Assembly: GCA_002082305.1 (NCBI GenBank)
Contig: LSNO01000076.1
Span: forward strand, 1,904 to 65,903
DNA from: SAR324 cluster bacterium SAR324-CTD7B
GTDB taxonomy: Bacteria; SAR324; NAC60-12
Length of the DNA stretch: 64,000 bases
Direction of reading: 5' to 3'
The notes beneath the pieces are model-generated. The model had not been told where the DNA came from. It saw only the letters and a program-made list of their open reading frames with translations, and did no database searches. Within the stretch, counting starts at the first letter, position 1. Every line of letters begins with the position of its first letter. Positions 1-64,000 of the stretch are shown here, piece by piece. A program made the translations under genes and the position numbers.

Positions 1-816
1 GTGCGTAAACAGATAGAATCATTTTTTGGACGCCCACCGCACGTGGCGATTGATCCCTACAAAGTTGTGGCAATCGGTGCTGGAATTCAGGGACATTTAC
101 TGGCGGGCGGTCGTCGCGATTTTTTGCTGCTCGATGTCATTCCTCTGGCTTTGGGCATTGAAACTCTGGGTGGAACATTCAGTAAAATCATCACTGGAAA
201 CACCACTATTCCGATTGAAGAAAGCGAAACTTTTACTACAAATGTTGATAATCAGACTTCGATCGACGTTAATATATTTCAGGGAGAACGTGAATTAATT
301 AAAGATTGTCGTGCACTAGGTCAGTTTAAATTACGCGGTATTCCACCAATGAAAGCTGGATTACCGCTGGTAGAAGTCATGTTCCGTGTTGATGCAAACG
401 GAATTCTCACAGTTTCTGCGGTCGAAAAAAGAAGCGGCAAAAAAGCTGAAATTGAGGTTATTCCATTTCACGGTTTGACTCAGTTTGAAATCGAGCGGAT
501 TATGGAGGATTCTTTTGAACACGCGATTGATGATTTCAATGAACGCCAGTTGATTGAGTTTCGTCAAACTGCAGAGCGCGTCTTTCGTGGGATTGAACAA
601 AACTGGAAAGTTGCTGAAAATGCTTTGTCAGAGTCGGACCGTGATGAAATCCTAAAGCAAATGGATGTAGTACGACAAAGCATGAAGGGGCAGGATTCTC
701 AAGCTCTCAAGACGCAACTTGATACCTTGGGAGACTTGACTCGTCCCTTGGCAGACACGGCGATGGGGCGTTCCATCCTCTCAGAATTGCAGGATGATGC
801 AAACCTGAATCAATGA
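1..816 (+). CDS. hscA: Hsp70-family chaperone, HscA-like; C-terminal substrate-binding and lid part only (5' end cut by the window edge)
   Basis: Contains LLLDVIPLALGIETLGG and IPPMKAGLPLVEVMFRVDANGILTVSA. The PPM-AG form is typical of HscA rather than the DnaK PPAPRG. The frame is open to base 1, so the GTG at position 1 is not a real start. Confidence 0.75.
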   Translation: MRKQIESFFGRPPHVAIDPYKVVAIGAGIQGHLLAGGRRDFLLLDVIPLALGIETLGGTFSKIITGNTTIPIEESETFTTNVDNQTSIDVNIFQGERELIKDCRALGQFKLRGIPPMKAGLPLVEVMFRVDANGILTVSAVEKRSGKKAEIEVIPFHGLTQFEIERIMEDSFEHAIDDFNERQLIEFRQTAERVFRGIEQNWKVAENALSESDRDEILKQMDVVRQSMKGQDSQALKTQLDTLGDLTRPLADTAMGRSILSELQDDANLNQ

Positions 817-875
817 ATCACCAAAAAGCTTCCATGTATTTAGAACCCACCGGATCTACAAGTTGTTCAAAATAA

Positions 876-2396
876 TCAGAACAACCTTGCAAAACGTTCT
901 CTCAGATCGTTTTTTTGTACCTTCCCCATCGTGTTGCGCGGAAGTTCGTCGATAAAAACAATCCGCTTGGGATGCTTGAAACGGGCGATTTGGTCTTTCA
1001 GTTTCAACATGATATCTTCTTGAATTAGTTTTGCTCCGGATTGAGGGACAATAACAGCCACTACACCTTCACCAAAATCTGGATGCGGCACACCGATAAC
1101 CGCCGATTCCAATACTCCGTCCATCCCATCAAGCAAAACCTCGATTTCTTTTGGATATATGTTATAACCTCCTGAAATAATTAAATCTTTTGAGCGTCCA
1201 ACAATGGAAACATAACCGTCTTCGCTGATTGTACCAAGATCACCGGTGATAAAGAAACCGTTTTCGCGCAACTCTTCGGAGGTTTTTTCCGGCATTTCCC
1301 AATAGCCTTTGAACACATTCGGCCCACGAACTTCAAGCACTCCAATTTCTCCGGACGGCAAAATTTGTCCGTTTTCCGGGTTAGTAACAATCACCTCAAC
1401 TCCGGGAAGCGGAAAACCGACAGTACCGGCCCGCCGTTCACCGTCGTAGGGATTGGAAGTGTTCATGTTGGTTTCGGTCATGCCGTAGCGCTCCAGAATC
1501 GCGTGTCCAGTGCGCTCACGCCAGAGCACATGAGTTTGGGCCAGCAGCGGTGCCGAACCGGAAACGAAAAGCCTCATATTTTTTGAGGCTTGTTCCAGTT
1601 CCTGATTTTGCAAAAGACGGTGAAAAAAGGTCGGAACACCCATTAAAACACTGGCCTCTGTCATGCGCTGACAAATTCCGTCTGTGTCAAATTTGTGCAT
1701 AAAAATCATGGAAGAACCGGACAGTAGGGAAACATTGGTGGCAACAAATAAACCGTGAGTGTGAAATATCGGCAGAGCGTGAATCAGCACATCATTCGCG
1801 CCGAAACGCCAGGTGTCCACGAGTGCTTCCGCGTTTGAATGGAGGCACCGATGTGTCAGCATCGCTCCCTTGGAGCGGCCAGTAGTTCCGGAGGTGTACA
1901 GAATGGCAGCTAAATCATCCGGTCCCCTTTCGATTCCTCTGAATCCGGGAGATTCGGAATTTCGTGCCTCGACCAGAGACCCCGTATTTTCGTCAGTTAG
2001 TGTCCAGACTTGCGTAACTCCGCAGGTCTCGGCGACTGTGGTTAGCATCTCTATTTTTGAAGGATCACAAACAAAAAGGGCTGGGCGTGCGTCACGCAGA
2101 AAATATTCAATTTCTGCAGGAGTATAAGCTGGATTTAAGGGAAGAAAAATTGATCCGGCCAAAACTGTTCCCATATAAAGTTCGAGTGCGCTAACCGATT
2201 TTTCGACTTGCACCGCCACCCTGTCTCCGGGTTGAATTCCGGAGTTGATCAGTACAGAGGCGATGCGTTCAGCGTTTTGAAAAAAGTCTTGGAAACTGAT
2301 CGTGTTGTCTGTTTCATGCAAACGAATGAAGGTAGAATTATCCCTGCCAAGCGAGGCGGCGCGTAGATGTTGTGCGAGAAAATTGGTGTCGTACAT
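876..2396 (-). CDS. matB: Malonyl-CoA synthetase-like AMP-dependent acyl-CoA ligase
   Basis: 506 aa. AMP-binding motif YTSGTTGRSKGAMLTH and GDRVAVQVEKS near the N-terminus, as in rhizobial MatB. C-terminal GKVQKNDLR lysine motif. Confidence 0.8.
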   Translation of the reverse strand: MYDTNFLAQHLRAASLGRDNSTFIRLHETDNTISFQDFFQNAERIASVLINSGIQPGDRVAVQVEKSVSALELYMGTVLAGSIFLPLNPAYTPAEIEYFLRDARPALFVCDPSKIEMLTTVAETCGVTQVWTLTDENTGSLVEARNSESPGFRGIERGPDDLAAILYTSGTTGRSKGAMLTHRCLHSNAEALVDTWRFGANDVLIHALPIFHTHGLFVATNVSLLSGSSMIFMHKFDTDGICQRMTEASVLMGVPTFFHRLLQNQELEQASKNMRLFVSGSAPLLAQTHVLWRERTGHAILERYGMTETNMNTSNPYDGERRAGTVGFPLPGVEVIVTNPENGQILPSGEIGVLEVRGPNVFKGYWEMPEKTSEELRENGFFITGDLGTISEDGYVSIVGRSKDLIISGGYNIYPKEIEVLLDGMDGVLESAVIGVPHPDFGEGVVAVIVPQSGAKLIQEDIMLKLKDQIARFKHPKRIVFIDELPRNTMGKVQKNDLRERFARLF

Positions 2397-2893
2397 AAAC
2401 GGTTTTTTTATAGATGCGTCCCAAGCGGATCAAGCGGTATAAGCACTCCGCCCAAAGCGGTTCGACTTCTTTAATCTACCTAGATGGGGTGTAAGGTCGA
2501 TTGTTCATAAGGCTGAAAATGATAAAAAGGATATGGTTAGTTAAAATTCTGTATAAAACGAATATCAAAAACAGATAGAAGATAAATTAGTTTTGTAATA
2601 ATTACAATGATTATTTTATTGAAGTTGATAAATGATGGAACATCAAGTAGTTTTACTGATCTAAATAGGAAAATTAAACGAGGTTTTTTATGTTATAAGA
2701 ATGAATTGAAGGAAAGTGGATAGCAGTATTTTATCGGTTGTAGCTTTGAACGGAATTGTAGAAGGGATGCTGGTAGCCATTGTTCCTGAAATACAGTCTC
2801 GTTACGGGATAGCGCTGATTACTCAAAGTACTGTTTGATGCATTACGTCCTTCTTCCGGATGAATTGACAATTTACTTTGAAGTGGGTAAAAA

Positions 2894-3601
2894 ATGAAAC
2901 TTGGAATACTGGATACGGTTCCTCGAAGCTACTGGTCTACGGATCTGGGAATTACGGAATCCGAAAAATTTATAGACTTTCTGACTCCCGTGATGCCAGA
3001 TGCGACATTGGATCAACTTTTTGTGGCCGAAAATGAATGGCCGGAATCATTATACTCTTATGATGCTTACCTCATTACAGGCAGCCCTTGCAGTGTCAAT
3101 GAAGGACATTTGTGGATTGAAAAATTACAGCAGTTTGTCAGGGATTGTCTGGTTTCACAAAAAAAATTAGTCGGGATCTGTTTTGGCCATCAATTGATTG
3201 CGAGCGCTCTTGGAGGAACGGTTGAACGACGCAGAGACGGTTGGCTTTTAGGAGCGGAATCATTTGATATTGTGGACGTACAATCATGGATGAAGCCCAC
3301 CCAAATGAAATGTGAAATTTTCCATATCAACCAAGATCATGTTTCCGTTCTTCCGGAAAACGCCCAACTCATCGGGCATTCCGAACTTTGTGAAAATAGT
3401 GCTTTTGTGATTGGGGATTCGGTGTTGGCACTGCAAGGTCATCCGGAACAACCTCGCAGAGCAATGGAAAATTTCATCAAAGAACTTTTGCTTCTCGGAG
3501 CAAATCCACAAGAAATGGAATACGGACGCTCCCGTCTCCGGGATGAAGTTCCCGATGCAAATTTATGGGCACGCTGGATCTGTGAATTTTTGCAAAATTG
3601 A
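2894..3601 (+). CDS. Class I glutamine amidotransferase-like protein (stand-alone GATase1 domain)
   Basis: 235 aa. Nucleophile elbow GICFGHQLIA and downstream LQGHPE (Cys-His-Glu triad pattern). Confidence 0.7.
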   Translation: MKLGILDTVPRSYWSTDLGITESEKFIDFLTPVMPDATLDQLFVAENEWPESLYSYDAYLITGSPCSVNEGHLWIEKLQQFVRDCLVSQKKLVGICFGHQLIASALGGTVERRRDGWLLGAESFDIVDVQSWMKPTQMKCEIFHINQDHVSVLPENAQLIGHSELCENSAFVIGDSVLALQGHPEQPRRAMENFIKELLLLGANPQEMEYGRSRLRDEVPDANLWARWICEFLQN

Positions 3602-3637
3602 TTCAAAAACACAGCAGAATTTTTTAACGAGTAGGAT

Positions 3638-5215
3638 ATGCGAAAAAACATTTTATTCATCATGTGTGACCAATTACGGGCGGATTATCTCTCCTGCTAT
3701 GGACATCCGTTTCTTGAAACGCCCAACATCGACCGACTTGCCGAGCGGGGAGTACGTTTTTCGAGTGCCTATTGCCAGGCCCCGCTCTGCGGTCCTTCGC
3801 GAGCCAGTTTTTACACCGGACGTTACCTTGCTTCACACGGAGCTTTGGTCAACGCAGACCCGCTAAAACTAGGGGAACTTTCTTTGGGCGATTATCTTCA
3901 AAAAATCAATTATCGTACTGTTCTGGTTGGAAAGTCTGAAGCTAGAGCCAATCAGGATGCACTGGCTCGTTTGCTAATTGATCAACGCTCAAATCTTGGT
4001 CAACGGCTGGCGCAAGGAGGATTTGAACATTATGAACATTTTGCTGGAATATATCCTGACGAGATTGTTCCCGATGATTTAGCTTACAATGATTATTTGC
4101 GTTCCAACGGATATGACGGTGAAAATCTTTGGGAAAGTTGGGCCAACAGTGCTTATGATGTCAACGGCAAAAAAGTCAGTGGTTGGCAAATGCGAAACGC
4201 AAATCTGCCGGCAGCCGTCGCTGAAGAACATTCCGAAACTGCATTTACCACAGACCGCGCTCTGGAATTTTTGTCCGGAGTAGACCCAAATGATCAATGG
4301 TGTTTGCATCTTAGTTACATCAAACCGCACTGGCCGTATCTCGTTCCGGCTCCGTACCATTCGCTTTACTGTAAAGATCAGATTTTGCCTGTTGTTCGTA
4401 ATCCGGACGAACTTCAAGCTCCGCATCCGGTATTTAAAGCATTCCATGAACAAACTTACAGCCAAAATTTTTCACGCGATGAAGTCCGGGAACGTGTGGT
4501 TCCGACCTATATGGGACTGATCAAACAAATTGATGATCATTTGGGCCGTGTTTTTGAAATGCTGAAATCCAAAAAATTAATGGACTCAACTTTGATTGTT
4601 TTGACAGCAGATCATGGGGATTATTTGGGTGATCACTGGTTGGGGGAGAAAGACTTGTTTCACGAACCGTCTGTCAGAATTCCGTTAATTGTTTGTGATC
4701 CGGAAACTTATGCAGAATCGACAAGGGGCACAGTGAATCACGAATTTGTGGAGGCTGTTGACATTGTGCCGACCATGGTTGAATTTGCCGGTGGCAATAT
4801 ATGCAAACAGCGCATGGAAGGGCAATCACTGCTTCCCCTGACACGCGGAATTTTAGATCCGGATAATAAACGGGAATACACTATCAGCCAAATTGATTAC
4901 AGCGATCGAGGTCCCCGTGTTTCGTTGAATTTGCATCCTTACGATTGCCGCGCTCACATGATTCGCACCAAGGACTGGAAATACATTTTGCATGAAAAAT
5001 TTAGTCCGCAACTTTTTGATCTGAAAAATGATCCGGAAGAATTTTATGATTTAGGAGCCGATCCGGAATATCAAGCTGTGGGCAAGGAAATGCACGAACA
5101 GCTATTTACCTGGTTCAGGGAGCGCTTGATTCGTACAGAAATGGAACATGATTTTCTGTTTGAAATGGGGGTTGAGAGGGATGAAAAGATGGGAATTTTG
5201 ATCGGACACTGGTGA
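3638..5215 (+). CDS. Cys-type sulfatase (alkaline-phosphatase superfamily)
   Basis: 525 aa. N-terminal IMCDQLRADY and sulfatase signature LCGPSRASFYTGR (C-x-P-x-R formylglycine motif). Later TADHGDYLGDH metal-ligand block. Confidence 0.85.
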   Translation: MRKNILFIMCDQLRADYLSCYGHPFLETPNIDRLAERGVRFSSAYCQAPLCGPSRASFYTGRYLASHGALVNADPLKLGELSLGDYLQKINYRTVLVGKSEARANQDALARLLIDQRSNLGQRLAQGGFEHYEHFAGIYPDEIVPDDLAYNDYLRSNGYDGENLWESWANSAYDVNGKKVSGWQMRNANLPAAVAEEHSETAFTTDRALEFLSGVDPNDQWCLHLSYIKPHWPYLVPAPYHSLYCKDQILPVVRNPDELQAPHPVFKAFHEQTYSQNFSRDEVRERVVPTYMGLIKQIDDHLGRVFEMLKSKKLMDSTLIVLTADHGDYLGDHWLGEKDLFHEPSVRIPLIVCDPETYAESTRGTVNHEFVEAVDIVPTMVEFAGGNICKQRMEGQSLLPLTRGILDPDNKREYTISQIDYSDRGPRVSLNLHPYDCRAHMIRTKDWKYILHEKFSPQLFDLKNDPEEFYDLGADPEYQAVGKEMHEQLFTWFRERLIRTEMEHDFLFEMGVERDEKMGILIGHW

Positions 5216-5267
5216 GAGGGATGAAAAAATATGCTTACTTTACCAACCCAAAGTTATTCGTTCTAAA

Positions 5268-6047
5268 ATGAGATTAAAGGCCAAGTTTCATAAAAATCCA
5301 AAAGCATTCAAAGACAATTTTACAACGCAATCCAAAGCATATGCCGCTTATCGTCCTTTGTATCCTGAAACCCTTTTTCGCTACCTGGCTGGTGAATGCC
5401 GGGAACACAAACTGGCATGGGACGCTGGGACAGGAAATGGTCAGTCCGCACAAAAACTTGCTTTGTACTTTGATCAGGTTTATGCCACGGATGCAAGCTC
5501 CACCCAAATTCTAAATGCTTTTCCTCTGGAAAACATCAGTTATGCTGTTGCCAACGAACAGGCTCCTGCACTCAAGCGACGTAGTGTTAATTTAATTACT
5601 GTGGCGCAGGCTCTTCACTGGTTTGATACTGAAGTTTTTTACGCAGAAGCCGAGCGGGTCCTAAAAAGATATGGCGTGCTTGCCTGCTGGTCCTACAAAT
5701 TATTCAGGATAAATCCGGATGTTGACCGTGAAGTGGATTGTTTGTATAAAGATATTTTAGGCAATTACTGGGATCCGGAACGTCGTTTGGTTGATACCGG
5801 CTACCGAACATTGTCTTTTCCATTTCGTGAATTTCGTGCTCCAAAAATTGAATTAATGTCGACATGGGATTTTGAAAATATGCTCGGTTTTCTCAGCAGT
5901 TGGTCTGCGGTGGCAAATTATAAAAAACGCAAGGGAAGTGATCCGATTGCAGTTATATTGGATCGTTTAAAAGCAGTTTGGGGTGAACCTGTTGAAAAGA
6001 AAAATGTAAAGTGGCCGCTTTCAATTCGTGTTGGCCGCATCCGCTGA
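5268..6047 (+). CDS. Class I SAM-dependent methyltransferase
   Basis: 259 aa. Motif I AWDAGTGNGQSA followed by an acidic residue in VYATDAS. Methyltransferase type-11-like layout. Confidence 0.7.
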   Translation: MRLKAKFHKNPKAFKDNFTTQSKAYAAYRPLYPETLFRYLAGECREHKLAWDAGTGNGQSAQKLALYFDQVYATDASSTQILNAFPLENISYAVANEQAPALKRRSVNLITVAQALHWFDTEVFYAEAERVLKRYGVLACWSYKLFRINPDVDREVDCLYKDILGNYWDPERRLVDTGYRTLSFPFREFRAPKIELMSTWDFENMLGFLSSWSAVANYKKRKGSDPIAVILDRLKAVWGEPVEKKNVKWPLSIRVGRIR

Positions 6048-6163
6048 AAATCATGTTTGTTAATTCTGTGGCAAATAATGGAAAGGATTTGATTGTGAGA
6101 CCCGCACCAGCTAGACTTTAAACACGATAATGATTTGAAAAAACACAATATCTGAAAGGGAAA

Positions 6164-6508
6164 ATGAGCAAACAAATAAATTGGGGTTATTTCAGGAATG
6201 GTTGAACATCCTGTAAGCGAGCGCAAGAGGTTCTTGACGCAAAAAATATTTCAGTAGAAACACGTGTTTTTGCCAACAAAGAAAAGATAAACAGCCAGGA
6301 AGCCTGGAAACTGATGGAGTCTGCAAGTCTTATTTTAACCGGTAAAGGTAAAAAAAGGAAGGATTGGAATCCTGCTTCTGATGACAAAGCAAATATTTTG
6401 AAAGATGTAATTGGTCCGAGTGGAAACCTGCGTGCTCCAACCTGGAGAATTGGCAATGAATTTATTGTGGGCTTTAATCCTGAACTTTATGAAGAGGTCT
6501 TTGGCTAA
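6164..6508 (+). CDS. ArsC/Spx-family thioredoxin-fold protein with in-frame TGA (6203-6205) read as selenocysteine (U-T-S-C redox motif)
   Basis: ATG at 6164 preceded by GAAAGGG. The frame is open except for the single TGA at codon 14. Read-through gives MSKQINWGYFRNG-U-TSCKRAQEVL...GNLRAPTWRIGNEFIVGFNPELYEEVFG. UTSCKRA aligns with the CTSCRKA/CxxC motif of the Spx/ArsC family. The ORF track shows only the 64-aa tail starting at 6314. Confidence 0.7.
6221..6240 (+). promoter_or_regulatory. Candidate bacterial SECIS hairpin downstream of the UGA at 6203
   Basis: GCGCAAG (6221-6227) pairs with CTTG-a-CGC (6233-6240): 7 bp with one bulged A. The apical loop AGGUU starts 25 nt after the UGA. Confidence 0.4.
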
Positions 6509-7537
6509 ATGGTAAGAATTGGAATAATTGGAGCAGCCGGTTTATCCGGACGTGAACTCCTGTATTTGCTGCAAAGTCATGATGAGGCGTCTGTTGAACT
6601 ACTGACTTCCAGTAAGTATCAAGGGAAGAAAGTCAATGATGTTTTTCCGGAGTTGACCGGTTCCAATCAAGTTTTTCAGCCTAACGATATTGACGTTACG
6701 GGATGCGATCTTGTTTTTCTTGCAATCCCCAATCAGGCCAGCTTGGAACGGGTTCCAAACTTATTGGAGCAGGGTGTACGGGTGATTGATCTTTCCGGAG
6801 CATTTCGTTTACGGGACAAAGAGGTTTTTTCCAAATTTTATAAGCTATCACATTCTGCCCCGGAGTTGCTGGAAGAAGCCGTATTCGGACTACCGGAATA
6901 TTTTAAAAGCGAAATTACCACAGCAAGACTGGTTGCAAATCCAGGATGTTATGCTACAGGTGCCTTGCTGGGGCTTTTGCCGTTGGGAGAGTTACTTGGG
7001 AAATTAGATCGGCCGCCGATAATTGATGCAAAATCAGGGGTGAGTGGTGCAGGAGGCAGGGTTGAAGATGACGTGACGAACTTTGTAAGTGTCAATGAAA
7101 ATTTCAAAGCCTACAAAGTTTTTTCACATCAGCACCAGCCTGAAATTCAGCAGTATTTGCAAGACCTCAGCCCGTATAGCTCGGATGTCACGGGAGAAAT
7201 TATCCTGACACCGCATTTACTTCCGCTTAGCCGAGGAATTTTATCCACGATTTACCTCCATTTCCGCGAACCTGTTACTTCAAGTGATATTTTGGAACGT
7301 TTTTCAACATTTGCTGAGAGTCAGGAATTTGTTCACTTTTTGGAGGAAGGAGATTTGCCAGATTTAATGATGACTGTGCATTCTAACCGCTGCATGATTG
7401 GAGCAGAGACTGATCAGTCCGGACAGAATTGTGTGATTGTCAGCAGCATCGATAATTTGGTCAAGGGTGCTTCAGGGCAGGCAATTCAAAATATGAATCT
7501 GATGTTTGGTTTGGATGAAAAGCAGGGCCTGCTTTGA
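6509..7537 (+). CDS. argC: N-acetyl-gamma-glutamyl-phosphate reductase
   Basis: 342 aa. N-terminal Rossmann IGIIGAAGLSGREL and active-site block ANPGCYATGALLGLLPL. The ATG directly follows the upstream TAA (TAAATG). Confidence 0.9.
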   Translation: MVRIGIIGAAGLSGRELLYLLQSHDEASVELLTSSKYQGKKVNDVFPELTGSNQVFQPNDIDVTGCDLVFLAIPNQASLERVPNLLEQGVRVIDLSGAFRLRDKEVFSKFYKLSHSAPELLEEAVFGLPEYFKSEITTARLVANPGCYATGALLGLLPLGELLGKLDRPPIIDAKSGVSGAGGRVEDDVTNFVSVNENFKAYKVFSHQHQPEIQQYLQDLSPYSSDVTGEIILTPHLLPLSRGILSTIYLHFREPVTSSDILERFSTFAESQEFVHFLEEGDLPDLMMTVHSNRCMIGAETDQSGQNCVIVSSIDNLVKGASGQAIQNMNLMFGLDEKQGLL

Positions 7538-8434
7538 TCATTCTTCGTCGAGTTCATCTTCAGTAATTCGACGATCCTGCCCCATCAAATTTTCGAAATA
7601 ACACATTTCCTTTAAACGGGAGTAAATGCGCTCACCCACACGTCTGTGAATGGTGTCGGCGATAAATTGTTCTGTTTCAGTTTTATCTCGACTGCGGATT
7701 TGTTCTTTGAGTGTGTTTTCTTCGCTTTCAGTAAAATTGGTGGTGACCATTATAATTTGATTGCGGTTGTAGCGCTCAGAAATCAGCATGTCGAGAATGC
7801 CTAGTTCCCAGTCACTGTTTCGTCCTTTGCCCATATCGTCGATGATGAGGATATCAGTCTGCAAATGAGGCTCAATAATTTCCATATCTGATTTTCCGTC
7901 GGAATAACCCTGTCTTAATTCTGAAAGCAACTCTGCAAAACTTTGAAAAATGCAGGATATACCATGACCAATAGTACATTGATAGACAAAACCTGTCATT
8001 AGGTGTGTTTTTCCGGTACCGGGAGGGCCCATAAGAACCATGCCTTTCAGGTCTTCCGTGTCGTTTTGCAAATTATTTTTATTGCTCAATCGCTGCGGCA
8101 GAAGCCGGAAAATGCTTTCAAGTAAATCAAATACCATCTCGTTTCCTGAATCTCGATCTTGCGAATTCAGTCGGCTGTTCAGGTAGCGACGGGGGATGCG
8201 GGCACTGTTATAGAGCTGAACGCGTTTTTTGATTTGTTCGCAGTCCGGGCATGTTATAGCAACATCACGTTGGAAACTGTCCTGCTCTACGAGGAAACCT
8301 GTACCTTTGCAGGTTTTGCAGGGACTTGAAACGCAGTCACAAAGTCTGGCGTGAGCATATCGTTCGCGTGGACGAACGCTGATAAAAATTCTGGTGTCGC
8401 TGCAACGCAGGCAGTCAGGAACAGTTTTAGCCAT
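7538..8434 (-). CDS. DnaC/DnaI/IstB-like AAA+ ATPase with N-terminal Cys-rich zinc-finger domain
   Basis: 298 aa. Eight Cys in CxxC-type pairs (C8/C11, C32/C34, C39/C42 as CKTCKGTG which fits CxxCxGxG, C62/C65). Walker A GPPGTGKTH, Walker B ILIIDDMG, sensor VTTN. No transposase adjacent. Confidence 0.65.
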   Translation of the reverse strand: MAKTVPDCLRCSDTRIFISVRPRERYAHARLCDCVSSPCKTCKGTGFLVEQDSFQRDVAITCPDCEQIKKRVQLYNSARIPRRYLNSRLNSQDRDSGNEMVFDLLESIFRLLPQRLSNKNNLQNDTEDLKGMVLMGPPGTGKTHLMTGFVYQCTIGHGISCIFQSFAELLSELRQGYSDGKSDMEIIEPHLQTDILIIDDMGKGRNSDWELGILDMLISERYNRNQIIMVTTNFTESEENTLKEQIRSRDKTETEQFIADTIHRRVGERIYSRLKEMCYFENLMGQDRRITEDELDEE

Positions 8435-8631
8435 TGAATAATGTCTGAAATGGGTAGTAATAAAATAAAAAGATGTTTCTATGTTGGAGCAAGCTTCTCG
8501 AAGTGTCCAGAGAATTTCTGCTTTAAGGTTGCAGATTTCAGCTTTGTTGTACTAAAAATAATATAGCTTTGCAGAGCTAAAAAACGTATTGTATCCACAA
8601 AAACATAATTCATAAATCAGGAAACAGAATA

Positions 8632-9666
8632 ATGTCTGTATTCAAAAATGATCGATTAATCCGTGTGCTCAATCACTTACCTGTCGATCGGATACCCGTA
8701 TGGATGATGCGTCAGGCCGGTCGAACAGATCCTGAATACAATCAACTTAGAAAAAATGACGGTCGTGCACTGGAAGAACTTTTTGCGGATCCTGAAATAG
8801 CTATCAAAATTTCATTATTCCCCAAACGTCTTGGAGTGGATGCAATCATCATGTTTCAGGACATTCTCACTCCACTCACCCCAATGGGAGCAGGTTTCCA
8901 TTTTGATCCGGGTCCGGTTTTGGAAAAACCTGTCCGGACGTTCTCCCAGGTAAAAGCACTACGCGCAGTTGATCCGGAAATACACTTGCAAACCGTTGCT
9001 CAAATCCTCAAAGGACTTAATGCTGAACTCAAGGGAGAATTGCCAGTTCTTGGTTTTGCAGGCTCGCCGATGTCACTTGCATTTTTTTTGATTGCGGGCA
9101 ACAGTCCAAATCGGAAAATTGAAGAAGTTTTAGCATTTGTTGAAGAACAACCTGCAATCACTGAAGCTTTACTGGAGTTGTTAACAGAAATGACGGTGGA
9201 CTATATCAACTTCCAAATGGCATCTGGAGCACACGCTGTTCAATTATTTGAGTCGTTTGCGGAGGTTATCCCACTAGAGATTTATAAAAAATTTGTTCAG
9301 CCGACACATGAGAAAATTTTTAGTTCCCTGTCGCCAAATGCACACTCCATTTTGTTCACCAAAGAATCACCGCACCTGGATTTGATGCTTCAAAGTGGTG
9401 CTTCAGTTTTGAGTGTTGGAAATTGTATTGATTTGGCTCAAGCCAAAAAACGAGCTCCGAAAATGATTTTTCAAGGCAACGTTGATAATAAAATTTTGGC
9501 AGATGGTACTAAGGAAGAGATCACCCAAGCAGTCCGGAAATGTTTTGAGCAAAGTGGACGAAAAAATCACATCCTTAACCTTAATCACGGTTTGCTGGAA
9601 CGAACACCGTATGAGAACGTTCAGCATTTTGTGGATGTAGCAAAGGAACTTGGAAGAGTTAATTGA
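8632..9666 (+). CDS. hemE: Uroporphyrinogen decarboxylase
   Basis: 344 aa. N-terminal PVWMMRQAGR signature and typical length. Confidence 0.9.
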   Translation: MSVFKNDRLIRVLNHLPVDRIPVWMMRQAGRTDPEYNQLRKNDGRALEELFADPEIAIKISLFPKRLGVDAIIMFQDILTPLTPMGAGFHFDPGPVLEKPVRTFSQVKALRAVDPEIHLQTVAQILKGLNAELKGELPVLGFAGSPMSLAFFLIAGNSPNRKIEEVLAFVEEQPAITEALLELLTEMTVDYINFQMASGAHAVQLFESFAEVIPLEIYKKFVQPTHEKIFSSLSPNAHSILFTKESPHLDLMLQSGASVLSVGNCIDLAQAKKRAPKMIFQGNVDNKILADGTKEEITQAVRKCFEQSGRKNHILNLNHGLLERTPYENVQHFVDVAKELGRVN

Positions 9667-9700
9667 ACTGAAGGAGAGGTGACAATCGAGAACAAAGTTG

Positions 9701-9724
9701 GTTTCCCCGGCAGGGCGGGGAAAC
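9701..9724. terminator. Perfect 9-bp GC-rich hairpin between convergent hemE and the 5'-nucleotidase gene (possible bidirectional terminator)
   Basis: GTTTCCCCG (9701-9709), loop gcaggg, CGGGGAAAC (9716-9724). There is no clean T-run on the + side. Confidence 0.45.
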
Positions 9725-9785
9725 TTGCCCGCCCATTATATCCGGAAAGATAAAAACCAGCTTATGCTCTTTGCAAAATTTTCTC

Positions 9786-11291
9786 CTACTGAGCAACGAT
9801 TCGGCCCTCTATTTTTGGAGAGACTGTACCTTTGGCTTTGATATAATCCATCACCATGCTTGCGAGGAGTGTGGCTCCGCTGGCATCGATGAGGACTTTG
9901 CCTTTTTTGAAAACCTTGTACCCATCTCCGCCACCGGCAGCATAGTTGTTGGTCGCCACGGTGTAACTGCGTCCCTTATCCAGGGGCTGACCGCCGATTT
10001 TCGCGGAAACAATACGCGCCCCGGCTTTGGCTTTTGGATTCCAGACGAAACTCATTCCGGAAACTTGAGGGAAACGTCCGGCCCCATTTTCGACCTGACT
10101 CACACCATTTTCAAGAGCTTCCCAAATTTGCGCTCCGGTCAGTCCAAGTTTTACAACGACGTTGCCGAAAGGAAGTTCGGTCAGGATATCGCCTCGAGTG
10201 AGTGATGTGCCAGGTTCATAGATTTTATTAGCCCGGATTCCTCCACCGTTGGCAATACCGATGTCCGCTCCCACTCCCTCACGCATGGCATCTGCGATCA
10301 GGTTGCCGATTGTGGCCTCTCCATATCGCACCGTCTTTTTTCGGCTGTCGAGTTCGGTTGTTGTTGTACCGATTTCAATGTCGAGTTCCTTGCTCAGACG
10401 ATCTTTGTAGCCTTTGACTTTTGCGGCAACCGCGGCATCTTCGGAGACATTTAGGGTGTCCACCATTCGCATGTCAGCTTCCCACTTGAAACGTTTTTTG
10501 CCGCGCTTTTCGTAGGACGTCATTTTTACATCCATCACGGCAACTTTTTCAGAATCTTCACCGGCTTCCATCCAGACGTGCTTCCCGTCATCCCAGGTGA
10601 TTAAATAGTGATCGTGTCCGGAAAGCAACACATCGACAATGCCGCTGTCAATCAATTCCTGATCTTCCAACACATCTATATGAGCCAGTGCCACAATCAG
10701 GTTTGCACCCTGTCCTTTCAGTTCTTTGGCCAGAGCTTTTGCTGTGGCAACTACAGGGAGAAACTCATCGGTTCCGGGACTGGAAATATCTTTTGTGTTT
10801 GTAGTGACAAGTCCCATAATCCCGACACGGAAAGAACCAACATTGACCATCGCGGTGCGCACGGTACCATCGATGGGTAAGCCGTCCGCATCAACAGCAT
10901 TGCTTGCTAAAATCGGAAAATTTGAATCCCAAATTCGTTCGCGCAAAATGTCCGTTCCAAAATCCCACTCATGATTTCCAAGTACCATGTAGTCCAGACC
11001 TACGGCATTCAGCATATCAACGATTTGAGCACCCTTGAGAATACCGGACATCAGGGATGGAGAATAAGCATCACCCGAATGGACGAAGATCGAGTGTTCG
11101 GCTCCGGCCTTTTCCTGTTTGACCACAGTGGCCAGTTTGGCAAATCCGCCACGCCCTTTTTTAGCAGGGAGGACGTAGTGATCACCTGTGAGGATGATCC
11201 GTAGTGTTTCTGTTTCGTCTGCCATTGCAGTCATTGGTGTAAAAGCAATCAGACTCGAAATGAGTCCGTAAAATACATATTTTAGTCGCAT
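9786..11291 (-). CDS. Secreted bifunctional metallophosphatase/5'-nucleotidase (UshA-like)
   Basis: 501 aa. Signal peptide MRLKYVFYGLISSLIAFTPMTAMA. Calcineurin-like motifs GDHY, HSGDAY, GNHEWDF, LSGHDH. C-terminal 5'-nucleotidase domain. Confidence 0.85.
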   Translation of the reverse strand: MRLKYVFYGLISSLIAFTPMTAMADETETLRIILTGDHYVLPAKKGRGGFAKLATVVKQEKAGAEHSIFVHSGDAYSPSLMSGILKGAQIVDMLNAVGLDYMVLGNHEWDFGTDILRERIWDSNFPILASNAVDADGLPIDGTVRTAMVNVGSFRVGIMGLVTTNTKDISSPGTDEFLPVVATAKALAKELKGQGANLIVALAHIDVLEDQELIDSGIVDVLLSGHDHYLITWDDGKHVWMEAGEDSEKVAVMDVKMTSYEKRGKKRFKWEADMRMVDTLNVSEDAAVAAKVKGYKDRLSKELDIEIGTTTTELDSRKKTVRYGEATIGNLIADAMREGVGADIGIANGGGIRANKIYEPGTSLTRGDILTELPFGNVVVKLGLTGAQIWEALENGVSQVENGAGRFPQVSGMSFVWNPKAKAGARIVSAKIGGQPLDKGRSYTVATNNYAAGGGDGYKVFKKGKVLIDASGATLLASMVMDYIKAKGTVSPKIEGRIVAQ

Positions 11292-11556
11292 AATCGTACC
11301 TTTATTGTTTTAGATTAATAAAATTACACACGCTCTGGTTCGAATTACGAATCACGTGCAAACTTACCCATCAGCAATTGATGAGTACGAAACTTGATGA
11401 AAAATAAAAAGTGAACTCGAGAAAATTTTGTGAGTCCATCTTGTGTCAATGTTGTCTTTAAGCTACGATGTCTCAAAGTACAATCACGAAAAAATTTTCA
11501 CCAAAACAATGGATAGTAATAAGTACAATAATATTTTATAAATTGCCAGCAAAAAA

Positions 11557-13515
11557 ATGAATAAATCTTCTTCCACTAAAAATAATGTCATAATTTTGCC
11601 GGAATCATTGATCAATAAAATTGCTGCGGGTGAGGTTGTTGAACGTCCCGCTTCAGTGGTCAAAGAGTTGCTTGAGAATGCAATTGATGCCGGAGCTACA
11701 GAAATTCAAGTGAGTATCAAAAATGGAGGAAAGGATTTGATTTCTATTCTCGACAACGGTTGCGGAATGAACGAATCTGATGCTCAACTTTCTGTGGAAA
11801 GGCATGCAACGAGTAAAATTATTGATGAAGAGGATTTATTTCGTATCCGGACTTTGGGGTTTCGGGGGGAGGCACTGGCTTCAATTGCAGCAATTTCACA
11901 TTTTGAGATTCTGACATGTAATGATGAAACTCAAGGTGCAACCAGAATATTTATTAAAGGCGGCTACCTGGAACAAGTCGGAAAAATAGGTTTCCCGAAA
12001 GGTACGAAAGTCACTGTCGAACGTCTTTTTTACAATACACCTGCCCGCTTGAAATTTCTCAAAACCACTGCCACAGAACTTCAGCACATTCAGCAGCATC
12101 TGGTACAAAAGTCCCTGGCTTATCCGCACATTCATTTCCGTCTAACACATAATCGGCAACTTCTGCTAAATCTTTCCGGAGGACAAGCTCTGGAAACTCG
12201 TATCCAGCAGCTTTATGGTGAAGAGTTTAAGGAAATTTTGATGCCGGTTAAACATGAGGAAACATATCTACAGTTTTCCGGTTTCATTTCATTTCCTTCA
12301 AAACCACGGACGAGCAGGCGCTGGCAATATATTTTTGTGAATGAGCGGAATGTCAAATCTCCGTCAATCAATCACGGGATTTATGATGGTTATGGAACTT
12401 TTTTAGGCAAAGGACAGCATCCGGTTTTTTTCCTAAATTTGAGAATAGACCCGACTGAAATTGATGTGAATGTGCATCCGGCAAAGACAGAAATACGTTT
12501 CCGGAACAACCAGCTTGTCCATACAATTTTAACAGATCAAATTTCCCGTGCCCTGAAAGAAGGAGCCAGTCGCCGGTTTTTTGGCCGTGAACATTCACAT
12601 TCGCAAATGTCACACACAGGTGTTTCAGGACAAATAGATCTGCCGCTGGATGATCCGTTGCCTTTGGGAAATGAGTCTGCAGAAATGTTATTTCCTGTAA
12701 ACAAAACCCGTACAAAAGAAGCAAGAGATCTCCCGCCGCGAGGCTCGTTGAGGCCGGAAAAATCACATAAACTCACTGCATTCCCACAAGAAATCCGGAT
12801 TGCTGAAATTCGCCAGGAACCAATAAAAACTCAGTATTTCGCTTCAACAAAAACATCAACAGTTCCGGACTCCGTTCCGGGGAATCTTCCGGAAAACGAG
12901 ATAGGCAATCTCTGTCTAATTTCACCTCTGCCGTTGGTTCCAAAAAAAATAAGGGTGCTTGGTCAGTTCCGGAAGACATACATTATTGCGGAAAATGATG
13001 CGGGGTTGGTGCTGATTGAACAGCGAGCGCTCCACGAACGTTTGATTTATGATACTTATGTGGAGTCACTGCAAAAAAAAGAGGTGAAGATTCAGACTTT
13101 TAAAGTTTCACTTTTATTGGAACTGTCTCCCCAGGAATCAGTGTTGCTGGAACAATCTTTAGTACCATTAGCCCTTTCCGGTTTTGCAGTCAGTCCATTT
13201 GGAGGGAGTACTTTTGCAGTAGATTCGATTCCGGAATGCTTGAGTGAAGATCAAGTGGAAAAAGTGGTCAGGGAAATCCTTGATCGACTGGCATTGTTTG
13301 GCAAGAGAGGTCAAAACGAAGAAATATTACGGGACGTCTGTCAAGTGGTTTCAGAGCATGCATCTATGCCATATGAGCAGGAACTTGGGCAGTCTGAAAT
13401 GGATTGTTTGCTGGCACAGTGGGAAGAATTGGACAGTCCGATGGCATCCATCAAGGAAGCCCCCATTATGGTGGAATTTTCTCTACAAGAACTGGAAAAA
13501 AGGTTGAGGCGTTGA
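11557..13515 (+). CDS. mutL: DNA mismatch repair protein MutL
   Basis: 652 aa. N-terminal LINKIAAGEVVERPASVVKELLENAIDAG and GFRGEAL (GHKL ATPase). C-terminal dimerisation domain. Confidence 0.9.
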   Translation: MNKSSSTKNNVIILPESLINKIAAGEVVERPASVVKELLENAIDAGATEIQVSIKNGGKDLISILDNGCGMNESDAQLSVERHATSKIIDEEDLFRIRTLGFRGEALASIAAISHFEILTCNDETQGATRIFIKGGYLEQVGKIGFPKGTKVTVERLFYNTPARLKFLKTTATELQHIQQHLVQKSLAYPHIHFRLTHNRQLLLNLSGGQALETRIQQLYGEEFKEILMPVKHEETYLQFSGFISFPSKPRTSRRWQYIFVNERNVKSPSINHGIYDGYGTFLGKGQHPVFFLNLRIDPTEIDVNVHPAKTEIRFRNNQLVHTILTDQISRALKEGASRRFFGREHSHSQMSHTGVSGQIDLPLDDPLPLGNESAEMLFPVNKTRTKEARDLPPRGSLRPEKSHKLTAFPQEIRIAEIRQEPIKTQYFASTKTSTVPDSVPGNLPENEIGNLCLISPLPLVPKKIRVLGQFRKTYIIAENDAGLVLIEQRALHERLIYDTYVESLQKKEVKIQTFKVSLLLELSPQESVLLEQSLVPLALSGFAVSPFGGSTFAVDSIPECLSEDQVEKVVREILDRLALFGKRGQNEEILRDVCQVVSEHASMPYEQELGQSEMDCLLAQWEELDSPMASIKEAPIMVEFSLQELEKRLRR

Positions 13516-13578
13516 TCGGGGTTATTTGCTTATTTGGAATTGACTTGAAACTGCCGGATGTTCAAATGGTAAAATAAC

Positions 13579-14544
13579 ATGATATTAACAACCAAAACTA
13601 AAATGGAAAAAACCCACCACAAACTAATAATTTTAGGCTCCGGTCCTGCGGGATTGACTGCGGCAATTTATGCGGCAAGAGCCAACTTAAATCCTGTTGT
13701 CGTCTCTGGACGAGAGGCAGGAGGACAATTGATGATCACTACAGACGTTGAAAATTATCCTGGTTTTCCAGAAGGAATTCAAGGTCCGGAAATGATGGAT
13801 CTCCTGAAAGCCCAGGCCGCTCGTTTTGACACAGAATTTTTTTCCGGTGATGTGGTAGAAGTTGATTTGTCACAGCGACCATTTAAACTTACGTTGGAAA
13901 ACAAAGATACGTTGACCTGCGATTCACTGATTATTTCGTCTGGAGCCTCCGCGAGATGGCTTGGAATGGATTCAGAAAAAGAATACAGCGGCAGGGGGGT
14001 TTCTGCCTGTGCAACCTGCGACGGGTTTTTCTTTCGTGACCAGGATGTGGCCGTTGTAGGCGGAGGTGATACTGCGCTGGAAGAAGCTCTGTATTTGGCA
14101 AATATCTGTAAAAGTGTGACAATGATTCATCGACGCGATGAATTCCGAGGCAGCAAAATTATGCAGAAACGTGCTTTTGATCACAAGAAAATCTCAATAT
14201 TATGGGATACTGTTGTTGAAAAAGTAGTGGGTAACTCCAAGGACGGAATGACGTCCCTGAAAGTGAGGAACGTTAAAACGGATAAAGTTAAAGAACATCC
14301 TATCACAGGATTGTTCATTGCGATTGGACACACTCCAAATACAAATTTATTCAAAGATCAGTTGATTATGGACAAAAACGGTTATCTGAAAGTCACGCCT
14401 GGCACGACATATACGTCTGTCGAAGGCGTTTTTGCTTCAGGAGATGTTCAGGATCATGTTTATCGGCAAGCCGTTACTGCTGCAGGAACCGGATGTATGG
14501 CGGCCATTGATGCAGAGCGTTGGCTGGCTGAACAAATATGCTGA
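13579..14544 (+). CDS. trxB: Thioredoxin-disulfide reductase
   Basis: 321 aa. ILGSGPAGLTAAIYAAR FAD motif, redox centre CATCDGFFF, second dinucleotide motif VVGGGDTALEEA. Confidence 0.9.
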   Translation: MILTTKTKMEKTHHKLIILGSGPAGLTAAIYAARANLNPVVVSGREAGGQLMITTDVENYPGFPEGIQGPEMMDLLKAQAARFDTEFFSGDVVEVDLSQRPFKLTLENKDTLTCDSLIISSGASARWLGMDSEKEYSGRGVSACATCDGFFFRDQDVAVVGGGDTALEEALYLANICKSVTMIHRRDEFRGSKIMQKRAFDHKKISILWDTVVEKVVGNSKDGMTSLKVRNVKTDKVKEHPITGLFIAIGHTPNTNLFKDQLIMDKNGYLKVTPGTTYTSVEGVFASGDVQDHVYRQAVTAAGTGCMAAIDAERWLAEQIC

Positions 14545-14553
14545 ACATAATTA

Positions 14554-14592
14554 CCACTGCAGGAAACTAAATTAAAAAATTACCTGCAGTGG
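14554..14592 (+). terminator. Hairpin downstream of trxB (10-bp perfect stem, 19-nt A-rich loop)
   Basis: CCACTGCAGG (14554-14563) pairs with CCTGCAGTGG (14583-14592). It is followed by ATATTT and then an A-run. The large loop makes it an atypical terminator. Confidence 0.35.
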
Positions 14593-14628
14593 ATATTTAA
14601 AAAAAACAAATGAAAATATTAAAACAAA

Positions 14629-15117
14629 ATGAACAACAAATCTTTGCCTGCAATTGTTGCAGTTCAAACTGCTGTGATGCTGGGACTGCTGTATTACTTA
14701 TGGAATCAGGAAACAAACGAAATATTAAATGAAAAAAACTTTCTTTTTTTAGCAATTCTTTCTATCTCATGCCTATTACTGGCGATAGTTCTACATTTCA
14801 AAAAGCCAATCACCTATGAAGAAGGTACTCGCCGAGATGGGACAGTTAAATGGTTTAATTCAAATAAAGGTTTTGGCTTCATAGAACAGGACACTGGAGA
14901 CGACCTTTTTGTCCATCAGTCTGAAATTCGGCAGGCCGGTTTTCGTTTCCTCAACCAGGGGGATCGTGTTGAGTTTGAAGTCGGTACAGGAAAAAAAGGA
15001 CCGGTTGCTCTAAAAGTAACTCGTACTCAGGCGGCAGATCCAGAGAAATATCCCAATTTTAACGAAGAGCCTGAAGAGGCTCTGATTAATAAAATTTCTG
15101 AAACACAATTAAACTAA
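14629..15117 (+). CDS. Membrane-anchored cold-shock domain protein (two N-terminal TM helices plus a CSD)
   Basis: 162 aa. Hydrophobic segments at aa 6-24 and 38-56. Then [30 protein letters not shown] (RNP1 KGFGFI, RNP2-like LFVHQS). Acidic tail. Confidence 0.75.
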
Positions 15118-15119
15118 AA

Positions 15120-16343
15120 ATGAACCAGGAAAAACTCGTATTGGCTTATTCCGGTGGTCTGGATACTTCCGTTCTTGTCCATTGGCTTGCTCAACAAGGA
15201 TATGAAGTAATTGCACTATGTCTTGATTTAGGACAGAAAGTTGAAGATTTGGATGCCATCCTTGAAAAAGGTAAAAAAGCTGGTGCAGCAAAAGTTCTGA
15301 TCGAAAATGTTGAAGAAGAATTTGTACAGGATTACGTTTTCCCTTCCATTCATTGGAATGCGCTTTATGAAGGAACTTATTTGCTGGGGACTTCATTAGC
15401 ACGGCCTTTGATTTCCAAAAAACAGATAGAAGTTGCAGGGCGGGAAGGTGCTGTTGCTGTAGCACATGGCGCAACCGGAAAAGGTAATGATCAGGTCCGT
15501 TTTGAGTTAAGCTATTATGCGCTCAATCCTAATATTCGTGTAGTAGCACCATGGAAAATTCCTGAGTTTTACAAAAAATATCCCGGTCGTACAGAATTAT
15601 TAGCCTATGCGGAAAAATACGGTATTCCGGTCAAGGCTTCCAAAGAACAACCCTGGAGTTCAGATGAAAATCTTATGCACATCAGTTTTGAATCTGGTAT
15701 GTTGGAGGACCCCTGGCAAGCTCCACTACCGGAAATGTTCGAATTGTCACAGTCGCCGAAAGAGGCTCCAGTTGAGTCTCAGGAGATTCTGATTGAATTT
15801 CTAAAAGGAAATCCGGTCGCGGTTGATGGGAAAAAATTTTCTCCGGCAAAATTGTTGACATATCTAAATGAATTGGGCGGGAGACATGGAATTGGCCGGA
15901 TTGATATGGTAGAGTCCCGTTTTGTCGGCATGAAAAACAGGGGGGTGTATGAAACACCAGGTGGTACTATTTTACACATTGCACATCGGGCAATGGAGTC
16001 AATTACCTTGAACCGTGGTGTAATTAATCTCAAGGATTCACTAATGCCGCGCTTTGCGCAACTGACCTACGATGGCTTTTGGTTTTCACCTGAAATGGAA
16101 ATTTTGCTGGAAATGGTGAAAAAAACTCAGGAACCGGTTAATGGTACAGTCCGTCTGGAACTTTACAAAGGCAACTGCATGGTGACTGGCCGTAAATCAC
16201 CAAACAGCCTCTATGATGAGGATATGGCAACAATGGAAGCGGACCAGGGTACTTATGATCCACAGGATGCCATTGGTTTTATCAAACTTCATGCCCTGCC
16301 GTTACGTATTCAAGCAGGTTTGAAAGCTAATTCTAAAACTTAG
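15120..16343 (+). CDS. argG: Argininosuccinate synthase
   Basis: 407 aa. LAYSGGLDTS N-type ATP-pyrophosphatase motif and AHGATGKGNDQVRFE signature. Confidence 0.92.
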   Translation: MNQEKLVLAYSGGLDTSVLVHWLAQQGYEVIALCLDLGQKVEDLDAILEKGKKAGAAKVLIENVEEEFVQDYVFPSIHWNALYEGTYLLGTSLARPLISKKQIEVAGREGAVAVAHGATGKGNDQVRFELSYYALNPNIRVVAPWKIPEFYKKYPGRTELLAYAEKYGIPVKASKEQPWSSDENLMHISFESGMLEDPWQAPLPEMFELSQSPKEAPVESQEILIEFLKGNPVAVDGKKFSPAKLLTYLNELGGRHGIGRIDMVESRFVGMKNRGVYETPGGTILHIAHRAMESITLNRGVINLKDSLMPRFAQLTYDGFWFSPEMEILLEMVKKTQEPVNGTVRLELYKGNCMVTGRKSPNSLYDEDMATMEADQGTYDPQDAIGFIKLHALPLRIQAGLKANSKT

Positions 16344-16385
16344 AGCCGGACTTTACTCAAACTATTTTCCAACCTGGTAAGAAGA

Positions 16386-17207
16386 ATGAAGCTGCAAAAA
16401 TTATTTCCTCTACTCACTGTGGTATTTTTTCTTTCCACCTGCATTTTGCTGTATCTCCTTTATTTTTCTGTTCCACAAACTTTACCAATCTCACAGTCGG
16501 CCCAGATCGAAATTACTGTTCCAGAACAAACAGTGATTTCTCCTGAAAAACCTCAAATTTCAGAGGAGGAAATTCAACGTTTACTGGATATTGAAAACGA
16601 ACAAAAAGAACTTGTATTACTCTTTGAACGTGTTTCTGCTGATCTGAAAGAAGCCACTGGTTCCAAACAAATTCTGAATCAACTTTCCTTGGGACGTTTT
16701 ATTTTGCGGGATTTCGAAAAACGTTTTTTGAACAATAAGCTTTTCCGCAAAGCTGGAGGGTTTTTAAGTTTCATGAGGGAAAAAACAAAATCTTATTTGA
16801 GCTCAGGAAAACTTGCTGTAAATCCTGCTGGAATCAAAAAGAAAGATTTGCTTAACTTCCGCAGGGAACTCACCAGTTGGCTCTTGACGCGCAGCAACGA
16901 AGAAATTGAGGCTGTGGCGAGGTTTTTGAGTTTTTTCTATGCAGAAACACTTTATGATATTCCAATGACGATGTTGGCTTCCAGGTTGACTCCTGAACTG
17001 GAGGAAATTAATTTTAGTACACCGGTGCTTCTGCAAAAAGTTCTAACTACTGCAAGCAGAGATGTCAACGGTGAAATGAATGAAAAAAAGCCTACTGATG
17101 TTGCAGAATATTCGATGGCACAGCAGTTCTTTTTTCGCAGGGGTCCGAAAATATCCGCAAAGGCAGTTGTCTTTTTGAAGGCATACCTCAGTTACACCGA
17201 TCTGTAA
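16386..17207 (+). CDS. Hypothetical membrane-anchored protein
   Basis: 273 aa. One N-terminal hydrophobic helix (LFPLLTVVFFLSTCILLYLLYF). I recognise no other motif. Confidence 0.4.
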   Translation: MKLQKLFPLLTVVFFLSTCILLYLLYFSVPQTLPISQSAQIEITVPEQTVISPEKPQISEEEIQRLLDIENEQKELVLLFERVSADLKEATGSKQILNQLSLGRFILRDFEKRFLNNKLFRKAGGFLSFMREKTKSYLSSGKLAVNPAGIKKKDLLNFRRELTSWLLTRSNEEIEAVARFLSFFYAETLYDIPMTMLASRLTPELEEINFSTPVLLQKVLTTASRDVNGEMNEKKPTDVAEYSMAQQFFFRRGPKISAKAVVFLKAYLSYTDL

Positions 17208-17309
17208 TCCATTTGAATGAGTCTGTTGAGAACTTGGTTCTCTTGTCTAAATCCAACGCCGGAATAGTGTCATCTTCAGTTTCACTCTAATTATCAATGG
17301 CCCAACAAA

Positions 17310-18299
17310 ATGGAAATTCGGGTTCTCAGTAGTGATGATGTTCAAAAGGCCCTTCCGATGGCAGAAGCAATCGAGGGCATGAAGCGTGCGTATAGCCGGC
17401 TTTCGTCCGGACGGGTTGAGATGCCTCTCCGCAGCCGTGTCCATGTTCCTGAGCAGGAGGGAGTGCTCCTGACAATGCCTGCCGCGCTTCCGGACGACAG
17501 TGAAATGGCTGTAAAACTGGTAACTGTTTTTGGCAAAAATCCAGCCCGTGGATTTCCCCTGATTCATGCTGCCGTGCTTGTGTTGGACACCGAAAACGGT
17601 CAAATCAAAGCCCTGATGGATGGAGAAGTTTTGACTGCAGTTCGTACCGGAGCTGGAGTCGGAGCCGCTACAGAATTGCTTGCGTCTTCGGATGCGGTTT
17701 CTGTCGCAATAATCGGCAGCGGAAAACAGGCCTGTTCACAACTGGATGCTGTTTGTACTGTTCGCAGTATTCGGCAAGCGTGGGTTTATAGTCCAAACCC
17801 TGAACATGCACAAAATTTTGTGGAAGAAATGTCCGGAGTTGGTCCAATTCCAAAGGATGTTCAAGCAGTTACTTCTTCTGCAGAAGCCGTAAAAAATGCA
17901 GACATTGTCTGTACTGCCACCACTTCCTCTACTCCTGTTATTTCCTTTAAGAACCTCAAACAGGGGGCTCATTTAAATGCAGTTGGTTCTTTTCAGCCAT
18001 CAATGCAGGAAATCGATTCAGATACTATTCAAAATGCTCTTGTCTTCGTTGATTCCCGTGAATCTGCACTGATCGAAACTGGAGATATAGTCACTCCGCT
18101 TAAACAAGGTTTGATCACAGCAGACAAAATTGTTGCAGAAATAGGAGAACTCATCAATGGAACAAAATCCGGACGAACCTCACCTGAACAACTGACATTT
18201 TTTAAATCCTGTGGAGTAGCCGTACAGGATGCCGTCTCTGCCGGGATTGCTTTGAAAAACGCAGAGCGTGAAAATCTCGGAACAATTGTCTCTATATAA
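17310..18299 (+). CDS. Ornithine cyclodeaminase/mu-crystallin family protein (possible ketimine/imino-acid reductase)
   Basis: 329 aa. Family-typical TAVRTGA segment and Rossmann VAIIGSGKQA. Typical length. Confidence 0.75.
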   Translation: MEIRVLSSDDVQKALPMAEAIEGMKRAYSRLSSGRVEMPLRSRVHVPEQEGVLLTMPAALPDDSEMAVKLVTVFGKNPARGFPLIHAAVLVLDTENGQIKALMDGEVLTAVRTGAGVGAATELLASSDAVSVAIIGSGKQACSQLDAVCTVRSIRQAWVYSPNPEHAQNFVEEMSGVGPIPKDVQAVTSSAEAVKNADIVCTATTSSTPVISFKNLKQGAHLNAVGSFQPSMQEIDSDTIQNALVFVDSRESALIETGDIVTPLKQGLITADKIVAEIGELINGTKSGRTSPEQLTFFKSCGVAVQDAVSAGIALKNAERENLGTIVSI

Positions 18300-18302
18300 A
18301 AA

Positions 18303-19460
18303 ATGTCCAGACTGCCAAAAACTGCCTCGGTAGTAATTCTCGGAGGTGGAGTCATGGGTGCAAGCACTGTTTACCATTTGGCAAGCCGCGGCTACAAAGA
18401 CGTTTTGCTTCTGGAACGCGAAAAGTTTTTCGGTACCGGCGCAACCGGACGTTGTGCCGGAGGAATTCGTTATCAGTTCAATACTGAAGTCAACATCCGG
18501 CTTTCCCAAAAAAGTCTTCCCATGATTGATGCTTTTGAGGAAGAAACCGGACAATCGGTGTTGGTGCAAAAATGTGGATATTTGTTTGCACTGACTCGGG
18601 AAAAAGATGTAGAGGTGTTCCGGAAAACGGTTGAACTTCAACGTTCCCTCGGCGTTCAAACCGAATGGCTTACCGGAGATGAAGTACGCAGTATTGCCGC
18701 TCCCTGCGACTTCCCGGATGCACTTGCTGGAAGCTTTAACGCGGAAGACGGACTGGCAGACCCCAACAGTATCGTGATGGGTTACATCAATGCTGCGCGT
18801 CGGCATGGAGCAGTCTGCATTACTGATTGTTCTGCAATCGGTATTGATGTAAAAAATAATCAAATTCGGAAAGTTCAAACATCTCTTGGAACCATTGAAA
18901 CTAAAACTGTAGTCAATGCCTGTGGACCATGGAGCGCAAGCCTTGGAAAAGAGATTAGTCTCGAAATTTCAGTATTTCCTCTGCGGCGTCAGTGGTTTGT
19001 CACTGAAGCAATTCAGGAACTTCCGGAAGACTTCCCGTTTGTCATTGATTTTGCGCAAAGTCTCTATTTTCACCGGGAAGGTTCCGGACTGCTTACGGGC
19101 ATGTCGAATCCCAACGAAAAAATTGGAGATGATCAAAGAATTGATTCCGAGTGGGAATTGAAACACATCGAATCTGCAATACAGCGAATGCCCTTGCTGG
19201 GAAACTCCGGAATCCAGGCACGACAAGCTGGACTGTACGAAATGACTCCGGATGCACACCCCATCATCGGCCCTACACCGGTGGAAGGATTTTACTTGCT
19301 TAGCGGATTTTCAGGACACGGATTCATGCAGGGCCCAATTTGTGGGAAATTGATGGCCGAAATTCTCATAGACGGTGAAGCCACCACCGTTGACATCAGC
19401 AAGTTGGATTACAACCGATTTGCTGAGAAGCGCTTGATTCCGGAATACAACGTAGTTTGA
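18303..19460 (+). CDS. FAD-dependent oxidoreductase (DAO / sarcosine-oxidase-beta-like)
   Basis: 385 aa. N-terminal VVILGGGVMGASTVYHLA dinucleotide fold and C-terminal SGFSGHGFMQGP typical of the DAO family. Starts 3 nt after the upstream stop. Confidence 0.75.
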   Translation: MSRLPKTASVVILGGGVMGASTVYHLASRGYKDVLLLEREKFFGTGATGRCAGGIRYQFNTEVNIRLSQKSLPMIDAFEEETGQSVLVQKCGYLFALTREKDVEVFRKTVELQRSLGVQTEWLTGDEVRSIAAPCDFPDALAGSFNAEDGLADPNSIVMGYINAARRHGAVCITDCSAIGIDVKNNQIRKVQTSLGTIETKTVVNACGPWSASLGKEISLEISVFPLRRQWFVTEAIQELPEDFPFVIDFAQSLYFHREGSGLLTGMSNPNEKIGDDQRIDSEWELKHIESAIQRMPLLGNSGIQARQAGLYEMTPDAHPIIGPTPVEGFYLLSGFSGHGFMQGPICGKLMAEILIDGEATTVDISKLDYNRFAEKRLIPEYNVV

Positions 19461-19564
19461 TTAACGTTTCCGGATTGCACCACTGTCAATTATGCTTTAA
19501 AATGATTGATCAAAACTGTTATATTATTTAAAGTTACTCGAAACAACCTTTCCCGGGAAAAACT

Positions 19565-20944
19565 ATGCTCAACGAAAACACGGTTGCAAAAATTTTGGAG
19601 TATGGACTTCAGCAGGGGGCAGACTTTACTGAAGTTTTTGTAGAGGACTCTGTTGCTTCTTCTATCAATCTGCTTGATCAGAAAATTGAAGAAATCAATT
19701 CCTCAAACTCATTTGGAATAGGGGTGCGTCTTCTTTACGGCAACGAAGCCTATTACGGTTACAGCAGTGATCCTGACGAAGCCAATTTGCTGAAACTCAC
19801 CGGCAATTTAGGGCAATCCCAGAAAGAAGGGCAGTCCGGAGATATGCAATCCCTTCAGCCTCAGTCCATCGAAGACATTCACCATATAGCCGTAAATCCA
19901 GAAACGGTGAGCAAGTCTGAGCGCGTTGAACTGCTAAGGGAACTGGATAACAAAACCCGTAATCACGGTGACGATATTCAACAGGTCACGGTCAACATGT
20001 CTGAAAAAAAACGCTCGGTACTTATAGCCAACAGCGAGGGTTTATGGGCCGAGGACTCACGAAATTATTCCAGGATGCGTCTTTCTGCAGTTGCAGAAAA
20101 AGGCGATGGACCCCAAACTGCAGCTGAAAGTCCAGGAGTTTTGGGTGGTTATGAATTTTTTCAGGATTTGAATTTGGAGGAACTTGCAGAAAATGCGGCA
20201 CAATCTGCGTTGCGTATGGCCGCTGCAGGATACATCGATGGAGGAAAAATGCCTGTGATTTTGGGTAATGGATTCGGCGGTGTTATTTTCCACGAGGCTT
20301 GCGGTCACCCATTGGAAACAGAAGCGATCCGAAAAAACGCATCTCCTTTTTGCGAAAAAATAGGAAAGCGTGTCGGCCAGTCGATTCTTACTGCAATAGA
20401 CGATGGAACTATTGCAAACAAATGGGGTTCGTGTAATGTGGACGACGAAGGTACGCCGACGCAAAAAACCGTACTAATCGAAAACGGAATACTCAATAAT
20501 TACCTCAGTGACCGTATCGGTGCAGGTCAAGTCGGTATTTCCCGTACCGGTTCTGCACGACGCGAATCGTACAAATTTGCTCCGGTTTCCCGTATGCGCA
20601 ACACCTTTATTGCTCCCGGACCGCACGAGATTGAAGAAATGCTGCGTTCCATTAAATTTGGCCTGTATGCAAAAAAAATGGGTGGCGGATCTGTCAATCC
20701 GGGGACTGGTGAATTCAATTTTGCAGTGCAGGAAGGTTATGCTATCCGCAATGGCAAAATCGCTGAACCAGTGCGCGGAGCAACGCTGATCGGCAAGGGG
20801 TTCGATGTCCTGTCGCAAATTTCGATGATTGCCGATGATCTGGATTTGGCGGCAGGAATGTGCGGAGCGGCCAGCGGCTGGGTTCCGACAACTGTTGGTC
20901 AGCCCACTTTGAAAATTGACTCAATTCTTGTCGGCGGACGGTAA
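19565..20944 (+). CDS. tldD: TldD-family metalloprotease
   Basis: 459 aa. HEACGHPLE zinc motif and C-terminal GxC...GxP block (AAGMCGAASGWVPTTVGQPTL). Confidence 0.85.
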   Translation: MLNENTVAKILEYGLQQGADFTEVFVEDSVASSINLLDQKIEEINSSNSFGIGVRLLYGNEAYYGYSSDPDEANLLKLTGNLGQSQKEGQSGDMQSLQPQSIEDIHHIAVNPETVSKSERVELLRELDNKTRNHGDDIQQVTVNMSEKKRSVLIANSEGLWAEDSRNYSRMRLSAVAEKGDGPQTAAESPGVLGGYEFFQDLNLEELAENAAQSALRMAAAGYIDGGKMPVILGNGFGGVIFHEACGHPLETEAIRKNASPFCEKIGKRVGQSILTAIDDGTIANKWGSCNVDDEGTPTQKTVLIENGILNNYLSDRIGAGQVGISRTGSARRESYKFAPVSRMRNTFIAPGPHEIEEMLRSIKFGLYAKKMGGGSVNPGTGEFNFAVQEGYAIRNGKIAEPVRGATLIGKGFDVLSQISMIADDLDLAAGMCGAASGWVPTTVGQPTLKIDSILVGGR

Positions 20945-21000
20945 TTTTTTTTGTAATTGTTTCCACTTCCGTAGAGCAACAAACAGATAAGAAACACTTA

Positions 21001-22296
21001 ATGCGATTTTTCGAGCAGTCAGTAGAAACCATGCCCCGCGAAGCATTGGAATTACTACAAATCGAAAAGTTGTATTCCATGCTGGAAAAAATTTATGGGA
21101 GCAACCGTTTTTATACGGGAAAGCTGGATGCCGCGGGAATTCATCCGGAAGCGATACAAACCTTAAGTGATTTGGCGAGTTTACCGCTGACTACCAAAGC
21201 GGAGTTAGTACAAGCCCAGGAGGATGCTTTGCCTTTTGGAACCAATGCGACTTTCCCGGAATCCGCTTACTCTCGTTTTCACCAGACATCCGGAACCACC
21301 GCAACTCCCCTGCGAGTTATAGACACCCCGGAAAGTTGGGAATGGTGGGGGCGTTGCTGGGGTTATGTTTTGGCAGGAGCAGGTTTGACGGAAAATGATC
21401 GTTTGTTTGTACCATTTTCTTTTGGACCATTCATTGGTTTTTGGGCAGCAGTCGAGGGTGCAAAAGGAATTAAAGCCTTGATGATTCCTGGCGGAGGGCG
21501 GGATTCATTGCAGCGGTTGCATTTGATGAAAGAACTTGGTGCGACGGCCATGTGCTGTACTCCAACTTATGCTTTGCGTTTGGCGGAAGTGGCTCGGGAT
21601 TCCGGATTTGATTTGTGTGAAATTCCATTGAAAACTCTGATTCATGCCGGAGAACCTGGAGCCAATATTCCGGCAACTAAAGCCCGTATTGAATCTGTTT
21701 GGAACACAAAATGTTACGATCACGCGGGGGCTTCAGAAGTAGGGGCACACAGTTTTGAATGCGAAATTCAACCAAACGGAACACATGCCATCGAAAGTGA
21801 ATTCATAGTTGAGGTTTTGAATCCGGAAACTCTGGAACCGGTTCCGGCAGGAGAACAAGGCGAACTGGTTATCACCAATTTGGGGCGCATCGGTTATCCG
21901 GTAATCCGTTACCGTTCCGGAGATCTTGTACGGCTTAATCCGGAGTCTTGCGAATGCGGGCGCACTTTTGTTCGTTTCGAAGGCGGGGTTCTGGGACGGT
22001 CAGATGACATGGTGGTTGTGCGTGGAATCAATGTTTTTCCCAGCGCAGTGGAAAATTTAGTTCGTCAATGTGAGGCAGTTGAAGAATTCCGGATCACGGT
22101 TTCAACTGAACGGGAAATGGCACATTTGACGATTGATTTGGAAATAAGCAAAAACGCTGACGAAGAAACTTCTCGACATACTGTGGACCAAGCAATACAG
22201 AACGAATTGAGTTTACGCCCGGAAATAAAAGTTGTGCCTTCCGGAACTCTGCCCCGTTTTGAAATGAAGGCCAAACGCTTTCATGTGGAAAAATAA
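21001..22296 (+). CDS. Phenylacetate-CoA ligase (PaaK) / F390-synthetase family adenylating enzyme
   Basis: 431 aa. FHQTSGTTATP P-loop variant, YRSGD, and the short C-terminal domain typical of the PaaK family. Substrate unknown. Confidence 0.75.
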   Translation: MRFFEQSVETMPREALELLQIEKLYSMLEKIYGSNRFYTGKLDAAGIHPEAIQTLSDLASLPLTTKAELVQAQEDALPFGTNATFPESAYSRFHQTSGTTATPLRVIDTPESWEWWGRCWGYVLAGAGLTENDRLFVPFSFGPFIGFWAAVEGAKGIKALMIPGGGRDSLQRLHLMKELGATAMCCTPTYALRLAEVARDSGFDLCEIPLKTLIHAGEPGANIPATKARIESVWNTKCYDHAGASEVGAHSFECEIQPNGTHAIESEFIVEVLNPETLEPVPAGEQGELVITNLGRIGYPVIRYRSGDLVRLNPESCECGRTFVRFEGGVLGRSDDMVVVRGINVFPSAVENLVRQCEAVEEFRITVSTEREMAHLTIDLEISKNADEETSRHTVDQAIQNELSLRPEIKVVPSGTLPRFEMKAKRFHVEK

Positions 22297-22299
22297 GTT

Positions 22300-22366
22300 A
22301 GCCACAGACAACACGGATAAAAACGGATAGAAAAATATCCGTGACTATCTGCGCAAATCTGTGGCT
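22300..22366 (+). promoter_or_regulatory. Nested and mutually exclusive hairpins between the ligase gene and the Mo-enzyme genes
   Basis: Outer stem AGCCACAGA (22300-22308) / TCTGTGGCT (22358-22366). The 3' arm TATCCGTG (22336-22343) can pair with either CACGGATA (22312-19) or ACGGATA (22323-29). Confidence 0.5.
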
Positions 22367-22387
22367 GATAACAAAAAGAAAATTAAT

Positions 22388-22873
22388 ATGAAACAACTCT
22401 TAACTCTCAAAATCAACGGCGAAACTCACGAGGTTTGGACTTCGACTCACAAAACTTTGCTGGAAGTTTTGCGTGAAGATTTGTACCTCACCGGAACCAA
22501 ACACGGTTGTGAGTTGGGTGAGTGCGGAGCCTGTTCGGTGTTGATTGACGGAGAACCGGTTTTGGCCTGTCTTATTTTGCCTGTTGAGGTGCAGGGACAG
22601 GAGATCCAAACCATTGAAGGTTTAGCAAAAAATGGGGTTCCGCATCCACTGCAAACCGCTTTTGCAGAACAAGGCGCATCGCAATGCGGTTACTGTTCTC
22701 CGGCAATGTTGATGACCGCCAAAGCCCTGCTTGAAATAAATTCAAATCCGGATTCAAATACTATTCGAGAAGCCCTGTCCGGAACTTTGTGTCGCTGTAC
22801 CGGGTACTCAAAAATCATAGAAGCCGTAGAGCAAGCTGCTGGAGAATTAGCAGTGATGCGGCAAAATTCCTAA
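22388..22873 (+). CDS. [2Fe-2S]-binding small subunit of a xanthine-dehydrogenase-family molybdoenzyme (CoxS/HcrC-like)
   Basis: 161 aa from ATG 22388 (MKQLLTLKINGE, typical N-terminus). Cluster motifs GCELGECGACSV and CGYCSPAM...CRCTGY. Confidence 0.85.
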   Translation: MKQLLTLKINGETHEVWTSTHKTLLEVLREDLYLTGTKHGCELGECGACSVLIDGEPVLACLILPVEVQGQEIQTIEGLAKNGVPHPLQTAFAEQGASQCGYCSPAMLMTAKALLEINSNPDSNTIREALSGTLCRCTGYSKIIEAVEQAAGELAVMRQNS

Positions 22874-22893
22874 ATGTTCGAAGTAGAGTCACT

Positions 22894-23286
22894 ATGAAGA
22901 TTAAAATGCGTTTTTTCAGAATCATAACAGGTATTGGGATCACACTTTTAGTGTCTTCCTGTTCGGTTAGCACTTTCGGAAAATTTCAGGCAGATGAAGG
23001 AATTCCGTCTTTCATCCAAGTTGGAAAGACAACGAGAGAAGAAATCATGACCACTTTGGGAGAACCTCTGGTTCATCGCTTCGTGGTCGGCAAAGAAACG
23101 CTCATTTACAATCATGAACGGGGAGAATACTTTTTTCTCTATGGAACTTATGAAGGAAATGAATTGGTGATTCGTCTTACAGATCAAATCGTTTCTGAAG
23201 TGAAACTTGAAAAAACTGGCAGTGGATGGGGATTTTTTGCTCCGGCAACTTCCAACAATCCCGGTACAAGAAGAAGCGCAAGGTAA
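22894..23286 (+). CDS. Small lipoprotein, paralogue 1 (BamE/SmpA-OmlA-like pattern)
   Basis: 130 aa from ATG 22894. Signal peptide with lipobox LVSSC. Shares VGKTTREEI..LGEP and GWGF blocks with the next ORF. Confidence 0.6.
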   Translation: MKIKMRFFRIITGIGITLLVSSCSVSTFGKFQADEGIPSFIQVGKTTREEIMTTLGEPLVHRFVVGKETLIYNHERGEYFFLYGTYEGNELVIRLTDQIVSEVKLEKTGSGWGFFAPATSNNPGTRRSAR

Positions 23287-23290
23287 TCGT

Positions 23291-23683
23291 ATGACGAAAT
23301 TTTACTTTTTATTGCCGATCACCGGCATCTTACTTTTCATGTTGCTCGTTGGATGTGCCAAAACTCGAATTGGAAAAGTGGAATTATCCGATGAAAAACT
23401 GCCAAATTTTCTCAAAGTAGGAACAACGAGGGCACAAGAAGTTTTGGAACAGATTGGAGAACCTTTCGGCTACCGAGAACAAGAGAATCGTTCGGCAATG
23501 ATCTTCCTCGATTTTCAGGAAGATTATGTCAATTTATTGATCACAGAGATTCGGCTGGAAAAGGCATATCGGCTGGATTTGGTTTTTCAAGATGATATTT
23601 TGCAAAAAGCAGAAATCAAAAAAGAAGGATGGGGATTTGGTGCAAATATGGATCCTCAACTTTTACAATTGCTGGCCAGATAA
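23291..23683 (+). CDS. Small lipoprotein, paralogue 2
   Basis: 130 aa from ATG 23291. Lipobox LLVGC. Shares VGTTRAQEV..IGEP and GWGF blocks with the previous ORF. Confidence 0.6.
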   Translation: MTKFYFLLPITGILLFMLLVGCAKTRIGKVELSDEKLPNFLKVGTTRAQEVLEQIGEPFGYREQENRSAMIFLDFQEDYVNLLITEIRLEKAYRLDLVFQDDILQKAEIKKEGWGFGANMDPQLLQLLAR

Positions 23684-23721
23684 AACACTGTTTTTTCATT
23701 TTTTCAAGCATCAAATAGTTT

Positions 23722-26157
23722 ATGAGTGAAAACAAAGATTTCCAAGCGGGCCTTACATGGATTGGTAAATCTTGGGCTCAAGTAGACGGTTTGGCCAAAG
23801 CCAAAGGTGAGACCGTTTATGCTGATGACATGTTTTTACCGCGAATGCTCTTTGCCAAAATGTTGCGCAGTCCTCACCCGCACGCTCGGATCAAAAGCAT
23901 TGATTTGACACAGGCTTTGAAACGACCCGGAGTCGTGGCGGCCATGACGGGCAAAGATTTGCCGATTCCTTTTGGGATTTTGCCGGTGAGTCAGGACGAG
24001 GAATCGTTGTGTGTGGACAAAGTGCGCATGATTGGCGATCCGGTGGCGGCAGTGGCGGCCATTGACGAAGAAACAGCAGAGTCTGCACTCGAAGATATAG
24101 TCGTCGAATATGAGCTTTTGCCGTCTGTTTTGACCATTGAAGACGGTTTAAAATCCTTGGAAGAAACTGAAATTTCAAAAACGCAAATTCACGAATATGC
24201 CGATTCCGGAAATATTCACAAACAAGTGGCTCTCGAATTTGGCGACATCGAAACCGGATTTGCAGAAGCAGACCATATTCGCGAAGAACTTTATTATTAC
24301 GAAGGCAACACGCATTTGCCGATTGAACAACACTCTGCCGTCGCTCAACACGGAGCCGATGGACGGATCACGCTTTGGTCTTCCACGCAAACTCCGCACT
24401 ATGTTCACCGTGCTTTGGCCAAAGTTTTGGAAATGCCGGCCAGTCAAATTCGTGTAATTGCGACTCCGGTTGGTGGAGGATTTGGCGGAAAAACGGATCC
24501 GTTTCAACATGAAATGGTTGTGTGCAAACTGGCCATGATGACAGGTCGTCCGGTAAAATTGACTTTGACCCGCGAAGAAGTTTTTTACACACATCGTGGA
24601 CGTCATCCGGTATTGATGTGGGTCAAAGCCGGAATGAAGTCAGACGGTTCAATCACAGCTTTGCATTTTCGTAATTTTCTGGATGGCGGAGCATACGGAA
24701 GTTACGGTGTTGCCAGTACCTATTACACCGGTGCTTTGCAGACAGTGACGTATCCGATTGCAAATTACAAATTTGAAGCGATGCGGGTTTTCACCAATAA
24801 AGCTCCATGCGGTCCCAAACGAGGACACGGCACGCCGCAGCCCCGTTTTGCGCTGGAAGTTTTGCTTGACAAATTTGCTGAGGATTTGGAACTGGATCCG
24901 GCAGAATTACGCTTGCGACATTTGATACCGGACAACAGCAAAACCGTGAACCACCTCACAGTGACCACCAACGGTTTGGGTGAGTGCATCCGCAAAGTCA
25001 CGGAGGCTTCCAGATTCCAGCAGCAGCGAACGGGATCGTCTCTGGGCAAAGGTTTTGGGCTGGGATGCGGTTCTTATTTGAGCGGTGCGGGCCTGCCTGT
25101 TTACTGGAACAAAATGCCGCATTCCGGAGTGCAAATCAAAATCGACCGCGGTGGCGGCGTAACTGTTTTTTGCGGAAGCACGGACATCGGTCAAGGATCA
25201 AATTCTGTGCTGGCCGGAATTGTGGCCGAGGAACTGGGAATCGACATTGGGAATATTATTGTGGTCACAGCGGATACAGATTTAACTCCGGTCGATTTGG
25301 GAAGTTATTCCAGTCGTGTAACACTGATGACCGGAAATGCGGCCATTGACGCGGCTCGCCCTTTACGTGAAAAAATATTGTCTGCCGCATCCGAAGTTTT
25401 GAAAATTCCAGCAGAAAAATTAATGCTCCGGAATAGTTCTGTTTTATCAAAAAACGGTTCCGGAGAACCTGTTTCCTTTGTGGATGCCGTTCAATGGGCA
25501 GAAACAAAATACGGTATGCTGGGTTCCGTCGGCAGTTATACACCACCTAGTCACGGGGGAAAATACAAAGGCGCAGGTGTGGGGCCGTCCCCGAATTACA
25601 GCTATTCCGCTTGTGTTGCCGAAGTCACTTGTGATCCGGAAAGTGGAATTTATCGTGTGGACAAACTCTGGATGGCACACGATATCGGACAAGCGATCAA
25701 CGAAAAATTGGTCATCGGACAAGTCGAAGGCAGTGCGTACATGGGTTTGAGTGAGGCCATGATGGAAGAACAAATTTATCGCACCGGAAAAGACAACCCC
25801 GGAGGTTTGCACAAAACTCCGTCGATGTTGGATTACAAAAGTTTGACCGCACTCGATATGCCGGAAATCGAAACATTTTTAGTAGAAACGCATGATCCGG
25901 AAGGGCCGTACGGTGCCAAAGAAGCCGGCCAAGGGCCATTACTGCCGATCATGCCCGCCATCGCCAATGCGATTTACAATGCGGTCGGTGTGCGTGTCGA
26001 TGAAGTGCCGATTACTCCGGAAAAAATTTATCAAGGTTTAAAAGAGCTAAAATCCGGAAAGCCCGGAGGGTCCGGGGTTATTGGAAGAGTCGGCCCAAAG
26101 AAATTTCCAAAAATCACATTTCCGGAAGCCATCAAAGTGAAATCGGTTGACAGTTGA
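23722..26157 (+). CDS. Molybdopterin-binding large subunit of a xanthine-dehydrogenase-family enzyme (HcrA/CoxL-like)
   Basis: 811 aa. a/b-hammerhead N-terminus (YADDMFLPRMLFAKMLRSPHPHARI), GGGFGGK motif, C-terminal YGAKEAGQG block. Confidence 0.85.
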   Translation: MSENKDFQAGLTWIGKSWAQVDGLAKAKGETVYADDMFLPRMLFAKMLRSPHPHARIKSIDLTQALKRPGVVAAMTGKDLPIPFGILPVSQDEESLCVDKVRMIGDPVAAVAAIDEETAESALEDIVVEYELLPSVLTIEDGLKSLEETEISKTQIHEYADSGNIHKQVALEFGDIETGFAEADHIREELYYYEGNTHLPIEQHSAVAQHGADGRITLWSSTQTPHYVHRALAKVLEMPASQIRVIATPVGGGFGGKTDPFQHEMVVCKLAMMTGRPVKLTLTREEVFYTHRGRHPVLMWVKAGMKSDGSITALHFRNFLDGGAYGSYGVASTYYTGALQTVTYPIANYKFEAMRVFTNKAPCGPKRGHGTPQPRFALEVLLDKFAEDLELDPAELRLRHLIPDNSKTVNHLTVTTNGLGECIRKVTEASRFQQQRTGSSLGKGFGLGCGSYLSGAGLPVYWNKMPHSGVQIKIDRGGGVTVFCGSTDIGQGSNSVLAGIVAEELGIDIGNIIVVTADTDLTPVDLGSYSSRVTLMTGNAAIDAARPLREKILSAASEVLKIPAEKLMLRNSSVLSKNGSGEPVSFVDAVQWAETKYGMLGSVGSYTPPSHGGKYKGAGVGPSPNYSYSACVAEVTCDPESGIYRVDKLWMAHDIGQAINEKLVIGQVEGSAYMGLSEAMMEEQIYRTGKDNPGGLHKTPSMLDYKSLTALDMPEIETFLVETHDPEGPYGAKEAGQGPLLPIMPAIANAIYNAVGVRVDEVPITPEKIYQGLKELKSGKPGGSGVIGRVGPKKFPKITFPEAIKVKSVDS

Positions 26158-26226
26158 CGGTTCTGTATGCTTCTCTGTCACTTTGACAGAGAATAATTCG
26201 TGTCTTAATTCGTGTCGTAATTAATT

Positions 26227-27243
26227 ATGTTGCGCTTACCACCATTTGAATATCAAGCTCCAAACAGCATTGCTGAGGCTGTTGCACTGAAAGCAGAGTG
26301 CGGTGACTCGGCGATGTTTGTTTCCGGAGGAACAGATTTGTTTCCGAATATGAAACGGCGGCAATTCACACCGAAAATACTGATTGGTTTGCGGAAATTA
26401 GCAGAACTTCGCAGCATTAGTTTGGATGACTCCGGAAATGGATTAATGATTGGTTCCGGAGTTTCTTTGAGTGAAGTTGCGGAACATCCGGAAATCCTCA
26501 ATAATTTTCCGGCATTAGCAAAAGCAGCATCTTTGGTTTCTGCGCCACAGTTGCGGAATATGGGAACCATTGGCGGAAATTTGTGTTTGGATACACGATG
26601 TAATTATTACAACCAAACATTTCCATGGCGCAAAGCACTTGGATTTTGTTTGAAAAAACCGGAAAGTCCGATGCAAAACGATGCTATTTGCTGGGTGGCT
26701 CGCAGCAGTCCAAAATGTTTGGCGGTTTCGTCCTCTGATTGCGCTCCGGTGATGGTCGCCTTGGATGCGGAATTTCATTTGATGAATCCTGACGGTAAAC
26801 GCATTGTTCCGGCAGGAGGATTTTACAAAAATGACGGAATGGATTTTCTCAACAAAACTCCGGATGAATTGCTGGTATCCATTCACCTACCGTTACATGA
26901 AGGATGGAAAATGAATTACCGCAAATTAAGTCGGCGGGGTGCAATTGATTTTCCGGTGCTTGGCGTGGCAGTAGCATTGCGTTTGGACACATCCGGAAAT
27001 TGTATGGAAGCGCGGATTGTTTTGGGTGGGGTGGCTTCGTGTCCACTGCGGGCGTTTGAGGCGGAAAAACTTTTGGTGGGTGGCTCACTCACTGCGGAAG
27101 GGAGCCTGACACGGATTGAAAATACGGCTCAAGTAGCGGCAAAACTGGCAAAACCGATGGACAATACGGATATGACTTTGGGCTTCCGGAAGAAAATGGT
27201 GACGCAGTTTGTGGCGGAAACGATTAAGGAAGTTTTGAAGTAA
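26227..27243 (+). CDS. FAD-binding medium subunit with Cys-rich insertion (4-hydroxybenzoyl-CoA reductase beta, HcrB-like)
   Basis: 338 aa. FVSGGTDL and GTIGGNLC FAD-domain motifs. A ~40-residue insertion CLDTRCNYYNQTFPWRKALGFCLKK...ICW...KCL lies between GGNLC and SSSDCAPVMVALDAEF. Confidence 0.75.
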   Translation: MLRLPPFEYQAPNSIAEAVALKAECGDSAMFVSGGTDLFPNMKRRQFTPKILIGLRKLAELRSISLDDSGNGLMIGSGVSLSEVAEHPEILNNFPALAKAASLVSAPQLRNMGTIGGNLCLDTRCNYYNQTFPWRKALGFCLKKPESPMQNDAICWVARSSPKCLAVSSSDCAPVMVALDAEFHLMNPDGKRIVPAGGFYKNDGMDFLNKTPDELLVSIHLPLHEGWKMNYRKLSRRGAIDFPVLGVAVALRLDTSGNCMEARIVLGGVASCPLRAFEAEKLLVGGSLTAEGSLTRIENTAQVAAKLAKPMDNTDMTLGFRKKMVTQFVAETIKEVLK

Positions 27244-27249
27244 CAGGTT

Positions 27250-27912
27250 TTAGTCAAGTAAATCAAGTAATTCCAAAGGTGCGTTTATGATTGCTTGAGC
27301 ACCGTTTTCTCTCAGTTCTTTTTCCGGTCGAAATCCCCAAAGCACGCCCACCGGAAAACATCCGGCACTCGTGGCTGTTTTCATATCGGTTGCGGTGTCT
27401 CCCAAATAAAGAAAAGACTTCGCTGGAATTTTCAACTGCTCGCAAATATCAATCATTCCAGCAGGATCGGGCTTACGTGGAATGCCTTCCCGTTGGCCTA
27501 AAACCAATTCAAATTCCCAATTTGGCAAAAGATGCTTGACTGCAAGCAATGTAAATTTGTGAGGTTTGTTAGACAAAACTGTCAGCTTGAGTTTGCGGGA
27601 TTCCAATTCATCCAACAATACAGGAATGTCATCATAAGGCTGAGTATGTTCATCCCAGCACTCACGGTATGCTGTCTCAAAATCCTGTCTGCATTTTTCT
27701 ATGAGAGGTTCTTTACGGACTTCTTCAGGAAGGGCACGGGTAATAAGCATTTTCGCTCCATCTCCTACAAAATAGCGAAATGCATCAACGGGGTGTTCTG
27801 GGAATCCTCTTTTTGAAAGTATTGTATTTGTACAGTGTGCTAAGTCGGCTAAGCTATCTAGCAATGTGCCGTCTAAATCAAAGCAGATTGCCTGAAATTG
27901 CATGAAGGGCAA
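27250..27912 (-). CDS. HAD-superfamily phosphatase (phosphoglycolate-phosphatase-like)
   Basis: 220 aa. Motif I FDLDGTLLDS, motif II VLSNK, motif III GDTATD. Confidence 0.75.
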   Translation of the reverse strand: MPFMQFQAICFDLDGTLLDSLADLAHCTNTILSKRGFPEHPVDAFRYFVGDGAKMLITRALPEEVRKEPLIEKCRQDFETAYRECWDEHTQPYDDIPVLLDELESRKLKLTVLSNKPHKFTLLAVKHLLPNWEFELVLGQREGIPRKPDPAGMIDICEQLKIPAKSFLYLGDTATDMKTATSAGCFPVGVLWGFRPEKELRENGAQAIINAPLELLDLLD

Positions 27913-27916
27913 TGAA

Positions 27917-28198
27917 TTAATTGTTATTGTTCAATTCGTCACGCCAGATTTTAGAGGGATGAAATGTCACAACCTTTCGTGCAGAAATTTCATAATCCCT
28001 TTTTGATTTTGGATCACGTCCAGGTCGAGATTTTTTGTTACGCAACTCAAACTTTCCTAAACCTGTGATGAGTACATCCTCACCTTTCTCTAATTTTTCT
28101 TTGATCATTTCCAACATATCGTTGACCACTTTTTCAGCTTCACCAAACTGTAAGTCAGTTCCCAGCTGGATAGCCCGTACTATATCGACTTTTACCAT
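27917..28198 (-). CDS. HU/IHF-family DNA-binding protein (IHF-alpha-like)
   Basis: 93 aa. GLGKFELRNKKSRPGRDPKSKRDYEISARKVVTFHPS matches the beta-arm signature (RPGRNP..G..I.I.ARRVVTF). Confidence 0.8.
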   Translation of the reverse strand: MVKVDIVRAIQLGTDLQFGEAEKVVNDMLEMIKEKLEKGEDVLITGLGKFELRNKKSRPGRDPKSKRDYEISARKVVTFHPSKIWRDELNNNN

Positions 28199-28567
28199 TC
28201 GCTCCTCCGATTTGTCTAATATATTAATGCTAGCGATTTATTAAAATTATTTGTTTATAAATTTTTCTGACTGACTCTCCTCCAAAGACTTCTTTTACCT
28301 CTTCCTGAAGCTCGGATTAGCGAAGACTGTAAGAATACTGAGACCATACTATAACTATGGGAAGCGTCTTCTACAATACTTTTTTTAAAAAAAATCAATT
28401 AAATCAATTTAAAATAGAAAATAAGCACAAAATGATTGAATAAATCAACCTTGATCCTTCTTTAATATTTTTCAAAGAAGCTCAAAAAGTTGGACATTGT
28501 CCAGATATTTTCTCTATAGTAAGAGTCACATCTTCCCAGCAGAAATATTTATCAGGATAATTTGTCA

Positions 28568-28999
28568 ATGTTTTTCAGGCAGCACAAACGACTGTTTTTT
28601 CTAGTAATTATTGTAATTGTTCTGTCAATTCTCACCTTGTATTTTCAGCAAATTAAGCTTGAAGAATTGCGCACTGAACTGGCTAAAGTAGAACTTCAGA
28701 ATGTAAGGGTAGGCGCTGGAACTTCAAAAGGCAAGTTGGGAACAGCAATTTTTGGTGTAATTCAAAATAATGGAGAACACACGATTAAGATTGCAACTAT
28801 GAATGTTAATTTCATAGGCGAAGATGGAAAATTCTCTAAGGTTCATAAATTTTTTCCGGTAAATAATTATTCTTTCAGTGATTCTTTACCTTTGGAGCCC
28901 GGACAGTCTAAAGAGTTTGGCTTCCCTATCGATGAAATTATTCCGGAAAATTGGAACGGAACCATCACTGCCAAACTTATCGATTTAAAATTCAAATAA
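28568..28999 (+). CDS. Hypothetical membrane-anchored protein
   Basis: 143 aa from ATG 28568 (the track starts at TTG 28562). One N-terminal TM helix (LFFLVIIVIVLSILTLYF). No recognised motif. It ends 13 nt before the next gene. Confidence 0.4.
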   Translation: MFFRQHKRLFFLVIIVIVLSILTLYFQQIKLEELRTELAKVELQNVRVGAGTSKGKLGTAIFGVIQNNGEHTIKIATMNVNFIGEDGKFSKVHKFFPVNNYSFSDSLPLEPGQSKEFGFPIDEIIPENWNGTITAKLIDLKFK

Positions 29000-29012
29000 C
29001 AAACTGAATAAT

Positions 29013-30974
29013 ATGGCCATAGCACTTTGGCAGCCAAGTCCTGAAGAACAGGAAAAAACTCTGCTTACATGTTTCAGCAAAAAAGTACAGGAACGGTACG
29101 AACTTCCGGATTACGAATATTCGACTTTGCACCAGTGGTCAATCGACTATCCGGAACTGTTCTGGGAAGAAGTATGGCGTGATTGTGATGTCCGCTCTTC
29201 TGTGGCGTGGAGCAAAGTTATGAGCAAATCCAAATTTAGTGAAAAAATTGGTACTGAACCTTCCGGATGGTTTGAGGGGGCAAGGTTGAATTTTGCAGAA
29301 AATTTGTTGGCACAGGGTAATGATGAAAATGAAGCACTCTGTTTTATTGGTGAAAATGGTTCAACAAGCTCCCTTAGTTACGAAGAACTACGGAATGCAG
29401 TGGCACAATGCGCCTCCGGACTGAAGTCCCTTGGAGTTTCAAAAAATGATCGTGTCGCAGCAGTTATGCCAAATTGTCCGGAAGCCGTTATCGGGATGCT
29501 GGCAACTGCGAGTCTTGGAGCAATTTGGTCTTCCTGTTCTCCGGACTTTGGAATTAACGGCATTAACGATAGGTTGGGACAAATTTCACCAAAAATTTTG
29601 ATAACTGTCAACGCATATCACTACAACGGTAAAGAACATGATTGTCTTCTCAAAATCCGAGAAATCGTCAGTCGTATTCCTTCAATTGAATTGGTGTTTA
29701 TAGTACCTTTTACAGAAACAACAATAAAATTTCAAGGTAATGAGCAAGCTTGGGCCAAAATACTTAATTCTTCTGCAGGAACAATAAATTTCGCACAACT
29801 TCCTTTTGATCATCCTCTTTACATACTTTACTCTTCAGGAACAACCGGTTTGCCTAAATCTATCGTTCACGGAGCAGGAGGTACTTTGCTGAAGCATCTC
29901 ACCGAACATCGTTATCATGCAGATGTGCATCCCGGTGACCGGATGTTTTTTTTTACTACTTGCGGATGGATGATGTGGAATTGGCTGGTAAGCTGTCTTG
30001 CTTCAGGAGCGACTCTAATTTTGTATGATGGTGCACCTGGATTCCCGGACATTGGGCGAATGTGGCGCTTAATAGACGAACAGCAGATCACACATTTTGG
30101 AACAAGTCCAAAGTTTCTTGGTACTGTCAGTAAAACCGGATATTCGCCAAAACAAAATCATCAGCTGGAATCATTACGTGCAATTTTATCAACAGGTTCT
30201 CCACTTCCGGCAGATTTGTTTTCATGGGTTTATGCGGAAGTTGCTTATGTCCCACTAATGTCAGTTGCGGGCGGCACTGATATTGCCGGATGTTTTATGG
30301 GAGGTAACCCGAATCTTCCGGTTTATTCTGAGGAACTACAGTGCAAAAGTCTGGGTATGAATACACTTGCATACAATTCAGACGGCGAGTCAGTGGTTTG
30401 TGAAAAAGGAGAATTGGTTTGTGCTGACCCTTTTCCGTCTATGCCGATTTATTTCTGGAATGATGCGGATGGTAAAAAGTATCATAAAGCATATTTTGAA
30501 AAATTCCCGGGAGTTTGGACACATGGAGATTTTATTGAAATTACTGAACGCGGGGGCATAATTGTATATGGCAGAAGTGATACAGTTCTTAACCCCGGTG
30601 GAGTTAGAATTGGTACTGCTGAAATATATCGTCCTGTTGAAGAAATGAAGGAGATTGAGGACAGTTTAGTTGTTGCACAGCCTTGGGAGAGTGATGTGAG
30701 GATTGTGCTTTTTGTGGTATTACGTGACGGAATCCGGTTGGATGAAAATTTAGTTGCCAAAATAAAAACCGTTATTCGCAGTGACACTACTCCGCGTCAT
30801 GTTCCGGCACGGATTTTAGCGATTCCGGATGTGCCAAGAACTATCAGTGGAAAAAAGGTGGAAAAGGCTGCACTGCAAACTATCAAAGGCGAATATATTG
30901 AAAATACATCAGCACTTGCTAATCCGGGAAGCTTGGAACATTTTTCAAAATTAAGTGAAGAATTGAGAAAATAA
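29013..30974 (+). CDS. Acetoacetyl-CoA synthetase (acetoacetate-CoA ligase)
   Basis: 653 aa. LWQPS N-terminus, YSSGTTGLPKSIVH AMP motif, and length and layout typical of the AACS branch. C-terminal SGKKVE lysine. Confidence 0.8.
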   Translation: MAIALWQPSPEEQEKTLLTCFSKKVQERYELPDYEYSTLHQWSIDYPELFWEEVWRDCDVRSSVAWSKVMSKSKFSEKIGTEPSGWFEGARLNFAENLLAQGNDENEALCFIGENGSTSSLSYEELRNAVAQCASGLKSLGVSKNDRVAAVMPNCPEAVIGMLATASLGAIWSSCSPDFGINGINDRLGQISPKILITVNAYHYNGKEHDCLLKIREIVSRIPSIELVFIVPFTETTIKFQGNEQAWAKILNSSAGTINFAQLPFDHPLYILYSSGTTGLPKSIVHGAGGTLLKHLTEHRYHADVHPGDRMFFFTTCGWMMWNWLVSCLASGATLILYDGAPGFPDIGRMWRLIDEQQITHFGTSPKFLGTVSKTGYSPKQNHQLESLRAILSTGSPLPADLFSWVYAEVAYVPLMSVAGGTDIAGCFMGGNPNLPVYSEELQCKSLGMNTLAYNSDGESVVCEKGELVCADPFPSMPIYFWNDADGKKYHKAYFEKFPGVWTHGDFIEITERGGIIVYGRSDTVLNPGGVRIGTAEIYRPVEEMKEIEDSLVVAQPWESDVRIVLFVVLRDGIRLDENLVAKIKTVIRSDTTPRHVPARILAIPDVPRTISGKKVEKAALQTIKGEYIENTSALANPGSLEHFSKLSEELRK

Positions 30975-30990
30975 GATAATAATAAAGAGG

Positions 30991-32409
30991 CTAGGTCTCT
31001 ACTTTTTGTGAGTCTTCGTATATGCGGTCTTTTAGGCTCTGAAGTAGATCAAGAATCGGCAAATCAGGGACTTCCGGCCATTCCATCAGTTTCAGCAGGT
31101 ATTTTTTCAGGCGTCCCCGTGACAATCCACGTTTCTCCCAGCTGTAATAAATAGCCTCAATTTCTGCAGATAGAGGTCTCCCCTCCAAACTTCTTCGTAA
31201 AAGGAATCTGAGTGTGCTGTCAGGATACTGGCGAATAAACTTTTCTAATGCAGCCTTTGAAATTTTTTCTCCGCCAAATACCACATCAGTCTCGTCAGAA
31301 TCAACTAGAATCAAGCCGCTGTCATCTTCTTCAATCTCTTCATCTTCTTCATCCTCTTCAAAGTTAAGCAACAGATCGGCAGTAGTAACAGTTGAGGAAT
31401 CTGCCTCAGTTTCTGGTTCGTAATTATTTTTTTCTTTCAACTCATCTTCTTCTTCAACCTCAACTGCAGCATCTTCAATAGTTTGAGATGCCACAGTTTC
31501 TTCCTCAAAAATTCCCTCTTCTGCTTTTTTTGACTCTATCAAGACTTCTGCAGTTTCTGCTATATCCGTTTCCAAGTCAGGCTCTAGAGGAAATTCTGAA
31601 AGTTCATTCTGATCTTCAGTCAGTGTTGAACTGATGTCCAGTTTGTCAAGAATATCATTTTTTTCTTCCGCAATAAGAATTTCTGCAACATCTGGAGCGG
31701 TTCGTTTTTCAGCAGTTGGATTTAGTTGTGAAGGTCGCAAAAATTTTATTGGAGAGTTTTTTCGCTCCTGTTTTATTACAGGATTTAAACTTTCGACTGA
31801 AACACCACGTTTTTTTGCAATGTGCTTCAGGAAGCCTTTTACCAGTTCACGTCCTTCAAGTCGTTCCCGGACCTGGCTTCTTAACTGTTTCAAGTCTTCA
31901 ATCTTGAAGTTGGTTTTTGAAAAATCCGGTTCCTCTTCCTGGTCTTCCTGTTCCAGTGTCTCTCCACCTAAAACCAGACTATAATACGTCTCGATGTGCA
32001 AAAGGAAATCATACAAGGGGTGTTTTTCTTGCTCACGGAGTCCATACGAAATGTTGTAACGAATATTGAAATGATGGTGTTTCCCTTTAGCCAGTTGATC
32101 AAATGATTTCTGAATTCGTTGAGAAAGTTTTTTTTGCAGAATTTCTGCAGGCCAATTAAATTGTTTAACATAATCAATGAAACCCACATAACGCTCTCTT
32201 GGAACGAGTGTACGAAGTACCTCAGCTTCCTGATCAAAAAAGTCACGTATCACCCATCCTCCTGCTTCAAGCTCATTTTCAGAAGCATCCACAAAGACAA
32301 ATCCTGATTTGAAAAGATGCTCGCACAACTGAATAAGAAGTGAATCCTGATCTGGAAGCAGCGAATCAAAATGTTCACTGTATTCCCTGAAGGTAGCATT
32401 ACGGTGCAT
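30991..32409 (-). CDS. Hypothetical protein with a long acidic low-complexity centre
   Basis: 472 aa. Structured-looking N-terminal (~150 aa) and C-terminal (~90 aa) regions flank an E/D-rich stretch (EEDEEDEEIEEDD). No recognised motif. Confidence 0.45.
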   Translation of the reverse strand: MHRNATFREYSEHFDSLLPDQDSLLIQLCEHLFKSGFVFVDASENELEAGGWVIRDFFDQEAEVLRTLVPRERYVGFIDYVKQFNWPAEILQKKLSQRIQKSFDQLAKGKHHHFNIRYNISYGLREQEKHPLYDFLLHIETYYSLVLGGETLEQEDQEEEPDFSKTNFKIEDLKQLRSQVRERLEGRELVKGFLKHIAKKRGVSVESLNPVIKQERKNSPIKFLRPSQLNPTAEKRTAPDVAEILIAEEKNDILDKLDISSTLTEDQNELSEFPLEPDLETDIAETAEVLIESKKAEEGIFEEETVASQTIEDAAVEVEEEDELKEKNNYEPETEADSSTVTTADLLLNFEEDEEDEEIEEDDSGLILVDSDETDVVFGGEKISKAALEKFIRQYPDSTLRFLLRRSLEGRPLSAEIEAIYYSWEKRGLSRGRLKKYLLKLMEWPEVPDLPILDLLQSLKDRIYEDSQKVET

Positions 32410-32719
32410 GAGACGAAAAGAGTTTAATCAGATTAGAAATTTGGACACAACACAACATAGCGTAAAATCTTGCGCCGGGCAACCACAGAGTGCCAGAAAC
32501 AGGGAAAGATTAATTTTAGATATTTGTTTTAGTAGTTTTGTAAAGACTTCAAATTAGAATTGCGTTGAGATTCAACAAGTTTTTTTCTAAGCTTATTGTT
32601 TGAGAATCATTCTGACATTAAGACGAAATACTGCCGATTCTTCTTTGTTATACAGAAAGCAATAAGGGTAGTAATCTAACTTTTAAAGTAATTTCCAATT
32701 TTAAGATAATTAATTAATA

Positions 32720-34657
32720 ATGATCAGCATTGCTGACTTAGCCATGAATTATGGCAAAAAAACGCTCTTTGAAAAATCATCAGTCACCTTTAATCCAGGT
32801 AAAAGCTACGGGCTTGTTGGTGCAAATGGTTCTGGAAAGTCCACGCTGTTGCGGCTGATTGCTGGAGAAGAAAAACCTAATTCCGGAACAATATCTGTAC
32901 CACGTGACTTGAAACTTGGAGTTCTCAGGCAGGATCATTTTCAGTATGAGAATATTAAAGTTATTGACGTAGTGCTCCTCGGAAAGCCCGCTTTATGCGA
33001 AGCTCTTAGAGAAAAAGAAAAAATTCTTGAGTCTGAAAATCTAGATAGTCAATCCGGTCACAGGCTGGGTCAACTGGAAGAGATGATTGCTGAAGCAGAC
33101 GGTTATGTAGCTGAACCTTTTGCTGCAGAGTTGTTATCTGGATTGGGGATTGGTACAGGATTTCACACTGGTCCTATGAGTGCACTTTCCGGCGGCTTCA
33201 AATTGCGTGTACTTTTAGCTCAATTGCTTTTTCAGCAACCCGACGTGCTGCTGCTTGACGAACCAACCAACCATCTGGACATTGTTTCAATCCGCTGGCT
33301 GGAAAACTATTTGTGTACACAGTTCGAAGGAACCCTGATTTTTATTTCACATGACAGAAATTTTCTCAATGTGGTTGCCAGTTACATTATTGATATAGAT
33401 TACGAAGAATTACGACTTTACACTGGAAATTACGAACAGTTCCTTGAAGCAAAAACCCTGGCTGAAACTCAGAAACGTAAAGAAATCGAAAACTATGAGC
33501 GCAAAACTGCTGAACTACAGGCCTTTGTAGATCGTTTTCGTGCAAAAGCTACCAAAGCTCGGCAAGCCCAGTCACGTGTCAAACAACTCGATAAAATGGA
33601 GGTGCCAGAGGTAAAGCGTTCCTCCCGGATATCTCCAGACCTGAGCTTTGAGCAGTTTCGACCCTCCGGAAAAACTGTGCTGACTGTAAAAGATGTGAGT
33701 AAAAAGTTTGGGAACACTGAGGTTCTGAAAAATGTATCTTTTGAAATTCAACGGGGTGAAAAAGTCGCTATCATTGGTCCAAACGGTATTGGAAAATCAA
33801 CTTTACTGAAAATTATTCTTGCTCAGCTTTCTGCAGACGAAGGTACTTTCGAGTGGGGTTATGAAACTCATACCTCTTATTTTGCCCAAGATCACCATGA
33901 ACATTTACGTGGAAAAATCAGTGCTTACGACTGGCTTTATGCAACTGCACCACACGAACCGATTGGAGCTATCCGTGGTTTGTTAGGTCGAGTTTTACTG
34001 TCCGGAGATGAAGCGCTTAAACAGGTTACTGCATTGAGTGGAGGAGAATCTGCCCGTTTGCTATTTGCAAGAATAATGCTGGAAAAAAGGAATATCTTAA
34101 TCCTCGATGAACCTACAAATCATATGGATCTGGAAGGTGTTGCGGCACTTGGTGATGCTTTGAAAGCATTTGAAGGTACTGTTTTGGTGGTAAGTCACTA
34201 TCGGCATTTTGTTTCCAAAGTTGCAACTCATATCCTGGAGTTAACTCCACATGGTGTCCGCGACTTTTCCGGGAGCTATCAGGAATACCTTGAAAAATTT
34301 GGTGATGACTATCTAAGCCGGGATCAGCCTCTTTCTACGACACACCGGGAAACAAAAGCGACACCTTCAACTCAGGAATTGAGCAATGCTGAACGAAAAA
34401 AACTTCAGAGTGAAATATCAAAATTAAAAAAACAGTCTACACGTTTTGAAACACTGATTGAAGAGGGTGAACAAAAAATTTCTGCAATTGAGGCAAAATT
34501 TGGAGTTGAAAATTTTTATCAGCAAGCATCGCCTGAGGAAATACAGAATTTACAAACCGAAAAAGAAAAATTGAGCGCTCAACTTTCTACACATCTCAGC
34601 CAGTGGGAGACTTCCTCACATAAATTGGAAGTTGCCCAAGCACGTTTCGGCGGTTAA
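32720..34657 (+). CDS. ABC-F family ATPase (two ABC cassettes plus a C-terminal coiled coil; Uup/YheS-like)
   Basis: 645 aa. Walker A GANGSGKST and GPNGIGKST, signatures LSGGFKLR and LSGGESAR, Walker B LLLDEPTNHLD and LILDEPTNHMD. No TM domain. Confidence 0.85.
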   Translation: MISIADLAMNYGKKTLFEKSSVTFNPGKSYGLVGANGSGKSTLLRLIAGEEKPNSGTISVPRDLKLGVLRQDHFQYENIKVIDVVLLGKPALCEALREKEKILESENLDSQSGHRLGQLEEMIAEADGYVAEPFAAELLSGLGIGTGFHTGPMSALSGGFKLRVLLAQLLFQQPDVLLLDEPTNHLDIVSIRWLENYLCTQFEGTLIFISHDRNFLNVVASYIIDIDYEELRLYTGNYEQFLEAKTLAETQKRKEIENYERKTAELQAFVDRFRAKATKARQAQSRVKQLDKMEVPEVKRSSRISPDLSFEQFRPSGKTVLTVKDVSKKFGNTEVLKNVSFEIQRGEKVAIIGPNGIGKSTLLKIILAQLSADEGTFEWGYETHTSYFAQDHHEHLRGKISAYDWLYATAPHEPIGAIRGLLGRVLLSGDEALKQVTALSGGESARLLFARIMLEKRNILILDEPTNHMDLEGVAALGDALKAFEGTVLVVSHYRHFVSKVATHILELTPHGVRDFSGSYQEYLEKFGDDYLSRDQPLSTTHRETKATPSTQELSNAERKKLQSEISKLKKQSTRFETLIEEGEQKISAIEAKFGVENFYQQASPEEIQNLQTEKEKLSAQLSTHLSQWETSSHKLEVAQARFGG

Positions 34658-34849
34658 TTTTTCAAAAAAAGTAACCAGCAGTTTTTACATACGCCGTTTA
34701 TTTAGTAGCTGAAGATTTAGAACAGCTTTACTAATGAGGTTTAAACATGTTAACGATGTTGTACTCCTCAATCAGGCAGATTTTAGATTGTTGGCAAAAT
34801 TGATGTGAGTAATGTATGATTGGTTATACAACTAACTTAAGAGGTCCCC

Positions 34850-37800
34850 ATGCGAAAGAGTAATTCAATTTTTAAATTCGGTTTTTTAGGGTTGATCTTA
34901 ACTTTGCTTCAGATACTTCCCCTGAATAATACTTCCTTTTCTCAAACAACTCCGGAAAAGGCTGCAGAGTTATGGAATTTACGTCAGTCAGAAATTCAAC
35001 AGCTTTATCAGGAAGGTAATCTTGAAGGAGCCTTGAATTCAGCACAGGAATCAGTTTCACTGGCAGAAGTAGCTTTTGGTTCAGGTGCATTAAAAACCAT
35101 TTCCAGTATGTTGTTACAGGCACAAATCCATGGAGAATTAGATCAACTGGAAGAGGCGAATCAGATTTACCAGGTAGCTCTTGAAACTTCAGTTGCTGCT
35201 TTTGGTGAAAGTGATGCGACTACACTTTCCGTTCTTGACAACTATGGTGGATTTCTCAAATCAATTGATCCGGAAATGTCAGAACCGGTTTTACAGGAAG
35301 CTCTTAGGCTTACCACTGAAGATGATCCACAACGTGCTGCCAGATTGAGAGCTCTTGGTCTGAATTTACAGGAATTGGGACGTATCGGTGAAGCAGAAGG
35401 AATGCTTAGTGAAGCACTGAAAGCTTACAAAAAGGTCTTGGGCGAAAATTCTCCGGAAACTCTATCTTCAATGGCTGACTTAGCACAGCTGTACCTGACA
35501 CAGGGGAAATTAAAACCTGCTCAGGAATTGTTTGAAACGGCATTGCCTTTAATGCTAGAGGTTATGAATAAAACGAGTTTTCTGATTTTGGCGAGCAAGG
35601 AAAATCTTGCTGAAATTTATCGTCAGCAAGGAAAATTTTCTCTGGCCGAAAAATTGTTTTTAGAGAGTATGCAGGGTGCAGTTGCAGAATATGGTGAGGA
35701 AGATTCTCTTGTTATACAGGCCAGGAGTCATCTTGCCCAGTTATATGAAGATACGGGCAAGCTAAAAAAGGCATTGCTTTTACATCAGCAGGTTTACGAG
35801 GTCGACTTAGCATTGCTTGGAGAGGCGCATCCAAATACAGCCGGCGACCTGAATAATTTGGCTAGCGTTCGGCGCCGCCTGGGTGATTATCAAAAAGCAG
35901 AAAAACTTTTTAGACAATCTTTAAAAGTGATGATTGCTGCACTTGGTGAAGAAACACCACAGACAGTTTCTGTAATGAACAACCTTGCCTTGTTGTTGGA
36001 AAATCAGGGTTTGTACGATGAAGCAGAACCACTTTTCAAAAAAGCCTTTGCAATTTCCGGAAAAATTCAGGGAGAGAAACATCCAACCTCATTGGCTTTG
36101 CTGAACAACCTTGCTTTTCTTAATGAATCTCAAGGTGACTTTATGCGTTCTGAATTGAATTATAAAAAAGTAATTCAACTCAACACAGAAGTATTTGGCG
36201 AAAATCACACAAACACCATTGCAAATCAAAACAACCTTGCCTATCTTTATTTACGGGATGAACGTTACAACGAAGCCCAACCAATCTTCACCAAAGTTCA
36301 CTCTCAATGGAGCAAATTACTTGGTGCAGAACATCAAAATACTTTGAAAGCCCTTAATAACCTGGGGCGTGTTCAAAAATCACTTGGAAATTTGGAAGCT
36401 GCGGAAAAACATTTGATGGAGGCTTTGGCAGGAAGAACCAAGGTTTTTGGTAAACGTCATGCCGACACTTTGCGCAGTATGAATGATATGGGTGAGCTTT
36501 TTGTGGTGCAGGAAAAGTTGGACGAGGCACTTAAAATGTTTCAGGAAACGCTAAAGCTGGAAGAAGAAGTTTTGGGCGAAAATCATCCTTATACTTTTGA
36601 AACTCTGAATAACCTGGCAGATTTGCTCAAAATTATGGGTAAAACGGAAGAAGCATACAAATTGTTTATGACAGGCTTTGAACGCAGAAATGCATTTTTG
36701 GATCGGGTGCTTTGGGTTGCGGGAGACAATACACGCCAATCTTACATCAGTTTGCACCGACCGGAACAGAATGCTTTGATTCGGATGCTATTGAGTTTGG
36801 ATGACGAACGTACCGCGCGTGATCTTTTTGAAGTGAGTTTGCGGCGTAAAGGTATTTTACTTAAAATTACCAGTGAAACTCAACAAGTCTTAATGCTGTC
36901 TGGTTCACCTGAATTGCAGGCAATAACGGAAGACTTGACCCAAACCCGCAAAACATTAGCAGGACTCACATTGTCCGGACCAACCGATGAAAACCGGAAG
37001 GAGTTTCCAAAAATCATTTTTGATTTGGAGGAAAAAGTTAACATGCTCCAACTAAAACTTGGAGAGCAAAGTGTGCGTTTCCGGCAGTCCACAAAGCAAG
37101 TTACAGTGGACGAGGTAGTTGAGGGAATGGGAGAAAATGCAATGGTTGATTTTATGAGTTTTCGCGGCGAGGATGATTCACTGCGTATGTTAGCAGTTGT
37201 AGTAAATGCAGGAGAGTTCAGTTTTGTTGAATACGAAGATTTAGAATTGATCAGTGCTATTGTCATGGAATTGCGAGAAATTGTTCAGGATGAGGGTGCA
37301 GAAGATGAGGACATTAAAAGCGTTGCCTATGATCTTTGGGAGATTCTTTGGCAACCACTCACAGAATCATTGGGAGAAACAGTATCGATTTTTATTTCGC
37401 CAGACAGTCTCTTAAATGTTTTACCTTTTGATGTTTTAACAGATTCTGATGACAGTTATTTGCTGGAAAATTTTGATTTACGCATCATAAGTTCCGCAAG
37501 AGATTTGGCTCTCGATCCATTGCTTGCCGCAAAAGGTGATTTGATGATTATTGCGGGGCCGGACTATGATTCTGATAAAATCCTTAAAACTCCAGCAGCT
37601 CGAGAAGTAACTCACAAACGATCCCGAAGTGTTGCACGAGGTGCTCGCATGGGTTCCGGATTGCGCGGACTGAATTTTGACCCGCTGCCCGGAGCAGAAA
37701 AAGAAGGAGAAGTTATCAAGGAAGTTTCAGACACAAAGGATCGGAACACCACCATCTTTTCACAAAGAGTTGCAGAAGAAAAACTGCTCCGGGAAATGTC

Positions 37801-38350
37801 TGCACCTCCAGAAGTTCTACACATTGCAACTCATGGATTTTTTCTCAAAGAAGACGAAAAGTTGAAAAAACGCCTGCAGGGTTTAAGTCGGGGCTCGAGC
37901 AGCGTTCCGCCGCCTGCGGATAATCCGTTGCTGCGCGCAGGACTTGCTTTTGCCGGTTTGAACGCGAATGCTTCCATGCTTGGGGAAATTGACACCGACA
38001 ACGATGGAGTTTTAACAGCTATGGAAGTTTTGAGTTTGGATTTAGCCGGAACCCAATTGGTTGTTCTTTCTGCTTGCGAAACTGGTTTGGGAGAGATTCA
38101 CGAAGGCGAAGGCGTCTATGGTTTACGCCGCTCTTTTCAGGAAGCCGGAGTAAAAAACGTGATCAATTCATTCTGGGAAGTCAGCGATGCCGGAACGCAA
38201 TTATTGATGACCAAATTCTATGACAAATTCCTTGCTGGGATGCCAGCCCGGGAAGCAATGCGTGAAGCGCGTCTGGAAATGCTGGATGATGTTCAGTGGA
38301 GTGCTCCATTTTATTGGTCTGCGTTTGTGATGGTTGGACGTAATACTTAA
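34850..38350 (+). CDS. Signal-peptide / TPR-repeat / CHAT-domain (caspase-like) protein
   Basis: 1166 aa. N-terminal hydrophobic segment FKFGFLGLILTLLQILPL. About 13 kinesin-light-chain-type TPRs (recurring NNLA..Y...G.Y..AE.L, aa ~40-610). CHAT domain with HIATHGFF (His995, 37832-37834) and VVLSACETGLGE (Cys1076, 38075-38077). Confidence 0.8.
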   Translation: MRKSNSIFKFGFLGLILTLLQILPLNNTSFSQTTPEKAAELWNLRQSEIQQLYQEGNLEGALNSAQESVSLAEVAFGSGALKTISSMLLQAQIHGELDQLEEANQIYQVALETSVAAFGESDATTLSVLDNYGGFLKSIDPEMSEPVLQEALRLTTEDDPQRAARLRALGLNLQELGRIGEAEGMLSEALKAYKKVLGENSPETLSSMADLAQLYLTQGKLKPAQELFETALPLMLEVMNKTSFLILASKENLAEIYRQQGKFSLAEKLFLESMQGAVAEYGEEDSLVIQARSHLAQLYEDTGKLKKALLLHQQVYEVDLALLGEAHPNTAGDLNNLASVRRRLGDYQKAEKLFRQSLKVMIAALGEETPQTVSVMNNLALLLENQGLYDEAEPLFKKAFAISGKIQGEKHPTSLALLNNLAFLNESQGDFMRSELNYKKVIQLNTEVFGENHTNTIANQNNLAYLYLRDERYNEAQPIFTKVHSQWSKLLGAEHQNTLKALNNLGRVQKSLGNLEAAEKHLMEALAGRTKVFGKRHADTLRSMNDMGELFVVQEKLDEALKMFQETLKLEEEVLGENHPYTFETLNNLADLLKIMGKTEEAYKLFMTGFERRNAFLDRVLWVAGDNTRQSYISLHRPEQNALIRMLLSLDDERTARDLFEVSLRRKGILLKITSETQQVLMLSGSPELQAITEDLTQTRKTLAGLTLSGPTDENRKEFPKIIFDLEEKVNMLQLKLGEQSVRFRQSTKQVTVDEVVEGMGENAMVDFMSFRGEDDSLRMLAVVVNAGEFSFVEYEDLELISAIVMELREIVQDEGAEDEDIKSVAYDLWEILWQPLTESLGETVSIFISPDSLLNVLPFDVLTDSDDSYLLENFDLRIISSARDLALDPLLAAKGDLMIIAGPDYDSDKILKTPAAREVTHKRSRSVARGARMGSGLRGLNFDPLPGAEKEGEVIKEVSDTKDRNTTIFSQRVAEEKLLREMSAPPEVLHIATHGFFLKEDEKLKKRLQGLSRGSSSVPPPADNPLLRAGLAFAGLNANASMLGEIDTDNDGVLTAMEVLSLDLAGTQLVVLSACETGLGEIHEGEGVYGLRRSFQEAGVKNVINSFWEVSDAGTQLLMTKFYDKFLAGMPAREAMREARLEMLDDVQWSAPFYWSAFVMVGRNT

Positions 38351-38354
38351 AAAC

Positions 38355-39203
38355 ATGGAGCAATTAGTCATTCATGGTGGAGCAGGAAGTCTGGAAGGGA
38401 AAACGACTGAAGCTCAGAAAATGCATGATTCCCTTTGTAAGATATGGGAAGAGACATTTGAAGTACTTCAAAAACGCTCTGCAGAAGATGCCGTTCGGCA
38501 TGCTGTCCGGATGCTGGAGGATGATCCTGTTTACAACGCCGGAACTGGATCCAAGCTTCAGGCAGACGGTCAGATACGCATGAGCGCAGCCTTAATGGAC
38601 GGCACTAATAATCGGTTTTCTGGCGTGATCAATGTTCAAAATATCCGGAATCCAATTGAAGCAGCAGCATTGCTGTCCGGAGAAAAACATTCTATTTTAA
38701 GTTCTGCACAGGCAACTGAATTCTGTCGAACAAAAGGCATTCCCGAATACAATCCGGAAACTGAGTTTCGCCTGCACGAATACAAAAGTAATTGTGCCGG
38801 AATTCACGGAACAGTAGGAGCCGTGGCGCTTGACAAAGATGGACATATTTTTGCCGGAACATCAACTGGCGGAATCGGTTGTGAAATTCCTGGACGTGTC
38901 AGTGACAGTCCAACAGTAGCCGGAACATATGCCTCCACAAAAGCAGGTGTTTCCTGTACAGGAATTGGTGAACAAATTACCCAGCAAGCCGCTGCTGCAA
39001 AGGTAGTAACCAGGGTTGGGGATGGAATGTTGCTGAATGAGGCAGTTACCAGAACAATGCATGAAAGTGACGACTTCAATTATTTATATGGGCTGATTAG
39101 TCTGGACTCGGAGGGTCACGTTGAGGTGGGTAAAACAGCTGCGCTGAGTGCTGTTTTCTATGCATTTCACGATGGTGAAAAAATCAGAACATTTTTTGAG
39201 TGA
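38355..39203 (+). CDS. Isoaspartyl peptidase / L-asparaginase (Ntn-hydrolase, type-2 asparaginase family)
   Basis: 282 aa from ATG 38355. IHGGAGS N-terminus, YNAGTGS, autoprocessing/nucleophile block HGTVGAVALD, GTSTGG. Confidence 0.8.
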   Translation: MEQLVIHGGAGSLEGKTTEAQKMHDSLCKIWEETFEVLQKRSAEDAVRHAVRMLEDDPVYNAGTGSKLQADGQIRMSAALMDGTNNRFSGVINVQNIRNPIEAAALLSGEKHSILSSAQATEFCRTKGIPEYNPETEFRLHEYKSNCAGIHGTVGAVALDKDGHIFAGTSTGGIGCEIPGRVSDSPTVAGTYASTKAGVSCTGIGEQITQQAAAAKVVTRVGDGMLLNEAVTRTMHESDDFNYLYGLISLDSEGHVEVGKTAALSAVFYAFHDGEKIRTFFE

Positions 39204-39230
39204 TTAATTTTTTAAAGTTCAGTTGCCTGC

Positions 39231-39761
39231 CTAATATTTGCTGCGCTCATTATCTAACCATTCTCCGATAAAAAGTTGTTGAGAATCTGGCATCTGATAA
39301 CGCTGTTCAAGAATGAAATTGTCCAAAAATGGGCCAGTTTGCAGAAGAAATTGATTCCGCCACATTTCACTTTGTGACAATTTTGCATCAAAGTGCAGTT
39401 TGCCAATTCCAATTTGTCGTCTAAAACGAAAACGCTCCATAGTGTAACCGGATGCGACAAAAACTAATTCAATCGCTGAAGCTTCGAGATCAAAGTGTAT
39501 TCGAAAATGTCCATCCTCTTCCGGAAAAACCAGCCTTGCCTTTGGAGCATAAAGAGGGGATTCGTTTTTAAATTGAATAAATTGCGAATAATATTCAAGA
39601 ACAACGACGAATCCTTTGGATTTTAGGTCATTTCCGTTTTCTTCCAGTAAAGTACCATCAATCCACTGTGTTCCCCATCCGGGTCGATAGTTCAGTGATT
39701 CCGGATAACATCCTCCTGACAAAGTTAGTATCAACAGCAGATACAGAATAAAAAATCTCAT
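39231..39761 (-). CDS. Hypothetical exported protein (possible lipoprotein)
   Basis: 176 aa. N-terminal MRFFILYLLLILTLSGGC, with a Cys after the hydrophobic core but a non-canonical lipobox. No other motif. Confidence 0.4.
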   Translation of the reverse strand: MRFFILYLLLILTLSGGCYPESLNYRPGWGTQWIDGTLLEENGNDLKSKGFVVVLEYYSQFIQFKNESPLYAPKARLVFPEEDGHFRIHFDLEASAIELVFVASGYTMERFRFRRQIGIGKLHFDAKLSQSEMWRNQFLLQTGPFLDNFILEQRYQMPDSQQLFIGEWLDNERSKY

Positions 39762-40032
39762 TCCTCTGGGCTCTCTATAAAGATTGAATCTATCTTGAAG
39801 ATAAGCTAAACCCCCAGAATTGCAAGTTATTGTTCAGGAATTTACAGTGTTGCCAAAACTTTGTAGTTCTTGACCCTGCACTTAGGTTTTGCTAAACTTA
39901 CACGATTGGATTTTAGTTAGACTGAGTTTGCAAATGAGAGAATTATTTTTCATAAAATTATCACTTTTCATTACATAATCAAACAAACTCCGTCTTCTGT
40001 CCTCACAATGCCCAATGTGGCAAAAGGAATCT

Positions 40033-42750
40033 ATGTGGAAAAAAGTTAAAAATATTTTTGGCGATGAAAACGCAAAAACACTGAAGGGCTACCGGAAAGT
40101 GGCGGACAAAATAAATGCGCTTGAACCGGAAATTCAGGCCTTGGCAGATGAAGAATTTCCAAAAAAAACTACAGCATTTCAAACACGACTTGAAAAAGGA
40201 GTAGCTCTGGATGAGCTGATTCCAGAAGCTTTTGCACTCGTTCGGGAAGCCTCACTGCGTGTTATTGGAGAACGCCATTACGACGTTCAGTTACAGGGAG
40301 GTTTGGCGCTGCATCACGGAAACATCGCTGAAATGGCAACCGGTGAAGGAAAAACTTTGTCTTCAACCTGTCCTGTTTATCTCAATGCACTTACTGGAAA
40401 AGGTGTACACATCATCACGCCTAATGATTATCTGGCGAAACGTGACAGCAAATGGATGGGAGCAATTTTTGAGTTTCTTGGTTTGTCTGTCGGCTTGATT
40501 CAGCATGGAATTTATGATGAAGAACGCCGCGCTGCATATGAAGCAGATATTACATACGGTACAAACAACGAGTTCGGTTTTGATTATTTACGCGACAACA
40601 TGAAGTTTTCCCTGGAGGATTATGTTCAGCGAGAATTTAACTTTGCAGTTGTAGATGAGGTTGACAGTATACTGATAGACGAAGCACGGACTCCGTTGAT
40701 TATCAGTGGACCAACTGAAGATAACATAGATAAATATCATCAAATAAATAAGTTCGTATACGGACTCAGTCGTGAAATCCGTAAGGAGGAGGTGGGCAAA
40801 CTACCTCAGGATCAAATGCACAATATTGCCGAAAATCTGGAAGAACTGGAAGACCACGATATTGTGCGTGATGGAGATTATGCGCTCGATGAGAGGGCCC
40901 GCAGTATCAACCTGACAGACCAGGGTTCTGTAAAAATTGAAGGGCGTCTCAGGGATCAGCTGGTTAAAGATACAAGTCTGTTTGATTACGAAAACATGGA
41001 AATTTTACACCATGTTAACCAGGCACTTAAAGCGCACTACCTGTTTAAAAATGATGTCGATTATGTTGTTCAGGAAGGTCAGGTAATCATTGTTGATGAG
41101 TTTACCGGACGACTGATGCCAGGACGGCGCTTTAGCGACGGACTGCACCAGGCCCTGGAAGCAAAAGAGGGCGTCAATGTTGAGCGTGAAAACCAGACAC
41201 TGGCGACGATAACTTTCCAAAATTATTTCCGGTTGTACGATAAACTTTCTGGAATGACCGGAACTGCGGAAACAGAAAAAAATGAATTTAAGAAAATTTA
41301 CAACCTGGGAGTTGTTGTAGTTCCCACAAATAAACCGTTGATTCGAAAGGATCTTTCAGATGTAGTTTTCAAAACGGTTGATGCAAAATATCGTGCAACT
41401 GTTGATCGTATCAAAGTACTTAACGAAAAGGGGCAGCCGGTTTTAGTGGGTACAGTTTCCATCGAGGTGTCTGAGGCCATCAGTAAATTGCTCAAGAAAG
41501 CAGGTATTGAACACGAAGTTCTTAATGCAAAACATCATGAAAGGGAAGCGGAAATAATCTCAAATGCAGGCCAATTTGGGGCAGTGACTATTGCAACCAA
41601 CATGGCTGGTCGTGGTACAGACATAAAGCCTTCACCTGAAACTCTTGAAGTAGGTGGTGTGTTTGTTTTAGGTACAGGAAGGCATGACAGTCGCCGAATC
41701 GACAACCAGTTCCGGGGACGTTCCGGACGGCAGGGGGATCCAGGTGCATCTCAGTTCCTGCTCTCACTTGAAGATGATTTGCTGCGGATATTTGGTGGAG
41801 AACGTATTTCAAACTTGATGGATAAGCTTAACATTGAAGAGGATGAACCGATTGAGCATGTATTCATCACCAAGGCTATTGGGAATGCACAGAAGAAGGT
41901 GGAAGGTTATCACTTTGATATCCGGAAGCACGTTCTTGAATATGATGATGTGATGGAAAAGCAAAGATCCATCATCTATGGCAGGCGCAGAGAAATTCTT
42001 GGAGAAGAGGTGCAGAATCTGATTTTAGAAATGTGCGATGGTGTGGTAGACCAACTGATGGAGCAGCATTGTCAGGATAAATATGTAGATCAATGGGATG
42101 TTCAGGGATTCAACCGTGCATTTGAAGGGGTATTTTCAAAAGTTCCAAACGAAAAATGGTTTGAAGATGAACTTAACACGGATGAATATTCAGAAAAATT
42201 TTATGGCTGGATTGAAGATTTGTACAAAGAAAAAATTGAGTTCTTCCGTAATGTTGCAGAACTTAATTTTGAGCCGGATGTTTCTACTGAAGATCGCAAA
42301 GAAATATTGGGCCAAATGATCCTTGACCTGGAAAGACAAATTTTGTTAAAAGTTAACGATAATCTTTGGAAAGATCACCTGCTTTCAATGGATATGTTGC
42401 GCGAAGGAATCGGCCTCGTTGGTTATGCTCAGAAGAAACCGCTGGACGAATACAGAAAACAGGCTTTTGAAATGTTTTCTGATTTGATGAACAGAATTGA
42501 TAATGAGGCCATCAGCACTTTTTTCAAATTAACAATTGCCCGCCCCATTGCAGAACCTGAACCGGCACCGTTACTGAAGGATGTGGAATTCATACATGGA
42601 GAAGTCGAGATACCGGACGGAACCGAAACAAAAAAGAAAAAACCACAACCTGTCCGTGCACAGTCCACTGTAGGACGCAATGAACCATGTCCTTGCGGCA
42701 GTGGTAAAAAATACAAAAGGTGCTGTGGACTTGCCAAAAAAATTGCCTGA
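40033..42750 (+). CDS. secA: Preprotein translocase ATPase SecA
   Basis: 905 aa from ATG 40033 (AAGGA 4 nt upstream). MATGEGKTL Walker [31 protein letters not shown]-terminal zinc motif [14 protein letters not shown]. Confidence 0.92.
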
Positions 42751-42846
42751 ACGTTGATGCTGATTTGTACTCAAAACGAGGTACTCCCAGCTGTTTTCAC
42801 AGTTGTAGCTTCCCAATCTTCATCCCAGTTTTATTAAAATAGGTAA

Positions 42847-45522
42847 ATGACTTCATTAGCCAAAGCTTACGACCCCCAAGCTTTTGAATCCAAAATTGCA
42901 GAACAATGGGAAAACAGCGATGCGTTTCGCGCCGATGCACATTCCAACAAACCTGCTTTCACCATTTCCATGCCGCCTCCAAATGCCACCGGACAACTGC
43001 ATGTCGGTCATGCAGTGATGCTGGCTTTGGAAGATATTTTTATTCGCTGGCACCGAATGCAGGGCCATGAAGCACTTTGGCTACCGGGAACCGATCATGC
43101 AGCCATTGCCACTGAAAATGTGGTTTTGCAGCAAATTAAAAAAGAGGAAGGCATTGCTGATCCACGGGAAGTACTGGGACGTGAAGAAATTTTGCGGCGT
43201 ATTGCAGAATATGTGGAAAGCTCCCAGGGTACCATCCGCAATCAGGTAAAAGCGCTGGGATCAAGTTGTGACTGGAGCCGCGAACGTTATACGATGGATC
43301 CGCAGCTCAATCGCTGTGTGAATGAAACTTTTGTGCGGATGTACGAAAATGGATTGATTTATCGTGGACCACGTATTGTAAACTGGGATCCGAATCTCAA
43401 AACCAATGTTTCAGATGATGAAGTAGAACGTAAAGACACGCAATCACCATTTTTCACCTTTCAATACGGTCCTTTCCAAATTGGTACTGTACGTCCGGAA
43501 ACCAAGTTTGGCGACAAATATGTGGTGATGCATCCTGATGATGAACGATATACGCAGTACAAACACGGCGATACATTTGATTGCGAATGGATCAATGGAA
43601 AAATCACTGCCAGCATCATCAAAGATGAAGCCGTTGATCCGGAATTTGGAACCGGAGTGATGACAATTACTCCATGGCACGATAATGTTGACTTTGGTAT
43701 TGCGGAGCGGCACGGTTTGGACAAAGAACCAATAATTGATTTTGATGGTAAATTACTTCCAATTGCACAGGAATTTGCCGGAATGGGAATTGACGAGGCA
43801 CGTCCCAAAATTATGGAAAAACTTCGTGAAAAAGGACTGCTGGTCAATACAGATTCTGGATACGTGCACAGTAAATCATTCAACAGTCGCGGTGGAGGTG
43901 CAATTGAACCGCAAATTCGCGAACAATGGTTTATAGATGTCAATAAACCGGCTGTCGATTGGCATGGAAAAAAGCAAAGCCTCAAAGAGGTTTTGATTGA
44001 TGTAGTTCGTTCCGGCGATATTAAATTGGTTCCGGAACGCTTTGATTCCACTTATTTTTATTGGGTAGAAAATTTACAGGATTGGTGTATTTCAAGGCAA
44101 ATTTGGTGGGGACACCGTATTCCGGTTTATTACAAAGATGGAGAAACACTGGCCAGCATTCGTCCGCCGGAAGAGTTCGATGGTTGGGAACAAGATCCGG
44201 ACACGCTGGATACCTGGTTTTCGTCTGCACTATGGACCTGGAGCACTTTGATTGATCCGGAACTGGCAAAAAATTACTCTTTGTCTCTGGAAGATTTGTT
44301 GGAGCGCAGTCCAGATTTTCAGAAATTCCATCCAACAAATATCATGGAAACAGGTTATGATATATTGTTTTTCTGGGTGGCACGGATGATTTTGATGACG
44401 ACTTATATGTTGCAGAATGTGCCGTTTAAGACAGTTTATCTGCACGGACTTGTGCGAACCCGTGATGGTAAGAAAATGTCAAAATCAGTTCCTGAAACCT
44501 GTATAGACCCGTTGGAAAGTATTGCTGAGCACGGAACAGATGCCTTGAGGCTGGCCTTGATTCAAGGTACCGGACCTGGTCAGGATTTGCGGCTTTATCC
44601 GGAAAAAATGGAAAGCTGCCGTCGTTTTGCCAATAAAATATGGAACGCAGGGCGTTATATTTTGCTGACAATTCCACTTGGAACACCAACCGCTCCTCCG
44701 GAAAAAGTACATTCCGAGTTGGCACAATGGCTTCTACATGGATTGAATGACTTGATCCGGCACTCACAAACCGGCTTGGAAGCACATCGTTTATCAGATG
44801 TTGTTGACTCACTGCGGAGTTTTTTCTGGGGTGAATTTTGTGACTGGTATTTGGAAATGGATAAAAAACCGGAACGTACCGACGAAGACAATCAAGTACT
44901 GGCCTATTCTTATTCGACTTTGTTGAAGCTAATGCACCCCTATGTTCCGTTTGTCACCGAAGCATTGTGGGAGCAATTTAAACAGCCAAAAATGCTGGCC
45001 GTCAGTGAGTGGCCGCAAGAACAGTCTTATTCGTTCTCGGAATCTCACAATCGGATCGAACTTCTTCGTGAGGCAATATCTCAGATTCGTACATTGCGTG
45101 AAAAAGCTAATATCGGCTTGGATAAAAAAATTGGTGCGACACTGGATTCAGAAAAAAATGCTGAATTGTTCCGGACACATCAAAATTTAATTATCCGGCT
45201 TGCACGTTTAAGTGAACTGGAAATCAATGAAAAAACTCCGGACTCTTCCCGGGACAACCTTGGTGCATATTTTAATGAAACCCTTGCAAGCATCGAAGCT
45301 TCTGCGGTTGATTGGAAAAAAGAAATCGAAAGCCTGCAAAAGAAACTCAAGACTGAATCAGGTTTTGTAGAAAAAAGTCTTAAAAAACTCAAAAATCCCG
45401 GATTTCTCGACAAAGCTCCAGAAAAAGTTATTATTGAATTGCGGGAAAAAGTTGCGTCTACCGAAAAAACTCTGGAAGCCTTGAAACTGCAGATCCATGA
45501 ATTAGATAAATTGGTGGAGTGA
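42847..45522 (+). CDS. valS: Valine-tRNA ligase
   Basis: 891 aa. PPPNATGQLHVGH (HIGH), KMSKS, and a C-terminal coiled coil. Confidence 0.92.
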   Translation: MTSLAKAYDPQAFESKIAEQWENSDAFRADAHSNKPAFTISMPPPNATGQLHVGHAVMLALEDIFIRWHRMQGHEALWLPGTDHAAIATENVVLQQIKKEEGIADPREVLGREEILRRIAEYVESSQGTIRNQVKALGSSCDWSRERYTMDPQLNRCVNETFVRMYENGLIYRGPRIVNWDPNLKTNVSDDEVERKDTQSPFFTFQYGPFQIGTVRPETKFGDKYVVMHPDDERYTQYKHGDTFDCEWINGKITASIIKDEAVDPEFGTGVMTITPWHDNVDFGIAERHGLDKEPIIDFDGKLLPIAQEFAGMGIDEARPKIMEKLREKGLLVNTDSGYVHSKSFNSRGGGAIEPQIREQWFIDVNKPAVDWHGKKQSLKEVLIDVVRSGDIKLVPERFDSTYFYWVENLQDWCISRQIWWGHRIPVYYKDGETLASIRPPEEFDGWEQDPDTLDTWFSSALWTWSTLIDPELAKNYSLSLEDLLERSPDFQKFHPTNIMETGYDILFFWVARMILMTTYMLQNVPFKTVYLHGLVRTRDGKKMSKSVPETCIDPLESIAEHGTDALRLALIQGTGPGQDLRLYPEKMESCRRFANKIWNAGRYILLTIPLGTPTAPPEKVHSELAQWLLHGLNDLIRHSQTGLEAHRLSDVVDSLRSFFWGEFCDWYLEMDKKPERTDEDNQVLAYSYSTLLKLMHPYVPFVTEALWEQFKQPKMLAVSEWPQEQSYSFSESHNRIELLREAISQIRTLREKANIGLDKKIGATLDSEKNAELFRTHQNLIIRLARLSELEINEKTPDSSRDNLGAYFNETLASIEASAVDWKKEIESLQKKLKTESGFVEKSLKKLKNPGFLDKAPEKVIIELREKVASTEKTLEALKLQIHELDKLVE

Positions 45523-45575
45523 GTTGATTACAAATTCTTCGTCAATTATAAAGTAAATCTTAAACAAAAGATAAA

Positions 45576-46496
45576 ATGTTAAAAACAGCAGTAATTGGTG
45601 TGGGTTATCTGGGCCGCTTTCATGCACAAAAATATGCTGCACTTGCTGAATCAGAACTGGTTGGTGTAGTTGATGTCGATTCTGTACAGGGACAAAAAGT
45701 TGCGGATGAAATTGGAGTTCCGGTTTTTAATGATTTTCATGAAGTACTGGATTTGGTTGATGCAGTCAGCATCGTTGTTCCAACTGTGCATCATTTTGAA
45801 ACTGCTAAAGCCTTTATGGAAAAGGGCGTTCATGTTTTGCTGGAAAAACCCTTTGCGGCAAATATTGAAGAAGCAGAAGAACTGGAACAGCTTTCAAGGG
45901 ATAAAAATCTGCGCCTGCAGATAGGTCATCTGGAACGCTTCAATCCGGTTTTTACTGAATTTCAGGAGCTAATTGATCGGCCAAAATATATTGAAAACAT
46001 CCGCATTGCACCTTTTCCGAAACGTGGTACAGATGTGGATGTTATTCTAGATTTAATGATTCATGACATTGATTTGGTTTTAGCAGTAGTTGGTGAATAT
46101 CCGGAATCTGTCGAAGGTACTGGAGTAAATATCATTACTTCAACTGCAGATTTGGCTAATGCACGCCTGCGCTTTCCTTCTGGCTGTATTGCGGATTTAA
46201 CGGCCAGTCGAGTATCCGACAAAGCTGAACGAAAAATGAGAATTTTTCAGTCAGGACTGTATCTATCTCTCGATTATGGAACAGGTCAGGCACGCAAGCT
46301 ACATGTAGAACCCGGAACTGCTGTTGACCCGGAGACGCTCCGTCCGGAGACTTTCCAGTTGGAAAAAGGTGATGCCCTGTTAACAGAGATTGAAAGTTTT
46401 TTGTTGGCAGTTCGTGAAGGGAAAAATCCCAAAGTTACTGCTGAAGATGGATTGAATGCAATGCGGGTGGGTTGGCAAATCAAGAATCAACTTTAA
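45576..46496 (+). CDS. Gfo/Idh/MocA-family NAD(P)-dependent oxidoreductase
   Basis: 306 aa. N-terminal AVIGVGYLGRFHA Rossmann motif and EKP motif (LLEKPFA). Confidence 0.7.
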   Translation: MLKTAVIGVGYLGRFHAQKYAALAESELVGVVDVDSVQGQKVADEIGVPVFNDFHEVLDLVDAVSIVVPTVHHFETAKAFMEKGVHVLLEKPFAANIEEAEELEQLSRDKNLRLQIGHLERFNPVFTEFQELIDRPKYIENIRIAPFPKRGTDVDVILDLMIHDIDLVLAVVGEYPESVEGTGVNIITSTADLANARLRFPSGCIADLTASRVSDKAERKMRIFQSGLYLSLDYGTGQARKLHVEPGTAVDPETLRPETFQLEKGDALLTEIESFLLAVREGKNPKVTAEDGLNAMRVGWQIKNQL

Positions 46497-46504
46497 AATA
46501 TTTT

Positions 46505-47617
46505 ATGCTGCTTTTTCGTTCAATATTTATACAATTGATTGTTCCGTTTCTGCTGGCACTTGGAATATTGACTTTTATCCTTTCAATGGAAACAGTTTAT
46601 CGTCTGATTAACTTGATTGTGGAACGGGGGGTAAGTGTTTTTAGTGTCGGATTGATGCTGCTTTACCGCCTGCCGCAATTTTTATCTGTGACTTTGCCCT
46701 TGTCTATTGTGATTTCATGCGTGGTGTTGATGGTCCGTCTCTCAACGGACAATGAAATTTCTGCAATGAATTCGATGGGAATCAGTTATTGGCAGATTGG
46801 GCGGCCGTTTTTTTTGTTTGGAATTGTTGCAACAGGAATTACTTTAATCATTACTCTCTGGCTTCAACCTGCCGGTTATGCCGCTTTTGAGCAGGAAAAA
46901 CTCAAGGTGTTGAAAACACAAACTGCGAAAACCATTCAACCATTAGTCTTGAATTATGATTTTCCTGGAAAGGTTTTGTACGTACAGGACAAGGATAAAA
47001 ATGAAGATTTGAGCGGTGTTTTTATTACCGACCTGAAACTGACTCAGGACTCAATGGTAACACTTGCAGATCGTGGACGAATTGAAATTCGGGAAGGAGA
47101 GCGTGATTTGCTTTTAAACCTGGAAGATGGACTAATTCATTTGCAAGGACCTGCTGATAATTACCGTACGATTGCATTTGAGCAGTTCCACTATATTTTC
47201 CGTCCGCCTCAGATTGTTCCGTCTACTAAAGGTGGGCATATCTGGGGTGTTCCCACTAAAGCACTATTGCAGAACTCAAGCCGCTCGTCAAAAATGGAAT
47301 TGTTCTTAAGACTCACCACTCCGTGGGCTTGTGTGGCTTTTGCGGTGGCAATGGTTCCATTGGGTCTGATCAATATACGTCAGGGGCGTTCCGGTGCTTA
47401 TTTACGGGGCTTGATTCTGGTGGTGAGTTACTACATTTTATGGATTGGCGCAAAAGAAATGACGATGAACATGAACTATCAGCCTTATGTTTTGTGGATG
47501 CCTCCACTTTTGATTTGGCTCTTTGGGCTTTATGGCTTGAATAAAAGCAACCTCAATCTGCAAAATATCTTCGACATTCTGAGTTCATTTGGCAAAACGG
47601 GTTCAAGCGTTAAGTAA
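46505..47617 (+). CDS. LptF/LptG-family (YjgP/YjgQ) LPS export permease
   Basis: 370 aa from ATG 46505. Three N-terminal TM helices, a ~150-aa periplasmic beta-jellyroll-like insert and three C-terminal TM helices. Located next to lolA. Confidence 0.7.
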   Translation: MLLFRSIFIQLIVPFLLALGILTFILSMETVYRLINLIVERGVSVFSVGLMLLYRLPQFLSVTLPLSIVISCVVLMVRLSTDNEISAMNSMGISYWQIGRPFFLFGIVATGITLIITLWLQPAGYAAFEQEKLKVLKTQTAKTIQPLVLNYDFPGKVLYVQDKDKNEDLSGVFITDLKLTQDSMVTLADRGRIEIREGERDLLLNLEDGLIHLQGPADNYRTIAFEQFHYIFRPPQIVPSTKGGHIWGVPTKALLQNSSRSSKMELFLRLTTPWACVAFAVAMVPLGLINIRQGRSGAYLRGLILVVSYYILWIGAKEMTMNMNYQPYVLWMPPLLIWLFGLYGLNKSNLNLQNIFDILSSFGKTGSSVK

Positions 47618-47656
47618 CATGCACTCGAAATCTGAGGTATTTAACAAGTTTTTTGT

Positions 47657-48310
47657 ATGAAATATTTTACATTTGTATTTATCTCAATATTATTGTTTGG
47701 CTTTTCAGGACAATCTGTTTCCAAAGAAACAGATCTAATTCAAATGATTCAGGAACAATATCAGAGTATTCAAAGTTTTTCTGGACATTTTGTCCAAACC
47801 AGTTATCGGAACAATACTGAGACTGTCAGAAGAGCAGAGGGCTTGGTTTCTTACAAACGTCCAGGCAAAATGCGTTGGCTTTATGAAGTTCCTGAAGAGC
47901 AATTGTTGGTTACAAATGGTGAAACTTTGTGGCTCTTCGATCCATTGTTGGAAAATGTGACTATACAAAAACTGGAAAAGCTCACTGATGGAACGGCACT
48001 TTCTTTTTTACTTGGTTTGGGAGACTTACAGGCAGATTTTAACAGGCGGTTAATCAGTCAGGTTTTGCTTACTAGTCCGGATGCTTTAATTGTTGAACTG
48101 GAACCAAAAAAAGCTGCTGCAAATTTATCATTTATCCAGTTAGCGGTGCATCCGGTAACATATAATTTGCAGATAATAGCACTGATGGATCAGGAGGGTA
48201 ATTACCGGACAATCGAACTGGAGTCAATGCACTACAATCTTGTGCTTGAAGATAATTTTTTTGAATTCAAAGTCATTCAGGATATGGAAGTGATTGAAGC
48301 AGGAAATTAG
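47657..48310 (+). CDS. lolA: Outer-membrane lipoprotein carrier protein LolA
   Basis: 217 aa. Signal peptide, F.Q....RRAEG....KRPGKMRW.Y..P....LV.NG..LW..DP pattern. Confidence 0.75.
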   Translation: MKYFTFVFISILLFGFSGQSVSKETDLIQMIQEQYQSIQSFSGHFVQTSYRNNTETVRRAEGLVSYKRPGKMRWLYEVPEEQLLVTNGETLWLFDPLLENVTIQKLEKLTDGTALSFLLGLGDLQADFNRRLISQVLLTSPDALIVELEPKKAAANLSFIQLAVHPVTYNLQIIALMDQEGNYRTIELESMHYNLVLEDNFFEFKVIQDMEVIEAGN

Positions 48311-48427
48311 CACCTCCTTCAATAATTCTGTTTTTTGCACAAGTCTGTAAAAGAACAACAAGTGAAGTAAAAACCTGTGATTGTCTAATTCTACTGGTAA
48401 TAGTTGCAACCAAAATTCCAGGATAGC

Positions 48428-50485
48428 ATGCTTAAAAAAGAACTCACTTTACTTAATGTTTACGCCATTGCCACAGGCACAACTTTGAGTGCAGGGTTTT
48501 TTCTGCTCCCTGGAATTGCCTTCAATGAGGCCGGTCCGGCAGTAGTCTTGAGTTATATGATTGCAGCAATTCCACTGATTCCTGCAATGTTCAGTATGGT
48601 CGAGTTATCCACTGCCATGCCCAGAGCAGGAGGAGCATATTATTTCCTCGACAGAAGCATGGGGCCGTTTGTCGGTACAATCGGAGGGTTGGGAACGTGG
48701 TTGGCACTGGTTTTCAAAACAGCATTTGCCTTGATTGGAATGGGGGCTTATCTCAGTATTTTCTGGCCGGAAGTTCCCATCGTTATGCTGGCGGTGATTT
48801 TAGCGGTCCTTTTTGGAATTGTAAATCTTTTTGGAGCAAAAAAAACCGGGACGTTTCAGGTATTCATGGTCTTTGCCCTGCTCTTGATTTTATTAGCTTT
48901 CATTGGAAAAGGTATTCCGGAAATAAATTCAGTACATTTTGAAGGATTTTTTGACAAAGGTACTGTATCAATCATTTCAACTGCAGGACTTGTGTATATC
49001 AGCTATGTTGGAGTAACAAACATTGCCAGCGTTGCGGAAGAAGTTCAAAATCCAGAACGAAATCTTCCACTTGGAGTTTTTCTTGCCATCGGGACTGCAA
49101 TTATAGTTTACGCTGTTGGTACAACGATCATGGTCGGAGTGCTTCCTGCAAATGAATTGGCTCAGGATTTAACACCGGTTGCTTCTACTGCAGAAATTAT
49201 TTTTGGAGAGTGGGGTAAAATTGCTGTGACTGTGGCAGCAGTTATTGCTTTTGCATCTGTGGCAAATGCAGGGATTTTAAGTGCTTCTCGATATCCTCTG
49301 GCCATGAGCCGGGATCATCTTATTCCGAGTAAATTCGCTAAACTAACTGCACGTAATATTCCTCACTATGGAATAGCAGTAACTGTTGTATTGATTATCC
49401 TGCTGGTTCTTACTCTTGATATTGCCCGCATCGCAAAGTTGGCCAGTGCTTTTCAATTATTGATGTTTGCTTTGATTTGTCTGGCAGTAGTTGTGATGCG
49501 TGAAAGCCAAATAGAAGCCTATGATCCTGGATATCGTTCCCCGTTTTATCCGTGGATGCAAATATTCGGAGTTTTTTCTCCACTGTGGCTGATTGCTGAA
49601 ATGGGCGCTCTTCCCATATTATTTTCTCTGGGACTAGTAACACTTGGTACAGTCTGGTATTTTGCTTATGCACAAAATCGGGTGGTTCGTTCAGGTGCAA
49701 TTTATCATTTATTTGCCCGTCTTGGTGAACAAAGATTTGAAGGGCTGGATCGTGAGTTGCGCGGAATTATGAAAGAAAAAGGTGTGCGGGAGGAGGATCC
49801 CTTTGACGAAGTAGTGGCTCGTGCACAAGTGATGGAATTTACCAAGGAACATCAATTTGGTGAGATTACACGTCAGGTTGCCATTGAATTTGAACGCAAT
49901 CTGGGTGTAGATGCAAAAGAATTAGAGCAAGGATTTTTGGAGGGCAGCAGGATTGGCGCAACCCCAATTTCACGTGGTGCGGCTTTGCCTCACATTCGTC
50001 TGCCAGATCTCAAACTTGCAGAAATGGTGATCGTCCGTGTAAATGAATTATGCTTTGTAGAGGCACCTGATTTTTCGGGTAAAATATCACTTCAGGGACC
50101 TATACATGCTTTTTTCTATTTAATCAGTCCCAATGAAAATCCTGGTCAGCATCTGCGGATTCTGGCTCAAATTGCAGGAAGGATTGATGATGAAAATTTT
50201 CTCAAAGATTGGCTGGATGCTTCAGATGAACAAGAATTAAAGGAAATATTATTACGAGATGAACGCTTTTTATCACTAAGGATTCGCAACAATACACCTT
50301 CTTCAGTATTCATTGGGCGTTCATTGAAAGATATACGTATGCCAGAAGACTGCCTGGTAGCAGTTATTCGCAGAAGAGGAGAAACGATTGTACCGCGTGG
50401 ACTGACGGTTTTACTGGAAGGTGACCGGCTGACTATTATTGGTGATGCACAAGGGATTGAACAATTAAACAATAAATATAATTAA
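48428..50485 (+). CDS. APC-superfamily amino-acid permease fused to PTS-EIIA(2)-like and TrkA-C (RCK-C) domains
   Basis: 685 aa from ATG 48428. About 12 TM helices to aa ~430. EIIA-like block GAALPHIRLP...PIHAFFYLISP (His codon 49991-49993). C-terminal TrkA-C block CLVAVIRRRGETIVPRGLTVLLEGDRLTIIGD. Confidence 0.7.
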   Translation: MLKKELTLLNVYAIATGTTLSAGFFLLPGIAFNEAGPAVVLSYMIAAIPLIPAMFSMVELSTAMPRAGGAYYFLDRSMGPFVGTIGGLGTWLALVFKTAFALIGMGAYLSIFWPEVPIVMLAVILAVLFGIVNLFGAKKTGTFQVFMVFALLLILLAFIGKGIPEINSVHFEGFFDKGTVSIISTAGLVYISYVGVTNIASVAEEVQNPERNLPLGVFLAIGTAIIVYAVGTTIMVGVLPANELAQDLTPVASTAEIIFGEWGKIAVTVAAVIAFASVANAGILSASRYPLAMSRDHLIPSKFAKLTARNIPHYGIAVTVVLIILLVLTLDIARIAKLASAFQLLMFALICLAVVVMRESQIEAYDPGYRSPFYPWMQIFGVFSPLWLIAEMGALPILFSLGLVTLGTVWYFAYAQNRVVRSGAIYHLFARLGEQRFEGLDRELRGIMKEKGVREEDPFDEVVARAQVMEFTKEHQFGEITRQVAIEFERNLGVDAKELEQGFLEGSRIGATPISRGAALPHIRLPDLKLAEMVIVRVNELCFVEAPDFSGKISLQGPIHAFFYLISPNENPGQHLRILAQIAGRIDDENFLKDWLDASDEQELKEILLRDERFLSLRIRNNTPSSVFIGRSLKDIRMPEDCLVAVIRRRGETIVPRGLTVLLEGDRLTIIGDAQGIEQLNNKYN

Positions 50486-50489
50486 ATTC

Positions 50490-51236
50490 ATGAAAACAAC
50501 CTTAAGAACTGACGGACGAAAAAACAACGAAGAACGTCCGCTTGAAATCTCACTTGATTATACAATGCACGCAGAAGGCTCGGTGCTTGTTTCTTCCGGA
50601 AATACGAAAATAATTTGCACAGCATCTGTTGAAAATAAAGTTCCGGATTGGCTTTTGGATAAAGACAAAAAGCCGCATCACGGCTGGGTTACTTCTGAAT
50701 ACGGAATGCTTCCGCGTTCAACCGGAAGCCGCAGGAAGAGAGAAACCGGAAAAATAGACGGACGGAGCCAGGAAATTCAGCGGTTAATTGGTCGTTCGTT
50801 GCGTTCCGTGGTAAATCTGTCAGTACTTGGAGAACACACTATCTGGATTGACTGTGACGTGATCCAAGCTGATGGAGGTACTCGAACTGCAGCAATTACG
50901 GGTGGATTTGTGGCTCTAATTTTGGCTTTAAGAAATATCTTTAAAACAGGAAACATCAAAGAATTTCCTGTAAAAGAATACCTTGCTGCCATCAGTGTAG
51001 GTATAGTAAATAGCCAACCGATGCTGGATTTAAAATATGATGAAGACAAAGCTGCAGAAGTAGATATGAACATTGTTATGCTGGAGTCCGGAGAATTTGT
51101 TGAAGTCCAGGCAACTGCAGAAGGAAAAACATATTCTCGTGAACAATTGGATTTAATGCTTGATCTGGCCGTACAGGGAATTCGTTCACACATTGCTGCA
51201 CAAAAGAAGGTGCTTGGGAATGTACTGTACGGCTAA
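50490..51236 (+). CDS. rph: Ribonuclease PH
   Basis: 248 aa. RTDGRKNNEERP start, CDVIQADGGTRTAAITG signature. Confidence 0.92.
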   Translation: MKTTLRTDGRKNNEERPLEISLDYTMHAEGSVLVSSGNTKIICTASVENKVPDWLLDKDKKPHHGWVTSEYGMLPRSTGSRRKRETGKIDGRSQEIQRLIGRSLRSVVNLSVLGEHTIWIDCDVIQADGGTRTAAITGGFVALILALRNIFKTGNIKEFPVKEYLAAISVGIVNSQPMLDLKYDEDKAAEVDMNIVMLESGEFVEVQATAEGKTYSREQLDLMLDLAVQGIRSHIAAQKKVLGNVLYG

Positions 51237-51256
51237 CTTTTATTCCTGAAATAATT

Positions 51257-52081
51257 ATGTATCCATATATTTTTTCTCTTGAAATTCCATGGCTTAACAT
51301 TACCCTTGAACCTAGATTTTACGGATTGTTTTATGCAGTTGCGGTTTTAATCGGTTCACAAATTGTAATTGCTGAAATTGCAAGGCGGCGTATCAAGCTT
51401 GACGAGGATGAAGCAATGAACATGACAATGCTCATTTTTTTGGCAGGCTTAATTGGTGGACGAAGTTATGAAGTAATCTTTGAGTGGTCGAACTATTATA
51501 GATTTCAACCATTCTGGAAAGTCTTTGCAATTTGGGAAGGTGGATTGGCGATTCATGGGGGGATTCTCGGCGGAATCGTTTCGCTCTATTTTTACTGTCG
51601 AATCAAAAATATTTCATTAGCCGCCATTCTGGACATAGGTGCATTATGCATGATTCTTGGTCAAGCTCTTGGTCGATGGGGTAACTTCACCAATGGAGAA
51701 ACTGCAGGGCCAGTCACTGAATTTTGGACTGGAATAGTATTTCCCGCAGGAACAGCCGTAGACCGTTATGCTCATGGTGCACCAGTACATCCGACAATGA
51801 TATATGAATCACTGGGCAACTTTCTAATTCTAGCTCTACTCTGGAAACTCCGGCTCCGAAATTTTCGTCCAGGAATGCTTGGCGCGCTTTATTTACTCTC
51901 TTACTCCGCTTTACGTTCCTTATTGACACCTCTACGTATGGACAATCAATATTTTGTCGTTGCTGATACTAAAATTCTTGCAGCTTATGCTATCAGTATT
52001 TTACTGGTCGGTGCGGGCCTGTTTTGGATATATCAGCAAAAACTTTGGCTTCCGGATGAAGCACTGAGTGAAAAATCATGA
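51257..52081 (+). CDS. lgt: Prolipoprotein diacylglyceryl transferase
   Basis: 274 aa. Polytopic. GGLAIHGGILGG and GRWGNFTNGE motifs. Confidence 0.9.
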   Translation: MYPYIFSLEIPWLNITLEPRFYGLFYAVAVLIGSQIVIAEIARRRIKLDEDEAMNMTMLIFLAGLIGGRSYEVIFEWSNYYRFQPFWKVFAIWEGGLAIHGGILGGIVSLYFYCRIKNISLAAILDIGALCMILGQALGRWGNFTNGETAGPVTEFWTGIVFPAGTAVDRYAHGAPVHPTMIYESLGNFLILALLWKLRLRNFRPGMLGALYLLSYSALRSLLTPLRMDNQYFVVADTKILAAYAISILLVGAGLFWIYQQKLWLPDEALSEKS

Positions 52082-53079
52082 ATGTTGATTTAGTGGAATT
52101 ATTGACTCATCCTGCCGTTATACTTGCCTCGATCATCGGACTTGATTTGCTTTTTGGAGATCCGGTTTATAGCTGGCATCCTGTACGCCTGATCGGTAAT
52201 TTGATATCATGGTTTGAAACCAAACTTCGGTCAATCGGCCTGGATGGAAAATTTGGCGGAATTATTTTGGTGCTGCTTTTACTGTTTTGTGCATTTGTAG
52301 TCTGCACAGGCATTTCACATTTTTTAACAAGAATACACTGGAGCTTAAGTTGGCTCTGGTCCGTTTATCTTGGGTGGAGTTTTCTGGCTTTGCGAGATTT
52401 GCTGGTTCATGCAAAACATGTTGCTGAAGCCATGGAAACAGAAAATCTTTCTGAAGCAAAACGGCAAGTTGGAATGCTCGTTGGCCGGGACACCAAACTG
52501 ATGGATTTACCGGCTTGCGGACGTGCCACTGTAGAAAGTGTCAGCGAGAATTTGAATGACGGTGTGATGGCACCTTTACTCTTTTTTTGTTTTTTTGGAA
52601 TACCGGGAATGTTGTTATTTAAAGTTGTCAGCACACTGGATTCAATGGTTGGTTATCAAAATAAGCGCTATCAGGATTTTGGCTGGTGCAGTGCAAAATT
52701 TGATGATCTGTTGAGCTGGATTCCTGCAAGGATCAGTTGGCTTTTCTTGTCTGGAACTGCAGCATTGTTCCCGGAATTTTCCGGCAGTAATGCTTTCAAA
52801 GTTGGTTGGAAGGATCATGCAAAACTTCCCAGCTCTAATGCCGGCTGGTGTGAGGCCACTGCAGCAGGAGCTTTGAAAATTAGACTTTGCGGTCCAATCT
52901 GGCGTGAAGGTAAATTGGCCCACAATTATTGGCTTGGCAGCCAGAAAGACAGAGAAGGCGCAACTGCATGGGACATACAACTTGTTAGTAGACTGGCTTT
53001 GGCAACCACTTTAATTGTTTCCGGAATCCTGGGCTATTTGTTATGGTTGAGCGAATTCAAACCATTTTTCAGCCCATGA
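52078..53079 (+). CDS. cbiB: Adenosylcobinamide-phosphate synthase (CbiB/CobD)
   Basis: 333 aa. GDP....HPVRLIGNLI N-terminal motif. Membrane protein. The start overlaps the lgt stop (ATGA). Confidence 0.85.
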   Translation: MNVDLVELLTHPAVILASIIGLDLLFGDPVYSWHPVRLIGNLISWFETKLRSIGLDGKFGGIILVLLLLFCAFVVCTGISHFLTRIHWSLSWLWSVYLGWSFLALRDLLVHAKHVAEAMETENLSEAKRQVGMLVGRDTKLMDLPACGRATVESVSENLNDGVMAPLLFFCFFGIPGMLLFKVVSTLDSMVGYQNKRYQDFGWCSAKFDDLLSWIPARISWLFLSGTAALFPEFSGSNAFKVGWKDHAKLPSSNAGWCEATAAGALKIRLCGPIWREGKLAHNYWLGSQKDREGATAWDIQLVSRLALATTLIVSGILGYLLWLSEFKPFFSP

Positions 53080-53573
53080 AAATCTTGTTCACAGGGGGCG
53101 TAAAAAGTGGAAAGTCCCGTCATGCAGAAAAACGTGTTCTGGAAATGTCCAGAGGTAAAAAACCAGTTTATCTGGCAACAACAGAATTGCTTGATCCGGA
53201 AATGAAGGAACGTATTTCGGAGCATCGACGCCGGCGGGGGGCAAAGTTCCACACACTTGAAGAGCCACTGCATTTAGCAGATACATTACTAAGTACAGAA
53301 GTTCCTGTGCTTGTTGAATGTTTGACGATGTGGCTCAACAATGCCATGCATTACCAACTCTCAGAAAAAAAAATCTTTGCCGAAATTGAAAACTTGCTGC
53401 TGCTCGAATGTGATGTAATATTTGTGCTGAATGAAGTTGGAATGGGGATTATTCCAGATAATTCATTAGCCAGGAAATTTGCAGATTTGTCCGGACGGAT
53501 TGCACAGCAGCTTGGTGAGGCCTGCGATGAGGTAAACTTGTGTGTAGCAGGAATCTTATTAAAGATAAAATAA
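53076..53573 (+). CDS. cobU: Adenosylcobinamide kinase / adenosylcobinamide-phosphate guanylyltransferase (CobU/CobP)
   Basis: 165 aa from ATG 53076 (ATGA overlap with the cbiB stop). P-loop FTGGVKSGKSRHAE and HRRRR block. Confidence 0.85.
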   Translation: MKILFTGGVKSGKSRHAEKRVLEMSRGKKPVYLATTELLDPEMKERISEHRRRRGAKFHTLEEPLHLADTLLSTEVPVLVECLTMWLNNAMHYQLSEKKIFAEIENLLLLECDVIFVLNEVGMGIIPDNSLARKFADLSGRIAQQLGEACDEVNLCVAGILLKIK

Positions 53574-53587
53574 ATGAGGAAAACTTA

Positions 53588-54694
53588 ATGAAGACTCTTC
53601 ATGTAAATTTGCCTGGACGAGAATACAAGATTGATATAGGTCTAAATATTCTTGATCAGTTACTACCGGAAGCAGTGTTGAGTAACTCAACAGATCATGT
53701 GGTTGTGGTTACGAACACAACTCTGCATGACTTGTATCCGGATCGGATTTCTCAGGTTTTACAAAATTCCGGAGTACGAGTCAGTACGTGTGTTTTAGCA
53801 GATGGTGAGGAGTATAAAAATCTTGAAACACTGTCACTGATTTTTGATTTTTTAATGAAGTTCAGTGCAAATCGAAAAACTTTACTGGTTGCTTTTGGGG
53901 GAGGAGTAATTGGTGACATGGCTGGATTTGCTGCTGCAACTTTTATGCGCGGCATTCCGTTCATTCAAGTTCCCACAACATTGCTGGCAGACGTGGACAG
54001 CAGCGTTGGCGGGAAAACCGCTGTTAATCATCCATCAGCTAAAAACACAATTGGATCATTTAAACAACCTGAGTACGTTTGCATAGAACTGTCTTTTTTG
54101 AAAACATTGCCCTCCCGTGAATTGAAGGCAGGTTTTATAGAACTGCTCAAGCATGGATTAATTCATGACGTAAATTTGTTTGAATTTATTCAGGGACAGA
54201 CTCTGGAACCGCTGGACTTTGAATTTTTGGAGGAGGCAATTTTCAGGTCATGTGGAATTAAAGGCCGGGTGGTTGAACAAGATGAAACAGAAACGGGGTT
54301 GCGTGCAATACTCAATTTTGGACACACTTTAGGACATTTGATTGAAACGCATGCTGGTTATGGTACATACCTGCATGGAGAAGCGGTTGGTGCAGGTATG
54401 TGTTTTGCTGCATTTGTTTCATGGCATTGTAATGAGCTTCCTGAAAAAGACTGGGAGCGCATCAGCAGTTATTTGCGGAAAATTTTGGCTCCGGTTGTTC
54501 TCCACAGTCTGGATCAGGATGTCTTTCGTGATTTGATTTTGCATGATAAAAAAGCACAAAAGCAGGCGGTAAATTTTATTATGCTAAAAAAATTGGGTGA
54601 AAGTTTTATTCAGCAGGAAATGCCGGTGGAAAAGTTGTGGGATGAGTTCAAGAAATTCACAGCACTGCATCCAGAATTTGTGGAATTGAGATGA
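53588..54694 (+). CDS. aroB: 3-dehydroquinate synthase
   Basis: 368 aa from ATG 53588 (GAGGA upstream). GGGVIGDMAGFAAATFMRGIPFIQVPTTLLADVDSSVGGKTAVNH and HTLGH motifs. Confidence 0.9.
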   Translation: MKTLHVNLPGREYKIDIGLNILDQLLPEAVLSNSTDHVVVVTNTTLHDLYPDRISQVLQNSGVRVSTCVLADGEEYKNLETLSLIFDFLMKFSANRKTLLVAFGGGVIGDMAGFAAATFMRGIPFIQVPTTLLADVDSSVGGKTAVNHPSAKNTIGSFKQPEYVCIELSFLKTLPSRELKAGFIELLKHGLIHDVNLFEFIQGQTLEPLDFEFLEEAIFRSCGIKGRVVEQDETETGLRAILNFGHTLGHLIETHAGYGTYLHGEAVGAGMCFAAFVSWHCNELPEKDWERISSYLRKILAPVVLHSLDQDVFRDLILHDKKAQKQAVNFIMLKKLGESFIQQEMPVEKLWDEFKKFTALHPEFVELR

Positions 54695-54701
54695 ATAATA
54701 T

Positions 54702-55253
54702 TCAGACCATACCGGTTTGTGAAAAAGTTGTGGTTAGTGGGTCAAACCCAAGATTATCCATTGTTCTTTCCCACCTCAGTTCGTAATCCAGATCGAGCAG
54801 CAAAAGTTCATCCAGTGGGCCGAGCCACCAGGATTCCTCCTGGATTTCCCGATCAAGTTGTCCTGCACCCCAGCCGGCATAGCCGCTGCCAAAGTGATAA
54901 GATCGTACATCTTGCCCATTAGCAAGTGAATACAGAACATCTTGTGCAGAACTTAAGTTGATTTTTGGTGAAAGAATGGTCGTTTCTTCTACTGAAAAAT
55001 CGGAACTGTGAACAGCCCAAAAAGATTCTGGTTGAACTGGACCTCCGAGCAGCAAAGGAATATCGGCAGCAACATTCTCCTTCATTTCGTCTGAGAGAAT
55101 CTCTTTAACGAGAGTTGTTGTTGGATGATTCATGACGAGTCCGAATGCACCTTCTTCGTCATATCTGCACAAAAGAATAACAGATTTGTTAAAATATGTA
55201 TCTTTTAGTGCCGGCATGGCAACCAGGATGCCTGGGACTTCACTGAGCTGCAT
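54702..55253 (-). CDS. YqgE/AlgH-family protein (UPF0301)
   Basis: 183 aa. GILVAMPALKDTYFNKSVILLCRYDEEGAFGLVMN family signature. Confidence 0.8.
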   Translation of the reverse strand: MQLSEVPGILVAMPALKDTYFNKSVILLCRYDEEGAFGLVMNHPTTTLVKEILSDEMKENVAADIPLLLGGPVQPESFWAVHSSDFSVEETTILSPKINLSSAQDVLYSLANGQDVRSYHFGSGYAGWGAGQLDREIQEESWWLGPLDELLLLDLDYELRWERTMDNLGFDPLTTTFSQTGMV

Positions 55254-55280
55254 ATAGTTTTTTGTTTGATTTAAAATTAA

Positions 55281-56348
55281 ATGATTATGCCTAGTTTACC
55301 TCAACAGAATAAAGATCACAATTTGGTAACACAATTTCTCCGCTCAATTCATTATAAAAGCTCATCCGGACAAAAACCATACGGAAATGCTCTGTCTATA
55401 TTGCGCGCAATTTTTGAAGCATCGGGTCAACAGCATTTGCTTTATTTAGTCAAACTGCGCAAACTCTGGTTTGCTGAGATCGACAGTTTTATGGCCAGGA
55501 ACTCTTATCCACGAAATATTTCTGTACTTCGCCAATTCACAGTCAATGATGATTTTTGTCAAGAATTGGCCAAAGCAAGTGTTTCTCCTGATTTTTTGCA
55601 GGCAGTAGAAAAGTTAAACGGAGAAAGCTTCAAACGTTCAGAACAATTAAATGGTCAGTTGCAAAAAAGACTGAAACGTTTGTTGTCTCCAGAAGAATCA
55701 GAATTGTTGAAACATAAAGTCAGGTTTAAACATCTGCAAACAATTTTGCACTTAACCGTGTATGACGGAAGCATCGCTCAGGCTCTCCGATTTGAAACTG
55801 AGGCTTATCTTCGCATCTTTCATCGATTGTTGCCAGAATTAAAATTAGATAGTATAAATTGCCATGTTGGAGATTTGGGGCAGGCACAATATGATCAGCG
55901 TCAGGTTGCGTTGCTGGCAAAAGACTGGAATCAAGTCACACCACCGGAGGTGCATGAACGCTGTATGCCGGCTTTCCTACATCGTGTTTCACGGGGACAT
56001 GCAGTGTTGGTGCTCTATGTCTCAACTGAGGAAGGTTTGGAATATTTGAAACGCACTCCTGGATCTGATTGGCTGGTCCAGCATTTACACAAAAAACGGA
56101 CAGAGCTGCAGGAAGTTTTGCAGAGAATCGCATTTGTACCAAAACCTGAACTGGATTTGGAGCAAATTCGTTTGCGTTCTGTTGTACTGGGAGAAATTGA
56201 TTCGGAAAAACTTTCTTCTGTTACAGAAATAACAAGCAGGAAGTCGACTGCCAGTACCTCAAAAACGACTCTTTCGGCAAAAGAACAGTTTGCTAAAATT
56301 AGAATGCATTTAAATGAAGGCACCAGCGATGAAGTTAATTCTGCTTAA
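55281..56348 (+). CDS. Hypothetical protein; tentative DUF721/DciA-like modules
   Basis: 355 aa. LRKLWFAEIDSFMARNSYPRNI resembles the W..ivG..la.hs.P core of DUF721. ILHLTVYDGSIAQALRFETEAYLRIF and AVLVLYVSTEEGLEYLKR resemble its L.v.v.s...a.eL half. This is pattern resemblance only. Confidence 0.3.
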   Translation: MIMPSLPQQNKDHNLVTQFLRSIHYKSSSGQKPYGNALSILRAIFEASGQQHLLYLVKLRKLWFAEIDSFMARNSYPRNISVLRQFTVNDDFCQELAKASVSPDFLQAVEKLNGESFKRSEQLNGQLQKRLKRLLSPEESELLKHKVRFKHLQTILHLTVYDGSIAQALRFETEAYLRIFHRLLPELKLDSINCHVGDLGQAQYDQRQVALLAKDWNQVTPPEVHERCMPAFLHRVSRGHAVLVLYVSTEEGLEYLKRTPGSDWLVQHLHKKRTELQEVLQRIAFVPKPELDLEQIRLRSVVLGEIDSEKLSSVTEITSRKSTASTSKTTLSAKEQFAKIRMHLNEGTSDEVNSA

Positions 56349-57241
56349 AGAGACTCAAAAAGCGTACAGTAACTTTTGTAGCGTTGCTCCGTAATTTTTT
56401 TAGAGGCGACTGCATCTTTAATTAAACATTGTGGCTCGTGAATGTGCGTGCAGCCTTTGAATTTACACTGCCCCAAATATGGAACAAATTCTACATAATG
56501 AGAATCCAGCTCATTCGGTGTCACCAGTGGTTCCAGTTCACGGATTCCGGGAGTATCCACGATGAAGCCTCCTATAGGAATTCGAAACATTTCTGCCATT
56601 CTGGTAGTGTGACGGCCTTTACCAGATTTGTTGCTTATACGACCGATGCGGATTTCCCAGTCAGGAAAAAGAGCCTTTATGAGCGATGATTTTCCTACTC
56701 CAGAATGTCCGGAAAGGACGGTTGTGCGATTTTGCAGTAAATCCCGCAGCGACTCGAGACCTCTGGATTCCGGAATACTTGTGACTAAAATGGTATAGCC
56801 GAGGGAAGAATAGAGGTTTTCAATCGGAGATATTTCATCTGAAGTTGCCAAATCAGCCTTGCTCAGGATGAGCACAGGCTCGAGTCCGCCACATGAAGCA
56901 GCCACTAACAAGCGGTCTACCAATCCTCCTCGGAACGGTGGGGTACGCATCGAGGCAACCATCAGAAGTGTATCTGCATTGCTGACTAAAACCTGTTCCG
57001 GATACCCGACACTCGGGCGACGCGAAAGTTTGGTTCGTCTGGGAAACATCCGGAGGATCCACCCCGCATCTTCCGCTGCTGTCAGATCGACTTCGACCTC
57101 ATCGCCAACTGCAATTTTATTTATGTAGGAGCTTTCTTTGAACAAGTTTCCACGGATGCGACATAGGCGGGGCTCTATTTCTCCAACATCCACATAGTAA
57201 AAACTTTTGGTGTGCCTGACGATGGTTCCTGTTTGCGTCAA
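56345..57241 (-). CDS. rsgA: Ribosome small-subunit-dependent GTPase A
   Basis: 298 aa. OB-fold N-terminus, circularly permuted GTPase (LSKADL, then SGHSGVGKSSL), C-terminal zinc knuckle CKFKGCTHIHEPQC. Confidence 0.88.
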   Translation of the reverse strand: MTQTGTIVRHTKSFYYVDVGEIEPRLCRIRGNLFKESSYINKIAVGDEVEVDLTAAEDAGWILRMFPRRTKLSRRPSVGYPEQVLVSNADTLLMVASMRTPPFRGGLVDRLLVAASCGGLEPVLILSKADLATSDEISPIENLYSSLGYTILVTSIPESRGLESLRDLLQNRTTVLSGHSGVGKSSLIKALFPDWEIRIGRISNKSGKGRHTTRMAEMFRIPIGGFIVDTPGIRELEPLVTPNELDSHYVEFVPYLGQCKFKGCTHIHEPQCLIKDAVASKKITEQRYKSYCTLFESL

Positions 57242-57263
57242 CTTTCTCCGGCAAGCGTGTGGG

Positions 57264-58760
57264 TCATTCTTCCGGTTCGAGCTCGAAATCTATTCCTTCT
57301 GCTCGATATTCGTTGAGCTTATTTCGCAGAGTCCGAATACTGATACCTAAAGTTTTTGCAGCATGAGTACGGTTACCTTTTGTCTCATGGAGAGTTTTGA
57401 AAATAAAACGCTTTTCTGCTTCCTTCATTGACATTCCCACTTCTATTCCCAGACCATTATCTGGTGAGTTTTGTGGTTCTGAAAAAGTAAACGATGTCTG
57501 AGAGGAATATGATGCTGGAGTTTTTGAATAGTCTGTCGTTATTGCTGCCAAATCTTCATTTATGGTAGTCTCCCCAAGTTGAGAAGACATGAGTAAATGA
57601 CTGGGTTGGATTTCCTCACCGTTACAGAGCAGCAAAGCACGCTCCATGACGTTTTCTAATTCTCGAACATTACCACGCCAATGGTAATTTGTGAGAATAT
57701 TTAAGGTTTCACGACTTACTGCGGGACAATTACGTTTGTTTATCTGGGAGTGCTTTTTGATAAAATATGTTACCAGTACCGGAACATCGTCCATCCTGTC
57801 CCGCAGAGGAGGAAGCGCAAGAGGAAATACGTTTAAACGAAAATAAAGGTCCTCGCGGAATTTTCCAGAATCAATCATTTCCAGCAAATTCTGGTTGGTA
57901 GTGGCAATCACTCTGACATCCACCGGAATAGGTTCTTTACCGCCGACTTTGTCAATTTGATATTCCTGCAGTACACGTAAGAGTTTTGCCTGCAGAGGCA
58001 AAGCCATTTCACTGATCTCATCCAAAAGAATTGTACCTGTGTGGGCTTGTTCAAATTTTCCGCGATAATCCTGAATAGCTCCAGTAAAGGCACCTTTTGC
58101 GTGTCCGAAGAGCTCACTTTCCAGCAATGTCTCCGGAAGTGCTGCACAGTTTATTGCAACAAAAGGTCTCTTCGCACGGTCAGAATTTTCATGGATATAA
58201 TATGCCAGCAGTTCTTTACCTGTTCCGCTTTCACTCTGAATCATCATTGTTGATTTACTTTTTGCTACATTCTTGGCAACTTTTAGTAAATCCAACATTG
58301 TTTGGTTCTGCGTGATGATTTCTTTGGTCACATTTATTGGTTTTGACTTTGAAGTCTCTCTTTCAGCTACTGGAGCTGCAGTTCCAGGAGTGCCTTTGTA
58401 ATTCAAGGCTTGCTGGACAATAAACTGAAATGAATCAAAATTAATTGGTTTGCGGATGTAATCGAAAGCACCGTGCTTCATTGCTTCCACTGCTGTTTCT
58501 ACAGTTCCGTAAGCAGTTGCCATAATCACGGGCTTGGCAGGTGAGATGCTTTTTATGTCTTTAAGTAATTCCAGTCCACTGCGTTTTGGCATGGTCATAT
58601 CTGTAATGACCAGAGAATATTCGTTTTGCTTGAACTTTTTGAGTGCATCAATTGCGTTGTGCGATATTTCTACCGGGTAGCCGCAGTGTTTCAGTGTTTC
58701 AGACATGGCGATACGCATTTCAACTTCATCGTCTACAATCAAAACCGGTTGGTTGACCAT
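57264..58760 (-). CDS. Sigma-54-dependent response regulator (NtrC family: receiver, AAA+ and Fis-type HTH)
   Basis: 498 aa. Receiver VLIVDDE...ITDMTMP. AAA+ SESGTGKE, GAFTGA, ESELFGH. C-terminal HAAKTLGISIRTLRNKL. Confidence 0.88.
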   Translation of the reverse strand: MVNQPVLIVDDEVEMRIAMSETLKHCGYPVEISHNAIDALKKFKQNEYSLVITDMTMPKRSGLELLKDIKSISPAKPVIMATAYGTVETAVEAMKHGAFDYIRKPINFDSFQFIVQQALNYKGTPGTAAPVAERETSKSKPINVTKEIITQNQTMLDLLKVAKNVAKSKSTMMIQSESGTGKELLAYYIHENSDRAKRPFVAINCAALPETLLESELFGHAKGAFTGAIQDYRGKFEQAHTGTILLDEISEMALPLQAKLLRVLQEYQIDKVGGKEPIPVDVRVIATTNQNLLEMIDSGKFREDLYFRLNVFPLALPPLRDRMDDVPVLVTYFIKKHSQINKRNCPAVSRETLNILTNYHWRGNVRELENVMERALLLCNGEEIQPSHLLMSSQLGETTINEDLAAITTDYSKTPASYSSQTSFTFSEPQNSPDNGLGIEVGMSMKEAEKRFIFKTLHETKGNRTHAAKTLGISIRTLRNKLNEYRAEGIDFELEPEE

Positions 58761-59098
58761 ATTAAATTCCTTTCATTTGATGTCCATCAGGCGGTCATCT
58801 TATATGCATTCAGTGTTAAAGTTTCAAAACAGGATAGTATATTAGTTTGGGGTAGTCGATTTAGCTGACATTTTGGCATGATCATAACATATCCGGTTGG
58901 TTAATGCACGATTCATGCGAAGTCAAATAGTCTTTTGTTTCAAAGATGTAAACTGCACTATCTGAAAATTAAATTTCTTGTTCAACAACATCCACGCTTA
59001 TTAGTCATGACATAGTATAAACAGTGTTTTTGAGTTGAATATTCCAAGCACTCTGTTAGTGTTTATGTTACGTTTTAATAAAATAAAAAGGAGACAAA

Positions 59099-59365
59099 AT
59101 GAGCCTTGAAGAAGATTTCAATTCTGCAGCTGAACGTGCGACCCAGCTTCCAAAGCGTCCACCAAATGATATTATGCTCCAACTTTATGCACTTTATAAA
59201 CAAGCTAACGAAGGCGATGTAACAGGCGACCGTCCAGGCTTTGCCGATTTTGAAGGTCGGGCAAAGTTTGATAGCTGGAATAAACTCCAGGGGAAATCTG
59301 GCGAAGATGCGAAGCAGGAATATATTTCTCTTGTCGAAAAACTAGAACAAGAAGTTGCCGAATAA
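59099..59365 (+). CDS. Acyl-CoA-binding protein (ACBP)
   Basis: 88 aa. LYALYKQANEGDVTGDRPGFADFEGRAKFDSWNKLQGKS matches the ACBP signature (YKQAT.GD...P.G..D..GKAK.DAW..L.G). Strong RBS AAAGGAG. Confidence 0.85.
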   Translation: MSLEEDFNSAAERATQLPKRPPNDIMLQLYALYKQANEGDVTGDRPGFADFEGRAKFDSWNKLQGKSGEDAKQEYISLVEKLEQEVAE

Positions 59366-59372
59366 AAACTTC

Positions 59373-60854
59373 ATGCCATTCGATCTTTCCTTAATAGATC
59401 TAGTTGAACGCATCAAGTCAGGAGAACTCCGTGCAGAGGCAGTGATGGAGGCAGTTTATTCCCGGATTAATCAGTACAACTCTTCGTTGAATGTCTACCG
59501 TAGTCTTTTGCCGCGTGAAATTGCAATTTCTCGTGCACGTATAATAGACGAGGAAATTTCTTCCGGAAAGACCCTTGGCAAACTTGCAGGTATTCCGGTA
59601 TCGATTAAAGACAATATCTGTATCAAAGATCCGGAGTTGAGCAATGCATGTGGTTCACAAATTCTGGGTGAATATCACTCTCCATACAATGCAACTGTAG
59701 TAGAGAAATTATTGCAGGAAGATGCAGTTATTATTGGAACTACGAATATGGACGAGTTCGCAATGGGGTCGTCCACAGAAAATTCTTTTTTCAGTCCGAC
59801 CCGTAATCCGTGGGATACGGAACGTGTTCCGGGTGGAAGTAGTGGCGGTGCGGCGGTTTCTGTTGCTTCCGGAATGGCCTTGTTGGCTCTCGGTTCTGAT
59901 ACCGGAGGTTCGGTGCGCCAACCGGCTTCGATGTGCGGTGTTTCCGGATTAAAGCCATCTTACGGCACTGTTTCGCGTTACGGCCTGGTGGCTTTTGGTT
60001 CGTCTCTAGATCAAATCGGTTGCCTTGCACCCAGTGCTGCGGATTGCCGTTATGCCTTTTCAATCATTCACGGACACGATCCGCACGAAAGTACTTCTGC
60101 AAAAATAGAATTATCAGCGGCTCCAGATGTCGCAAAACTCTCCGGTTTGCGGGTTTGTCTTCCGGATGAATATGTAGCTGCAGAATCTTTTGATCCGGAT
60201 GTTGTAGGGAGCGTTCATGAGTTAGAGGCACTGTTGCAGAAACACGGTGCAACGGTTGAACGGCGTTCACTGGATTTTCTGAAATATGTTATTCCAACTT
60301 ATTACGTCCTCGCTTTTGCAGAAGCCAGTTCCAACCTGGGACGTTTCGACGGAATTCGTTACGGAATAAGGAAGCAGGATCAGCCATCCTTGAAATCACT
60401 ATACACATCTACCAGGAAAAAGGGTTTTGGTGTGGAAGTAAAACGCAGAATCATGCTTGGAACATTTGTACTCAGTTCAGGTTATTATGATCAATATTAT
60501 GGACGAGCTGTGCAGGTGAGGGCTTGGATGGAAAAACAAGTGGCATTGCTGTTTGAGGAATTTGATTTTATACTGGGACCAGTTTCTCCTTTTCCTGCAT
60601 TCAAGTTAGGAGAAAAAAATGAAGATCCACTGGCAATGTACTTGGCAGATATTTGCAGTGTACTTGCAAACCTGACACGAACACCTGCAATCTCAATTCC
60701 TGGAAGACCAACCAGTGACGGATTACCAGTTGGGTTACAATTAATGGGCCGGCGTTTTGAAGATCATAACCTTTTAGCAACCGCATCTGCCATTCAAGAA
60801 CTGACTGCATTTCATAAACTGCGACCAGAAAAAGTTTTTGCAACAAAACCATAA
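59373..60854 (+). CDS. gatA: Glutamyl-tRNA(Gln)/aspartyl-tRNA(Asn) amidotransferase subunit A
   Basis: 493 aa from ATG 59373. Amidase signature GGSSGGAAVSVASG...GSDTGGSVRQPAS. Confidence 0.88.
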   Translation: MPFDLSLIDLVERIKSGELRAEAVMEAVYSRINQYNSSLNVYRSLLPREIAISRARIIDEEISSGKTLGKLAGIPVSIKDNICIKDPELSNACGSQILGEYHSPYNATVVEKLLQEDAVIIGTTNMDEFAMGSSTENSFFSPTRNPWDTERVPGGSSGGAAVSVASGMALLALGSDTGGSVRQPASMCGVSGLKPSYGTVSRYGLVAFGSSLDQIGCLAPSAADCRYAFSIIHGHDPHESTSAKIELSAAPDVAKLSGLRVCLPDEYVAAESFDPDVVGSVHELEALLQKHGATVERRSLDFLKYVIPTYYVLAFAEASSNLGRFDGIRYGIRKQDQPSLKSLYTSTRKKGFGVEVKRRIMLGTFVLSSGYYDQYYGRAVQVRAWMEKQVALLFEEFDFILGPVSPFPAFKLGEKNEDPLAMYLADICSVLANLTRTPAISIPGRPTSDGLPVGLQLMGRRFEDHNLLATASAIQELTAFHKLRPEKVFATKP

Positions 60855-60921
60855 AACATGAAAAGTGGATTGCAAATCTGCAATCAAAGAATCTTAAATC
60901 TCAAACCTGAAACCTGACTGA

Positions 60922-62190
60922 ATGCTTGATCTAAAAATAATCAGAAGCCAGCCTGAAGTAATTGCAGAGAATTGCCGAAAACGGAACGTTGACGTTGATA
61001 TTGAAAAATTGTTAGCATTTGATGAGCAAGTACGGCAGATTACATCTGAAGTTGATTCTGTCAGACAACGACGGAATGACATCAGTAATAAAATGAAAGG
61101 CAAAATTCCACCTGAGGAACGTCAGCCTCTGATTGAAGAATCAAAAAACTTGCGTGAAGAAGAGTCGGAAAAAGATTCAATACTTCGAGAACTGCTTGAG
61201 CAGCGGCTTGATTTGCACAAGCAGGTTCCAAACTTGACACATCCAGAATCTCCGGAAGGTTTTACTGATGAAGAAAATGTTCCAATTCGGGAAGTTGGAA
61301 CAAAACGCGAATTTGATTTTGAACCTAAGGACCATGTTGAGTTAATGGAAGCACTTGATTTGATTGACTTTGACGGAGGTGCAAAAGTTTCTGGACAAAA
61401 GTTTTACTACCTCAAAAATCAGGCTGTATTTTTGGAATTAGCTTTGGCCCAATATGCCCTGAGTTTGCTGCAAAAAGAAGGATTTACAGTACATATTACA
61501 CCGGACTTGGCTCGGCATCAGATTTTGGACGGTATTGGATTTAATCCACGTGGTGCAGAAACACAGATTTATTCAGTAGAAGAATCGGATCTCTGTCTGA
61601 TTGCGACTGCAGAAATAACTTTGGGCGGTTTGTTGATCGATCAGGTACTCCAACCGGAACAGTTACCGATTCTGTATGCAGGGCTTTCTCATTGTTACCG
61701 CACAGAAGCAGGTGCGGCCGGACGTGAATCACGAGGATTATACAGGGTACATCAGTTTTCTAAAATAGAAATGTTTGCCTTTACCCATCCAGATAAGTCT
61801 GAAGAAATGCATGAAAAAATGCGTGAAATTGAGGAACAAATTTACCAGGATTTGGAGATCCCATATCAGCTGGTTAATATTTGCGTAGGTGACCTTGGAG
61901 GAGCAGCTTATCGCAAATATGATTTGGAAGCCTGGATGCCGGGGCGTGGCAAATGGGGCGAGGTGACATCCACTTCAAACTGTACAGATTATCAGTCACG
62001 TCGCATGAACATTCGCTTTAAAGACCCGGAAACAGGAAAAAACAGATTTGTCCATATGCTAAATGGAACTGCAATTGCGGTTTCCAGAACTTTGATTGCC
62101 CTCATAGAGAATGGTCAACAAAAAGACGGTTCAATTAAACTCCCGCGTTGTTTGAATATTAAGGATATTCCAGCACCTGCTTCCGGATAA
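60922..62190 (+). CDS. serS: Serine-tRNA ligase
   Basis: 422 aa. MLDLKIIR start, N-terminal coiled coil, class II motifs (YRTEAGAAGRESRGLYRVHQF, NGTAIAVSRTLIALIEN). Confidence 0.92.
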   Translation: MLDLKIIRSQPEVIAENCRKRNVDVDIEKLLAFDEQVRQITSEVDSVRQRRNDISNKMKGKIPPEERQPLIEESKNLREEESEKDSILRELLEQRLDLHKQVPNLTHPESPEGFTDEENVPIREVGTKREFDFEPKDHVELMEALDLIDFDGGAKVSGQKFYYLKNQAVFLELALAQYALSLLQKEGFTVHITPDLARHQILDGIGFNPRGAETQIYSVEESDLCLIATAEITLGGLLIDQVLQPEQLPILYAGLSHCYRTEAGAAGRESRGLYRVHQFSKIEMFAFTHPDKSEEMHEKMREIEEQIYQDLEIPYQLVNICVGDLGGAAYRKYDLEAWMPGRGKWGEVTSTSNCTDYQSRRMNIRFKDPETGKNRFVHMLNGTAIAVSRTLIALIENGQQKDGSIKLPRCLNIKDIPAPASG

Positions 62191-62268
62191 TAGTATTTTT
62201 GTCTTTCAATTGAGTTGTTTTAGTTTTAATGTATGCATTCTTAATAACCCTTTGCCCAAAAAAATAAT

Positions 62269-62793
62269 ATGAAAATACTCGCAATTTTAACAATTTTTAT
62301 TATTTCTTCAACTTTTGTTTTTGGGGAATTGCCCATTGGGGAAATTCCACCAACAATTGTTCTAAAAGATGATTTAGGTGGAAGACTTGATGGTACTCAG
62401 TGGAGCAGTGAGGAATTGGTTTCCGGAAAAGTCCTTGTCCTTTTTTATGTCGATCCGGACGAATCTGATCTGAACAACCATGTAAGTGAAGCTCTCAAGG
62501 CAGAAAAATACCCTCCAGAAAATTATGGTTCTGTTGCAGTCATCAACATGGCAGCAACATGGCTTCCAAATTTTGCGATTAACATCAAACTGAAAAGCAA
62601 ACAAGAGGAATATAAAACAACAGTCTATGTAAAAGACCTTGAAAAAACTCTTGTTCAAAAGTGGGGGTTAAGTGATGATAACAGTAACGTAGTGCTCTTC
62701 TCTAAAGATGGGAAAGTACTTTATAGTGTTGATGGTAAATTCACTGATACGCAGGTTAAGGAAATAGTAAAAACCGTTTGGGATAATTTGTAG
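62269..62793 (+). CDS. YtfJ-family periplasmic protein (thioredoxin-like fold)
   Basis: 174 aa. Signal peptide. GKVLVLFYVDPDE...AVINMAATWLPNFAI pattern as in YtfJ/HI0045. Confidence 0.6.
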   Translation: MKILAILTIFIISSTFVFGELPIGEIPPTIVLKDDLGGRLDGTQWSSEELVSGKVLVLFYVDPDESDLNNHVSEALKAEKYPPENYGSVAVINMAATWLPNFAINIKLKSKQEEYKTTVYVKDLEKTLVQKWGLSDDNSNVVLFSKDGKVLYSVDGKFTDTQVKEIVKTVWDNL

Positions 62794-62826
62794 TAGTGGA
62801 AGACTCAAAATTCGGTTGATTATTAA

Positions 62827-63285
62827 TCAGTTTGACTTCGCAAATTTCTTTCGGGCCTGAACAGCAAGTTCGTCGCAGCGGTCATTTTCGGGATTCCCGG
62901 AATGACCTTTGACCCAATGCCATGAAACTTCATGCTTCTTACTGACTTCGAGCAGACGAAGCCAGAGGTCTTTATTTGCAACAGGTTTTCTTGCTTTACT
63001 TTTCCAGCCGTTATTCTGCCAATTATTTAACCAGTTTTTCTCAAATGCATTTTTTAGATAACTGGAATCTGTGTAGAGTTTAACAACACATGATTTTTTT
63101 AAGGCTTCCAGGGCTTTGATGGCAGCAGTCATTTCCATACGGTTATTAGTAGAGTCAACTTCAGAGCCGGAAAGTTCGGTGCGGAGATTGTGTTCTTTGG
63201 AAATCAAAACTGCTCCCCAACCTCCAATTCCCGGATTAGGCGAGCAGGCACCATCGGTGTAAATTGTAACTGATGTTTTTAGCAT
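62827..63285 (-). CDS. rnhA: Ribonuclease HI
   Basis: 152 aa. IYTDGAC...GGWGAVL, NNRMEMTAAIKALE, TDSSY, WVKGHSG..ENDRCDELA (DEDD catalytic pattern). Confidence 0.9.
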   Translation of the reverse strand: MLKTSVTIYTDGACSPNPGIGGWGAVLISKEHNLRTELSGSEVDSTNNRMEMTAAIKALEALKKSCVVKLYTDSSYLKNAFEKNWLNNWQNNGWKSKARKPVANKDLWLRLLEVSKKHEVSWHWVKGHSGNPENDRCDELAVQARKKFAKSN

Positions 63286-63387
63286 TTTTTTGTGAATTTG
63301 TCTTTTGAAGAATCAAAGTATAACAGAAAGAACATCTGACTGCGATTTCAAACTGCATTTTTTTAGTAATTTCTGCTTGTTGAGTTT

Positions 63388-63729
63388 GTGGGGCAGATGA
63401 ATCTTGATTTTAAACAATTTGGAACATGGATCTATGTTGATCCGGATGAACAGAGTATAGAGCTTTTAGAAGAGACTCTTAATTTAGACATGCTTTGTGA
63501 ATTATTACGTTGTGACTCTACTGATATGGAAGAGTTGGGCGGACCATTCCTGGCTTATTTTGATGGAGAAGGAGCATCGCAGGAAAGACAGACAGAATGG
63601 GAATTTAATGAAAATCCATGTTGGGGTCCAATACTGATTGTCAAAATCGGAAAAGAAGATTCCAGGCTTGAAACCTGTGATGAGGATGATCTGGCAGTAA
63701 TAGTGCCACTGGTAAAATTTTTAGACTGA
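63388..63729 (+). CDS. Hypothetical acidic protein
   Basis: 113 aa (GTG 63388, alternative ATG 63397). No motif that I can name with confidence. Confidence 0.35.
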   Translation: MGQMNLDFKQFGTWIYVDPDEQSIELLEETLNLDMLCELLRCDSTDMEELGGPFLAYFDGEGASQERQTEWEFNENPCWGPILIVKIGKEDSRLETCDEDDLAVIVPLVKFLD

Positions 63730-63750
63730 CAAAAAAAGGAATAATTAGAT

Positions 63751-64000
63751 ATGAATGTTTCAACTTTTCGCGCATTGGTGGTCAGTAAAACTGACGAAAA
63801 AACTTTTACCCGTGAAATCACCGAGCGCTCAATCAGCGATCTTCCGGAAGGTGAGGTGCTCATCCGGGTACATTTTTCTTCACTGAATTATAAAGACGGG
63901 CTTTCATGCATTGGAAATCCAGGTGTAACTCGCAATTATCCTCACACGCCTGGAATAGACGCATCCGGAAAGGTTACAGAAAGTTCAGATTCGCAGTTCA
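63751..64000 (+). CDS. MDR-family quinone oxidoreductase, YhdH/AcuI-like (3' end cut by the window edge)
   Basis: Not in the ORF track because no stop is reached. ATG 63751 gives MNVSTFRALVVSKTDEKTFTREI...LIRVHFSSLNYKDGLSCIGNPGVTRNYPHTPGIDASGKV, the typical YhdH/acrylyl-CoA reductase N-terminus. Confidence 0.7.
   Translation, partial: MNVSTFRALVVSKTDEKTFTREITERSISDLPEGEVLIRVHFSSLNYKDGLSCIGNPGVTRNYPHTPGIDASGKVTESSDSQF

Follow-up and report, generated by a model that had tools for sequence, protein, structure and literature searches.

A putative UxxC selenoprotein of the ArsC/Spx/YffB superfamily behind an in-frame TGA in a SAR324 bacterium

The locus and its public annotation

The window, by which we mean the whole 64-kb stretch of SAR324 DNA analysed here, contains a short gene that is interrupted by an in-frame TGA (Table 1). 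Read directly from the sequence, the gene begins with ATG at 6164-6166 and ends with TAA at 6506-6508. Where the window has GAAAGGG ahead of the start, its orthologues have GGAGG or GAGG. Reading through the TGA gives a product of 114 codons, MSKQINWGYFRNG-U-TSCKRAQ...ELYEEVFG, in which U is the predicted selenocysteine (Sec). The original prediction had named the single TGA at 6203-6205, the ATG at 6164, the GAAAGGG and the length of 114 codons, and all of these are accurate to the base. It had also described the ORF track as limited to a 64-aa ORF and an antisense ORF; the mechanical ORF list agrees: its two entries here are a 64-aa ORF that starts at Met 6314 and, on the opposite strand, one of 89 aa (6187-6456). 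The shorter of these was said to lack strand beta-1 and the active site. This is so, and the 64-aa fragment has no Pfam match and no family match either.

Table 1. Coordinates of the features at and around the locus
Feature	Position	Strand	Remarks
Shine-Dalgarno-like GAAAGGG	6154-6160	+	3 nt 5' of the ATG; read directly
Putative selenoprotein CDS	6164-6508	+	114 codons including predicted Sec14, then TAA; family NF041106
In-frame TGA, predicted Sec codon 14	6203-6205	+	First position of the U-T-S-C motif; sole internal TGA
TGT, Cys17	6212-6214	+	Proposed resolving cysteine of UxxC; invariant column; aligned with Spx Cys13
Predicted bacterial SECIS hairpin	6221-6240	+	GCGCAAGA-GGU-UCUUG(A)CGC; 8 bp, one bulged A
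64-aa ORF from Met 6314	6314-6508	+	Called by gene callers; C-terminal fragment of the real gene
R90-A91-P92 codons	6431-6439	+	Within invariant G-P-S-G-N-L-R-A-P; Arg/cis-Pro loop of the ArsC/Spx/YffB fold
argC-like gene (N-acetyl-gamma-glutamyl-phosphate reductase family)	6509-7537	+	Pfam Semialdhyde_dh, Semialdhyde_dhC_1

The ATG of the argC-like gene directly abuts the stop of the upstream gene, so the two are probably co-transcribed in SAR324. This adjacency is present in 11 of 11 SAR324 loci, and no terminator-like site was found between the two genes on the plus strand. The locus also neighbours genes for a class-I glutamine amidotransferase (GATase), a sulfatase, a methyltransferase, an IstB-like ATPase and a 5'-nucleotidase, besides hemE, mutL and a thioredoxin reductase-like gene. 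There are no ars genes (arsR, arsB, acr3) near the locus. Comparison of gene neighbourhoods across phyla revealed no conserved neighbour outside SAR324, where the context varies, and the context therefore reveals no substrate. Over 6.3 kb, the SAR324 MAG FRAM18_bin343 shares 96.6% identity with the window. No second convincing selenoprotein gene was found when the window and its larger intergenic gaps were rescanned with TGA as a sense codon. The rescan yielded trivial C-terminal read-throughs, an ordinary ACBP gene and a lipoprotein-like ORF.

Of the 261 relatives found by a protein search, most are 64-65-aa entries named 'hypothetical protein' from SAR324 or 'Deltaproteobacteria' MAGs. These entries represent this gene, truncated at the TGA. 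Full-length calls of 114 aa are also present, all on very short contigs and with Trp at codon 14. In the DNA of two of them (L001, L002) codon 14 is TGA, which means that the gene caller used code 4; three further Trp calls have no translation under table 11. Reassignment of the genetic code (codes 4 or 25) was considered for the window and rejected, because TGA ends 22 of its 51 other long ORFs. Gene callers routinely truncate this gene, and the practical value of recognizing it is in annotation: the SAR324 orthologues, currently almost all 'hypothetical proteins' or code-4 Trp artefacts, should be annotated as selenoproteins of the NCBIfam family NF041106.

Codon 14 and the coding constraint on either side of it

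A scan of species-representative genomes identified 19 loci. Codon 14 is TGA in all 11 of the SAR324 reference genomes, and likewise in Desulfuromusa kysingii DSM 7343, Desulfuromusa sp., two Geopsychrobacteraceae and one Krumholzibacteriota MAG. Three further Sec forms from outside SAR324 bring the number of non-SAR324 sequences with TGA to eight. The codon is kept in homologues from other phyla at only 43-50% identity. In a census of metagenome contigs, made with a degenerate pattern in which codon 14 was left free, TGA was present in 55 of 55 contigs; since that pattern demanded the hairpin described below, this set was used for the codon 14 count only. TGA at the identical codon has been seen in more than 70 independent assemblies, plus other phyla, which goes well beyond chance.

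Other relatives have Cys at this codon. Three loci of the genome scan have Cys at codon 14: an unclassified bacterium (L017) and a Planctomycetota MAG (L022), both with C-T-T-C, and a YffB-like Burkholderiales protein (L024). A second protein search, seeded with a Cys form, added ten full-length relatives in which Cys occupies the Sec column. These are named 'arsenate reductase-like glutaredoxin family protein' by NCBI/JGI, and several match PF03960. The Cys-containing orthologues at codon 14 that the original prediction proposed to look for therefore exist, as L017, L022, L024 and the ten full-length proteins. The Cys orthologues are single uninterrupted proteins, of 112-117 aa. In the family alignments C17 and a G-P-x-G-N-L-R-A-P signature are invariant, and the motif is [U/C]-x-[S/T]-C. 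The window has U14-T-S-C17 here, position 14 being TGA or Cys in relatives.

In one SAR324 subclade, codon 14 is CGA (Arg) or TTA (Leu) in some intact alleles. Two samples yielded the CGA allele, in genes that are one synonymous codon apart, and most of the other differences that separate these two genes from their nearest TGA relatives are synonymous or conservative. No Cys allele at codon 14 was seen in SAR324. Arg and Leu are unexpected at the position of an indispensable catalytic residue.

Diversity by codon position was calculated as mean pairwise differences at positions 1, 2 and 3 among 17 ungapped SAR324 sequences. The values are 0.049, 0.035 and 0.30 for codons 1-13, 0.114, 0.059 and 0.257 for codons 15-50, and 0.154, 0.101 and 0.41 for codons 51-114. 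The third-position bias on both sides of the TGA identifies the upstream segment and the segment between the TGA and Met51 as protein-coding, and purifying selection on a protein spans the TGA. Coding conservation upstream of the TGA, on which the original prediction depended, is thus borne out by the values for codons 1-13. Met51, the Met at 6314 from which the annotated ORF begins, is not conserved; many orthologues have Leu in its place, or have Met one codon earlier. This rules out a family of homologues that consistently starts at the equivalent of Met 6314, a finding that would have counted against the prediction.

Family, fold and nearest characterised proteins

With Sec replaced by Cys, the product matches NF041106, in full 'ArsC_rel_Se_1, ArsC family (seleno)protein', with 120.5 bits against a cutoff of 85 (E = 4.3e-35), over profile positions 1-107 of 107. 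The gene is a member of this curated family. Neither PF03960 nor TIGR00014 gave a match at E <= 1 for the window protein. The proposed membership of the ArsC/Spx family is upheld by the match to NF041106, which runs end to end, with the qualification that PF03960 itself has no match. The link to the ArsC superfamily rests on the NCBIfam model, a profile search of the PDB, the predicted fold and the PF03960 matches of the Cys-form relatives.

The scores for related families fall below their thresholds. The glutaredoxin model PF00462 gave 16.9 bits against a gathering threshold of 22.9, over residues 10-35 only. The Spx/MgsR model TIGR01617 gave 18.3 bits against a cutoff of 75.05, and the Spx equivalog models NF002459 and NF009885 gave 12-14 bits against cutoffs of 123-152. 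When the family profile was searched against the PDB, the matches included the putative ArsC 2M46 (7e-7), Spx (9e-7; 1Z3E/3GFK about 1e-6) and YffB 1RW1 (2e-5). It had been suggested that U-T-S-C lies where Spx carries its redox motif, and the family profile places it exactly on Spx C10-T-S-C13. Alignment by hhalign with R773 ArsC, the sequence of which was validated against PDB 1I9D before use, was not significant (E = 0.17); this alignment pairs Sec14 with the catalytic Cys12 of ArsC and does not reach Arg60 or Arg107 of the ArsC triad Arg60/Arg94/Arg107. R90 of the window protein is within the conserved Arg-Pro loop, and the R-A-P of this loop is aligned with L-R-R-P of Spx and K-R-P of YffB.

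An AlphaFold model was made for a natural Cys-form member, P0121 (pLDDT 91.7, pTM 0.84). In this model the first Cys, Cys13, is just ahead of a helix at 14-25. Foldseek ranked Spx, ArsC-related proteins and YffB first, followed by Grx and NrdH, with TM-scores of about 0.5. The central segment of the model is unlike that of Spx and contains a beta-hairpin at 53-66. Because the thresholds for Spx and glutaredoxin are not reached and there is no significant similarity to R773 ArsC, we place the protein in its own subfamily of the ArsC/Spx/YffB superfamily, as neither Spx nor a classical arsenate reductase.

Of the characterised proteins, Spx of Bacillus subtilis (1Z3E, 3GFK) provides the closest solved structures by both profile and fold, and its C-T-S-C and L-R-R-P align with U-T-S-C and L-R-A-P of the window. 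It differs in its middle domain, which is divergent at a TM-score of about 0.5, and in having a C-terminal tail that the window protein does not have; the window protein has Sec in place of Spx Cys10 and fails the Spx models. YffB (PA3664, 1RW1), 2M46, 2KOK and 3GKX are built on the same small fold of the ArsC superfamily, about 115 residues long, and have the conserved Arg-Pro loop in common with the window protein, whereas YffB has only the first Cys, in a C-D-T-V-like motif as in L024. R773 ArsC (1I9D) and the UxxS 'Arsenate reductase 1' share the position of the nucleophile (Sec14, Cys12). Their motif, however, is CxxS/UxxS rather than UxxC, and the window has no ars operon context.

Selenoproteins of this kind are already known, from literature entries of 2006, 2008 and 2026. 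The CDD model cd03032 is presumably ArsC_Spx. The Global Ocean Sampling analysis of 2008 assigned to cd03032 a UxxC family called 'Arsenate reductase 2', comprising 42 sequences with Sec, from 21 samples, and 238 homologues with Cys (PMC2398784). Like the window protein, these are marine and ArsC/Spx-like and carry UxxC, and a SECIS is predicted 3' of their TGA. From the motif, habitat and domain, we infer that 'Arsenate reductase 2' corresponds to NF041106 and the SAR324 clade. In 2006 an ArsC-like selenoprotein was described in Desulfotalea psychrophila and a 'distant ArsC homolog' in Desulfuromonas acetoxidans (PMC1794560). Compared by description, those selenoproteins are deltaproteobacterial, and TGA orthologues were found here in the related Desulfuromusa and Geopsychrobacter. 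A 2026 review lists NF041106 as a prokaryotic selenoprotein family, 'Arsenate reductase-like protein, UxxC' (PMC13188914). The window protein has the whole-model match, the UxxC motif and the Sec/Cys dimorphism of that family, and nothing sets it apart. The gene is a further, mis-annotated member of a family that has already been catalogued.

The predicted SECIS hairpin and the decoding of the UGA

By folding, the apical loop GGU of the predicted hairpin (6229-6231) begins 23 nt past the UGA. A hairpin of 7-8 bp with a G-containing loop at a distance of 22-23 nt is shared by all 13 distinct Sec forms, which come from four phylum-level groups. The loops are GGU, GUU, AGUU, AGGUG or AGUUC. An equivalent hairpin is present in just one of five Cys forms (L080). 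Among 12 diverse Sec forms the five inner pairs of the upper stem are paired in 95% of cells, compared with 33-67% in slid controls. These five pairs barely vary, so there is no formal covariation; RNAalifold and pair counting revealed zero compensatory changes in the upper stem, and for this reason the pairing test alone is no proof of structure. The outer pairs differ by clade yet remain paired, the sixth being G-C, U-A, U-G or C-G, and the register of the hairpin is slightly different between clades. The near-invariant inner stem sits in conserved codons (A-Q-E-V/F-L), and L080, a Cys form, shares the hairpin, so the protein sequence could account for some of the pairing. In a single-sequence fold over 60 nt the hairpin is no more stable than shuffles (z = -0.16).

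The sharpest evidence for a SECIS comes from frozen synonymous sites. In a SAR324 set collected with protein-level patterns, codons 20-26 have a synonymous diversity of 0.018, compared with 0.356 for the rest of the gene, and of all stretches of seven codons in the gene the lowest value is that of codons 21-27. The bSECISearch work reportedly set quantitative limits for such elements, such as a spacing of 16-37 nt. By its published hallmarks, a bacterial SECIS is a stem-loop that follows the UGA directly and has a G in its small apical loop (PMC1088965). As a prediction, the hairpin at 6221-6240 fits this description.

The 64-kb window itself contains no selA, selB, selD or tRNA-Sec. ARAGORN found no tRNA or tRNA-Sec in the window, an Rfam gathering scan of all of it gave no matches, and the SelD (G[UC]GCK) and SelB (GHVDHGKT) motifs are absent from its six frames. 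For Sec machinery in SAR324 our literature search found only a 2016 survey in which two single-cell genomes were listed as 'orphan SelD', having no other Sec-trait genes and no detected selenoprotein genes (PMC5029168). Both genomes are incomplete. Since the gene described here occurs in all the SAR324 reference genomes that were retrieved, the listing probably reflects incompleteness or a missed gene. The presence of a selenoprotein gene with a SECIS-like element in every one of these genomes implies that the lineage decodes Sec. SAR324 is among the most abundant bacterial lineages of the deep ocean, and the survey had credited it with SelD but no selenoprotein genes.

With TGA conserved at codon 14, Sec paired with Cys among relatives, coding constraint on both sides, frozen sites at the hairpin, membership of NF041106 and the fold class in place, the original selenoprotein interpretation is supported. 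Positions 6164-6508 very probably encode a 114-residue UxxC selenoprotein of the ArsC/Spx/YffB superfamily, the UGA of which is read as Sec by means of a SECIS hairpin.

Is the TGA instead a true stop? A pseudogene, a sequencing error, or a real gene consisting of the 64-aa ORF behind non-coding sequence would agree with nearly all public annotations, in which most of the 261 matches are 64-65 aa long, and with the use of TGA as an ordinary stop codon in this genome. Yet this explanation does not account for the same TGA codon in so many independent assemblies and in other phyla, for third-position-biased substitution both upstream and between the TGA and Met51, or for Cys orthologues that are single full-length proteins. 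Met51 is not conserved, and the fragment that starts there is without strand beta-1, active site or family match. The conserved TGA, the coding constraint and the metagenome census effectively refute a true stop, to which we assign next to no probability. Or, is the UGA translated, but not as Sec? It could be read as Trp, Cys or Arg by near-cognate or suppressor decoding, or through a non-canonical route that depends on SelD without SelA and SelB. The orphan-SelD listing and the tolerance of Arg and Leu at codon 14 point in this direction. However, NF041106 has been curated as a selenoprotein family and shows Sec/Cys pairing, the hairpin with its frozen synonymous sites is exactly where SelB-dependent decoding requires it, and the same architecture is found in the Desulfuromonadales, which are documented users of Sec (PMC1794560). 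The genomes listed as orphan SelD are, moreover, incomplete, and the survey missed a gene that all retrieved SAR324 reference genomes contain. Translation of the UGA as something other than Sec is highly improbable in our estimation. Hardly more probable is that SAR324 is a true orphan-SelD lineage, lacking SelA, SelB and tRNA-Sec, in which a gene with both UGA and hairpin is decoded non-canonically. In a weaker version of this reading, the Arg and Leu alleles might reveal a second, Sec-independent role of the protein.

The function of the protein can be weighed in the same way. A true arsenate reductase, in which Sec takes the place of the catalytic Cys and which detoxifies As(V) as R773 ArsC does, would suit the public names ('arsenate reductase-like'), the alignment of Sec14 with ArsC Cys12, the PF03960 matches of some Cys-form relatives and the existence of arsenate-reductase selenoproteins in marine metagenomes (PMC1088965). 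Against it are the lack of a PF03960 or TIGR00014 match, the insignificant hhalign result with 1I9D, a motif that is UxxC and not CxxS/UxxS of ArsC, and a neighbourhood of methyltransferase, argC, IstB-like ATPase and hemE with no ars genes. We regard this function as unlikely. The protein might also be a redox-sensing regulator that binds the alpha-CTD of RNA polymerase like Spx, its Sec-Cys pair replacing the Cys-Cys switch. Spx is the best solved-structure relative by profile and fold, and U-T-S-C occupies the place of the N-terminal CxxC switch. On the other hand, TIGR01617 scores far under its cutoff and the Spx equivalogs lower still, the TM-scores are about 0.5, the central segment is different and the C-terminal extension of Spx is missing. 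Spx regulators are a feature of Firmicutes, and Sec is typical of catalytic rather than sensor sites. A role as an Spx-like regulator is very unlikely.

A selenol/thiol oxidoreductase cycle is the most likely function, by analogy with established knowledge of UxxC and CxxC thioredoxin folds, from which we infer the insertion of Sec, its dependence on SelB and the redox steps. The hairpin at 6221-6240 would act as the SECIS and recruit SelB, with GTP and Sec-tRNA(Sec), to a ribosome paused at the UGA (6203-6205), which would then be decoded as Sec. Sec14 would lie just before helix alpha-1, where Spx, ArsC and glutaredoxins have their nucleophilic Cys, and Cys17 would follow one helical turn later. 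The selenolate of Sec14 would attack an oxidised substrate, which may be a disulfide, a mixed disulfide or another small electrophile. Cys17 would resolve the resulting adduct to give an intramolecular selenenylsulfide, and a thioredoxin or glutaredoxin system would re-reduce it. Among the TGA-containing relatives, Desulfuromusa kysingii DSM 7343 is a cultured carrier and offers a route to an experimental test of the function of the family.

Public gene calls of the selenoprotein gene

On short contigs the NF041106 gene, an ArsC family (seleno)protein, is called at full length in public metagenomes, with Trp at the Sec position (database relatives P0001-P0021 and P0122-P0130). The DNA behind these Trp-type calls was checked in five homologous loci (L001, L002, L083-L085), and the Trp appears because the gene caller chose genetic code 4. 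On longer contigs the calls for the same gene are shortened to 64-65 aa or 79-85 aa. Both kinds of call are a systematic annotation artefact affecting selenoprotein genes.

Codon 14 without Sec

In one SAR324 subclade codon 14 is CGA (Arg) or TTA (Leu) instead of the Sec TGA. These alleles are intact, and outside codon 14 the genes are conserved: compared with its closest relative that carries TGA, each has 8-11 codons with synonymous differences and 4-6 with non-synonymous ones, most of them conservative. The CGA allele was found in two samples, in genes that differ by one synonymous codon. Arg or Leu at this position is odd if the residue is catalytic. No Cys allele at codon 14 was seen among SAR324 sequences.

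The Cys-form homologue L080 contains a perfect 8-bp hairpin with its GUU loop 23 nt downstream of the Cys codon, as in the Sec forms. This may be a fossil SECIS left by a recent Sec-to-Cys conversion. Alternatively, the A-Q-K-F-F-E peptide may dictate part of the hairpin.

Features of the window and homologous loci
Feature	Location	Strand	Remarks
Non-TGA alleles	L003 35-379; L004 35-379; L005 8-352		codon 14, equivalent to window 6203-6205
Cys-form homologue L080	317-661		JGI 3300009345; motif C-T-S-C
IstB-like AAA+ ATPase domain protein	7538-8434	-	298 aa; Cys-rich N-terminus, several CxxC pairs
Secreted 5'-nucleotidase/UshA-like protein	9786-11291	-	Metallophos + 5_nucleotid_C
Thioredoxin-reductase-like gene	13579-14550	+	end reads ...E-Q-I-C-TGA-ACA-TAA
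Perfect 10-bp inverted repeat	14554-14592		CCACTGCAGG ... CCTGCAGTGG; 19-nt G-free loop; begins 9 nt past TGA
Molybdenum-hydroxylase cluster	22361-27243	+	xanthine/CO-dehydrogenase-type
2Fe-2S subunit	22361-22873	+
Unassigned 158-aa ORF	23207-23683	+	between 2Fe-2S and large subunits
Molybdopterin-binding large subunit	23722-26157	+
FAD-binding subunit	26227-27243	+
Seryl-tRNA synthetase gene	60922-62190	+

Other genes in the window

Read-through of the TGA in the thioredoxin-reductase-like gene would give a C-terminal C-U-T, an ending that probably arose by chance. The inverted repeat that follows resembles a SECIS less than it does a terminator or a repeat element. The IstB-like ATPase gene is convergent with argC, the two stop codons abut, and it probably lies outside any IS21 element, since no IstA-like transposase adjoins it. 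In organisms that decode Sec, SerS also charges tRNA-Sec; as a housekeeping gene, the copy here is no evidence of the Sec trait.

A CxU selenoprotein form of the UshA-like COG0737 proteins is listed in the GOS survey (PMC2398784), and the window's UshA-like copy has no in-frame TGA. The window also carries the molybdenum-hydroxylase cluster, and PMC5029168 cites work in which orphan SelD is tied to Se-dependent molybdenum hydroxylases.
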